Source of the DNA: Hypanus sabinus
Taxonomy: Eukaryota
Length of the DNA: 64,000 nt
Reading direction: 5' to 3'
Assembly: GCF_030144855.1 (NCBI RefSeq)
Contig: NC_082735.1
Span: 25,544,001-25,608,000 of the forward strand
Part shown: piece after piece, positions 1 through 64,000 of the stretch
How positions within the stretch are numbered: the first letter of the stretch is position 1
Layout of the letters: each line of letters begins with the position of its first letter
Position numbers and translations under genes: made by a program
Notes under the pieces: generated by a model
The model's database searches: none
What the model was told of the DNA's origin: nothing
The model's input: the letters and a program-made list of their open reading frames with translations, nothing else

Positions 1-48
1 ATGATGGAATCAAAGGAGCCTGATGCCCAGTAGAACAACATGTATTTA

Positions 49-839
49 CAATGCTGTGCAAAAGTCTTAGGCATATATAGCTTGGGTGCCTAGGACTTTT
101 GCACGGTACTGTATTTGTCGACGTGGAGCAGAGAGCAAGATTGTAAATCTGGCGGGAGTAAAGGATGTTGAGAATGGTGAGGGTGGGGTATCACAGGAGG
201 GGTTGAGAGTTAAGGGGCAAAAGTTTAGGGGTAACACCAGGGGGAACTTCTTTACTCAGAGAGTGGTAGCTGTGTGGAACGAGCTTCCAGTAGAAGTGGT
301 AGAGGCAGGTTTGATTTTGTCATTTAAAAACAAAATTGTATAGGTATATGGACAGGAAAGGAATGGAGGGTTATGGGCTGAGTGCAGGTCGGTGGGACTA
401 GGTGAGAGTAAGCGTTTGGCATGGACTAGAAGGGCCAAGATGGCCTGTTTCCGTGCTGTAATAGTTATATGTTATATGGGTGTGGGACAGTGGCAGAGAA
501 GGAGTGCCGGGGCAGGGGGTGCCGTGGATACAGATACAAACAGCCTTGAGACACCAGGCAAGGTGATTAGATTCCAAACAGTTGGTTTATTGATCATTAC
601 AGAAGGTCTCTCTGGTGCTTCCCTCCTCCCTTCCCCTTTTCCCAACCATGATTCCCCTCTCCCTGTCCCCTTCCCACTCTCAGTCTACAATAGAGACCCA
701 TATCAAAATCAAGTTTATCATCACCCACGTCATGAAATTTGTTTTTTTTTTGCGGCAGCAGTAACGTGTAATACATAAAATATCTACAAGTATTGTGCAA
801 AAGCCTTGGGCACCTTAGCCAAATATATATACCTTAGAC
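49..839. mobile_element. Composite non-autonomous element: two ~65-bp Tc1-type mini-palindromes flanking a ~400-bp core; interrupted by a CR1 3' fragment
   Basis: TA|CAATGCTGTGCAAAAGTCTTAGGCA...GTGCCTAGGACTTTTGCACGGTACTG|TA at 49-111; a second, truncated palindrome at ~788-839. The core matches the reverse complement of 42260-42625. Confidence 0.7.
189..477 (+). mobile_element. CR1-clade LINE, 3' fragment
   Basis: Translates to the CR1 ORF2 C-terminus (RGNFFTQRVVAVWNELPVEVVEA), followed by a 3' UTR and short tandem tail (GTTATAT)2. Confidence 0.8.
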
Positions 840-996
840 AATATTTGTGTTCCTACCATGAAAGACAACCATTAGTGCACAACTTCAAAAATATCATGAG
901 GTACAGGATAGGCTACGTGGACTTGATAGTCTCAAAAGATCCTTCTTTCATTCACTTCACGATGACCGAGTACACAAAGGAAAACAAGTAACTACA

Positions 997-2635
<1,639 letters not shown>

Positions 2636-3102
2636 TATTTGACTTCACTTTAAAAGTTAGACATCTCCTCAAAGTTATCTCAAAGTATTGTAGTCACTAT
2701 CAGTGCATTTAATGATCAGGAAAGGCACAATGGCAAAATAATTAATGAATATTGTATTTAAATATATATTTAAAAACTGAATGTCTGAATTAGACACACT
2801 TCACTGTAGGTTGTGATGTACATGTGACAAATAAAGTTAATCTTTAGTCTTTAACAGGGATTGTTCTGAGCAGTGCTGTCTGTCACCATTTTGACCAAAG
2901 TGCAGCTCTCACACTCAGCGTGACCTCACGTTGCACTGATCTGTCGCAGTACCTCTGGTTGCCCACTGACAGGTACGGCCCTCACTAAAGGGGCATCTAC
3001 TCTGACTGAGCGCTGATGTCCATGAGCCTGATGTGAGCTCTTGGTCTCCCTGTTGTTGCACGTTGCTGTGCCTGAAACCCGGTGCAATGATCTTGGGAAG
3101 AT

Positions 3103-3167
3103 GAGTCACTGATAACTCAGTGTTGAAAGTTAGAGTCACTGATAACTCAGTGTTGAAAGTTAGAGTC
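3103..3167. repeat. Perfect 30-bp tandem duplication
   Basis: GAGTCACTGATAACTCAGTGTTGAAAGTTA x2, followed by GAGTC. Confidence 0.95.
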
Positions 3168-3419
3168 CCAGATCATACAGCTCAGAAACGGGCCCTTTGG
3201 TCAGATTCGCCATGACAACCAAGATTCCCAGTAGAGGCCGACTGTGAGGTCTGCTTTCGGAAGAGTCAGAGTTGGCGGCGTGGCTGCTCGGTGTTGAGGT
3301 GTGGGGCTAGAGGGGGCACAGTGAATGTGGGCCATTACCAGGGACTGGCAGTGACTGCTCCATGTGTCGACAGACCACCCAACTTCTCTTGCTGGACATC
3401 ATGGAAACCTCCAATTGGT

Positions 3420-3585
3420 TGACTGTGGCCAAGCGGTTAAGGCTTCGGGCTGGCGATCTGAAGGTCATTAGTTCGAGCCTCACCCAAGGCAGCGTCTGTG
3501 TCCTTGATCAAGGCACTTAACCACACACTGCTCCTGCACTTTTATAGCCCAATGGCGGCGGCAGTTGGATTAGTATGGACAAGAC
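3420..3585 (+). mobile_element. tRNA-derived SINE (CORE-like central block)
   Basis: A-box TGGCCAAGCGG, B-box AGTTCGAGCC, then GTGTCCTTGATCAAGGCACTTAACC. A related copy lies on the minus strand at ~36480-36775. Confidence 0.7.
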
Positions 3586-4540
3586 AGTTCTGTTCTTATT
3601 ACCATGGAGAAATCTCTGGTTCAGGGGAGCCGTGCATTTAGTAGAGAAAGAGAAACAGCAGCTTCCATCACACAGGAGCCTGCCCAGAACCAGTCCTCAC
3701 AGTTAGCCTCAGTACACTGAGTGACCGGGAGATACACTGATGGATTTATGCCAGCTTCTGAGAATAGGACTACTCTAAGAAACATGTCTGTGCTGGAGAG
3801 CACTCAGTAGACTCACTGCTCATGCATACACATATTGAATTACAGTGCAATTAAATTATTAAATAAGCTTACGTATAACGTGAAACTGTAAAATTGAGAT
3901 TATTGAACAGGCCGTTAAATTTTATCAAGAGCAGTCTTTACTAGTGATGAAATGAGAGTAATGTGGAAACTTACAACATGGTTTTGAGGTACATTTCCAT
4001 ATCAAGGTAGTAGAGGAATTGGAGAGGCATCAATATAGACCATGTTTTGCAGTACACTCTGTGAAATTCACATGCAGCAAGGCATCTTCATGCAAAATTA
4101 GACCTGCTAGAACTTTTTTTTTTGCACATGAGAAACTTGTCAATTGGAGCACAGATTGTGAGGAGAGTTCGGAAGGGGAACTGGAGTTGATGGAGTTGAC
4201 TATTTTAACCAGTCTCATAGGAAGACTGGGAACACTTGATAGTTTTGCTAAACGCTGCACTAGTACAAAGTGACTAACTCATCAATATCTATTTACTTAA
4301 ATTCTTTAGAGAAACTTGCTGCATCCATTAAAAACTGATCACATTGAAGAAATTCTTATCAGTCAAAGCTAAGTTGTTCCATAAGTCATGTAACAGTAAT
4401 GTCAAAAACTGGAAGAATGAATGGAGTAATCTTTCTTCAGATATGGTAAGATAAACTTGGTTTTAAATACAGGGATGTCTAGAGACAGGGTATGAAGGTA
4501 CACATATTGTTCAAAGTAAGACTAGCGGGTGAAAACCCTA

Positions 4541-5040
4541 AGACCATAAGACATAGGAGCAGAATTAGGCCATCAGCACATTGAGTCTGCTCCGCCATTC
4601 CATCATGGCTGATCCTGGATATCGTTCAACCCCCATACATCTGCCTTCTCACACAGCTCTTGATGCCATGTGCGATCTGCCTTAAATATACACACGGACT
4701 TGACCTCCACCGTAGTCTGTGGCAGAGCATTCCACAGATTTACTACTCTCTGGCTTCCTCCGTTTTGAAGGGCCGCCCCTCAATTTTGAGGCTCTGCCCT
4801 CTAGTTCTGGATACCACCATCATAGGAAACATCCTCTCCACATCCACCTTATCCAGTCCTTTCAACATTCGGTAGGTTTCAATGAGATCCCCCTCCCAAC
4901 ATTCTCCTAAATTTCAGTGAGTACAGGCACAAAGCTGCCAAATGTTCCTCATATGTTAACCCCTTCATTCGTGGAATCGTCTGCATGACCCTCCTCTGGA
5001 CTCTCTCCAATGACAACACACCCTTTCTGAGATATGGGGT
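4541..5040 (-). mobile_element. CR1-clade LINE, 3' fragment
   Basis: Reverse-complement CR1 3' end with tail TAAGACCATAAGACATAGG; same family as 27733+ and 34775+. Confidence 0.75.
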
Positions 5041-6304
5041 ACAACTAAGAAATCGTCAGGTGGACAACTGCAGTTTATATACCAAGGCATTAAGTTTAAA
5101 AGCATGAAAGCTTTCAAATTGAAATCCTGGACAAGGTCTTTTTTTTATCACCTTTAGAAACTATTCTGCTGCTGAGATCCCAATACAGAAAATGTTGAAA
5201 TACTGAGATTTATATAAATGTAAAAGATTTCTGTGGGCAATAGTTCACAGGAGGAAAATTTTGTTGGAAGAAATTTGTTTTTAGTGAACTGTGGGGTAAT
5301 AATCTTTCAAATGTTAGAAATTGTTTGGAGGGTAAAATCTATAGGAGTTTGTGGCATTATAGGGTTCAGAGCTGGCAAAGGACACCTTGGAATTACTGAG
5401 ACCCCAGCAGGCAGGGAGATTGCAGTGTTCCAAAGGACCCTGCAAGGCCTCTGTAGGACAGAAAAAAATGTACCAACAATCACAGGACAAATAAGCACAG
5501 TGAGGGTGGGTCACATGATTGAAACTTGGTCAATATCCAGGTGAGGACATAAATGAAACAACTTTACAGCCCTGTGAACTATTCCAGAGAACAAATTAAG
5601 CAGGTAAGGCTATTTTAGGTGTGATAGATTATGAAATCATAAACACCGAAAGCAAGAGCAGATGTGATCGTGGTGTGGTACATGTGGGAGATTGAAGGAG
5701 TTAAAATGAGTTAAGACAGCACTTGTGGTCATATAATTGACTGTAAAAAGAATTATGTAAGGTACGGAAAGTACCGATGTTATAAATCGATACCTTTTGA
5801 GATAACTTCACAAGCCAAAGAAACCATGTGCAACGGAGTGTTGGCAACACAGAACAATTAGTTTAATGAGCCACCTCACAAAAATTCCACTTAGAATCAT
5901 CATGCTCAGAATAAGAAACAAAATTAAAGCAGAGATCAGTGAAGAACAGTGCGGCTTTGTCAAAGGCAAGGGAACCACAAACTCCACCTATATTCTCAGG
6001 AATATTATCAAAAGGTCAATAAAAGTACAACAAGACCTATACTTCTGTTTCATTGACTACACAAAAGCCTTTGACACAGTGAAACACCAAGTCATCATGA
6101 AAATGCTTAGATATTAATATTGACGGAAAAGATCTAAGAATAATCAGGAATCTCTGCTGGCAACAAAGTGCAGCCATACGGATAGACAACGAGTTTGGTG
6201 AATATCAGCCAATAAAGCGAGGAGTCAGACAGGGTTGTGTTCTATCACCAGACCTGTTCTCCCTGTACAGCGAAAACATCATAGGAACTATACAAGACCT
6301 ACCT

Positions 6305-7172
6305 AACATGCTTTAATACAATTTAAAATTGTACATAGAGCTTATATGTCTAAAGATAAACTTGCTCGATTTTATTCTCATATTAACCCTCAATGTGACA
6401 GATGTCATTCAGAAGTGGCTTTACTGACCCACATGTTTTGGTCATGTCCCACTTTACATAACTATTGGAAGGACATATTCATTACCATTTCCTCAATTTG
6501 GAACATCGATTTACAACCTCACTTTATTACTGCAATCTTTGGTATACCAAATGAGGATGGTAATCAGTTTTCTCCTTCAATCAGATGAATGATTGCTTTT
6601 GTAACATTAATGGCCAGAAGGTCTATATTACAAAATTGGAAAGAAGTAAATCCTCCTACCATGTCTCAGTGGCTTTTTCAAACTATTTCTTATCTGAGTT
6701 TGGAAAAAATTAGAAGTACTATTTTTGACTCGTCAATTAAATTTGAAGAAACTTGGGGACCGTTCATCCGACATTTTCATATGAATTAATTTGGCCTTTC
6801 CCAGACCTTCTCTCTGTTTATTCATGTTCAGGTATGGAGTTCCGGAGTTCTTTGACACTATCATATACTTATAAACTGTTATTATTGCCCATGTTAGTTT
6901 TAGTTTAGTGTTTGTTTCATATATATATTTTCTTTCACACATTTTTAATTTTTTTTTCTTTTTCTTTTGATGATTATTTTTGTTTTTTTTTCATATATAA
7001 TTATATAGACTCGATTGATTAATGTACTTTTTTTGTTGATGTTTAATAGGATATTATTATCCTATTATCAATGTAATCTCAAGTCTATTGTATTCATAAC
7101 CTATTCATTATTATGTTATGTTTTTTTTATATTTATATGAAACTCAATAAAAAGATTGAAAAAGAAAGAAAG
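6305..7172 (+). mobile_element. L1-clade LINE 3' fragment inserted in the RTE
   Basis: ORF2 C-terminal CCHC (CDRC..THMFWSC), AATAAA at 7146, GAAA tail. TSD AAGACCTACCT at 6294-6304 and 7173-7183. Confidence 0.9.
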
Positions 7173-7839
7173 AAGACCTACCTGGAATAAGTTTAGGTGG
7201 ATACAATATCAACAACCTCCATTATGCGGATGATACAATACTGATAGAAACAGTGAAATAAGTTTACAGAAACTAGTATCTACCATCAACGCAGAGAGCG
7301 AAAGACTTGACCTAACCTTAAACAAAAAGAAAACTGAAGTAATGGGAATATCAAAGAAACCTGATATCTGAACTGTAAGATCGTATTGGGAAATGAAATC
7401 CTGAAATGAAACAGATGTAAAAGCAAGAATAGCAATGACAAGAACAGCATTTCCAGAAATGAGAAACACCCTAATGAACAAGAAAAGAGCAATTGACATC
7501 GGCCTTGGAACTCTCAGCTGCTACATTCTTCTGAAATTGATGTATGGCTGTGAGTCATGGACCATCACAAATGCAATGGAAAAAAAGAATCAATGGAGCA
7601 GGGACGTGGTTCCTCGGAAGAATGCTATCATATTGTATACGGACAGGATCACCAATGAAGAAGTTCTACAGAGAATGAAAACAAAATGCTCATTATTTAA
7701 AAAAATCAGAAAACAGCAATTCTTTGGACACATCATGCGGAGAGAGACATTAGACCATTTAATTACAACAGGAAAGCTGGAAGGAAGCAGAAGCAGAGGC
7801 AGAGAATGAGAATGATAGATGGAGTAACATCATGGTTAG

Positions 7840-8746
7840 TGTTACGAATGAGGAGCAACTCTGATGGGCAGAAGGGTGCGAAGTCGCCCCCCCCCTTTTG
7901 AGAATCACAAAATCGCTACTATTTCGGGTCTGATACCAAGGAAATGAGAGAGATAACAGCAAAAGATAGTTGTTATTGATAAACAGCTCATGTCAGTTAA
8001 TGAGAGAGAGACAATGCAGAGATACACAAAGTGGAATGTCTCCTCCTACAAAAGTGGAACGGAACCACTGGTTACTGCTATTGTCTCTTGGAGAAGGATT
8101 GTGTATTGAGTACTGTTCTATTCATTGAAACCCCTCAGGGGGCAACCAGAGGGGGCGGGTTTGATGGGTTGCATCATCCCAACCTGATTGACACCTGAGA
8201 CCCCGTGAGTGGGGATAAAAGTAAAGTCTGGGGAACACCCCTCAGATGCACCAGGAGAGATGCTACGAGACCGGTGGGGGCTTGTGTGTGTGTCCACCCT
8301 TGCCTGGGTGATGAGTCCTTCATGGAATGGCCTAGCTAAAGGGCGGAGGGGTCATATGTGAATGGCCACAACAACAATAATCACTGGATCAAGATCATAA
8401 AGGAAAGTCGGCAAGTCAATAGCTGTTACTCTCTCTCCAACAATTGCAACACAGTGACCAACAACTATCGCAGCCTGCATGAACTGAACTGAACTGAACT
8501 GAACTTTGTATTTCCATCGGACAATTCATTATCCCCTATACAACAATAGAGCTTATTTCTTATTGATTATTATTATTATACCCGCACTTTTAGGTTTAGT
8601 ATTGATGACGTATATTATCTGTATATTTGCATTGATATTATTTTTGTGTATTTTTACTAATAAATACTGTTGAAAATAGTATCACCAGACTCCAAAGGAT
8701 ACTCCTATCTTTGCTGGTAAGACACCCAGTTACTGGGTTCATAACA
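7840..8746 (+). mobile_element. Solo LTR (907 bp) inserted in the RTE 3' end
   Basis: TGTTACG...CATAACA termini, 4-bp TSD TTAG, AATAAA near the 3' end; homologous to 9152-9917. Confidence 0.88.
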
Positions 8747-9151
8747 TTAGAAACAGGGGAGGCAACAACTACAATTCGGAGGGTCAGGGACCATGGCGGA
8801 TGGAGAGAACGGCAAGGCACCTGAATGATGATGAGATAACTGACTAGAGTAACTCCACAGACAAACCATTGCAAGACGACCCTGAGGAAGGGACTTGGTG
8901 AAAAACCTGCCAGTTTGAAACCTACCCAGGGTACATCTCAAGCAGATAAAATCTGAATCCAAGGAATAATTCTGGCAATTGGATGTGTATGCATGTGTAT
9001 AATCAAAACTAGTTGTGATTACTTGCCCACAACTAAGGGGTTAATGAAGAAACTTGATTGAAATACGCCATAGACTAATACAGCACAGGTTCTTCAGACC
9101 ACCATATCTGTACTGACCATGATGCTAATCTGTCTAATCCTGTCTACCTGT

Positions 9152-9917
9152 TGTTATGAATGCACCACAGCTCTGAGGGGCCGAAGGGTGCGGGGTAGCC
9201 CCCTCCTTTGTGAGAATCGCAAGAGCATTATGGGTTGGGTCAGAGGACCCAGGAAATGAGAGAGAGACATGGCCATTGTCTCCTGGAGGCAACGTTTGTG
9301 GATTGGGGACAATGCTACGTGCAAGCCCTCGGGCGAAGTGGGCTGGTTGAGAGAGAGATTGCATCACCCCAACCTGATTGACATCTGAGACCCCGTGAGG
9401 AAGTATAAAAGAGGGTCTGGGGAACAACCCCTTCAGACGCACCAAAAGAAATGCTAGCGATCCCGTAATAGCGGGAAGCCATTTGAAGGAAGCCACGTGC
9501 GTTTGGTTCCCTTGCCTGGGGGCTGGTGGCTGGTACCACGGAAAACGACTTGGAACTAACAATGGGGAACCAACTCCCCCGACTCAATGGATTGGCCTCA
9601 TAAAAGACCCGGGCAAGTTTAAAACCGTCTCTCTCTTAAACCCAAAAGCTGCAACTTGAAAGGACAGTGACTTTTATCTTTCCATCGGACAATACAATAT
9701 CCCCTAGACAAACGATAGAGCTATTGCTTAATTGATGATTATTATTATACCCGCGTTTTTAGATTGAGTATTGACGATGTATATTATCTGAATGTCTGTA
9801 TTAATCTTATTTTAGTGCCCCTTTATAAATAAATACTGTTAAAAATAGTACCATCAGACTTCAACGGACCTCTCTATCTTTGCTGGTAAGTGATCCAGTT
9901 ACGGGAATTTCATAACA
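9152..9917 (+). mobile_element. Solo LTR (766 bp), same family as 7840-8746
   Basis: TGTTATG...CATAACA termini, TSD CTGT, TATAAAA at ~9404, AATAAA at ~9828. Confidence 0.88.
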
Positions 9918-10029
9918 CTGTACATAGAGTATCCTTTTAGCGAACTGTTCATCTGTCTATTTAAATACCTCTTCGGTAATGTTCCTGTATTTGCTTCTGC
10001 CACCTCCCTGGCAGTGTGGATTCGGCCTA

Positions 10030-10520
10030 GCCCACCGTGGGCAAGGCCCTCCCGACCTCTGAGCACATCTACATGAAGCACTGTCACTGGAAAGCAGCAC
10101 CCACCATCAGGAATCCCACATCCTTCTCACTGCCACTATCAGGTAGACGGTACAAGAGCCTCAGGACGCACACCACCAGGTTCAGGAATGGTTACTACCC
10201 TTCAGCTGTCAGGCTTGTGAACAAAAGGGGCAAACTGCACTTGCCCCATCGTTGACATGTTCTCACAAGCAATGGACTCACTTTCAAGGTCTCTTCATTT
10301 CATTTCTTGATATTTATTGCTATTTATTTAAATTTGCTTTTACACAGTTTGTTGACTTCTGCAGTATGGTTGACCACCCCAGTTGGGCAGTCTTTCATTG
10401 ATTCTGTTATAGTTACTATTCTATAGAGGTTGAGTATGCCCATAAGAAAATAAATCGCAGGGTTGTATATGGTTATAAATATACATACTTTGATAATAAA
10501 ATTTACTTTGAAATTTTGAA
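10030..10520 (+). mobile_element. Rex/Babar-like LINE, 3' fragment
   Basis: LPLSGRRYKSLRTHTTRFRNGYYPSAVRL motif and a 3' UTR ending AATAAA-TTTACTTTGA. Related copies at ~16060-16400 (-), ~16960-17455 (+), ~31900-32600 (+), ~48420-48680 (-), ~50860-51320 (+). Confidence 0.7.
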
Positions 10521-12432
10521 CTCTGAGCGTGTACCAACCTGATTCAAAATTTAAAAGAACAAGCCTCTCAGACATCCTTTATCTTTTACTCCTCCCACTT
10601 CAAATTTATGCCCGCTGGTATTTGACATTTCCATCCCGAGAAGTTACTCTATGTACCTTGTCTAGGCTTGTCATAGTTTAATATATTTCTGTCACATTGC
10701 CCATCAGCCTCTGACACTCTAGTATAAAAAGTTCCTCCAGCCTCTTCTTGTAGCTAATGTGGCAACTCGAGTTGCACACAGTTCTTCAAAGGAGGCCTAA
10801 CTTTAGGAAAATAAGAGGCTGCCGATCCTGGAAACTGGAGCCGCAAACGATCCACTGGCGGAATTCAGCAGCATCTGAGGGAGGGGAGGAACTGTTGATG
10901 TTTTGATAGAAACTGTCCTGAGGCAAGGTTTCAACTTGAGGAGTCGACAGGCTTAAGATCGTGATGATCATGTCTCATCATCTGTGGTCAGCGACGATCT
11001 TTACTTGCAGCCAGTACTTCCTATTTTGTGGAGACACTGCTGACATGGCAACCAATGTTGTTGACAAAATCTCCCTTCTGGTTAGAACATAGTCCACACC
11101 TTTATGTCTACTACCAAAGTGCATGACCATGCATTTTCCAACATAGTATTACATTTACCACTGTCTTGTCCATTCCCCTAATCTGTCTAGGTCCTTCTGC
11201 TTCCTACTTGTTTCTTCAACACTACCTGCCCCCCACCAATCTTTGTATCATTTGCAAACTTGGCAACAAAGCCATCTATTCTACCATCTAAATCATTTAT
11301 ATACAGCAGAAAAAGAACTGGCCCCAACACAGACCCCTGCAGAACACCACTAGTCACTGGCAGCCAACTAGACAAGAAGGTAGACCCATTGTCTCAGCTT
11401 GCTCCTGCCCCACTGAACTCATTTCTGCATACCTTGACACTGTTTTATCCCCCCCTTTGTTCAATCCCTTCCCACCTATGTTCATGACACTTCTCATGCT
11501 TTGAATTTTTTCAATGATTTTAAGTACCCTGGCCCCCACCGCCTTATTTTCACCATGGACGTCCAGTCCCGATATACCTCCATCCCACATCAGGAAGGTC
11601 TCAAAGCTCTCCGCTTCTTTTTGGATTCCAGACCTAACCAATTCGCCTCTACCACCACTCTCCTCCGTCTAGCGGAATTAGTTCTTACTCTCAATAATTT
11701 CTCCTTTGGCTCCTCTCACTTCCTCCAAACCAAAGGTGTAGCCATGGGCACCCGCATGGGTCCCAGTTATGCCTGCCTTTTTGTTGGCTTTGTGGAACAA
11801 TCCATGTTCCAAGTCTATATGTGTATCCGTCCCCCTCTTTTCCTTCGCTACATCGACGACTGCATTGGCGCTGCCTCCTGCACACATGCTGAGCTCGTCG
11901 ACTTCATTAACTTTGCCTCCAACTTTCACCCTGCCCTCAAATTTACCTGGTCCATTTCCAACACCACCCTCCCCTTTCTTGATCTTTCTGTCTCCATCTC
12001 TGGAGACGGCCTATCTACTGATATCTATCTACTATAAGCCTACAGACTCTCACAGCTACCTGGACTACTCCTCTTCCCACCCTGTCTCTTACAAAAATGC
12101 CATCCCCTTCTCACAATTCCTCCGTCTCCACCGCATCTGCTCTCAGGATGAGGCTTTTCATTCCGGGACAAAGGAGATGTCTTCCTTTTTTAAACAAAGG
12201 GGCTTCCCTTCTTCCACCATCAACTCTGTTGTCAAACGCATCTCTCCCATTTTACGCACATATGCCCTCACCCCATCCACCCGCCACCCCACTCGGGATA
12301 GGGTTCCCCTTGTCCTCACCTACCACCCCACCAGCCTCTGAGTCCAACATATAATTCTCCGTAACTCCCGCTACCTCCAACGGGATCCCACTACCAAGCA
12401 CATCTTTCTCTCCCCCCCCCCCTTTCTGCTTT

Positions 12433-13283
12433 AGAACCATAGAACACTACAGCACAGAAACAGGCCTTTTGGCCCTTCTTGGCTGTGCCGAACCATTTGT
12501 CTGCCTAATCCCACTGACCTGCACCTGGACCATATCCCTCCATACACCTCTCATCCGTGTACTTGTCCAACTTTTTCTTAAATGTTAAAAGTGAGCCCAC
12601 ATTTACTACTTCATCTGGCAGCTCATTCCACACTCCCACTACTCTCTGTGTGAAGAAGACCCCCACTAATGTTCCCTTTAAACTTTTCCCCCTTCACCCT
12701 TAACCCATGTCCTCTGGTTTATTTTCTCCCCTAGCCTCAGTGGAAAAAGCCTGCATGCATTCACTCTATCTATACCCATCATAATTTGATACATCTCTAT
12801 CAAATCTCCCCTCATTCTTCTACACTCCAGGGAATAAAGTCCTAACCTATTCAACCTTTCTCTGTAACTCAGTTTCTCAAGTCCCGGCAACATCCATGTA
12901 AACCTTCTCTGCACTCTTTCAAACTTATTAATATCTTTCTTGTAATTCGGTGACCAAAACTGCTCACAATACTCCAAGTTCAGCCTTACCAATGCCTTAT
13001 ACAACCTCACCGTAACATTCCAACTCTTCTGCTCAATACTTTGATTAATAAAGGCCAATGTACCAAAAGCTCTCTTTACGACCTGTGACACCACTTTTAA
13101 GGAATTTTGTATCTGTACTCCCAGATCCCTCTGTTCTGCTGCACTCCTCAGTGCCCTACCATTTACCTTGTATGTTCTACCTTGGTTTTTCCTTCCAAAG
13201 TGCAATACCTCACTCTTGTCTGTATTAAACTCCATCTGCCATTTTTCAGCCCATTTTTCCAGCTGGTCCAAATCCCTCTGCAA
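12433..13283 (-). mobile_element. CR1-clade LINE 3' fragment nested in the Penelope-like element
   Basis: 201-aa ORF ([31 protein letters not shown]); TSD GCTTT at 12428-12432 and 13284-13288. Confidence 0.88.
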
Positions 13284-14108
13284 GCTTTCTGCAGGGATCG
13301 CTCTCTATGCAACTCCCTTGTCCACTCGTTCCCCCCCCATCCCTTCCCACCGATCTCTCTCCTGGCACTTATCCTTGTAAACGGAACAAGTGCTACACCT
13401 GCCCTTACACTTCCTCCCTCACCACCATTCAGGGCCCCGGACAGTCCTTCCAGGTGAGGCCACACTTCACCTGTGAGTCGGCCGGTGTGGTATACTGCGT
13501 CCAGTGCTCCTAGTGTGGCCTTTTATATATTGGTGAGACCCGATGCAGACTGGGAGACTGTTTCGCTGAACACCTACGCTCGGTCCGCCACAGAAAGCAG
13601 GATCTCCCAGTGGCCACACATTTTAATTCCACGTCACATTCCCATTCTGATATGTCTATCCATGGCCTCCTCTACTGTCAAGATGAAGCCACACTCAGGT
13701 TGGAGGAACAACAGTTTATATTCCATCTGGGTTGCCTCCAACCTGATGGCATGAACATTGATTTCTCTAACTTCCGTTAATGCCCCTCCTCCCCTTCTTA
13801 CCCCATCTCTGATTTATTTGTTTATTTCCCCCTTTTTTCTCTCTTTCCTTTTTTATTCTTTCTCTCTCTGCCCCTCTCTCAATCACTCCTTGTCTGTACT
13901 CCATCTCCCTCTGGTGCTCCCCTCCCCCTTTCTTTCTCCCTAGGCTTCCCATTCCATGATCCTCTCCCTTCTCCATCTCTGTATCCCTTTGGCCAATCAC
14001 CTTTCCAGCTCTTAGCTTCAGCCCTCCCCCTCCGGTCTTCTCCTATCATTTTGGATCTTCCCCTCCCCCTCCCACTTTCAAATCTCTCACTATCTTTTCT
14101 TTCAGCTA

Positions 14109-14142
14109 GTCCTGACGAAGGGTTTCGGGCCGAAACGTCGAC
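14109..14142 (+). ncRNA. Minimal type-I hammerhead ribozyme motif in the Penelope-like terminus
   Basis: gtc CTGACGA a ggg-tttcgg-gcc GAAA cg TC gac: intact catalytic core, stem I gtc/gac, palindromic ACGT in place of stem III. Confidence 0.7.
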
Positions 14143-14957
14143 AGTGCTTCTCCCTATAGATGCTGCCTGGCCTGCTGCGTTCCACCAGCATTTCATGTGT
14201 GTTGCTTGAAATTCCAGCATCTGCAGATTTCCTTGTGTGAACCAGACAAGGATCCTTTTTTTCCCACTTGCTGCCTTCTACCAATCAGCCAATGCTCTAA
14301 CCATGTTAGTAACTTTCCAGTAATACCATGGGCTCTTAGCTTGGTAAGCAGCCTCATGTGTGGCACCTTGTCAAAGGCCTTCTGAACGTCCAAACATACA
14401 AGATCCATTGCATCCCCTTTATCTATCCTACTTGTAATCTCCTCAGAGAATTCCACCAGGTTCGTCTGGCAGGATTTTCCCTGAAGGAAACCATACTGAC
14501 TTTGTCCTGTGTCACCAAGTACTCCATCACCCCTCATCCTTAACAATTGACTCCAACATCCTCCCAACCACTGAGGTCAGGCTAACTGGTCTATAATTTC
14601 CTTTCTGCTGCCTCCCTCCTTTCTTAAAGAGTGGAGTAACATTTGCAAATTTCCAGTCCTCTGGCACCATGCCAGAGTCCAATGATTTTTGAAAGATCAT
14701 TTCTTCATCCTTGGCTACTGTTGCAGCTGTCTCCCATTTCCAGTTCTCGTTTGCCTCAGGGTCCTTTTACCCTGGCAGTTTCTTAACTCAACCCATAAGG
14801 ATTCAACATCTTCTGATCCTCTGTCACATCTTTCTACTGATTTGATGCTGTTCTTTACCATGCCACCCCCTCTGCCTACCTTCCTATTGCTCTGATGTAA
14901 CGTGTAACCTTGGATATTCAGCTCCAACTCCAACCATCCTTCAGCCACGATTCAGTG

Positions 14958-15825
14958 ATGTGGGAGACTTGGATAGGCTGGGTGAGTGGGCAGATACTTG
15001 GCAGATGTCGTTCAATGTGAATAGGTGTGAAGTTATCCACTTTGGAAGCAGGAACAAGAGGGCAGAGTATTGTCTGAACGGTGTAGAGTTAGGTAAGGGA
15101 GAAATGCAAAGAGACCTAGGAGCCCTAGTTCATCAGTCAATGAAGGTGAATGAGCAAGTGCAACAGGCAGTGAAGTGGGCAAATGGAATGTTGGTCTTTG
15201 TTACAAGGGGAATTGAGTACAAGAGCAAGGATGTCCTTTTGCATTTGTACAGGGCCCTGGTGAGACCACACCTGGAATATTGTGTACAGTTTTGGTCTCC
15301 AGGTTTAAGGAAGGACATTCTGGCAATTGAGGAAGTGCAGCGTAGATTCACTAGGTTGATTCCTGGGATGGCAGGGCTGTCTTACGCAGAGAGATTGGAG
15401 AAATTGGGCTTGTACACATGGAATTGAGGAGATTGAGAGGGGATCTGATTGAAACGTTTAAGATAATTAAAGGATTTGATAGGATTGAGGCAGGAAATAT
15501 GTTCCAGATGTTGGGAGAGTCCAGTACCAGAGGGCATGGATTGAGAATAAGAGGGCAGTTATTTAAAACAGAGTTGAGGAAAAACTTCTTCTCCCAGAGA
15601 GTTGTGGAGGTGTGGAATGCACTGCCTCAGAAGACAGTGGAGGCCAATTCTCTGGATGCTTTCAAGAAGATAGATATCTGATGGATAGGGGAATCAAGGG
15701 ATATGGGGACAAGGCAGGGACTGGGTATTGATAGTGAATGATCAGCCATGATCTCAGAATGGCGGTGCAGACTCGAGGGGCCAAATGGTCTACTTCTGCA
15801 CCTATTGTCTATTGCCTATTGTCTA
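14958..15825 (+). mobile_element. CR1-clade LINE 3' fragment (young subfamily)
   Basis: ORFs 14960-15427 and 15418-15681 (one frameshift) and a (CTATTG)-type tail; 3' end nearly identical to 31120-31367. Confidence 0.88.
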
Positions 15826-17515
15826 TAAAACGTAGAACAGTACAGGCCCTTTGGCCCACAATGTTGTGCCAACCTTTTAACCTTCTCTAAATTTAATCTA
15901 ACCCATCGTCCCTGTATAGCTTCTTTCCCCCATCCATGAACCTATCTAAGAATCTCTTAAATGTTTCTAATCTATTGGCCTCCACCACAATAAAACTGCA
16001 TCTGATGTCAACCCCTTTACTTCCCTCCAATCGCCTTAAAAGTATGCTCTTACATTAGCTGTTCAAAGTTCAGAGTACAATTTATCATCAGTCACCACAT
16101 ATAACCCTGAGATTCTTTGTCCTGCAGGCATACTCAGCAAATCTATAGAATGGTAACTGTAAACGGGATCAATGAAAGAGCAAGTCGAGCAAGTTGTGCA
16201 ATGAATGCCAAGAACACGAAATAACAAGATAAAGAGTCTTTTTAAGTAAGATCATTGGTTGTGGGAACATCTCATCAAATGAGTGTGGTTATCCCCTCTT
16301 TTTTTATTCAACAGCCTGATGGCTGAGGGGTAGTAACTCTTCTTGAACCTGGTGGGGCGAGTCCTGAGGCTCTTGTATCTTCTACCTGATGGCAGCAGCA
16401 AGGAAAGAGGTGAGGATTTACTCCCAGGGATCACTGGCAGTCCACTTTATCTATGCCTCTCATCATCTTCACCCCACCTCAGCTTCCATCGCTCCAAGGA
16501 GAAAAGCCCTAGCTTGCTCAACCTTTCAAATCTTTTAAGAGGTGAGGTGGAATATATCTTGAGAAGGTATTGGAAATCATTCTATATTTTAAGAAAGGAG
16601 GAAAAGGAGAATGAAATGGAAGCCCCCAGGATTTTGGACATTGTTGAGTGGTTAGGAGACCCTGACACTGTTTCCTCTAAGCTGTATGGCTGCTCAGCAA
16701 CGTAAATGGTCCTTTGTTGCCGCAAAGCTGGAATTTCTTTTTATATAATGTTGATTTAAAGTGCCATGTAATTTTCAGTCCGTGTAAAAAAAAATTCCTG
16801 CTTAGAGCAAAGATTGGTCCCTGTAGATGTAAGAAAAAAATGGCAGACCCTAAGATGCACATTAAGGTGGTGGCGAAAACTGCTTAACCAATAGCTTAAT
16901 GCCCAGAAGCACCAACCAAGGTGTCCTTTGACCTCAGGTGAGTCATGAAGGTTGATTTGATCAGTTTGTCAAGCACACCAGGAGATTCAGCCCAGTCTTT
17001 CATCGGTAAAGACCCCCCCCCCCCGCCGCCAACCATCATTGAGCACATCTGCACAAAACACTGTCGCAGGAAAGCAGTGTCCATTATCGGAGACCCCCAC
17101 CACCCAGGTCATGCTCTCTTCTCACTGCTGCCATCAGGAAGAAGGAGCCTCAGGTCTCACAATACCAGGTTCAGAAGCATCAGTCTTCTGAACCAGAGGA
17201 CAGTACCTCAGTCAACTTCACCTGCTCCATCGCTGAACTGTTCCCTGAACTTATGGACTCACTTTCAAGGACTCTTTATCTCATGTTCTCGATATTTATT
17301 GCTGATTTACTTTTATATTTGCATAGTTTATTGTCCCCTGCACACCGGTGGAACACCCTGTTGACACGGTCTTTAATTGATTCTATTATGGTTATTGGAT
17401 TAATTGAGTATGCCCGCAAGGAAATGAATCTCAGCGATGTGTACAGTGACACATATTGAATAACTTGAACAATGACAGTGCAGAACAGCAAAATGGTGCA
17501 AATATCGTAGTACAT

Positions 17516-20500
17516 TCTTTTTCAATCTTTTTATTAATGTCAACATTAACACTATTAACAATTAACTATTAATATTAACAATATTAACACCAAGACCAAG
17601 GAGATGGTGGTGGACTTTAGGAGACCTAGGCCTCATATGGAGCCAGTGATCATTAATGGAGAATGTGTGGAGCAGGTTAAGACCTACAAGTATCTGGGAG
17701 TGCAGTTAGACGAGAAGCTAGACTGGACTGCCAACACAGATGCCCTGTGCAGGAAAGCACAGAGTCGACTGTACTTCCTCAGAAGGCTGGCGTCATTCAA
17801 TGTTTGTAGTGAGATGCTGAAGATGTTCTATCGGTCAGTTGTGGAGAGCGCCCTCTTCTTTGTGGTGGCGTGCTGGGGAGGCAGCATTAAGAAGAGGGAC
17901 GCCTCACGTCTTAATAAGCTGGTAAGGAAGGCGGGCTCTGTCGTGGGCACAGAACTGGAGAGTATGACATCGGTGGCAGAGCGGAGGGTGCTGAGTAGGC
18001 TACGGTCAATCATGGAAAACCCTGGACATCCTCTGCACAGCACCATCCAGAGACAGAGAAGCAGCTTCAGCAGCAGGTTGCTGTCAATGCAATGCTCCTC
18101 AGACAGGATGAAGAGATCATTACTCCCCAACGCCATTCGGCTCCACAATTCAACCACCAGGGGCAAGACATGTTAAGTGCCGGGGTTAGGACTGAGCTTA
18201 AGTTACCACTCAATGCACTTTAGTAAACTATTTAAGAACTTTTTAAAAGCTATTTATTAATGCTTTTTGGGAGGGTGATTTTAGATGCATATCATATTTA
18301 TACTGAGTTAAATACTGTATGTAATTAGTTTTGCTATAATAAGTGTATGGGACACTGGAAAAATGTTGAATTTCCCCTTGGGGATGAATAAAGTATCTAT
18401 CTATCTATCTATAATAAGATTGATACATAGTTAATGGGATTACAAAATTACAAAATCTAAAATGAGCACATAAGCAATAAGTACAATGTAGTTAAGTCTT
18501 CCCAAATCATACAAGATACAAATATAATATAGACAAGACAAAGAAAAAACTAGGTATAGCAATATAAAAAAACAAAGAGGAAAAAGAGAAAAAGAAAAAA
18601 AATTATTACCCCAAAAAACAAGAACTAATCTAACAAACTAATAGAAAAAAAAAGAAAGAAAAGAAAAAAAACATGGGCTGATTAAAGTATCTGAGAAAAG
18701 ACAAAAAATCATCAGTGTCCCCAACTCCAATCCTCTCTACATATATAAAATCAGAACCAGAAAAAAATAGGATTGGAACAGGGTCAAATTACATCATGTG
18801 AAAATATTGAATAAACGGCCTCCAAGTCTTTTCAAATTTAATAGAAGGGTCATATATGACACTTCTAATTTTTTCCAAATTTAAACATTACATAGTTTGA
18901 GAAAACCAATGAAATGTGGTAGGGGGATTAATTTCTTTCCAATTCACCAAAATAGATCATTTGGCCATTAATGTAAGAAATGCAATCATCCGACAAGCAG
19001 AGGGAGATAAATAAATTGACTCCATCATTGGTAAACCAAAAATTGCAGTAATAGGATGAGGTTGCAAATACCGTAGAAATAATATCAAAAATATCTTTCC
19101 AATATTTTTCCAAGGACGGACATGACCAAAACATATGAGTTAGAAAAGCTATTTCAGAATGACATTTGTCGCATATAGGATTTATATGGGAATAAAAATG
19201 AGCTAATTTATCCTTGGACATATGAGCCCTGTGCACAACTTTAAACTGTATCAATGAGTGTTTAGAACATATAGAGGATGAATTAACTAGTCGATGAATT
19301 TTATCCCAATTCTCAATAGGGATAGTAAAGTTAAGTTCTCTTTGCCAATCATTCTTAATCTTATAAAAGGCCTCTGAACGTATTTCCATAATTATATTGT
19401 AAGCGTTTGATATTACACCATTCTGAAAAGGATTTAATTCTAACAATTTCTCCAGAATACACATATAATCTAGATTTGGAAAGGTAGAAAGTACAGTGTT
19501 TAAAAATGTCCTAATCTGTAAATATCTAAAAAAATGAGATCTGGGCAAATTATATTTATTAGATAATTGTTCAAAAGATATGAAGCAATTATCCAAAAAT
19601 AAATCAGAAAATCGTAGTATACCTTTAGTCTTCCAAACTAGGTAATCTTGGTCTATAATAGAGGGATGAAAAAGGAAATTGGATATAATAGGAATTGCTA
19701 AAACAAATTGATTCAACCCAAAAAATTTCTGAAATTGAAACCATATATGTAGAGAGTGTTTAACTATTGGATTGTCAATTTCTTTATGCAATTTAGAAAG
19801 AGCAAAGGGAAGAGAAGTCCCTAAAGTAGAACTCAATGAAGATCCTTGTGCAGATTTAATTTCCAAATTTACCCAATGAGGGCTAGGAGATAAATCCAAA
19901 TCCCCTAACTAACATTTCAAATATTGAATATTAATTGCCCAGTAATAAAATCTAAAATTTGGCAATGCCAATCCACCTTCCTTTTTTGACTTCTGTAAAT
20001 ATTTTTTACCTAACCTAGGATTTTTATTCTGCCATATATATGAAGAAATTTTGGAATCAACATTATCAAAAAAGGATTTCGGAAAAAAAATTGGTACCGC
20101 TTGAAATATATATAAAAACTTAGGTAAAATAATCATCTTAATAGCATTAATTCAACCTATCAATGATAAAGACAATGGTGACCAATTAGTAAACAAACAT
20201 TTAATCTGACCAATTAAGGGTAGAAAATTAACCTTAAATAAATCCTTATTTTTTTTGTGATTTTAATCCCTAAGTATATAAAATAATCATTAACTAATTT
20301 AAAAGGTAAATTTCCGTAAATTGGAACCTGCCTATTTAGGGGGAACAATTCACTCTTATAAGATTCAATTTATACCCGGAAAAATTAATAAACTGAGCTA
20401 ACAAAGATATCACCGCAGGAATGGATTTCTCAGGATCGGAAACGTATAACAAGCCGTCTGCATGTAATGATAACTTATGTATATCCATCCCGCAAATAAT

Positions 20501-20575
20501 GCCAAAGATGTTAGGTGATACTCTAATAGCAATTGCCAAAGGTTCCAGAGCAATATTAAATAATGATGGCCTAAG
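17516..20575 (-). mobile_element. L1-clade LINE, 5'-truncated
   Basis: ORF2 pieces (LFNIALEPLA, EGGLALPNFRFYYWA, CDKC..THMFWSC). The 3' tail AATAAAAAGATTGAAAAAGA is the same as that of the L1 at 6305-7172. Confidence 0.88.
17581..18410 (+). mobile_element. Rex1/Babar LINE 3' fragment nested in the L1 3' UTR
   Basis: Uninterrupted 190-aa ORF (KTKEMVVDFRR..YKYLGVQLDEKLDW..RLYFLRRL), AATAAA, (TATC)n tail. Confidence 0.88.
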
Positions 20576-21473
20576 AGGACAAGATTGTAGTACATTCTGA
20601 AGTGGTGTCAAAAGAAATGCTAAGATGGCAATAGCAGAATAACTGAGAGAGAATGGAGTATAATAATATAGCAGCAGTACTGTGAAGGGTGTGTGAAAGG
20701 AAGTGACTGGTTCATGAAGTCTGATGGTAAGAAGAAGCTTTATTTAAGTCAGGCTGTCCCAGCTTTCAAGCTCATCTGCCTTCCCTTATAAGGTAGTGAG
20801 TGCTTCTATTGTCATATCACACTCGCTGTAAGTTCAGTCACACAGTACGCGTGCTCCTGTTAGTCATCTAAATATTAACCCTTTCTTCCCACCGCAGAAA
20901 ATGCTACCGGCCTTGGGTTCACTAACTGCGACTTGTTCCACCCTGCCACAGCGGGAAAATAAACAGATACAGAACATGAACTAACATGTAAAATCAAACA
21001 TACAGAACAGAAATTAGCATGCCCAAACATTCAGGACAGAAGACAGAGAAGAATGAAACATAGACTGGTGGGTAGGGTGATGACTTAGTGTAAAAAGACA
21101 CAGTCAGTGGTTGTCCACAGTGTCCGTTTGCTGCGATAGAGCTGTACAGGTCAGTTCAAGGACACACTGACTGTGATTTTGACAGAGCTGCTCCATTGGG
21201 GTCCCTGGTCTTGGCCGGGTTCTCTCCTGCGCTTTGCTGATCCTCCAACCCACCCGGAGCATTAGCTGGCATTTCCTCCCCCACACTTGCCGTGCTCGGG
21301 GATGGTGTCATTGCCTCGAACTGCCACTCGTGATCGCCTGCCGGACTGCATGCGAGTCATCTTGGTTCAGTTTTGCTTCCCCATGCAAAATCAGCCTTTA
21401 CGTTCTTCTCACTTCCTCCTATAGCCTGACCCCCCTCCCACTTTCAAACCTCTTGCTGTCTTCCCTTTCGGTT

Positions 21474-21509
21474 AGTCCTGATGAAGAGTCTCGGCCCGAA
21501 ACGTCGACT
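21474..21509 (+). ncRNA. Minimal hammerhead ribozyme motif in a stand-alone Penelope-like terminal repeat (~21425-21572)
   Basis: agtc CTGATGA a gag-tctcgg-ccc GAAA cg TC gact: core intact, one stem II mismatch. Confidence 0.7.
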
Positions 21510-23059
21510 GTACTTCTTCCTATAGATGGGGCCTGGCCTGTTGCATTCCACCAGCATTTTGTGTGTGTTGATTGAACCCATAAGCACTACTTTTATTATT
21601 TCTGTTTTTGCACTATTTTTAATTTAACTATTTAATACACATAAATATACTTACTATAATTGATTTACTTATTTTTTCTATGTTATCATGGAGTGCCTTT
21701 TACTGCTGCCACTGTTAACAAATTTCACGACATATGCTGGTGATATTAAACCTAATTCTGATATAGGACCCTTCATTGTTGTTTGCATAACAATTTTTTT
21801 TGACCAATCAGGGTTGTTAGCCCTGAGCTGAACCCCTCAAACCTGGAGGACCAGTAGACCACTCTTAGACTGGCGTCTACACTTTGACCTATTTGGCATG
21901 GGCGACCCTACCAAGAGTCAAAGCACAAGGCCCTGATTCTAGACAGCATAGCTCTGAAACATTGAGGTACACAAGCCTCCAAACCCTATCACAATGTTGT
22001 GGTCTTCCTGGAGGACAAAGGATCAGCATAGGGGGTTAAAACTCATTATCATGCCTTGCTAATATTGAATATGTTTGGGAAAAATATGGTCAACTGTAAC
22101 CAGTTGTCAGTGGAAGTTCTGGTAAGGGTATACCTGAATATATGTTGGCAATTTCCAGCTTCTCGGGATGGGAATTGGTTGTAATATAGTAAATCATTAA
22201 CTCTCGAATGAGCATTACCTTGGAGTTAAGAGCCATGTTGATTCCTCAGCACTAAGTTGGAGTGAGTGCAGTTAGTCCCTACGAACCAGAAGGGTTGCTG
22301 ATGTGGATGATCAGAGTTGCTTCTCTAACAAGTGATAAAGAGTGCAAGAAAACCAACTGGAGAATGCCAAGAAGATGCACAGTCCATCCACTAACTTTCT
22401 GAAAGCTTCTCAAACCTCTGATGAGGTAGTTCTTTGCAGTGGGATTCAGGACATGACCAAAATCCAGTGATGCAAGATACATCAACAAACTTGGCCTACA
22501 GAGGGCAAAAATAGATTTAGAATATTAGAGATGACAAAATATATTGGCTTAACTTAAAGGCCATGATATGAGAAAACCTTGGATTTAAAAGTTGTGAACC
22601 AGCTGCCTGCAATAGGATGAACCTCATTTTGAGACCAAGTGGTGACAGTAGTGAAGAGTGAAGAGTTTCTTTAAAGCTGAAAGAGGCTCTGTATTTTCAA
22701 TGATTTACTTTTTGAGAATCCGGTGACTAATTTGTCTTGTCTGGTTACCTGGAATCAAGGTTACCTCAATATCCCCAACTACTGGGAACTAACAGATCAA
22801 AGGACTTTCCTTTCATGAGTGTATCCAAGTTCCTATTAAATGCAATGAAGTCTTCCTCCTCAACTGCCCTTTAAGTTAGAATTCCAGAGCCAAGTCAGGG
22901 CCAGGATAAGACTCTGCATCTCTCTAAACCAATTGTTTCAACTGAATGGCCCCTGAATTTTATCACAAGTGAAACTGACCTTTGTATTTACTTTAATCAT
23001 AATCTTTATTTTATTTATTTAGATTGAGCTTTGTATCAGCCTGAAGTACAGCAGCAGCT

Positions 23060-24790
23060 AGTTATCACCAAGACAGTAATGAAATGGTCTCCAGAGGCCT
23101 TCGAGGCCTTGAAGGGCTGCTTTGAGGTTACTTACTGGTATGTGCTTTGTGAACCATATGGGGAGGAAATTAATAACTTGCATCACTAGCGACATCAACT
23201 TCTGTGCGGCCAATGTAATGTCACCAAGGACCGTTCGCTGCTTCCCAAACAACAAACCGCGGTTCACCGGTGATCTGAATGCTCGTCTCACCCACAGGAA
23301 GAAACCCTTTAGATCAGGGGACAGGGAGAAACTGAAACATGTTGCAGAGGAAGGTAAAGGAGAAGGTCAAGGTGGTTTAAGAGGTATCCCGGGGAGAGCT
23401 GGAGAACAAGCTTGGGCAAATGGGATCTGTGGAGAGGCAGGAAGAATATCACTGGCTTCAATGGAGGCTTGGAATGCAGCCATGAATGGGCTTGGTTAAG
23501 CTCTTCAAAAGTTTACCAATTACCCTCGCATTAGGGTTAGGGTGTTCTATGTTCACACTCCCCTCCCCACACCAACTCAGCTGTCGAGGCATCCAATGCT
23601 TCCTCAGCACCAATGCCTCCCCTCCAGTTCAACATATGAACAACAGAGGCTCCCCCGCTACCTTACACCCGCTTCTTCCCCTGACCCACCATCCACACCT
23701 CCACCTACCAACTGCTATTGTCCCAATCTTCCCCTCCCACCAGCCCCCACCTTCCAATCCCCCAGTCATCACGGACCCACCTTCACTACTGAGTAGATAA
23801 AAAGGGCTCTGGGGGAAATCAGACACGGCAAAGCATTGGGACTGGATGGTGGGAACCCCAGGGTGAGCAGCTGTGCGGAGTCCCAGCCTGGTAAGGGTCC
23901 TGGCTGTGTGGAAAACACCATGTGTGGTTCCAGTACCCAAGAAGGACTGACCAACAGTCTTGAATGACTACCATGCAATGGTGCTGACCTCACACATTAT
24001 GGAGACCACGGAGAGGCTGGTCCTGACTCACCTTCAACCCCGGTCACAGTTGGACATGCAGGGCAACACTGTGAGGATCGTGTTTTTTGATTCTTCTAGA
24101 GCCTTCGATACGATACAGCCCTCGTTGCTGGGGTAAAAGCTTTGTTCAATGCAGATTGTGACTTCCATTGCATCCTGGATAATGGCAGACCACAGTATGT
24201 ACAGCTTCAGAGCTGTGTGTCAGACATGGCTATAAGAAACACTGGAGCCCCACAGGGGTCTGCATTGGGTCACTTCCTGCTTACCCCGTATACCTCGGAC
24301 TTTAGATACAACACTGAGTCACGTCATCCGCAGAAATTTTCTGATGACTCAGCAATGGTTGTGTGTATAATGGAAGGATAGGGATAAAGATGAGGATGTG
24401 GATGTAATGAGGACCTACAAGTTCTTGGGAGTGCACTTGGATGACAGACTTGAGTGGAGCACCAACACAGAGGCTGTGTACAAAGACCAGAATTGACTCT
24501 GCTTCCTGAGGAGACTGAGGCCTTTTGGAGTGTGCAGGCCTCTCCTTCGCATGTTCTGCCAGTCTGTTGTCACCCGTACAATCTTCTATGTGGTGGTGTG
24601 CTGGGGTAATGGGTGATGCCAATAGGCTCAGTAAACCAATTAGAAAAGCTGGCTCTGTTAAAGAAGTCAAATTGGACACACAGGAGGCTATGGTAGATCA
24701 AAGGACCCTCCAGAAAATCCTGGCAGTTCTGGACAAATTTTCTTACCCTCTGAACAGAGGAGCATTTTCGGGAATAGACTAAGATAACTC
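23060..24790 (+). mobile_element. Old Rex/Babar-like LINE, degenerate RT
   Basis: Fragments RCFPNNKP, FFDSSRAFDTIQP, NTGAPQGSALG, FSDDSA, YKFLGVHLDDRLEWS across frameshifts. Confidence 0.75.
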
Positions 24791-24993
24791 TTATTTGATT
24801 CCCCCTTCTCCAGCCCTGTATCTCTTTCATCGATCAACTTCCCAACTCTTTACTTCACTCCTTCCCCACCCAGTTTCACCCATCTCCTTGTGTTTCTCCC
24901 TCCCCTATCCCCACCCCTAAATCAAACTCATCTTTGTTTTCTTCAGTCCTAACGAAGGGTCTCGGCCTGAAACGTCAACTGTACTCTTTTGCC

Positions 24994-25184
24994 NNNNNNN
25001 NNNNNNNNNNNNNNNNNNNNNNNNNNNNNNNNNNNNNNNNNNNNNNNNNNNNNNNNNNNNNNNNNNNNNNNNNNNNNNNNNNNNNNNNNNNNNNNNNNNN
25101 NNNNNNNNNNNNNNNNNNNNNNNNNNNNNNNNNNNNNNNNNNNNNNNNNNNNNNNNNNNNNNNNNNNNNNNNNNNNNNNNNNNN
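24994..25184. other. Assembly gap (N run)
   Basis: Run of N. Confidence 1.
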
Positions 25185-25753
25185 CAGATGTTGTTTGGCC
25201 AGTAGCTTTTGCTGTAGCCAGTTCTGTCATTACACAGAATGGAAAAACCCTACCTAAACCATCCAAAAACACATGCAGTGTACGCTCTGAAGTCTCCTCA
25301 GTCACAAATAACTTTAGTCTGAGCTTGCACATAAAAAGAACTTCGTTTGAAACAGCGGTTGACCACAAATGAAACACTGCTGCATGTTCTCCAGACTAAA
25401 GAATGAATCAGCTGAGTCTCTAATCAAGGTGAATACCAGAATAGAACACAAATGACATTACTGATATAGTTATAAAATAAATAGATTGCAGTTGCTGGAA
25501 ACAAGAAATCAAACCACACTACTTTGCTGAATCAGGTACCTACATATTAGAAAGCTCAATTGAAAGGAAAAAGGCATCAAAACAGTTGTATGTCTTCCTT
25601 ATTCACTAAGCATGTCAGTAACATTTAAGTGAAATCAGTAGAGAGAGCTTTCCTCTATGATTGTGATCTCATATTCGCCACACCTTGAAGCAACAGGGAC
25701 TTGTACAACCTGGTTCTTGGCACGGACTGATTCTGAATTTGGTAAATTGAAAC

Positions 25754-26322
25754 TGTAACACTCGTTTCGCCTAGCGGCTTAATATAGGGGGTGATGATCC
25801 CCTGCCCGGCCAAACTTAGGAAATCTCCTTTGGGTGGATGTTGCACGATGTGTCCCGTTACAAATCAGTACCCCGAAATGACAAACCGTACACAATACAC
25901 GATTGAACAATTAAGCTTTATAACTCTTACTTTGACTATATGGTTAGTAGAGAAACAAAATATAAAAAAGGGGCCTAAATCTTATTAAACAGTCCGTTGC
26001 ACAATGTTGGAGCTCACAAAATCGGACATTTGTCCACCATCAACCTCCTCCGATCGTCGCTGCCCTTCGGACCTTCGCTTCGAGTCCACCCCGTCTGGCG
26101 GTCTACCAAATCTCTCCATTCGCATCTTCTTTCTTCACCTCTCTCTCTCCCTCCCTCTGACAAAAGCCCCCAAAATCAACTGCTTCCAGAATCACAAGGC
26201 AGGGCAACAAAATCCTGATTGGCTTACATGCATCAACAGTTCTGTTATCTCCAGTCATAACCCAAAAACTACTGCTACAGAGAAACCATTACATTAGCAG
26301 TGAACCCTTACAGTGTGTTAAA
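25754..26322 (-). mobile_element. Probable solo LTR ~460 bp downstream of the FUCA1 stop codon
   Basis: Terminal inverted TGTAACAC...GTGTTAAA (one mismatch); flanks AAAC/TAAC as an imperfect 4-bp TSD; CpG-richer than the flanks. Confidence 0.6.
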
Positions 26323-26783
26323 TAACGAAGTGCTGACTTTTGTTTAAGATTTTAAAATTATTAACTTTGTTCAACAAATCTATTAGCATAGTCTCCCATT
26401 ATTGAAGTGTTTGATCAAACCATTGTAAAAATTTGTACATCAAGTTTACCTTCAATAAAAATAGCAAATAACCAGTAATATAAGGACTGGTGTCACATTA
26501 AGTCTTGCTCAACAGTATCTTTGCTCTGAAGCTACCCTTCAAAACTAATGTTTGATCAGTAACTTTCCCCAAGCAGCATAATCAAAGTAAAGCTGAACAG
26601 TGAAGTGATCCATTTGCAAAAACCAGCACTGCTTTTCTAACCTCGACATCTGTAATTTATGGTCAAAGACTTAAACTTTGGCCAGGATTTTTTAAGCTCA
26701 CGTACAGTGTATAAATCTTCATACAAAAACTTCTCAACTTTCAAAATCATCATGTAAAACTTGTTTCCTTTGTCACTCTCTGA

Positions 26784-26924
26784 TTAGGAAACTCCTTTCA
26801 TTTTCAATGTCCAACCATTTTTGGAGGGGAGAGTCAATGGAGAAAGGGGGGACAGGAAAATGAGAATGCCTTTGGTGGGAGAAGTCTTCCATTTCAGAGG
26901 CTGTGGGACTCCCAGCATCGTCAC
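26784..26924 (-). CDS. FUCA1: FUCA1 exon 8 (terminal coding part)
   Basis: [46 protein letters not shown]; ctctag| acceptor, TAA at 26786-26784. Confidence 0.92.
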   Translation of the reverse strand: MTMLGVPQPLKWKTSPTKGILIFLSPLSPLTLPSKNGWTLKMKGVS

Positions 26925-29900
26925 CTAGAGAGATAGCACAAGAACATGAAACAAGATGACATTCAATCGGTCGGGCCCTCCTATTTCCCCAGCAATGTAG
27001 GTACAATCGACTCTATACTGAGCCTACGCCACTTAAATCTCTCAGGAAACTTCTCTCATGAGTAAACCCAAGTAAATTCCAATATCCTTCTTGCCTAACT
27101 CCAGATTTAACTCTTAAGGAAGCCACTGTTTGATGCAGTATTTAGTTTGCTGAACCAGAAGCAAATGCATAGAAGGAGGAGCAGACGATCTGGTCACTTG
27201 TACTATTCTGCCATTCAGTAGGATTGTAGCTGGCTTTTCCCTCAGCAATATCTCGAGCATTATCCCCTCCCCTCAACCCCCTTAATGTCCAAAAATCTAT
27301 CACCGTCTTAAATATATTCAGCAAATGAGCCTCTGCAGTCTTGGGCATAAGAATCCTAAGGTTCACTACCTATTGTGTAAAATCATTCCTGAATGGCTAA
27401 CTCCTTACTCTGAGACTATGTACTCAAATCTTTTAATCAAAATTTATAGCTCGACACATCCCAATAGAGTTTCTTTGGAGAAAATCTTACTGGCTTTAAG
27501 TGCACAAACACAACAGTGTCTATGAACTGATCTATTAAATCTCATTCAACCGTGCACAGTTTGCAGTTTGAATGCTGTCAGCTAAGATGAGCAGGAACAA
27601 AAATGTGGACGGGCAAGGGGTGGTGGATAAGTGAGAACTGATTTACTAAAGCCTGGCTGCAGAGTTAGAATGCTGAATAAATATTCAAGCTGTGCATCAA
27701 GGAGGAGGAATACCACTCCATCAGAAAGATTACCATAAGATATAGGAGCAGAATTAGGCCATTTGGCCCATCGAGTTTGCTCCATTTTATCATGGCTAAC
27801 CCAATTTTCCTCTCAGCCCTAATCTCCTGCCTTCTCCCCATATCCCTACACACCCTGACCAATCAAGAATCTGTCAACTTCTGCGTTAAATATACATAAA
27901 CACTTGGCCTCCACAGCAAAGATTCACCACGCTCTGGCTAAAGAAATTCCTACTCATATCCATTCTAAAAAGACCACCCCTCTATTTTGAGTCTATATCC
28001 TCTGGTCTTGGACTCTCCCACCATAGGAAACATCTTCTCCACCACATCCATTCTTTCCAAGGCCCTTCACCATTCAATAGGTTTCAATGAGGTCACCCCT
28101 CATTCTTCTGAATTTCAGTGAATACAGGCCCAGAGCCATCAAACGCTCTTGATATGACAAGTCATTCAATCCTGGAATCATTTTCGTGAACCTCCTTTGA
28201 ACCCTCTCAAGTTTCAGCACATCCTTTCTAAGATAGGGGGCCTTATAAAGCCTCAAAATTACATCCTTGCTTTTATATTCTAGTCCTTCAGAAATAAATG
28301 CTAATATCGCATTTGCCTTCCTCACCACAGACTCGATCTGCAAATTTCAGGGTAATTTCATCATATTATGATCACCCTCTAATCAATTCTGGTTCATTGC
28401 ACGTCACCCAATCGAGAATAGCTGATACCTGAGTGGGCTCACCCAAGAGCTGCTCTAAAAAGCCGTCTTGTTGGCACACGAGAAATTCCCCCTCCTGGAA
28501 CTCAGCACCAACCTGATATTCCCAATCTACCTGCTTACTGAATTCCCCCATGGCTATGGTAACGTTCGCCTTTTAGCAGGCATTTTCTATCTCCAGTTGT
28601 AATTCGTAGACCACATCCTTAGTACTCTTTCGGCTCTCATCAAGGTCTTTTTACCCTTGCAGATCCTCAGCTCTATCCATAATGATTCAACCCTTCCGAT
28701 CCTATGTCACCTCTTAGCTATGATTTGACTTAACTTTCTACCAACAGAGCAATGTTGCCCCCTCTGCCTTCCTGCCTGTCCTTTCAATACAATGTGTATC
28801 CTTGGACATTAAGCTCCCAGCTGTTATCTTCCAGCCATGATTCCGTGATGCCTACAGCATCGTACCGGCCAACCTGCAACTGTGCTGCGACTTCATCTAC
28901 CTTATTCCATATACTGCGCGCATTCAAATATAACACCTTCAGTCCTGTATTCACCCTTTTCAGTTTTGTCCATCCTTTACGTCCAACTCATCCTGTTGAG
29001 TGCAATTTTGCCCCATCAACAGCCTCTCCTCACTACACATTGCCTCTGTAAACCAGCTACCTCATCTTCAGCACTATCATCTGCCTTTCCTACGACATTT
29101 GCATTGAGACATATGCAGCTCAGGACACTAGTCACACCATGCTCAACCTTTTGATTCCTGACTTTGCAGTCTTACCAACATCTACCTCCACAACCTCTCC
29201 ACCGACTTTTCTGGCACTCTGGTTCCCATTCCCCTGCAACCCTAAGTTTAAACATCACCATGCAGCATTAACAAACCTTCCCACTAGGATATTAGTCTCC
29301 CTCCAATTCAGGTGCAAACTGCCCCTTCTGTACAGGTCCCACTTTCCCTGAAAGAGAGCCCAATGATCCAAAAATCTTATGCCCTCCCTCCTATACCAAC
29401 TCCTTAGCCTTATTTTAAACTGTATAATCTTCCTAGTTCTGGCCTCACCAGCATGTGGCACAGGTAGCAATCCTGAGATCGCAACCCCGGAAGTCCTGCC
29501 CTTTAACTTAGAACCTTACTGTGAACACCCTATTGAGAACCACATCACTCGTCCTACCCATGTCATTGGTACCTACATGGTCCACAGCCTCTGGCTGTCA
29601 CCCTTCCACTTAAGAATACTGAGGACTCAATCTGAGGTATCCCTGACGCTGGCACCTGGGAGGTGACATACCTTCCGGGAAACCTTGTTCTTACCCACAG
29701 AACCTCCTATCCGTTCCCCTAACGAATCTCCTATCACCACAGCGTGCCTCTTCTCTCCCCCCAATCCTTCTGAGTCAGAGGCAGGCTCAGTGCTAGAGAC
29801 CCAACCACTGTGACTTTCCTCTGTTAGGTCATCTCCCCCCGACAGTATCCAAAGTGCTAGGCGTGTTGTTGAGGGCGATAGCCACAGGCTCCTTACTGAC

Positions 29901-32900
29901 TATCACCCAGTTTCCTGTGTCCTGCACCTTGGGAGCAACGACCTCTGTATATGCCCTATCTATCACCCTATCCAGAGTTCATCCAGTTCTAGCTCCAGCT
30001 TCTTAACGTGGTTTGTTAGATGCTTCAGCTGGACGCCCTTCTCGCAGTTGTAGTCGGCAGGGATATTGGAGGTCTCCCTGTGTTCCCACAATCCGCGAGA
30101 GGAGCCTTCAACAATCTCTACTGTCCTAGCTGAGCAAATATAAAGGGCAGGAAAAAAATACTTGAGCTTTTCTCTTCCTTTCTCCAGCTAAAGCCTCCCC
30201 TCACTGAAGCCTCAAGATTACCACTCTGACTCTGCCCACTCAGATGATGGCCACTGCACTGGCCCCTGCCTTCCTTTAATTTGCTCTTGCTAATCAATAC
30301 CGAGTACCAAATGACCTCTTTTTCGCTGTAGTGATCCACTGTGGCCTTTTATTCTTCCCACAGACTATTTTTTAAACAGTGCTTAATCCCAGGGACAAGC
30401 AAAGTATGCGATACGAATACAAAGGATTATCTCAGATATTGTTTGTACATACTTGGAATATTTCAGAACGAAACAGGAAACCTCAGAAGTTAATGGGGGG
30501 GGGGGAAACCAGGAAAAATGTGAATACAACAAAAATATTTATTTATTTAGAGATAAAGCCTCAAACAGGCCCTTCAAGCTCTGCAGCCGCAGTAACTCCC
30601 GACAACCCTGATTTAACCCTAACCTAATCATGGGACAATTTACAATGACCGATTAACCTACTGATGGACTGTTGGGGGGGGGGGGGTGAATAAATGGAGC
30701 ACCCAGGGAAAACCCACTAATTCCACAGGGAAGACCTATAAGGTAGCGTAGTGGTTAGCGCCATGCTCTACAGTACCAGCGGCACGGGTTCAATCTCCGC
30801 CGCTGCCCGCAAGGAGTTTGTAAGCTCTCCCCGTGACCGTGTGGATTTCCTCTGGGTGCTCCGGTTTTCTCCCACAGCCCAAAGGCCTACCTGTTGGTAG
30901 GTTAATTGGTCACCGTAACTTGTCCAGTGATTAGCCTAAGTTAAATCAGCCGTTGCCGGGCTCAACTCCGTGCTGTATTTCAGTAAAGAATAATAAAGAC
31001 TCCTTTGAGAGGACACCGGAATTGAACTCCGAACTCTGACCCGAGCAGAGATCGTGTCAAAGTAACCTCTGCATTACCATGGCACTCCCCCCCACCAATT
31101 TCTGCAGAATACAAGATTGTGAGAAGGAAAAACTTCTTCTCCCAGAGAGTTGTGGGGGTCTGGAATGCACTGCCTCAGAAGGCAGTGGTGGCCAATTCTC
31201 TGGATGCTTTCAAGAAGGAGCTAGATAGGTATCTTATGGATGGGGGAATCAAGGGATATGCGGACAAGGCAGGAACAGGGTATTGATAGTAGATGATCAG
31301 CCATGATCTCAGAATGGCGGTGCAGGCTCGAAGGGCCGAATGGTCTACTTCTGCACCTATTGTCTATAAGAGCAGACAGACTCTTTTTCACAGGGCTTGA
31401 AATATAGCTGGAAACCACAAAACATTATGTATATCAGCAGAATGAGACAACTCAAGAGGAACAATGGATCACTTTCAGAGGCAGGGCATGATGAAAATTA
31501 GGTCATGGCCAAGAACGTGAGTTGCTGAGTGACTACACCACTTTTATAACAAAACCACTAATTAGCATGGTGTAATCATTCTGACTCTTGTATTCCCAGC
31601 TGTGACCTACTTGTCCGAGACGGGAATATCCTTATAATCACAGGGAGATATTATTTCTTCAAGCAAAGTATTTTTATCGTATTTAACAAACATACAAGTT
31701 CCAAAAGTGAGTGGCGGGGCAGAGACACATCTCTACCAAAGGAGGCGCAAGACATCCCCTCCCTCTGCTAGCCTGCAGGTCACCACTGGGCTAGGTGTAG
31801 CATCTGCTTAGCCCCCCTGATCATGTGAAGCCATGCGAGCAGCTGGATGTGTGCTCAGCCCATTGTTCTCTCCCCCCGCCCACAACTGTGCGGCTAGGCA
31901 CAGCTCAAACAGCATCTATAAACTCGCCGATGACACAACTATTGTTGGCAGAATTTCAGACGGTGATGAGGAGGCATAGAGGAGCAAAACAGATCAGCTG
32001 GCTGAGTGGTGTCGCAGCAACTTGCACTCAATATTATGAAGACGAAGGAATTGTGGACTTCAGGAAGGGGAAGTTGAGGGAACACACTCCAGTCCTCATC
32101 GAGGGATCAGCTGTGGAAAAGGGTGAGCAGTTTCAAGTTCGTGGGTGTCAACATCTCTGAAGATCTATCCTGGGCCCAACATAGTGATGCAGTTACAAAG
32201 AAGGCACGACAGTTACTATACTTCATCAGGAGTTTGAGAAGAATTGGTATGTCAGCAAAGACTACTCTCACAAATTTCTACAGAAGTGCTGTGGAGAGCA
32301 TTCTAGCTGGTTCCATCGCTGTCTGGCACGGAGGGGCCACTGCGCAGGTTCAGGAAAGAGCGGCAGAAGGTCGTAAACTCGGCCAGCTCCATTGTGGGCG
32401 CTAGCCTCCCCAGCGTTGAGGACACCTTCAAAAAGGTGGTGCCTCAAAAAGTTGGCATCCATCACAAAGGACCCCCAACACCCAGGACATGCCAACTTCT
32501 CATTGGTATCATCAAGAAGGAAGTACAGGGGCTGGGAGACACACATTCAAGATTTCAGGAACAGCTTCTTGCCCTCCTAATGGACAATGAACTGATGAAT
32601 AATACAGTCGGCCCTCATCTGCGGGTTCCGCATGCACAGATTCAACCAACCGCGGATCAGGAAAACCCAGAAATTTTCTCTCCAGCACTCGTTCGAACAT
32701 TGTTCGCCTCGTGTCTCGTTCGGTCGCTACTTTATTTCTGTGAAAAAATAGCTCCTAAAAAGCAATTAAATGGTCAAAGCAATTCTTTAAAGGCTAAGAG
32801 GGAGCGTAAAGTTCTCATCGAGAAATTAGAAATCTTAGATCTTTTGAAAAGTGGCATATCGCTTGCTGACGTGCTCCTCAGCCCTCAACCTCCACAGGTC

Positions 32901-35900
32901 CTGACTTTAGTATTATTGTGCCTCCTCCAAAGTGTCCTTATTCCCTAAATAATACATTGAAACAACTATCTACATAGCATTTCCATTGTATTAGGTATTA
33001 TAAGTAATCTAGAGATGACTAAAAGTATTACTCATTGTTCGAGCATTGCTTGCCTCGCGTCTCGTTCATTCGGTACTTGTGTTGTGAGCGAGAGGAAGGA
33101 GTTTAAGGCTAGTAAGGGATGGCTGGCTAGCTACGTAAAGCGCTACAGCCTCAAGAACAAAGATCACAGGAGAATCGGGATCAGCTGATGCCGAGACAGC
33201 ATCAGCATTCCCAGAAGAGCTACAAAGGTTGCGTTTGTACTGAACATGAACAGACTTTTTTTTGTCATTATTCTCNNNNNNNNNNNNNNNNNNNNNNNNN
33301 NNNNNNNNNNNNNNNNNNNNNNNNNNNNNNNNNNNNNNNNNNNNNNNNNNNNNNNNNNNNNNNNNNNNNNNNNNNNNNNNNNNNNNNNNNNNNNNNNNNN
33401 NNNNNNNNNNNNNNNNNNNNNNNNNNGGGGGTGTCCCGGAACCAATTCCCTGTGGATAAGGAGGGCTGACTGTACCTCTTTTTTGGCACTATTTAATTAC
33501 TTTTTATGAATACTGATTATAATTTATAGCTTTTTTATTATGCCGCAAAACATCAAAATGCACGACATATGTCAACGATATCGAACCCAATTCTGATTCA
33601 GTACCAAAGGGTTAATACAGAATCAGAGGACAAGAGACAAAGCATTCACCGTGGACTCAGAAGGACATGGAACACAGATAAAAGAAAAATGGTAGTGACA
33701 AAGAAACAAACAGGAAAGAAGCAAACATCAATGAATTGAACAAGAAGAGGAAATGGTTAGCTGAGGAAAGTGGAGTATAAAACTCATTTCTGTCACACTC
33801 AGTCTTGGGAAAACCTGAAGAACGCGTGCACAGTTCTCAGCTCAATGAATACCAGTGTAAAAGCAAAACCAGCGATGGAATTTCATGATCAATTTGTACA
33901 TCAGGACCGACCAGAATCGTTGGGACGCAGATATAACAGGCTTAGTGAAGGCCAGAAGAAACAACAAATCTGAAAAGCTCACGGTGGTGTTCGGCAAAGC
34001 CTTTGGTGAATCCAGCTTCAGAGTATTGTCGGTGGGCCACTTTGTGAATACTGCATAAACTGAAGATCCCTTACTGGTGTACCTGGAAGGAAAAGCACAG
34101 TGTAAAAGTGAGCACCTCATTAAAAGCAGAGCTTTGCAAAAGGTGACTGAAGCATAAACATCATCTGAATAGTCTTATATTTACTGTCAGCAGCTGTTTA
34201 ACTGTTTGATGGGGAAGGGGGAATTTCATTGAAACTTATCAAATGTTGAAAGGCCTCAATAAGGTAGTTGAAGAGGATGTTTCCAGTGGAGTTTAGGACC
34301 AGAGGACGCAGCCTCAGAATAGAGGGATGTCCATTTAGAACAGGCACAACAACAAATTTCTTTAGCCAATGGGTGGTGAATCTGTGGAATTTGTTACCAC
34401 AGGCGGCTGTGGAGGCCAAGTCATAGAGTATATTTAAGGCAGAGGTTGATAAAATTCTTAATTACTTGGGGCATGAAGGGATATGGGGAGAAGGCAGGAG
34501 AATGGGGGCTGAGAGGGAAAAGGGATCAGCCAAGATGAAATGGTGGAGAAGACGTGATGGGCCAGATGGTCTAGCTCTGACTCTTTATCTTCTGGTCAAG
34601 TGGGCACATGGTCCAGTTCAGGAGAATAACCTGGTTCAGATCTCTATACTCTAAGCAATTCTAAGACTGAGTAATCAGTCCATATGGAACTATCTAAAGA
34701 AATCAAAGTAAACATTGAATGTTAAATTGATTCCCTCCACCCTCCACCCCCCACCTATAGTCACAGGCCTGGAACATAAGACCATAAGACATAGGAGCAG
34801 AATTAGGCCATTCAGCCCATCAAGTCTGCTCTGCTATTTCATCATGATCCCATTCAACCCCATACACCTGCACTCTCACTGTATCCCATGATGCTTCAAC
34901 CCATCAGGAATCTAACAACTTCCACTTTGAACATACCCACGGATTTGGCTTCCACCGCAGTCTGCAGCAGAACATTCCACAGATACACTACTCATTGGCT
35001 AAAAAAAAGTCCTCCTTATTTCTGTTCTAAAAGATCACCCCTCAATTTTGAGGCTGTGCCCTCTAGTTCTCTAGGAAACATCCTCTCCACATCCACCTTA
35101 TTTAGTCCTTTCAATATTCAGCAGGTTTGAATAAGTTTCCAACCCCACACCCCCCCGCATTCCTTTAAATTCCAGTGAGTACAGGCCCAAAGCTGCCAAA
35201 CGCTCCTCATATGTTAACCCCTTCATTCCCAAAAGCATCCTCATGAACCTCCTCTGGACTCTCTCCAATGATAACACATCCCTTCTGAGATCAGGGGCCC
35301 AAAACTGTTGACAATACTCCAAGTGCAGCCTGACATCGACTGCTTCCTCCTTCCACAGATACAGCTTGATCGGCTGAGTTTTACCACAATTCTCTGCTTT
35401 TTTGAAGTTTTACAATGATTTCGTTAATCTCTGCTGGGTTCAGATTTCTCTGTATCAATCAACACACCTTTTTTTTTTGCTGGTGGGGGGGGGGGAGGAT
35501 TGTTGCTTGGCTGCTGCTAATGTGGGGGAGGGAGGGAAGCTGGGGGGGGCTTTGGGGTTCTAACATTTAACTGTCATCCATTCTTTGGGGCACTCCTCTG
35601 TTTTTGTGGCTGGTTGTGAAGAAAAAACATTTCAGGATGTATATTACATACATTTCTCTGATACTAAATGTACCTTTGAAACCATTATTGAATATTGATA
35701 TCTTTCCACACGTTTCTAACAATGACATAGTCTCCTGCAATATACAAAAGCTGGCTTATACAAAGATACGTTCTAAAACTAACCAAGACAATAAAACAGA
35801 GCTCCATGGCATCGCATCACTTTGATGGTTAACAGCAGCACACTGGTGATGAACTGAAGAATAAAATACCTTGACATTTTCTCTGCTCTGACAGTAATCT

Positions 35901-38900
35901 GTGGGTCTTTAAGTGTTCAGTCTGCAGACCTGAAGCAGATTTTATAATTAACGCTTACCCCTATAGTCACTGAGAAAAGATGAACAAGCACCAGCACACG
36001 ATTTGCTGCTACGCACACACACACACACAACGACAAGGATGAAAGGCTACCTGCATGTGCTCTTGGTGCCGCCAGTGACCAATGTACAGAGCGTGAAACA
36101 TTACAAGAACAACGTCCCGCGATTCACGTTAAACCCCTACGACAATGAATTTCACGACATTGGCACCTCCAGTCAATTAGAGATGCTGCTTTAGAGGTTT
36201 TCTTTTAAAAACTTGCGGCTTTTACACTTTAGTCGCTGAAGACCTTTATTTTTGTGCAAGTTCGCCAAGGCTAAACCTCGCCTTATTTAGTGAACCCTTT
36301 TACTGCACAGAAACAACATCCTCGCCTCTGCACAGTCAACATCCCTTACTCTACTAATAATGTCTCCCTTCAACAATTATACACCTCTTCTTTAGAACAC
36401 TCGGCCTATCACCTAACATGTCAACTTTCCTTTCTGCCTTCTGTATGATATATACTCTGTGCATGGCCTCTGTACATGACCTTATAGGCATCCGTTAGTT
36501 TCGAGAGACCACGGATTTGCGTCTTGGAAAGTTTCCGGGGTGCAGGCCTGGGCAGGGTTGTATGGGAGACTGGCAGTTGCAGCCCCTCTCCACACCACCG
36601 ACGTTGTCCAAGGGAAGGGCATTAGGACCCATACGGCTTGGCACCGGTGTCGTCACAGAGCAATGTGTGGTTGAGTGCCTTGCTCAAGGACACAACACAC
36701 TGCCCTAGCTGATGCTCAAACTAGCTACCTTCCAATCACTAGACCAATGCCTTAGCCACTTGGACACACGCCAACATGTACATGACCAGAGTTGATGAAA
36801 AGCACATTACTTCAAATTTTCTAACTTATTACAAGACTGCAGGAGGCCATACAGTCCATTCAGCTCCATGCTGGCTCCCAGCAATCTCATCAGTTCCATT
36901 CTGCCTTTCCTGTATTCCCTGTAGCTTACAGCTTGTTCTCTCTCATTTGCCCATTGACACTCCTTTAATTTTTTAGCTATTTACCTACACTACGTGGGAA
37001 GGAAGTTAGATTGATCTTAGAGTAGGTTAATAGGTTGGCACAGCACCTTGGACCGAAGGATCTGTACTTTGCTGTTATGTTTGATGCGTATTATGGGTAA
37101 AAATAAACAACAGAACTACCAACTACTTCTCCAGCCCTTTACAAGCAAAGACATAATGTTGAGGCTTTATAAAACCACGTTGACACCTCACTTGGAGTAT
37201 TGTGAGCAGTTTGAGGCCCCTTATCTAAGAAAGGAAGCGCTGACATTGGAGAGGGTTGGAAGGAAGTTCACAAAAATGACTCCGGGATTGAAAGGCCTAT
37301 CATATGAGGAGGGTCTGATGGCTCTTTGCCTCTACTCAGAGGAATTCAGGAGAATGAGGGGTGACCTCATGGAAACCTATTGAATATTGAAAGGCCCCGA
37401 TAAGTTGGATGTGGAGAGGATGTTGCCTATTGTGTGTCTGGGGGGGTGTTTAAGACCAGGGGACACAGCCTCAGAATAGAGGAACGTTCTTTTAGAGTGG
37501 AGATGAGGAGGAATTTCTGTAGCCATAGAGCGGTGCATCTGTGGAATTCGTTGCCAGAGGCAGCTGTGGAGGCCAAGTCATTGGGTATATTTAAGGCAGA
37601 AGTTGATAGATTCTTGATTAGTCAGGGCATGGAGGGATACGGGGAGAAGGCCAGAGATTGGGGCTGAGAGGGAAAATGGATCAGACATGATGAAATGGCG
37701 GAGCAGACTCGATGAGCCAAACTGCCTAATCCTGCTGCTATTTGTTATGGGTCTTCACCTTTTTCACCCATCACTCCCGTTTCTTTCTTTCTCTCCCACC
37801 CATCTATCACCTTCACTCCTTCACCTCCCCACCCTCACCTTCTTATTCTGGTTCCTTCCCCCCTTCCTTCCCCGTCCTGGTGAAATGTCTTAACCCAGAA
37901 CATCGACGGCCTGACTTGCTGAGTTCCTCCAGCATTTTGTGTGTGTTGAACAAAACTACCAACACAGCGCTGGGGTGTTGGAGAAAAAGACTGGACTCTG
38001 GTAGAATGTCCAGGCACTGCCCGAAATCACTATTGATTCAATATCCTTGGAGGTATTAATTTATATTTCTTAACATACAGCCCGGAGTAGGCCCTTCTGG
38101 TCCTTCGAGCTGTGCCTCCCAGCAATCCCCCAATTTAATTCTATCCTAATCACAGGACAATTTACAATGACCAATTAACCCTCCAACCGGTACACCTTTG
38201 GACTGTGGGAAGAAACCGGAGCACCCGGAGGAAACCCACGCGGTCATCGGGAGAACGTACAAACTCCTTGCAGGTAGCAGCGGGAATTGAACCGGGGTCG
38301 CCGGTACTGCAAAGCGTTGCGCTACCCACTACGCTACCTCTGCTTGCGCCGCTGCTGAACCTGAAGCTGGGAATAAAGAATGGTGCCACAGATGAGGAGA
38401 ACCAGAACAGGCACACTGCATTTAATCCCGATGGACGTTACCATATTATGTTGGAGCCGTTCTCCTTCTGAACTCGCCAGGGTGTCGATGCGTATATCGC
38501 TTCACCGTTAACACGCAGCCACTGTCCCAGTCCACGCAACCTTTCCTCGAAGATGGGGGAGATGGTGCCATCTTTGGTTGGGCCAATATTGAGCAGGAAG
38601 TTGCCACCATAGACAATCGTGTCCAGTAAACTCTGCCAGGAAGAAGGGAGTTATTGCCATTGTCTGCAATATCCACAGTTCCAATCTCAATTTGTTTTTG
38701 CACAACACCACCCTAAGGAGCCTCACTGACCCCACCACCCCCATTTGCTAAGTAAACAGCAAGAGCATCTGACTAATTTTAAGTGTGAAAAATACTTAGC
38801 AAAATGTTTCAGATGATTTGCAAAACATATATGCATTTATGTAGCTGTTTTGAGGAAGCAGGTTCATGGGTTTGGTTAAGTGAGACAGAAGACACTGATT

Positions 38901-41900
38901 ATGAAAAAACACATTCACCATTTACAAACAGTAAAACATTTGACCGAACACCCAAGTCACCCTATCCTACAGAAACTACAACACTAAACATTCAGTGAGA
39001 CTTCAAACTCAACAGGTACCTCATTAAGTCTCCCCAAGTTCACAATTACAAAACTAAGCCCTCAACGAACAGAGACTTAGCTAAGAATGGACGCTCCTAC
39101 TTCTCTGCAGCACACTTTCCCAACAGAACTCGCAACACTGATCACAACCTCAGTGTGAAGATGAGCCCCTGGAGACAAAGGAAAACAAGTGAGTCTCTCG
39201 CTCATGCTAATCTCTTGCCCCAGGGTGCCCGGAATTACGTACCGATGCCTTGGCACACAGGACAACCAATGGGAAAGAGCTGCTGCATCCCTTGAACTGG
39301 TCAATCAACGGCCAACATGGTGGAAGCAGTTTCTGAGTGACATGTAAAACTAACCCTTCGCATTAGGCAAAGCAACCTTTGGCACTTCTGGCAGAACTGA
39401 TTCCACACAAACCACAAACTTAAGTGTACAGGGCCGGACTAAAGACATTTTACAGCACCCTAATTAAATTCAAATATTCATGGCTATTCACCAGCAGGTT
39501 TCCAACATCGCTGCTCTTGCTGGAATGATTGGATGCACCCTGGCCAAAGTCAGTGTCATAAATGTCAATCATAATGTCCACTAACAGACTGAGAAACAAA
39601 TAATAAACTATCTGATCTAACTTTAGCAGGGGTTCCCAGCTCTTTTTTTTATGCAATGGACCCCTACTGTTAACTGAGGGGTCTGTGGACCCCAGGCTGG
39701 GAACCGCTGAACTATCGGGAGACTGTCAGAGAAGGGCTTTTTTTTTTAAGCACTATGCGTGCCTGGAACTAATTGGGATTTTTAATTTTATTCTGATAGG
39801 TACAAACCAGCTATCTGATCAGATCAATCAGACCAGATATAATCTGGTGGGATGCGTTGAATGCTCTGGCAAGGGCGGAGGCGGAAGCAGGAATGTTAGG
39901 GAGATTTAAGAGAGACTCCTAGATAAGCACATGGATAAAATTAAATGGAGGGCTATGGGAAAGTGATCTTGGACTGGGTAGAAAGGTCAGCACAGCATCA
40001 AGGACTGAAGGGCTTGCACAGTGTTGTGATTTGGGTGGCTTAGTTTCCCATAGGTCAAATCCCTTGGTCATCCCAGGAGACCACCACAACTTTGCCCGAA
40101 TTCATTCTCATTCTACTGGAGTGCAGTAATGGTGAACCGGCAGCACATACAGTGATAATGGATGGTAGATCTTCCACGTCCTTCGACTGCATTTTTCTGC
40201 GGTATCCCCAGGACCATCTGTCAAGTGTGGTGCACTTCTCCCACTTGTGGTTCTGCAGTTTGCTGGGGCTGTATTTGTCTGCACAGTTGAAGAAGCCGCC
40301 GTGTTTACAAGAACAGCCAGCTCCCCAGCGGTCATTAGTGACCACAGTATCCTAGTGACAAATTTGGAAAAAAAGACTTTTCTTAATTTCAGCATTTTTT
40401 TGAAGTGGGTAAATAGAACAAACGTGCCAGCCGGTTTTCACAAAGGAAGGACTCAATACAACAAAGAAATAAAGTGAGGCAGAGCGAAGGACTTTATACG
40501 TACAGAATAGAGATTATCTTTTTTGTTTTACAAGCAGTATTGATAAGCAGGAGGCCAGAATGATTTCAATAAATTCCCTCCGCATTCCAGAAAATGTGGC
40601 ACAACTGTATCCCTATTTTTATATTGAGATACAGCATGGAGCCAAGCCTTGCAAAAATCCCCAACTACTACTCCAGCCCTTTACCTTTTCCACCTACCAC
40701 CAATTAATCTACCAACTTAGTCTTTGGACTGTGGGAGGAAACCAGAGCACCTGGAGGAAACCCACACAGGGAAATACAATTCCATGCTATAACAAAATTG
40801 GCGCAAGTCTATATGCTCAGGGCACTTGGAGGTGCAAATAAAATTAATGCTAAAGAAATGAAGAACCGTTAGAATGAAAAGGAAACAAAAAAAGAAAGTG
40901 CTCACTCGAAGAGCACTTACACATTCACATTAGTGGAGGTGTAAAAGGAATTAGTTGTATTGAAGTAAGAAGTGTGCATGAAAAATTATTTTAATGAGGC
41001 AGTTCCGTCAATTTAAAACATGCTTTTAAAAAACTTGAACAGTTTAGATAGAGTTGGTAAAGAGTTAAGTACCCCATCGCCCACTACAGTTGTAAAGAGC
41101 AGAGCATTTCTTGTGTCTGCAGTTTGTAATGAGCCAAAGTGTGTAAACCAGGGATTCCCAACCTTCTTTCTGCCATGGACATACACCATTCAGCAAGGGG
41201 TCCGTGGACCCCAGGCTGGGAATCCCTGATAAACAAAGTGAAGTTGCACATGCTCTGGAAGACCCAAAGTGAGCAAACAATGTGAAGTTGTCACAGCCTT
41301 GGGGACGATGACTGTGGAGCCTTATTTGACCTACATAATCTCCCAAATGCAGGATACCCACACTGTTGAATTCTTCACGATACAGGGGAAAAGACAGCTG
41401 ATCGACTGTGTGTGAGGGAGGGGAAATTATTTAATTGTTTAATAACACCAGTCCATTGCAGATCCAATACCTTTAAAGGACATTTTGCTGAATACAGAAA
41501 CAAAAGTAAAAGCTTGGATGAATATGCCTGATCCTAAATGGGCTAAGGAGGAAACCAAAACTGAGATAACAATTGTCATTGCTAATCTAAATACTCTCTC
41601 AATGTTATGAATACTGTTAAAACGTACTTTGACAGGGCTGTCATTGTAGAGCCAAGCCAGAAATCCAGTGGAATTCCAGTAAGTATCTGGTGCTTCCCAG
41701 TCACCATCTGACCAGATTATATCTGGTTTGTATCTGTCAGAATAAAAGAGAAAACAAGCAACATTAGTTCTAGGAAATCAGGCATAAAATCCATCCTTAT
41801 TTTCCTAGAACTAACAGTCTCTTTTCTTAAAATAGCTGAATCAGACTAATAGTTTTGGAATTCAACTATGGAAATCACGGGCATGGTTGGATTGAGTTCT

Positions 41901-44900
41901 TCTCCGATCTTGGCAAACATTTTGCAGCCACATGCTGAGACACCATCAGCGTGCTGTTCACTTGTGGTGTGTCTTCTCAACGCTTAGCCATCAACCAGCC
42001 TAGCCACACACTTTCTGAGTTCTGTACAAGAACAACGGCATCTCAATTAATTTTTGTGCAACATTAAAGACACACCAAATACTTCCAGTCTTGTGAATAG
42101 GATTACCAATATTATAAGGCTCAGAAACAGAACTGCAATGTATTATGCAGATGAATTGCAAATCTGAAATTGCTTTGTTTGTTTATAAAATACAGTACTG
42201 TGCAAAAGTCTCAGGCACATGTATATCTAGGGTGGCGAAGACTTTTGCACAGTACTGTAGTAATTTTACGTATTGCACTCTATTGCTGCTGCAAACAGAA
42301 ACAAATTTCATGACCTATGTGGGTGATATTGGTCTATTGTGGTCTGAGAGTGGGAAGGGGGCAGGGAGGAGTGAATCACTGCGGGGAAAATGGGAAAGGA
42401 GCGGGAAGCACCAGGGAGACATTCTGTAGTGATCAGTAAACCAATTGCTTGGAGTCAAATGGCTTTGTGTGGTGTCTCAGGACTGGGTGTGTCTGAACCC
42501 ACACCACTGCCTCCCCCGTTCCTAGCACTCTTTCTCCACCACCTGTCCCACACCTCTCCATTCCCAACATCCTTTGCCCCCACCAGACTTACAAACTCGC
42601 TCTCCGCTCCACAATGACAAATATAATACTGTGCAAAAGCCTTAAGCACCCTAGCTACACAATATATATTTGCCTAAGACTTTTAAGAGAGAATTAATCA
42701 TCTTATAGCAATATGATCGCCTTCGGAACCAAGTGGTGCAATGAATCATTTTTGCCAGAAAAATTGTAAAATCTTCAAGGCATTGCCTCTGCCCCATCAT
42801 TAACCCTATAAACTCTTCCCACAGATGCAGCTTAATCTGCTGAGTATTTCCTGCACTACTGATTTTATTTTTGATTTCCAGCATCTGTGGTTTATTTTGA
42901 CACTAACGCCCAGATCTAAAGCAAAAGTGCCACCTGCTGGTCTACCTAGTACAGGAATGAAATTAGACTCATGCTACACTTGGAATTTCCGAGTATGATT
43001 CGAATCAAAGTATGCACTGTGTATGCTACCATATACCATGTTCTTGCAGCCATCTACAGGAAAAATAAAGTAGTACAAAGAATCTTCAAAAAACCATACA
43101 CAGACAAAGACATACATTTGGCCAGCTCCAACCCGATCCCAGCACACAAACTTTCTGCTTTCCACAGGGATTGCTCCCTACGTGACCCCCTTGTCCATTC
43201 GTCCCTCCCTCCTAGTACTTATCCTTGTAAGCGGAACAAGTGCCACACTGCCCCCACACCTCCTCCTTCACTCCTATTCAGGGCCCTAACAGTCTTTCTA
43301 GGTGAGGCAACACTTCACCTGTGGTTCTGTTGGAGCAGCTACTGCATATCAGTGGGACTCAACGTGGACTGGGAGACTGCTTCACCGAGCTCCATCCACC
43401 AGAACAAGCCAGATCTCTCGATGGCCACCCATTTCAATTCTGCTTCCCATTCCTCTTCCTACCCTGTGGCTGCAATGGGGCCACCTTCAGGTTGTGGGAC
43501 AGAGTCTTATGTTCCGTCTGGATAGCCTCCAACCCGATGGGATGAACGCCAATTTCTCAAGCTTCCGGTAATTGCCCTTTCCACTCCACCATCACCATTC
43601 CCCATTCACATTTCCCTCTCTTACTTTATCTCCTTACCTACCCATCACCTCCCTCTGGTGCTCCTCCCCCTTCCCTTTCCTCCATGGTCTTCTGCCCCCT
43701 CCCAACAGATTTCCCCTTTTCCAGCCCTCTATCTCTATCACCGATCAACTTCCCAGCTCTTTACTTCACTCCTCCCCCTCCCAGTTTCACCTTTCACCTA
43801 TAACCTTGTACTTCCTCCCCTCCCCACATCTTCTTACTCTGACCTCTATTTTTTACCCAGTCCTATATACTCTTTTCCATAGATGTTACTTGGCCTGCTG
43901 AGTTCCTCCAACATTTTGTGTGTGTTGCCTAGACAAAGACTGACAAACAGAAGACAAACTGGGCAAATTAAAAAAATAATAATACTGAGAAAATGAGTTT
44001 TAAAAGAATCCTTGAAAGTGATTCTGCAAGTCACAGAACCAGTTGACTAGTGATGTTTTAACTAGTGATTAGATACATTTACAGATATTTCAAGGCTCTA
44101 TCATTAAAACTGTTATATTACATTACCTTAAGACCAGATCGTACAGTTCTGGTAATGTTTTTTCCGTAACAAATTTCTGGGTCTTGAATTTGTTTTGCTT
44201 ATCAGATAAGTAGAGAGGGTTGAACCACTCGAAGAGAGAATGGTACACTCCATAATGTAAGTTCCTGTTGCAACAGAAGATCAAGTTTGAAACATTAAAC
44301 ATTAAATTCAGTTGGACACACCGCTTCTTTAATATGTAGTTAAAAAGTTCAAGGAGGCTACAAGTGGCATTGGTGCTTTGCAAATAGTATTCACATTTTT
44401 CATATGAATGTACAGTCACACTGTTTATATGATGCATCCTGTATGTATTTTAAAGAAAATTTATTTCTGAAATTAAAATAAATGTGAAGTGAACTTACTT
44501 TAGAAATCTTCAAATAATTATCTTCAACAATGCATTTCAAGGGATAAGATTCAGGGTCGGTCCTTAAGCAAAAAATCATCAACTTCCCACAGCAGCTTTC
44601 CTTGCTTTCAGCACATTTTAGCCTTTGATGAACAAAATGGATTTGCTGTATGAATTTTCAAGAGTTGCCAAAAAAAAATAACCTTGGCACCTTCGTCAAA
44701 ACGTTTTCCATTAAACCTCTTTACCTAGATTAAGGCATCCCTGTCCAATTCAGGAATATCAAAGAAAATACAGCAACAGCTGAGATGAAATAAAAGGCCA
44801 TTGCAACACTTCCCTTCCCAACTGCTTCCTGCATTTGCATGTTAACCTCCAGCCATTTCTGGTCACGCTGAGCAGTCTCTCACATCTATTTTTTTAATTA

Positions 44901-47900
44901 TCAATAATCTGATTATCAATATTGTCAGATTATCAAAAAATCTATTTTTTCTCTCTCTGTTCCACCAGACTTCTTGTGATTCTCCATATAACTGATTCTG
45001 TCACAGCCTCTCCCATTCATTTAGCCTGACTATATACCCTCAAGTCTTTCTGCATCCTCCTCACAACGTACACAGCTACCAAACAGCATCATCTGCAAAC
45101 TTGGATAGGTTGCACTTTGACACCTTATGATACAGATTGTGAATAGTTAGGGTCACGGCAGCAAGCTGGTAATTACAGTCTCCTGCTCTATATTTTCTGC
45201 CTGTTAATCACACCTCCATCCATGCAGTATATTGATCGATTGATTGGTTGTCCGTTGTATATGACAATAATAGGAAACCTGTGCAGGAGAGTCTTTGAAG
45301 TGGAAAATCTATTGCACTGGAGCAGTTGTGCCAGGTCTAATGGTACAAGTAGTCACCACAGCTGGGGTCTTCCTTGGTTGTAGCAGGTGACCACAACTTC
45401 TGAGGCTTCAATCTCCGCGGAGCATTCCAGAACCGCCTTCCTGATTATTGGATCAGGCCGCCAGAACTGGCTTCACGTGCTGGGACAGGCGTGTCCCTGT
45501 CTCACTGGGATACAAGGCCAATGGCTTGGTTTAGCCCACTTTTGAAGCAGCTGGCCGGGATGTGGCTGCTGCTGCATGTCAACAGCCATGTGGAGCCACA
45601 GGGGAGAGTTGAGAGTCCGGTGGGGACCAAGGTGAGTGAGCTGCCTCAAGGGACACGACAAGCCCCAAACCCAAATGCTTTTTCTGCATCTTATCAAAGG
45701 CCTTCTAAAACACTAATTAAGCTGCATCTGCTTTTATCCTTAATCTGTTCCTACAGGTACAGTCTCAAAATGTTTCAATGGATTAAACAAATTTTTTCAT
45801 AAATCCTCAATGACAAAATTCATATTAATTATATTTTAGGAGCTGTGTGTTAAGAAACAGCAAAGAAAGATCATCTGGAATTTGGTTTTCAATCTATTTC
45901 TATGTAGATGTTACAGATCCTCAGTCTAACCCCATTGAATTGACACATAGACTCCTTGAGGGTAGAGTGGAAATATAGCAGAGAAAATCTCAAACTCTAC
46001 AGTAAAACCACATTAACCAAGAAGGATCAGGGCTATGTTGATACTGGACTGTTAGTTATGTCAGTCTAATAGAAATATTACAATTAATAATTCAATTAAA
46101 AAACCCTTACTTTCCTCCAAGAGGACCAAAACTGATTTGGGGTTTAGAGGCTTGACCCAGAGAGCTCTGTTGGCTGGAGTCAGGGATTTATGCTTTGGCT
46201 CTTGGTCGGGTCACCCCTGCTGAACAGGTCAAAGGGTAAGAGGCCAGAATAAGAGTAGTCCACGGGTCCTCTCGGTTCAGGCGTTCAACTCAGGACTAAT
46301 AATTCTGATCTAACAAAACTGTTACAGAAACAGCAATGAAGAATCTTTCTACCTCTGGGCGTGACGGTATTCCTGAGTCTCATCCCGGGATTTACAAGCT
46401 GACAGTAGTGAAAACAGAGAGGAAACTACTGGCATGATGAAGGAAGCTCTGAACACCACCAACAGCAAGACCAAAACGGCCAAGGCCAGACAGAGATGGA
46501 GGACCTTCATTGCTGCCCCAAACAGTAGCAGCGTAATGGGCATTAAGTACCCTTAATTTACTTTTTAAAAGTATAGTACAACAATATACTAAATTTTTCA
46601 GTGCACATGATGGAATTCAAATGATCAAGATTTCCAAACAGACAGTGGTGATGATGGGGATAAGCTCCCAGTGGTATGCGGTTCAAAAAGCCTCTGACAA
46701 CCAAGTCCAGCTCCTGCACTTCGCGCGCTGCTTAGCTTCTAAACCTGGCAGAACTGTTTCCACTGACAGGAGAAAGGGCAAGGGTGGGTTACTGGCGCCT
46801 TAAAGCCAGTCGCTTCGGGCAAATGGGAACTCGTCAGCCATGATTGGCAGCTCACCGAGGAGAAGGAGAACTCTGATCTCAAACCTCTGCTGCCTTGCGC
46901 CTGGGGAGTAAACCAGCGCTGGGGTCCCTAAGGTAGTCCCTACATTGAGTGGCAACCCCTGTGACACTTCTGGTATCAAACTGTATCAGCCTCGGCCATT
47001 CCTTTGGGTTCATCAGATGCATGGAGAGGGGGAGTTTGCTACACGGGCAACAGCTTGCTCTCCATATCATACTGCCCAGGCTTGCGTATCTAGGAAGCAA
47101 TATCCATGGTCAACTCTGACTGACAGAGGCCTCAGCCTCTAACAAACTCAGGTACATTTTCAGTTAACCTTTTACAATCTGGCCTCCTTGCCACCTCATT
47201 GAGCTTTATACATTTATAGAGAAAACCTTGACTTTGAAGTTCTTTTTCTTTGCCAGGGAAGTTTGAGAGTTCCAAGCCTTATTGCTAACTGAAGGTGACA
47301 GGTTGATTCAGACCCTGGGCCTAAATCACCTGCAAGTGGGGTGACTAAAATATCCCATGTTCAAAGGAAAGCGCAGGGAGACACAGCCAAGGCAGGATAA
47401 CAATGCCGTGTGGTATAGGTAACTAGAACTTGAAGTTAAAAATTTTAATTGATCAAAAAAAAAGTAAAGTAACTTAAAGCTCTACCTAAAACAGCACAGT
47501 ATCATAGTGGTTAGCACAATGCTTTATAGTATCAGCAACCCTGGTTCAATTCGCGCCACTGCCTGTAATTAATTTGTATGTTCTCCCCGTGACCACCTGG
47601 GTTTCCTCCCACAGACTGAAGATATATCAGTTGGTAGGTTAACCGGTCATTGTAAATCGTCTTGTGATTAGGCTAGGATTAAATCGGGGCAGCTCGAAGA
47701 GTTGGCTGTAACTCAATAGGTAATGTGGACAAGCAAGACAGATAACGTGGCTGCAGGGAAATATGGGATACTTGGCCAAGCACACAGGAGACAATACAGC
47801 CAAACTGGACAACACCAAGAAGATAACATATTCACAAAGAAACATCAAAACTGTGTCAGGAGCACTGAAATGCAGAAGGGTATTTATGGCATTTTCAAGA

Positions 47901-50571
47901 TGGACAACCATTGACTACAGAATTATGCCAACAGGCCAAATGCCAAGGGAACAATAAAGCCATCAGGAATTTGGCAAATGCATAGAATTAACAACAAACC
48001 GTTTACGGACTGCAGCTGCCAGATCACCCACAAGATCGCGATGTGGACCTGTGTTAATCGAGTTCCAGTTCCAGGACACAGGAGATCCCCAGTTCGTGAA
48101 TCCTTCATGGTGCTTTGACGTCAGCACCACGTACCTGAGATTACAGAACACAGCAAAGCAGTTAACTGCAGTTGCTAAGCGCTCTTTGATATATCCAAGA
48201 GTTGGCTTTATTTCAGGAAAAAAAAAACAGACCAATGCCTACAACTCAAGTTGTGTTCTTGGCATTTTAAAAGTGTTCTGTCAATTAGAATAAACACACA
48301 CAAAGTGCTGATGGAACTCAGCTGGTCAGGCAGCATCTACGAGCAGTCGACATTTCAGACTGAGACTCCTGACCTACAGAGTGCCTCCGGCATTTTGTAC
48401 GTGTTGCTGCAGATTTCCGGCAGATTCAGGTTTAATGTCACTGGCATCTGTCATGAAACTTGCTGTTTCTGCCACAGCAGTACAATGCAATACATGATAA
48501 TAGAGAAAAAATGTGCAATACACTAAGTATTTACATTAAGTAGTTAAATTAAATAAGTAGTGCAAGAATAAAAATTTTTAAAAAGTGAGGTAGCGTTCAT
48601 GGGTTCAGCGTCCATTCAGAAATCAGATGACAGAGTGGAAGACGCTGTTCCTGAATCGCCGAGTGTGTGCCTTCAGGATTCTGCACAGTCTCTTGTGTCT
48701 ATAAATTAGACTGAGGTGTTTGATTTATAAACACTGTAAAGATCCCCCTTTTACTAGTATTTAGGGATGGACATGCAGAGTTCAGAAGTAGCAGAACAAA
48801 TCTGGAAACAATAAACTGAGATAAATAAGCTACCATATTGGATTACCAGTTATTCAGCTTGTTTTACAAAGAGTGGTATGAAGGGCAGACTCTCATCATT
48901 GCCAAGTCCTCACTAGTAAATGCCAATCATCATATCTGAAGCACTGCAATCTACTTATCTATAATCCACTGCAAATTATCTTTGGAGCAATGACTTAAAA
49001 TGTTTAAGTAAATTAACTAAATGGAAACTTTATCCATCAAGATGCAACATTAATGAGACCGACTTCATAATGTATAAAATGCAAAGATTATGAACAGGGC
49101 AATGTAGCCTTGTCGCTGGGTTCAGATGGCAATAATACCACATAACCAAGAGTCCTCTGGGAATACAGCCCCATCCACCATCATTAAATACTGTCTGTTA
49201 ATCGCCCATGGAACGCATTTGATACAAGTCCCACCTTGGATGACATTTATAATATACTGTCTTACAATCACTGAATCAGATTCTTCAAAGCAGACTGAAT
49301 CAGCCATCAAGCAGGTATCTACATTCATCCCGTTTATCCCCTAATTCTTGCCTTAACTCACCCAGATCCCACCACCCACTTTAACACTAGTAGTAGCACA
49401 TTGTAAGCTGTAGATGTAATAATCTGCACGTTTGGATCAGGAGGTCATAGTGATAGGGAGAACTCCAGAATCCACAGACAGCATCAGAGGTTAGGTTTTG
49501 TCATGTATTTAAATGGTAAGTTTGACACTAGATAGGTGCAGTGACAGAACAACACGAGCATGGAAAGGAGAATGTGAAATAAAGGCACGTTCAGAGCATG
49601 AAGCCTTGAGTCATGATATATGCACCGTCTAATTAAACACTGGGATAGGTCGCAAATATACAACAGGGTCTAACTGGGACCCGCCGTGAGGCACAAGTCC
49701 CGTGGAAAGGGGACGGCACCGTGGAGGGAACTGACGCCGCGATCAGAACCGACAAAGTTCTGGGGGCGGAAGAATGGTTTGTGTCACCAGCGCCAGCTTT
49801 GGTTCAACACATCACCACGTGGACATTAATCCAGATTTTCAGCATCTGCAGTCTCCCCGGTGTCATCGATGTCCAAAGAGTTAAAAAAAAGCGCCGTGTC
49901 AGGTGGGTGTAAATCACGTGACTTTGGAAGTCATGTGGTTTCATAATGGCGCTCAGCATTCCCGGACCAAATGAAATAAATTACACCAACACATTCACGC
50001 GCAGCAAGGTCGCATTTATATCGCTTTTCCTCTCTCTGCGTCTAGGGTGTTTGTCGGCTGTTTTGCAGCTGCCTGTAAGGAGTCGAATCTCAAGGCTGTA
50101 TAATGTATACATAGTTTGAGGAACAAAGTACTTCGAATATCTGCCTTTTACAAATAAACTGTAAAACAGGTTTGCATCTCAATCACTCGATGAACGCTCA
50201 CTGTACCTGGCTCCGGATTCCTCGAACAGTTCCGCCCATTGATCCGGGTCAAAGAAGCCAGCTGTGAATTCTGGAGCGAACTCGCTGTACTCGAATCCCG
50301 GTGGGTAGTTCTTTGTCATAAACTCCACATACTCACGTAAATGTCTCCCTTCCCAATTCCACCAGAACCACTCGCTCCCGAAACTGGGCACCGAAAATAC
50401 TCCCCAGTGGATGAAAATCCCAAATTTGCTCTGGTCGTACCAGCCGGGTAAAGGCCTGCTGTCAAGACTCTTCCAGTTCGGTTGGTAACGGCGAGCGAAA
50501 GGTTCTCCGGTACATAAATACACTGTAAAGAAAATAAAACTCAGGCAACTCTTCCATCCCGTGATCGTCAT
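26784..50571 (-). CDS. FUCA1: Tissue (lysosomal) alpha-L-fucosidase, GH29; whole coding span, 8 exons, 458 aa
   Basis: Exons of 365+135+138+106+201+191+100+141 = 1377 nt, all GT-AG and in phase. N-terminal signal peptide; motifs [28 protein letters not shown] (nucleophile Asp), [22 protein letters not shown]. The 8-exon layout fits FUCA1 rather than FUCA2 (from memory). Confidence 0.93.
27733..30330 (-). mobile_element. CR1-clade LINE with ORF1 (SGNH esterase-like) and an internally deleted ORF2, in FUCA1 intron 7
   Basis: ORF1 fragment [32 protein letters not shown], endonuclease remnants, ORF2 C-terminus [15 protein letters not shown], 3' tail at ~27733. Confidence 0.82.
30740..30990 (+). 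mobile_element. V-SINE (tRNA head + V domain)
   Basis: GGTAGCGTAGTGGTTAGC..GGGTTCAATC..GGAGTTTG..CTCTCCCCGTGACC..GGGTGCTCCGGTTTTCTCCCACA. Other copies at ~30550-30740 (-), 38075-38345 (-), 40716-40770 (-), 47494-47700 (+). Confidence 0.85.
32605..33472 (+). mobile_element. Tigger/pogo-like non-autonomous DNA transposon (contains N gap 33276-33426)
   Basis: TA|CAGTCGGCCCTC...GAGGGCTGACTG|TA. Transposase N-terminal scraps ([24 protein letters not shown]; [16 protein letters not shown]). Inserted in a Rex-type 3' UTR. Confidence 0.85.
33983..34082 (-). CDS. FUCA1: FUCA1 exon 7
   Basis: [33 protein letters not shown]; ttccag| acceptor, |GTGAGC donor. Confidence 0.93.
34215..35335. mobile_element. 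Two CR1 3' fragments arranged tail-to-tail (+ 34215-34590, - 34775-35335)
   Basis: Both show the CR1 ORF2 C-terminus and 3' UTR, in opposite orientations. Confidence 0.75.
37140..37755 (+). mobile_element. CR1-clade LINE, 3' fragment
   Basis: [20 protein letters not shown]; [19 protein letters not shown]. Confidence 0.85.
38442..38632 (-). CDS. FUCA1: FUCA1 exon 6
   Basis: [55 protein letters not shown]; tggcag| acceptor, |GTAACG donor. Not present in the ORF track in this frame. Confidence 0.95.
39627..39709. mobile_element. hAT-type MITE (~80 bp)
   Basis: CAGGGGTTCCCAGC...GCTGGGAACCGCTG TIRs; flanks AACTTTAG/AACTATCG resemble an 8-bp TSD; second copy at 41149-41228. Confidence 0.75.
39762..39848 (+). 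repeat. Inverted partial duplicate of the FUCA1 intron 3/exon 4 junction (41706-41774)
   Basis: TTTTATTCTGATAGGTACAAACCAG vs junction TTTTATTCTGACAG|ATACAAACCAG (23/25); CCTGGAACTAAT vs CCTAGAACTAAT (11/12); ACCAGATATAATCTGGT exact (17/17). Confidence 0.8.
40151..40351 (-). CDS. FUCA1: FUCA1 exon 5
   Basis: [43 protein letters not shown]; cactag| acceptor, |GTATGT donor. Confidence 0.95.
41149..41228. mobile_element. hAT-type MITE, second copy
   Basis: CAGGGATTCCCAACC...GGCTGGGAATCCCTG TIRs. Confidence 0.75.
41628..41733 (-). CDS. FUCA1: FUCA1 exon 4
   Basis: [35 protein letters not shown]; tgacag| acceptor, |GTACGT donor. Confidence 0.95.
42193..42684. mobile_element. Second, uninterrupted copy of the composite mini-palindrome element (opposite orientation to 49-839)
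   Basis: TA|CAGTACTGTGCAAAAGTCTCAGGCAC...GACTTTTGCACAGTACTG|TA at 42193-42257, the core, then a second palindrome at ~42625-42684. Confidence 0.75.
43100..43928 (+). mobile_element. Penelope-like element 3' fragment (GIY-YIG remnant + terminus)
   Basis: Homologous to 13284-14210 (TYPCKRNKC..; [10 protein letters not shown]); hammerhead core deleted. Confidence 0.8.
44127..44264 (-). CDS. FUCA1: FUCA1 exon 3
   Basis: [28 protein letters not shown]; caacag| acceptor, |GTAATG donor. Confidence 0.95.
46130..47135 (+). mobile_element. Two adjacent RTE-related non-autonomous retroelements
   Basis: The first (~46130-46548) ends in an RTE-like [13 protein letters not shown] coding remnant and has a reverse-complement relative at ~21800-22015. 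Family assignment of the second (~46640-47135) is tentative. Confidence 0.5.
48000..48134 (-). CDS. FUCA1: FUCA1 exon 2
   Basis: [34 protein letters not shown]; tctcag| acceptor, |GTTTGT donor. Confidence 0.95.
49816..49950. promoter_or_regulatory. E-box cluster (CLEAR-like + M-box) in FUCA1 intron 1
   Basis: CACGTG at 49816-49821; ATCACGTGAC at 49913-49922 (9/10 to CLEAR GTCACGTGAC); GTCATGTG at 49930-49937; YY1-like AATGGCG at 49944-49950; CpG-enriched context. Confidence 0.6.
50207..50571 (-). CDS. FUCA1: FUCA1 exon 1
   Basis: [45 protein letters not shown]; donor AG|GTACAG. Confidence 0.93.
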
Positions 50572-50579
50572 CTTTTGCA

Positions 50580-50620
50580 AATTGAAGCAGGAAATGGTCG
50601 CGCAGTTACGTCACTATTCA
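50580..50620 (-). promoter_or_regulatory. FUCA1 proximal promoter / 5' UTR motifs
   Basis: ETS-like CAGGAAAT at 50588-50595 and CRE/ATF-like TTACGTCA at 50606-50613, directly upstream of the ATG. Confidence 0.4.
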
Positions 50621-51597
50621 AGTACTGTATCAGCAACAACAGAACGGCAATACCTTCGCATAAGTGGAATTTCTAAGGCATCGTTCTTATTCAAAATGAT
50701 AAAAGTTTAACAAGTAACACTGGCCCAAAGTACACGACTAGCTCTTTTCAGCTGTATATAGATTTTTCTTGTATGTGATTTGTAATTGAAAATGTAATCA
50801 TTACTGCTGCGCCAGCGTTGATAGGAATGACAATGGTTATGAAAATGACTGGATTTTAAACTTTTGGAATAGTTTATTAATAGTGTGAAGACAGGAAGAC
50901 GTATCCTTTCTAGGCTGAATGGCTTGTCCTTTTATAGTGAAAGACGTCTCGGAATTCGCTGCTGGACTCCTGTGAGGGCACATCTTGCACAACTTCCCAT
51001 GGTCCCGGAACGCATTCAACACAGCTCACTGAAACCTCGACCTGCCAAGGCGAGCTGGACTACGCAGGTCATTCTAGAGAAATGCAGCAGAGTTCATCTC
51101 AGCAAGCTGCATCACTTGCAAGGTGTAGAAACGGCACGGCGGCGGACCGGAAAGATCCACAACGGGTGGTCAAACCTGCCCAATGCATCACTAGCATCAG
51201 CCTACCCACCATCAAGGACACACAGACAGAAAGGTGCCAGTAACGTCGTGAAGGATCCCACGCAGCCTGCTCATGGACTCTGTCAAGTCACTTTTTATTG
51301 TCATTTCCACCATCTCTGCTGGTACAGTACACAGTAAAAACGAGGCAACGTTTCTCAGGATTATGGTGCACGATGGGACTGGGACTCCCATCATGGAGTA
51401 GGCTACATAACACCCACACCAGGGCCACCAGATACAAAAAAATGGTTACTTTCCCCAAACAGTAAAGCTGATCAACACCTCCACCCACTAACTCACCCTT
51501 CCACACCCTCAACCACCACTACTATATTATTTCCTGTAAGTCACCTTACATACAGATATTCCTTGGCAACATAACTTTATGGACATCCAATCAAGCA

Positions 51598-51639
51598 ATC
51601 TATGTATATGTGTATGTACATAAGCAATCATATATAAAT

Positions 51640-51671
<32 letters not shown>
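51598..51671. repeat. (CA)n/(TA)n microsatellite region
   Basis: Directly visible. Confidence 0.9.
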
Positions 51672-52359
51672 GTGTATTATTGTGTTCATTTTAATGTGTT
51701 TTTGTGCTGCATAGAATCAGAGTAACAGTTATTTAATTCCTCTACTTACTGGTGTACTGGAAATGACATTAAACAATCTTGAATCCAAACCAAATCACCC
51801 AAGTACACACAATGCTGGAGGTGCTCAGCAGGTCAGGCAGCACCTATGAAGACGAATAAACAGTTGACGTTTTGGGCCGAGAACCTTCATCAGGACTCAA
51901 GACCCAAAATAATACGTCATGCCATTTTCACCAATTTCAAAATTCCTCACTGGCGGCTTCTGCAAAACGAGATCTGTGCAATACAGTGCCCCGAATTTGC
52001 AATCAATGACGATGCTTTCTTCCTGGCGTGGAGAAAAGAAAATAGAACAAAAGATCACTGCAAATGCTAATCAATGTCATTTCAAGAGCTCTTCAATCTT
52101 AATGATACTATGCGTAATGAATTTAAAGATTTCTCACAGACAAGAATTTCTAAGCATTACAAAGTGTGCTTAAGGCTGGGAAGTTTTAAGCTGAAATATC
52201 ATAAATTAATAATTTTTTTCAAATCATTTATGTTTTGAAATATTCTCATCTATTTTTGCAAGGCAATTTCAGTATAAGCACATAATTTAATTTATAGAGC
52301 TATCCCAGTTGCTCCCCCAGCATTAAGGCCCTAATGCATGCCTTATACCTGGTTCCCAA

Positions 52360-52855
52360 TGTAAACTGAAATTCACCGGACCAATAACCACACCACAAAC
52401 AGTTCTTTATTCTTTTCACCAGTTTATTTGTTCGAACTCAGCCAGCGAGTAGTTTGGAGCCACACACAACAGAGGGACAGTGTTCCTCTCCCCCTGGGGG
52501 CTCATGTCGAACCTCTATCAGCAGGTTACATACAGCAACATTTATAGAGTTCAAAGAGACCATCATTATCCATATATGAAGTTGTTTTCCAGTTCTTAGT
52601 ACAAAGCTTGTGGAACTACAAAGTACAGAGGGTCAGAGAAAGAAGTAATCAGCCTTGGAGTATTTATCAGACGCACACACCTGTTACTTTACAGAATCAG
52701 ACAGTTCTGTCCTTGATTAAAACAGAGAAGTAGTTTAGCGATTTCACAACCTCACAGCTTCAGAAGTACAATTAATCACGTGAAGCGAAAACAAAGGATG
52801 CAGCTTACACTGACAGAGTACAAAGTCCTTGAAGGTCATTACCCCTGCATCCCCA
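52360..52855 (-). mobile_element. Candidate solo LTR upstream of FUCA1 (boundaries uncertain)
   Basis: Minus-strand TATAAA (52546-52541) followed ~115 nt later by two AATAAA (52428-52423, 52411-52406), a U3-R-U5-like layout. No clean TSD found. Confidence 0.4.
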
Positions 52856-54759
52856 ATATCTTCAAAAACTTCATCACCAAAACAAACAAATTATCCTAAA
52901 TTCTGTGGGAGAAGAGATTACCAGGCAGCAATTAAAAAAAAATAAGGATGCATTCAAAGTCTCCTTGAAACAAAAGCAAGACGAACCAGAAGGTTGAGTA
53001 ACAAATCAAACCGGTCCTGAACTGTGTATTAACTAGCAGTGATACAGCTTTAATAATATTCTAATAGTGTGAAATATCATCAGTTGTGTTTCCCTATGTC
53101 GTTTCAATGAGGCAAAGAGTGTCCCACATGAAGAGTGGTTTCATGAGATGGGAAAATTCTCAGGACCAAATCCTTCACAAAGAAGCTGGTGAGTATGTGG
53201 AACAAGAAGAAGTGGTAGAGGCAGATTCAGTTCCACTGCTTAAAACACATTTCAACAGGTACACGGATGGGAAACGTTTAGATGGATACGGGCTAAACAC
53301 GGCCAAAAAGACCATAAAGCAACAAATTTCACAGACGTCAGTGATGATAAACTTGAATCCAAACAGTAATAATAGACTTTAGTGTCAATAAAAACTTGTT
53401 TCATGCTATTTGCACGCAATTTCAAGGGTACTTCGTAAAACAATTAGTTCATAAATTCCTTAAATCTACATCAAATTCAAGTGATTGTAATGCAGAAGCT
53501 TACAAACAGCTATGCTGAAACAGAGCAACTTCACAATTTCCTTTGAAAGCTATATACATATGAATTGCTTTAAATGAGTGGAAATCCATTCTTTAAAAGT
53601 GTATGAATCCCTCTTTTAGGAATAAATATTCTATGCAGAAATCCTCAAGTTCTTCATGGATTTACACAGCAATGTAAAATATTATTCTTGCATGAACCAA
53701 GAGTTAATTGAATTGTGGAACTGGTTCAATGACTGAATGACCTTTAAATCTATATGCCCATCAGTGCACTTTGGCAAACAATGAAAGCAATTGCCAACAA
53801 AATCTTTAGGATCCTAAATTGCAAGTATTATTTACACCAACATGACTTAAAGAGTTAAAGATGTTCTATAGATAGTTTCACCGGTTGAATTAATGTATGA
53901 AAAATATCTGCATAGGAAGTACGAATTCCACCCCAGGTCTGCACCTTCTATTAGTCCTGTCATTTATAGACACAAGAGATTATGCAACTGCTGGATATCC
54001 AGAGTAGTGCTGGAGAAATTCAGCAGGTCATGCCTAAAAAATTGACTCTTCATTCTTTTCCACAGGTGCGGTCTGACCTGCTAAGTTCTTCCAGCATTTT
54101 GTGTGTGTGATTGTCATTCGTGACCTGTTATTTTTCAAAACTGAGGGTTGATTTCCTTCTGAACACTGTAAAATTAATGTTTATTTTACAAATAAATACC
54201 TGCATCAAAATGTGAACCCAGTAACTCTGCTCAGTTCGTTTGATATCTATTATCAGCTGAGAAAAATCACTGTGAAAATCCTAAATCTTCAGTCCCTGCC
54301 ACAGACTCTGTTCCCCAGCTACTGACCATCTCTCTCTTGCTACTTTCTGAACCAAAATACCATTTTCAACTCCTTATATGCTTGAAAAAGAATCTAGTGC
54401 TTTCCCAGCGTATATGACAAATACACTTTCTAGCCGGGTACAGGTATCAATTTTAACTGACATTTCTATGACAAACTCTGCCATCTTCAGCAAGGATGAT
54501 GTCTGGGCATGTCTAGTCCAGTGGTATTTATACCCCCATTGTCCATCCATCCCAATTGGTTAGCCCTTGTTAAATCAGGTTTCTGATTTAACCCACCTTG
54601 TTTACAGTTGAATTCCAGTCCTTGCTTGGAGTGAAACCTTTGTTAAAAGTCTTTTCCCCTAGTTTTATTTCAACAGCTTCCTTCTTCAGGTGGTTGCAAA
54701 AGCCATTGGCACAACAATATTAAGGGCATCTTGGTCCTCGTGTGGTCAAGGTTAGTTCA

Positions 54760-55875
54760 TTGGCCTTTTTGAACACACCTTTACATCAATGTACTTCCTC
54801 CAAAGGGGAACCACTACAAACAAATGAACAGAGAAGCCAGGGGACCGCCCTTGTTGCCAGCTATTGCTAATTTCTACATTGAAGACTTTGAGAGGGCTCT
54901 GAATTCATCGCCTTTATGCCCCAAATGCTTCTTCAGATATGTTGATGACACCTTCATAGTGTGACCTCCTGGACTCTAGGCAATCCAACAGTCCCACGAC
55001 CATCTAAACAGTATACATTCAAACATTCAATTTACCATGGAGATGGAGAAGAATGGTTGCTTTCCGTTCCTGACATTCTAATATGACAGAAACTGGACAG
55101 AAGCCTCGGACATGGCGTCTCTCGGAAACCCACTCACACGGACTCATACCTCCACAATAACAGCCACCGTCACACCTCCCAATGTAGAGCGGTTGTTTCT
55201 ACCTTGTTTAACCCAGCAAAAACTATTTCAAACCAGGAGAGACTCCATGAGGAAATAAGACACACAATGTTCCTACAGAATGGCTACAAGGCGAAGGAGA
55301 AACCCGTCACTACTGCCCGTCTTCCCTACATTTCCATAGTTTCTGAAAGGATCACCTGGATCCTGAAGAAATACTGGATTAATACCATCACAAACCCACA
55401 AGTAAGCTCAAATCACAGCTTACGTGATGGAGCAGCGTATACCGGGCAGACGGGATGCATGGTGGAAACCCGCGTCAAGGAGTACAGGAGGTGAATACAT
55501 TCAGATTACTCGGAGAAATCGGTGGCAGCAGAACATTGCATTTGCGATGGCCGGCCATAGGACTGACTTCAACGGCACAAAACTACTGTGGCACACCAAT
55601 GGCTTTTTGAATCACCTGGTGAAGGAAACTGTTGGAACAGAAATAGGGGAAATAAATTTTAACAATGATGAAGCTTTTGCTCCTGTAAGAACTGTAATTT
55701 GATTGTAAACAAGATGGAACAGCAGGAACCTGATTGGATAAGAACAAACCAATCAGGAGGAATGGACAACTGGGCTATAAATACCACCAGATTAGACCTG
55801 CCCAGGCATCATCCCTGATGAAGATGGTTAAAATCGATACTCATACTGGGCTGGAAACCCAAGAAGAGTTTATTC
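54760..55875 (+). mobile_element. Second-family Penelope-like element, degenerate
   Basis: AIANFYIEDFE..FFRYVDDTF, IQFTMEMEKNGCFPFL, RKPTHTDSYL, YTGQTG..TRVKEY; terminal CTGATGAAGATG remnant at ~55815. Confidence 0.8.
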
Positions 55876-55989
55876 CTCCTTTTATGCTTCTTCAAGAGCA
55901 CCGAGATCCATTTCCAATACATTGTTCTGCTCCTTGCTGTTTTACCCAAGGTATTTTTTGATTTGTGATTAGCAGTGAGGTTGATCATC

Positions 55990-56785
55990 TAGAATTGCAG
56001 CCTGATCTAAATCAACTGGGAAGGTGGGCTAAGGAACAGTAGCTGGAATTTAACTTGGACACGTGATGGATGTTGCAATGTTGGAAAGCTAAACCTGGGC
56101 AGGACTTGCACAGTAAATAAAGGGCTCTGGAGAACGTTGTAGAACAGAGACACCTAGGAATATATATCTTCATAGTTCCCTGAAAGTCATACCCTAGACA
56201 GGCTGGTGTGGAAGGCATTTGGTACACATGCCTTCATTAGCCAGGGCACTAAGCACAAGAGTTGGGATGTCATGTTACAGCACGGCAAGACTTCGCTGAG
56301 ATGACACTTGGGATATTTTGTGCAATTATGGTTGTCTAGCTACAAGGATGTCACTAAGCTGGAAAGGATGCAGAAAAGATTCACAAGGGTGTTACCAGAA
56401 CTGGAGAACCTGAGTTTATGAGGAGTGACTGCAGCGTTTTTCCTCGAGGGTCGGACTCTGAGGGATGACCTCACAGAGGTATAAAAGTTAATGAGAGGCA
56501 AAAATGAGATGAGTGGTTGCTAAACATAGATTTAAGGTGAGATGGGAGAAATTTCAGGGGACAAGGAGCAAATTCTTCACAAAGAAACTGGTATGTGGAA
56601 CAAGAAGTGGTAGAGGCAGATACAGTTCCAGTTCCACTGCTTAAAAGACATTTCAACAGGTACACAGATGGGAAATTTTTAGAGGGATATGGGCTAAATA
56701 CGTCAAAAAAGACAATTTCAGATAGGCAACTTACTTGGTGTGGATGAGTTGGGCTGAAGGACCTGTTTCTGACCAGTACAACACT
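55990..56785 (+). mobile_element. Old CR1-clade LINE, 3' fragment
   Basis: Degenerate LQPDLNQLGRWA..LERMQKRFTRVLP and a CR1 3' UTR. Confidence 0.7.
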
Positions 56786-56789
56786 ATGG

Positions 56790-59304
56790 CTAAAATAGTA
56801 CAGATGGCCCATTAATAAAAATATAGCAGCCATTTTTGTTATTTTCATTGTTACATAATATCTTCAATGCTATACAATTCAAAGAATTTCTCAAAGGTGC
56901 AATTCAACAAAAATCAGAATATGCTAACTTGATCAAAGAAACAGATTTTCAAATGGATCTTCAAGGAGGAAGTTAGGGAGCACAGGAATTGGAGGAGCAA
57001 AAAGAAAGGAAATGCCAGAAAATTTGGAGAATAAATTTCAGATTATAATAGTGTGGTGAACAAAAATGAAGACAAAAAACATACCAAGAAATCAGAGCAA
57101 CAAAGTTTCCTAGGCAGTGCTTGAGGAGGGGTCAAAGTGAGTTGAGGATGTTGCAAAGATAAGATAGTGATATTTACAGTAAAGTTTCATTGTTTAATAG
57201 ATGTTATTTATAATTATCAATTTATAATAGGTCTCATTGCTCCACAGCACTAGCCTTCTTTCAGCGGACTGGAGAAGCACACAAAGTTATGAATCAATGT
57301 GTACATCAAATTCATACAAGCATGAGATCTGTTAAAAACCTAGGGTACTATTACAGCACTAAATACTGTGCATCAAAAGATTTGACACCTTATTGGACAC
57401 AATGAACTGAAGCTTCAAAACAGAAGTTACAACTTGTCTAAAATAAGGTATGGATCAATCCACAATAGTCAATTCTGCTGTATTTAATATACCACCATGA
57501 AACACATTGTTCCAGTAACAGATGCACTCTGTAGAAAAAATATATATTTTTAAACATAGAATTACTCACTTTTTAAAGTGACGGCATATGTTTTTGTAAA
57601 CCTGTATATAAAAATAATCTGGACATGCAATTTGGGTATGATTTAAAATCATTATTGGTTTTAAGTATTACAGGTTCAATTATCAAAATCACTTAGAATA
57701 CATTACCCAATCCAAAAAAGAAATAATTAGCTGACAACAATTCTCAGAGCAGTCAGAATATAAAAACAACATTACAATAGAACAAGTTTAACAGTTCTGG
57801 CACAAGATCAAATTCCAATAAACATTAATATACAGTATATACAAATTGTTTATTGCACTATCATACATCTTGACCATGACATTTTAAAACTACAATCACT
57901 TAAAACTTATCTATTCATCCTCTTTTCCCAAGAAGCTCAATGAATTGGAACCTCTTTGTCCAAAGAATATTTAATATTTAATACAAAACATATATCCATC
58001 AGACCCCAGGGTCATGGGAGGCATCCAGTGAGTTAGCAGGCATTCCAGATGTGTGCTCTAAATGTTACCCGACTGGACACTCAATTTCAAAGCAAAGCAT
58101 GAAGTCAGAGCAACAATTTGTAACAGTCTTCTACACCTAGAGCAGGAGATGGTGGAAATACCATTGGATCTGTTAATAACTTGAACATGAATAATATGAG
58201 CAGGAATATTGACTACCTGTATGGTAATTAAGGCAAACAGAATATCAATGTTGTGGGTTTAAATTCAAGTTATTAGGGTATGGGTATAAACATTATATTT
58301 GTTCTTTCAAAGTAAGTTTTACAAATTTCCAGACATCTTAACATAAGAGCTCACGCTTCTTTATTGAAGAAGCATCTGTCCAAGAATGAAAATTATTTAC
58401 TATAACAAACTCAGGTGCAAAAGCAGGTAATACTACATGAATTCAATTATCCAAGAGACAAATATTGATTATGCTAAGCAAAAATGCCAGCAGGTGATGA
58501 GCGTATGCCGGAATCAAATGATGATTTGATAATAATACACAACTAAAATGAAAGTTACCTAAAAATAACTTCAGTCTTAAAATAAATTAGGTAAAATATT
58601 AATGGATAAATAAAATGGTTCTGCCTGCAGCACTATTTCCCCAAGTTGGAATTAACATGATAATTAAATCGCCCTTTGTCTTAACACAGCATTTTAACAT
58701 TTTTAAAACAATCCAAACCTATGGATTCTAAATTTTTGTTCATGTATGAATCTGTGACGTCTGGTTATAAGCATGCAATTTGAAGTCCTTTCTGAGCATA
58801 AAAATGAGTTGTGTGTAGAAGTATATTGAACAGGATCACAGATGTGTTTCAATACAGAAGGCCACTTAACATATCATGCCAATGTGACATACTCATGTGA
58901 CAGTGAGTATCTGAGCATTATGTATAATTACTATTCTACAACAGAAAACAATATGTTTCTTCAAATCTAATCTTGAGGATCCATCTTCTCTTTAACATGT
59001 TGTCAAAAAGGTTCTTGACTATGACTTAATCTTTGTGGTTTTAAATACTTACACAACAGTCCTCATACACCACTTTAAAACAATGTTTTGCATTAGTAAC
59101 TCAATACTTTGAATCATCTCACCTTTATTATGCAGAAATGAGAAACTAAAAAGTTGTTATTAACATTTTAAAAGGCAAATAAATGTACAAGGTGTTGGAA
59201 CCTCTCTTTATAACCCCTCAGTAACATTTGTAATTTTCTATCCTTATAAAAAAGCTCCAGTACAGGATGTCCCCTCAGGCTCTCTTCTCAGTTTTATCAT
59301 AAAC
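56790..59304 (-). other. ZBTB8A: Probable ZBTB8A 3' UTR with several poly(A) signals
   Basis: AT-rich, no recognisable repeats; minus-strand AATAAA at 59124-59129, 58360-58365 and 57849-57854. The true 3' end cannot be determined. Confidence 0.55.
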
Positions 59305-59634
59305 TTACACTTGCTCATCTGAATCATCCAAAATTTCTTCTACCACATTAACTTTGTTGCTCCCTGGATCTTCTCCTCCTGAACTCAAGATCTCTGTGTC
59401 GCCTTGAGGCTCTGCAGAAATCCAGTTAGATTCTTTGTTAATTTCCTGAAATTCCATATCATTGTCTGCGTGTGCATCCAAGTCGATAGGCTCATCATCG
59501 TGACCTGAATTCATTGGATTTGTACAGCTGTTGCACAACCCAAATGACCTGCCATCGTGCTGCACAATTTTGGCTGCAATGCCGGTAAGTGCCTTCCTGC
59601 AAACTTTGCAAATAGCCTTCCTGGACACATGGAT
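59305..59634 (-). CDS. ZBTB8A: ZBTB8A last coding exon
   Basis: [20 protein letters not shown] followed by an acidic tail ..ILDDSDEQV*; ttccag| acceptor. Confidence 0.9.
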   Translation of the reverse strand: MHVSRKAICKVCRKALTGIAAKIVQHDGRSFGLCNSCTNPMNSGHDDEPIDLDAHADNDMEFQEINKESNWISAEPQGDTEILSSGGEDPGSNKVNVVEEILDDSDEQV

Positions 59635-62318
59635 CTGGAAAAAGTTCAAAAAACACAAAGACATGAATGAAACAAAAACGGAAGGCACAATACTGTTACT
59701 AACTGAAATAGAACTTAATGCTCTTGATTAAAAAGCAAAGTGCTGGAGGAACTCAGTGGGCCAGGCAGCATCCGCAGAGGGAAATGGACTGTTGACATTT
59801 TGGGTCACGATCTTTCATCTAGGTCATTGCTCTTGATAATTGCAGAGCTAATAAGACAAGTTATCAATGTTGAGAAGGAGAATAAAATGATGAATTCAAT
59901 AACAAGATTAACACAAAGCCATTTAACATGCAAGCAAAAAGCACCAACTAACAAAATCAAGACTCATTAGTAATGCAAGTTCACCCACACTTCATAGAAT
60001 CATAGAAAAGTTCAGCACAGAAACTGTGGTATGTCAGAATGTTTCACGGTTTACAATGTACAGTATATAGAAACACAACTGTGACTGACACACAATGGCA
60101 GAAACTTCAGGGTGGAGGAAAGGTGGAACTTCTATAGTTTTAGATTTTTTTTGTCATATATTGCCATTAAATCAATGGATGTTAACATTAGATCAGGGTA
60201 CGCAACTTTCCTCTTAATTTATCAGTAACAAGGAAGAAACCGCAAAAATAGATAAGGCATGCCAAGAGTTCCAGATTAATATTTGATGTTACCCAAGTGA
60301 CAATGCCAGTGTGTACCAGCTGATGTTCCTGCCAGGTGCACCATATTATTCACGTTATTTTTCAACAATTTGTTCAAGATTAGGATAAGCACAAGGTTGA
60401 GCTCCCATGTCTACTGCCAAGATAATTGTTAACTTAAGTAAACATCGAGACTTCACACTCACAGTCATGTGGTGACTGCGGAGGTGCTCAAGTCGTGTGA
60501 ATCTCTTCCCACAGGAACCACAAGGAAATGGTCTCTCCCCTGTATGTGATCGAAGATGTCGCTTCAAGTCAGATTTCCGCTTCACTGTATGTGTACAGAA
60601 AGGGCACTTGAATCTCATCTTTGGTAATATATTGCAGTCTCCTTTGGAAAAAAAAATGTAGATGTTTAAACAAAATGTAAAATATTTGGAATTCTAAATC
60701 TGCACATATCCAGGTGAGACAATGCAATACACTTGTGAATTATGACTACAGAACATTCGTAATAGATTTTAAGCAGTTGAAAATCTAGGGAAGCTTAAGA
60801 CCTGACGAGGAAACCATTATTCTTGTCAAAATGTATCAAAGTATGTAGCAACTTAACTGTTTTCCTTTCTGTACAATTCCTCCTTAAAGCTTAATATTGG
60901 GCAAGTGCTTATATTTCCTGTCTCCTCACTTCCTGATCCATCCTCATTTTATATTATTCCTCTCCTTGCTGTGTCTAATTTCTACAGGGCTGAGTGAGTT
61001 GCTAGCTCGACACTCAACCCAGCACAGACTGAAAGCATGCAAGGAGCTGGCCGGATTCGAACCACTCACCTCAAAGTCTGGTGCTGATGCCACTTCACCA
61101 CAGGCCAGCTCTTAAAGCTATTTATTTGATTAAATAACACTTCTGTAAAAGCCATGAAATCTAATTGTGTGTTAATTTGTGTTTTACATGCTATACAAAT
61201 AGAAACAGTTGCAGCTGTAAACAAAAATCAATTGTAATGGACAACAGTGTCTTTCAAACAAATGGCTATGTACAACCAGACATGAATGCATTTCAATTGT
61301 TTTAATGCCTCAGGTTAGTAAAGCAACAGATTAAAAAATTTACAGTAAGGTAATGAGATACCCAGATGGTATCCCAATGGTTTGCCTCCACCTTTGGCAT
61401 TAAAGAAAGCTTACCTGTGCTCTCTCCATTCCAGTCACCTACAACTTCCACAATTGTAGGCACTGGAGGATACCAATCTTCTGCCTTTCGATCTCTCCCT
61501 TGAGAAGGTTGCTGGACTGTGTCAGTGTTCCTTTGTGGCAGAGACAGCCCATCTGCCTGATGCCTGAAGTGATAATTCACAAGCGGGCCAATTGGCTCAG
61601 AACCCACTATTCTCTTCTCATGATCCTGGGGTTCTGTGTTTATGTGTTCAGACGTTCTTGCACCCAAACTGCACAAGCCATTGCCTTTGTGAACAGCAAC
61701 TTCCTGGGGCGTTTTGTCATTGGCAAAAGGCATCGGCAATTGGTCTCTGGGGCAGGGGAGGTTTGAAGCTGCCTGATGAAAGTTGAAATTTCTCCAGGAA
61801 TGTCCAACAGTACCTCCCAAATCAGAGTTCTTCTGAGTGTGACCAGAGTTCATCTCTAGACCACGGCTGCCTGAATACAAGGGTGGTGCTTCCCCACATT
61901 TCATTTCACTATTACTGGAATGTCTTAAGTATCTCTCTTTTTCACTTATGTCTAGGGATGATTTGATGAAGCTCTTGCAGACATTAATCACATCTGTCAT
62001 TTGCAGGAAGCTGGCAGCTGACATCACATCGATCACGTTTTGGCTTGTGAGGGACAGCCGCCCTGAGTAGATGAAATCCAAAATAATTGTAAATGCATCT
62101 GCAGAGAAGACGTCGAATGTGGCTACGGCGGGCTGCCCCACATCCTGGGCGTTATGAAGCAGCAGCATACGGAAGTACCCACTGCTGGCAAACAGGATGT
62201 TACGGTGACCCTTAAAGACTCTGCCCTCCACAATTATGCTGCAGTCACAAAACATTTCCTGCTTACGCTGCTCGTTTAGCTGTTGGAATAAATGGGCTTG
62301 GTGTGAGGAGATCTCCAT
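59305..62318 (-). CDS. ZBTB8A: Zinc finger and BTB domain-containing protein 8A; whole coding span, 3 exons, 470 aa
   Basis: Exons 62318-61415 (904 nt), 60641-60463 (179 nt) and 59634-59305 (330 nt) = 1413 nt, in phase. The N-terminus [25 protein letters not shown] is characteristic of ZBTB8A. Confidence 0.93.
60463..60641 (-). CDS. ZBTB8A: ZBTB8A C2H2 zinc-finger exon
   Basis: [50 protein letters not shown]; ccaaag| acceptor, |GTGAGT donor. Confidence 0.95.
60985..61110 (-). mobile_element. Short tRNA-derived SINE in a ZBTB8A intron
   Basis: Minus strand TGGTGAAGTGGCATCAGC..GGTTCGAATCCGGCC (A/B boxes). Confidence 0.55.
61415..62318 (-). CDS. ZBTB8A: ZBTB8A BTB-domain exon (acceptor at 62354, ATG at 62318)
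   Basis: BTB motifs [30 protein letters not shown]; donor G|GTAAGC. Confidence 0.94.
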
Positions 62319-63589
62319 TTTGAGAGCTGCCTGGGGGGTGGGGGTTACATCAGTCTGAAAATGACATGAAAAATATTATTTTGCTTAAAGTATAATCACC
62401 AAGTCAAATATATATCAATTAATCTCAAACAAGTCAATGTAGCAATTAAAAGGGCTTTGTGTGTGTGAGTTTTTTTACAGTTTTAAATCAACTAATGCAG
62501 GATTTAATACAAATTTAAAATACATATTTATAATAAAATCAAAACAACCAAAGTGCAAATGAGATCATACTCATTCCAACCCTACACTAAGATCTGAATA
62601 CCATTGCCCAAAAACAAAGATTTCAAATGGTAATTGAACACCCATTTGAAGACCAAACATTTGTAAATTTATAGGTGGAGGGAGGGGGATTGCAACTGCA
62701 GATTGAATAAATGAGCCCAAATTTAGAGAAATAAGAGGTGAATGTATTGAAATATTTAAGACTGGGGATGAGTGGTGTTAAGTGGGAAAACAGCCAAGGT
62801 CAAAGTTCAAATCAATTTTAATTACTGACTCAGCAAGCTCAAGAGGCTGTGTCTGTGCAAAGAAAATGAATCTCAGGGGTGTATTTGGTGACATACATGT
62901 ACTTTAATAAATAAAAATTACTTGGAACTTTAAAATAGCAAGTTAAAACAGCATTTTTCCTATGATAATAAACTTGAACTGTTCTTTGCTTTTCCATGGG
63001 TGACCATACCTTAACTAGTCTTGAACACGCTCTCTGAAAACCGGTTGCTGTTAATGCCAACTTTCTGTCACTTAAAACTTGCCTTTTTATTGGCCAAATC
63101 ACCGCATTCACAAAACAAAAAAAAAGGCAGAAACACTTAAATAGGCTACGTCAAAAGATAAAGTTTGACATCACATTCCAGACCTGCTGCGTCCAGCATT
63201 GCCCGTTTCCAGCATCCGCAGTTATGTATATATTTTAAACTTTCAAGTTATGAAACCATTTTACGCGATTTGATCATCTCTGGTCTGTGAACCACACTTG
63301 GTACATTCAGCGGAGTGAACGGTGCTATACAAGTGCAGGCAGATGTTGGCCTAGCAGGGCACAGGTGACGGGCAGAAAGACAGTGGTTGGGTAGAGACGA
63401 CTCCAATGGGTTGCAAGTTCCCGACCCCAACTTCTAATCTTGGCTGGAAGAAAATGTATGGCGAGTACTTCGTTAAAGAAACAGCCTCCACATCTCCCTT
63501 GATATTTACTCATTAGGAATTCCAAATGATGCCCGTAACGTGGAGAGATAAAGGATTTTTATTTGATATCCAAACATTACACCACCTCC

Positions 63590-64000
63590 TCCCTCAATAC
63601 GGAACTCGAGCAGAGCGTGGCAGCTCTGGACAGGCAGACCCGTTTGTCCTGTGCGGCTCCAGACTACGCACGATTTCTCCACGAGGTTCAAATGGCAGGC
63701 TAGTCAAAAAAAAAAGCTGGGGGGGGGGGTGTAGCAAGAGAGAAGAATGGACGGGTTTAATCCACCCGCTCTCAGCCCTGCGAAGGTAAATAATCGCCCG
63801 TGCGCAGGACCTGGCCACACCCGGGCGGACTAAACCCGGCGCAGCCACGGGGACGGGGACGGGGAGAGCAGGGAAGCAGCGGGCGGGCTAGCATGCCCCA
63901 GAAAAACCAGACTAATCCCGTTTGACAGAAATGCCCGTCTCCCAGTGCGTGGTGGTGGGGGTCGCTTGCTCCGTACGCGGGTGACAACATGCCGCCCGGC
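63590..64000. promoter_or_regulatory. Edge of a CpG island, probably the ZBTB8A first intron / promoter region
   Basis: Sharp rise in GC and CpG, GC boxes (GGGCGG), ~1.3 kb upstream of the first coding exon; continues beyond the window. Confidence 0.6.

Follow-up and report, generated by a model that had tools for sequence, protein, structure and literature searches.

What question is raised by an intron that carries, on the opposite strand, a likeness of one of its own gene's splice acceptors: does the pairing that this allows regulate splicing, or does it record an old accident? Such a box lies in intron 5 of the stingray FUCA1 gene, whose loss causes fucosidosis in humans. In the window, the 64-kb stretch of DNA analysed here, the FUCA1 reading frame is open in 8/8 exons, with 82-97% identity to the sawfish Pristis across most of them. 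The acceptor concerned is that of exon 4 (41628-41733, - strand), which, as the original prediction held, encodes the catalytic nucleophile; its alignment to human FucA1 (7pls_A 192-226) takes in the WSDG aspartate, nucleophile Asp225. Exon 5 (40151-40351, - strand; phase 0-0) lies between the box and its source. The two exons had been given as 106 and 307 nt, both frameshifting if skipped, and this is correct for the 106 nt of exon 4, but exon 5 measures 201 nt and alone would not shift the frame, 307 nt being the length of exons 4 and 5 together.

Judged by alignment, 39745-39854 on the + strand, with a secure core at 39754-39854, repeats the FUCA1 intron-3/exon-4 junction (41786-41705, - strand) in inverted and diverged form. 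The source arm (41705-41786, -) is the working 3' splice site region, with its AG at 41735-41734 and exon positions +1 to +28, and the copy reproduces the pyrimidine tract and AG of the intron-3 3' end and the first ~22-28 nt of exon 4. When exon 4 with 100 nt on either side was compared with both strands of the 64-kb window (blastn), the copy was matched at E values of 1.6e-6 and 8e-4, and no further match had E < 0.4. An even closer match is that between the copy and the acceptor of Pristis, with 80% identity over 86 nt, an E of 6e-16 and a local score of 117 against a shuffle maximum of 51. A repeat search resolved two inverted pairs, 39779-39814/41719-41754 (36 nt, 83%) and 39829-39854/41705-41730 (26 nt, 88%), whose arms are separated by 1850-1904 nt. 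The exon part is doubled inside the copy (39801-39824 and 39829-39854), which also contains a perfect 12-nt palindrome (39813-39824). These observations bear out most of what had been described at the outset, namely arms ~1.9 kb apart, an exon part present twice, a 23/25 block over pyrimidine tract, AG and exon start, a 17/17 block (here 39832-39848), and a duplication that should stand out from shuffled sequence; the first block, reported as 11/12, is present with a count of 10/11. Among the 8 FUCA1 exons checked, an inverted copy of this type was found for exon 4 only. The stretch leftward to ~39717 is collinear as well (GAGACTGTCAG), yet neither this stretch nor a longer one that reaches 39605 through the neighbouring repeat scored better than shuffles, and neither is counted as part of the copy.

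Could the resemblance be fortuitous, or produced by the assembly? The matching stretch is short (~100 nt), AT-rich and partly palindromic, and hence aligns in both orientations. However, the E values within the window and against Pristis, together with a score reached by no shuffle, speak against chance, and mis-assembled present-day reads could not yield a diverged copy (80-88%) that carries ancestral bases, so that we regard both explanations as effectively refuted.

Comparison with other cartilaginous fishes sets the copy within a larger insertion. Orthologues were retrieved with a profile of an insect protein and the window's exons from Pristis, Amblyraja (skate), Narcine (electric ray) and Heptranchias (cow shark), Pristis being the nearest relative among them; an exon-5 peptide search for closer relatives gave a best identity of at most 73%, and the two contigs examined held compact, non-orthologous genes. 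The antisense box of intron 5 is absent from all four species compared, and no inverted copy was found in the FUCA1 gene of Heptranchias. In Pristis, Amblyraja and Narcine the intron continues uninterrupted over 39618|40032, the block being missing at one and the same ancestral point. On this comparative evidence the block (39619-40031, +, ~413 bp) is a single lineage-specific insertion at one ancestral point of intron 5, composed of a MITE-like element, ~30 nt, the acceptor copy and a LINE tail.

The LINE tail (39847-40031, +) is the 5'-truncated 3' end of an old element, which may be CR1-like, to judge from its ORF2 C-terminal motif; its ORF remnants gave no match against Pfam. Homology to the LINE family, seen with a profile built without this copy and in multiple and pairwise alignments, extends from 39847-39850 to ~40031, and the exon 17-mer stops at 39848, leaving an overlap of 0-2 nt at the junction. 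At the other side, the right edge of the block coincides with the natural 3' end of the tail, as aligned to the family's 3' ends. Of nine truncated LINE tails in the window, this is the only one with a locally derived 5' flank. The left edge of the block is formed by a palindromic MITE-like element with terminal inverted repeats (39622-39714, no strand assigned), and a second member of its family lies in intron 4 (41149-41229). No clear target-site duplication was found around 39619-40031: a 6-nt candidate, TGATYT, cannot be told apart from the sequence of LINE tails, and a 9-16-nt candidate (AACTATC..., TGATCTGAG) was discarded, AACTA being part of the MITE terminal repeat and TGATTT fitting the LINE tail. 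Three other accounts of the block were rejected. A MITE copied from the intron-4 member in the same event would have the wrong orientation for a pre-mRNA template and is only 74% identical; a SINE family finds no second head-plus-tail copy in the window and no tRNA or Rfam match; and 5' transduction, trans-splicing or RNA ligation sits poorly with a LINE part comprising only the last ~185 nt and a junction at exon +22 that is no splice site.

In LINE chimeras, the foreign RNA precedes the 5' end of a truncated LINE and is in sense with it (bioRxiv 10.1101/2025.02.02.635956; PMC2104539). Here, the copied FUCA1 junction lies directly 5' of the 5'-truncated tail, and both are sense on the + strand. 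We therefore consider, with a probability of roughly 60%, that the acceptor copy was left long ago by a retrotransposon insertion, as a by-product and not as a dedicated regulator. A LINE would have entered FUCA1 intron 5 antisense to the gene, in an ancestor of the stingray lineage after the sawfish lineage had split off. We infer that, on reaching the truncated LINE 5' end, the polymerase jumped to a new template and took from it ~110 nt spanning the intron-3/exon-4 junction; this template would be either unspliced pre-mRNA made at the same locus or DNA 1.9 kb away, and the palindromic exon start (CCAGAT-ATA-ATCTGG) would have been traversed twice. Because the fragment is sense to the LINE and the LINE antisense to the gene, the fragment is complementary to the gene's exon-4 acceptor. 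The earlier statement that the element derives from the gene itself and not from a transposon thus holds for the copy's own sequence, but it overlooks a transposon insertion as the most likely carrier.

Known LINE/host-RNA chimeras (U6/L1, U3/L1, mRNA/L1, and tripartite forms in Magnaporthe) resemble the stingray block in that a foreign piece directly abuts a 5'-truncated LINE at its 5' end and reads in the same direction, the insertion stops at the natural LINE 3' end, and the template is traversed twice or with a jump. Unlike them, the stingray piece comes from the recipient gene itself, whose intron-exon junction it carries unspliced, and is hence complementary to a working splice site; moreover, it comes without a clear target-site duplication and with a non-L1, possibly CR1-like, LINE. 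Because intron was copied along with exon, the sequence gives no proof of an RNA source, and pre-mRNA and DNA templates fit equally well. Further observations count against the LINE-associated origin. For the MITE-like element at the left edge, which may have come in the same event, either the template must have been switched a third time or the spot must have been hit twice. In addition, Narcine has a partial exon-4 copy at a LINE 3' end, on the opposite strand, which a simple template-switch scheme does not predict. In favour of a link with LINEs, this Narcine copy is independent of the stingray one and likewise touches the end of a LINE of the same family; the remainder of exon 4 was looked for beyond the LINE 5' end and not found.

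A possible, though clearly less probable, origin lies in DNA repair, in which a break or stalled fork in intron 5 would have been followed by fold-back or microhomology template switching (SD-MMEJ/MMBIR) that copied ~110 nt of the opposite strand at a distance of 1.9 kb, LINE and MITE being separate neighbours or filler of the same repair. The inverted orientation, short junction microhomologies, palindromic exon start and internal re-copied segment would all suit such a process, as would a perfect 14-bp hairpin in intron 3 (41764-41814, -; arms 41764-41777/41801-41814, 23-nt loop), of the type produced by template-switch mutations, and an 18-nt direct repeat that flanks the intron-4 MITE. Templated inverted insertions at breaks (SD-MMEJ snap-back, fold-back) are documented (PMC11724301; PMC5728401), and they resemble the stingray case in the inversion of nearby sequence, junction microhomology and palindromic context. 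However, the fold-back insertions described in PMC11724301 are mostly 5-34 bp with a template near the break, whereas the stingray piece of ~110 nt is several-fold longer, was taken from 1.85-1.9 kb away, and is fused to a LINE tail with a natural terminus. A natural LINE 3' end exactly at the block edge, with the 5' end against the copy, is what target-primed reverse transcription predicts, and not random filler.

Whichever route produced it, the copy has since diverged from its source. Over ~70 aligned sites in five genomes, changes fall on one side only at 6 sites in the gene's own arm and 5 in the copy, 6 are ambiguous, and 3 derived bases are shared. The copy keeps the ancestral states CTGGAA.TAATTGGGATT and CTGATAGG, which the window's own acceptor has lost; because it holds these together with the 3 derived bases in common with that acceptor, the copying would have taken place in the window's lineage, and long ago. 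Comparison of orthologous introns for compensatory changes, as proposed in the original prediction, found the box absent from the four other cartilaginous fishes and the arms drifting independently, with no sign of maintained pairing: 11 unambiguous one-sided and 6 ambiguous sites stand against the 3 shared-derived ones, which may simply be older than the copy, and the one-sided differences include positions -4 and +1 at the AG. The evolutionary evidence thus favours a scar over an RNA switch, and the element is probably neutral, to judge from these genomes and aligned sites. The alternative offered from the beginning, a neutral scar of a fold-back or template-switch event, gains from a lineage-specific composite insertion with a LINE fragment and from arms that drift independently.

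What, then, of the duplex itself? The physical premise that the arms can pair over the acceptor was upheld in silico. The predicted energy of the arm-arm duplex is -64.3 kcal/mol, with 49 MFE pairs; at a z of -8.2, it ranks first among 423 windows. In a fold of 2.25 kb of pre-mRNA the arms pair with a probability of 0.9-1.0 along the pyrimidine tract, at the AG and in the exon from +2 to +28. At 41771-41777 the probability of any pairing is ~1 and that of pairing with the copy ~0, the local 14-bp hairpin outcompeting long-range pairing of the first block. One may ask, therefore, whether in some transcripts the antisense arm engages the acceptor of exon 4 and has been retained by selection as a switch, through skipping of exon 4 or of exons 4 and 5 with nonsense-mediated decay, a 307-nt circRNA of exons 4-5, or A-to-I editing. 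The element has long persisted, the duplex is the acceptor's most stable predicted partner in the locus and dominates the 2.25-kb ensemble, and double-stranded structure on splice sites is generally obstructive, with looped-out exons less included (PMC8052449). We nevertheless consider such a switch improbable. The element is lineage-specific, arrived within a transposon-associated block and has diverged one-sidedly even at the AG; its distal block is taken by the local hairpin; and complementary regions over active splice sites are depleted in human genes (PMC8052449). In addition, transcription passes the acceptor and exon 4 ~1.9 kb before it reaches the antisense arm, by which point splicing factors have probably occupied them; as the gene has also stayed intact, the duplex would be expected to have little effect in vivo. 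Even so, the duplex as modelled may be strong enough for some effect on splicing.

Circularisation would be a special case. Exons 4-5 lie between inverted repeats of 36 and 26 nt, much as circularising exons lie between inverted Alu pairs, and these repeats exceed the minimal length, 30-40 nt being enough in some cases (Liang and Wilusz, 2014; PMC4201285). Unlike those repeats, however, the stingray upstream arm holds the pyrimidine tract, AG and exon start, and pairing would mask the back-splicing acceptor; because that acceptor itself sits within the predicted duplex, the geometry for a circRNA is poor. Long-range pre-mRNA pairings, including PCCRs (Kalmykova et al., 2021), those of Drosophila and ATE1, and Dscam selector/docking pairs, offer a second comparison. 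As in those, kilobases of a single pre-mRNA separate two complementary boxes, of which one covers a splice site; exons are looped out between them, and the predicted duplex is stable. In contrast, the known pairings are defined by conservation and compensatory change, whereas the stingray pair is lineage-specific with one-sided drift, and its duplex would cover a constitutive, active acceptor, the arrangement depleted in human genes (PMC8052449).

A bolder speculation joins both themes: perhaps the LINE reverse transcriptase caught nascent unspliced pre-mRNA of its target gene and thereby set an antisense lock on an essential acceptor, which in stingrays would now act as a kinetic brake, dependent on elongation speed, on inclusion of the catalytic-Asp exon, by skipping with decay or by editing. 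We consider this very unlikely. If it were true, a transposon insertion would be a one-step route to self-complementary splicing regulators.

The present case is a single old example in one lineage, and probably a neutral one. If the LINE-associated origin that we favour is true, LINE insertions can write a host gene's own unspliced transcript, or nearby DNA, back into the gene in antisense, and a single event would be enough to place a constitutive splice site within a strong intramolecular duplex. Long-range pre-mRNA structures would then have a simple and general source, which would also account for occasional splicing defects, and stingray FUCA1 would serve as a natural experiment on how far an antisense arm that is stable and lies downstream matters under co-transcriptional splicing.

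The original prediction of an inverted copy of the FUCA1 exon-4 splice acceptor within intron 5 is confirmed, as plus-strand positions 39754-39854 mirror minus-strand 41786-41705 and span the intron-3 terminus, pyrimidine tract included, together with the AG and the initial 22-28 nt of exon 4. In a repeat search, two inverted matches emerged, one of 36 nt (83%) and one of 26 nt (88%), with 1850-1904 nt between the arms. When both strands of the whole window were searched, the two blocks of the copy gave E values of 1.6e-6 and 8e-4, with the next match at 0.4; that chance or artefact produced the resemblance is scarcely credible. The exon part is indeed present twice in the copy, about a perfect 12-nt palindrome (39813-39824). 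The start of exon 4 is itself palindromic (CCAGAT-ATA-ATCTGG, then TCAGAT), and parts of the copy therefore align in both orientations. No comparable copy was found for any of the seven other FUCA1 exons.

The host gene is a tissue alpha-L-fucosidase gene (FUCA1-type) on the minus strand of the window, for which eight exons were positioned by use of retrieved fucosidase proteins: exon 1 at 50571-50203, exon 2 at 48136-~48000, exon 3 at 44266-~44130, exon 4 at 41733-41628, exon 5 at 40351-40151, exon 6 at ~38650-38445, exon 7 at 34081-~33980, and exon 8 at 26924-26787. Exon 4 corresponds by alignment to residues 192-226 of human FucA1 (structure 7pls_A), including the WSDG aspartate, which is the catalytic nucleophile of the human enzyme, Asp225 (PMC9548408). 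Exons 4 and 5 had been given as 106 and 307 nt, both frameshifting if skipped; the 106 nt of exon 4 holds, while 307 nt is the length of the two exons combined, and exon 5 (201 nt) would keep the frame if skipped alone. Two N runs lie within FUCA1 introns (24994-25184, 191 nt; 33276-33426, 151 nt). Upstream of the gene is an ORF with a BTB/POZ domain (61305-62318, minus strand; Pfam E 2.8e-27), and a BTB and zinc-finger gene occupies the matching place in Pristis pectinata (L006 1-330), so synteny is conserved.

Comparison across species shows that the copy is not free-standing, but belongs to a composite insertion. In the intron 5 alignment, 39619-40031 (~413 nt) stands out as one block added at a single site of the ancestral intron: position 7887 of the Pristis locus adjoins both 39618 and 40032 of the window, and Amblyraja and Narcine concur. 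From its left edge, the block comprises a palindromic MITE-like element (39622-39714; a second family member lies in intron 4 at 41149-41229), ~30 nt with no assignment, the acceptor copy, and a plus-strand LINE 3' tail fragment that extends from 39847-39850 to the right edge, which is the natural 3' end of the LINE family. This family has at least 15 further copies in the window; it gave no Pfam matches by which its class could be set, and it may be CR1-like, judging by the ORF2 C-terminal motif. Three methods (a profile from which the block's own tail was left out, multiple alignment, and pairwise alignments) place the start of the LINE homology at 39847-39850, and the exon copy's perfect 17-mer finishes at 39848. 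Thus, copy and LINE are fused with an overlap of at most 2 nt, both in sense on the plus strand. Among the window's nine truncated tails from this family, that of the block alone has locally derived sequence at its 5' flank. No convincing target-site duplication was found at the block.

Other insertions also mark this locus. The LINE tail (~590 nt) occurs in at least 16 copies, making up ~11% of the window, and one truncated tail (34216-34596, plus strand) starts ~135 nt away from exon 7. In intron 4, the MITE-like element (41149-41260) is likewise specific to the window's lineage and has on its two sides a direct repeat of 18 nt (41131-41148/41261-41278, 83%), far longer than usual cut-and-paste target-site duplications; a second short repeat lies nearby (41231-41246/41275-41290). 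Relative to Pristis, a further lineage-specific insertion of ~450 nt is found in intron 5 at 38850-39390 (L006 8115-8219 vs window 39397-38846).

An inverted copy of the gene's own acceptor was not found in any of the four orthologous loci compared, those of Pristis pectinata (the closest FUCA1 orthologue found), Amblyraja radiata, Narcine bancroftii, and Heptranchias perlo, in which intron 5 measures 700-900 nt, versus 1500 nt in the window. The copy is closer to the Pristis acceptor (80% over 86 nt, E 6e-16) than to the window's own. In a five-way alignment, it retains the states CTGGAA.TAATTGGGATT and CTGATAG|G, which it shares with Pristis and Narcine; the working acceptor has lost both and now reads CTAGAACTAATGTTGCTTG and CTGACAG|A. 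Three derived bases are common to the copy and the window's own acceptor. These retained and shared states indicate that the copy was taken from FUCA1 itself, in the window's lineage, long ago, once that lineage had diverged from the one leading to sawfish. By parsimony over ~70 ungapped sites, six changes fall on the working arm alone and five on the copy alone, against three shared-derived and six ambiguous; the one-sided changes include acceptor positions -4 and +1. Both arms have drifted, and the proposed comparison of orthologous introns for compensatory changes gave no indication of maintained pairing.

How, then, might the copy have arisen? In LINE chimeras of target-primed reverse transcription, a foreign segment lies in sense directly 5' of a truncated LINE, and the LINE 3' end forms the insertion boundary (bioRxiv 10.1101/2025.02.02.635956; PMC2104539). 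The block has the same anatomy, although the captured piece is, unusually, a splice junction, still unspliced, from the very gene that hosts the insertion. We therefore read the copy as a LINE-associated, essentially neutral by-product (probability roughly 0.6), which gives a more specific form to the neutral scar offered originally as an alternative. A LINE would have inserted in intron 5, and the polymerase, quitting the LINE RNA, would have copied ~110 nt of the intron-3/exon-4 junction, passing the palindromic exon start twice. The template may have been pre-mRNA, not yet spliced, that was being produced at the locus, or equally DNA 1.9 kb off, because the fragment contains intron. Since the LINE runs antisense to the gene, any FUCA1 fragment in sense to the LINE must be antisense to FUCA1. 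For the MITE-like element that forms the left edge, an extra template jump or a second event at that spot would be needed. The main rival, fold-back or template-switch repair at the DNA level only, with unrelated transposons, accords with the palindromes and with a nearby perfect 14-bp hairpin; nevertheless, it gives no reason for a LINE piece ending at its natural terminus, and templated inverted insertions, in the part of the literature consulted, are typically far shorter and more local (PMC11724301); we consider it less likely.

In Narcine bancroftii, too, a fragment of exon 4 touches a LINE end. An independent, direct partial copy of exon 4 (~+14 to +90; 86% over 77 nt) lies in its FUCA1 intron 3 (L008:10808-10893), within 3 nt of where a minus-strand LINE from the same family (11437-10898, envelope to 10887) has its 3' end. 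The left breakpoint of this Narcine copy lies within the palindromic exon start, as does the end of the window's copy, and the geometry is not predicted by the simple template-switch scheme.

The original prediction also put forward a possible RNA switch in which the arms pair and mask the acceptor, and the duplex premise is sound in silico. The predicted arm-arm duplex reaches -64.3 kcal/mol (duplexfold; z = -8.2 vs 300 dinucleotide shuffles), the best of 423 windows tiled over the locus. In a partition-function fold of a 2.25-kb pre-mRNA segment, a long-range helix (P 0.9-1.0) covers the pyrimidine tract (41747-41737), the AG (41735-41734), and exon positions +2 to +28; in the minimum free energy structure, 49 pairs join the arms, arranged as helices of 11, 2, 10, and 12 bp and some weaker, more distal helices. 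The first block of the original prediction (CCTAGAACTAA) is taken instead by a local 14-bp hairpin (41764-41777/41801-41814). This hairpin, a perfect inverted repeat around a 23-nt loop, lies within intron 3, 30-80 nt ahead of the exon-4 AG, where the branch point probably falls, and it rivals the long-range duplex (P ~1 for local pairing); both of its arms differ from the Pristis sequence, and it could be a local template-switch mutation.

Such RNA structures generally obstruct splice sites and lower inclusion of looped-out exons, and complementary regions are depleted over active splice sites (PMC8052449); in addition, circularisation can be driven by inverted repeats 30-40 nt long (PMC4201285). 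Yet the acceptor that back-splicing requires would be buried in the helix, and the polymerase reaches the antisense arm ~1.9 kb past the acceptor, with the exon-4 donor already transcribed. Splicing is established to proceed co-transcriptionally, and exon definition can thus precede pairing. Moreover, the element is lineage-specific, came with a transposon, and decays one-sidedly, and FUCA1 has stayed intact in the window. A selected switch is thus improbable, lacking support from the evolutionary evidence though not refuted experimentally; it is conceivable that the modeled duplex modestly alters splicing efficiency without being under selection, or leads to some editing. The case belongs with LINE chimeras and intronic inverted repeats, both known kinds of element, as a variant that is unusual for its capture of an unspliced junction of the host gene.
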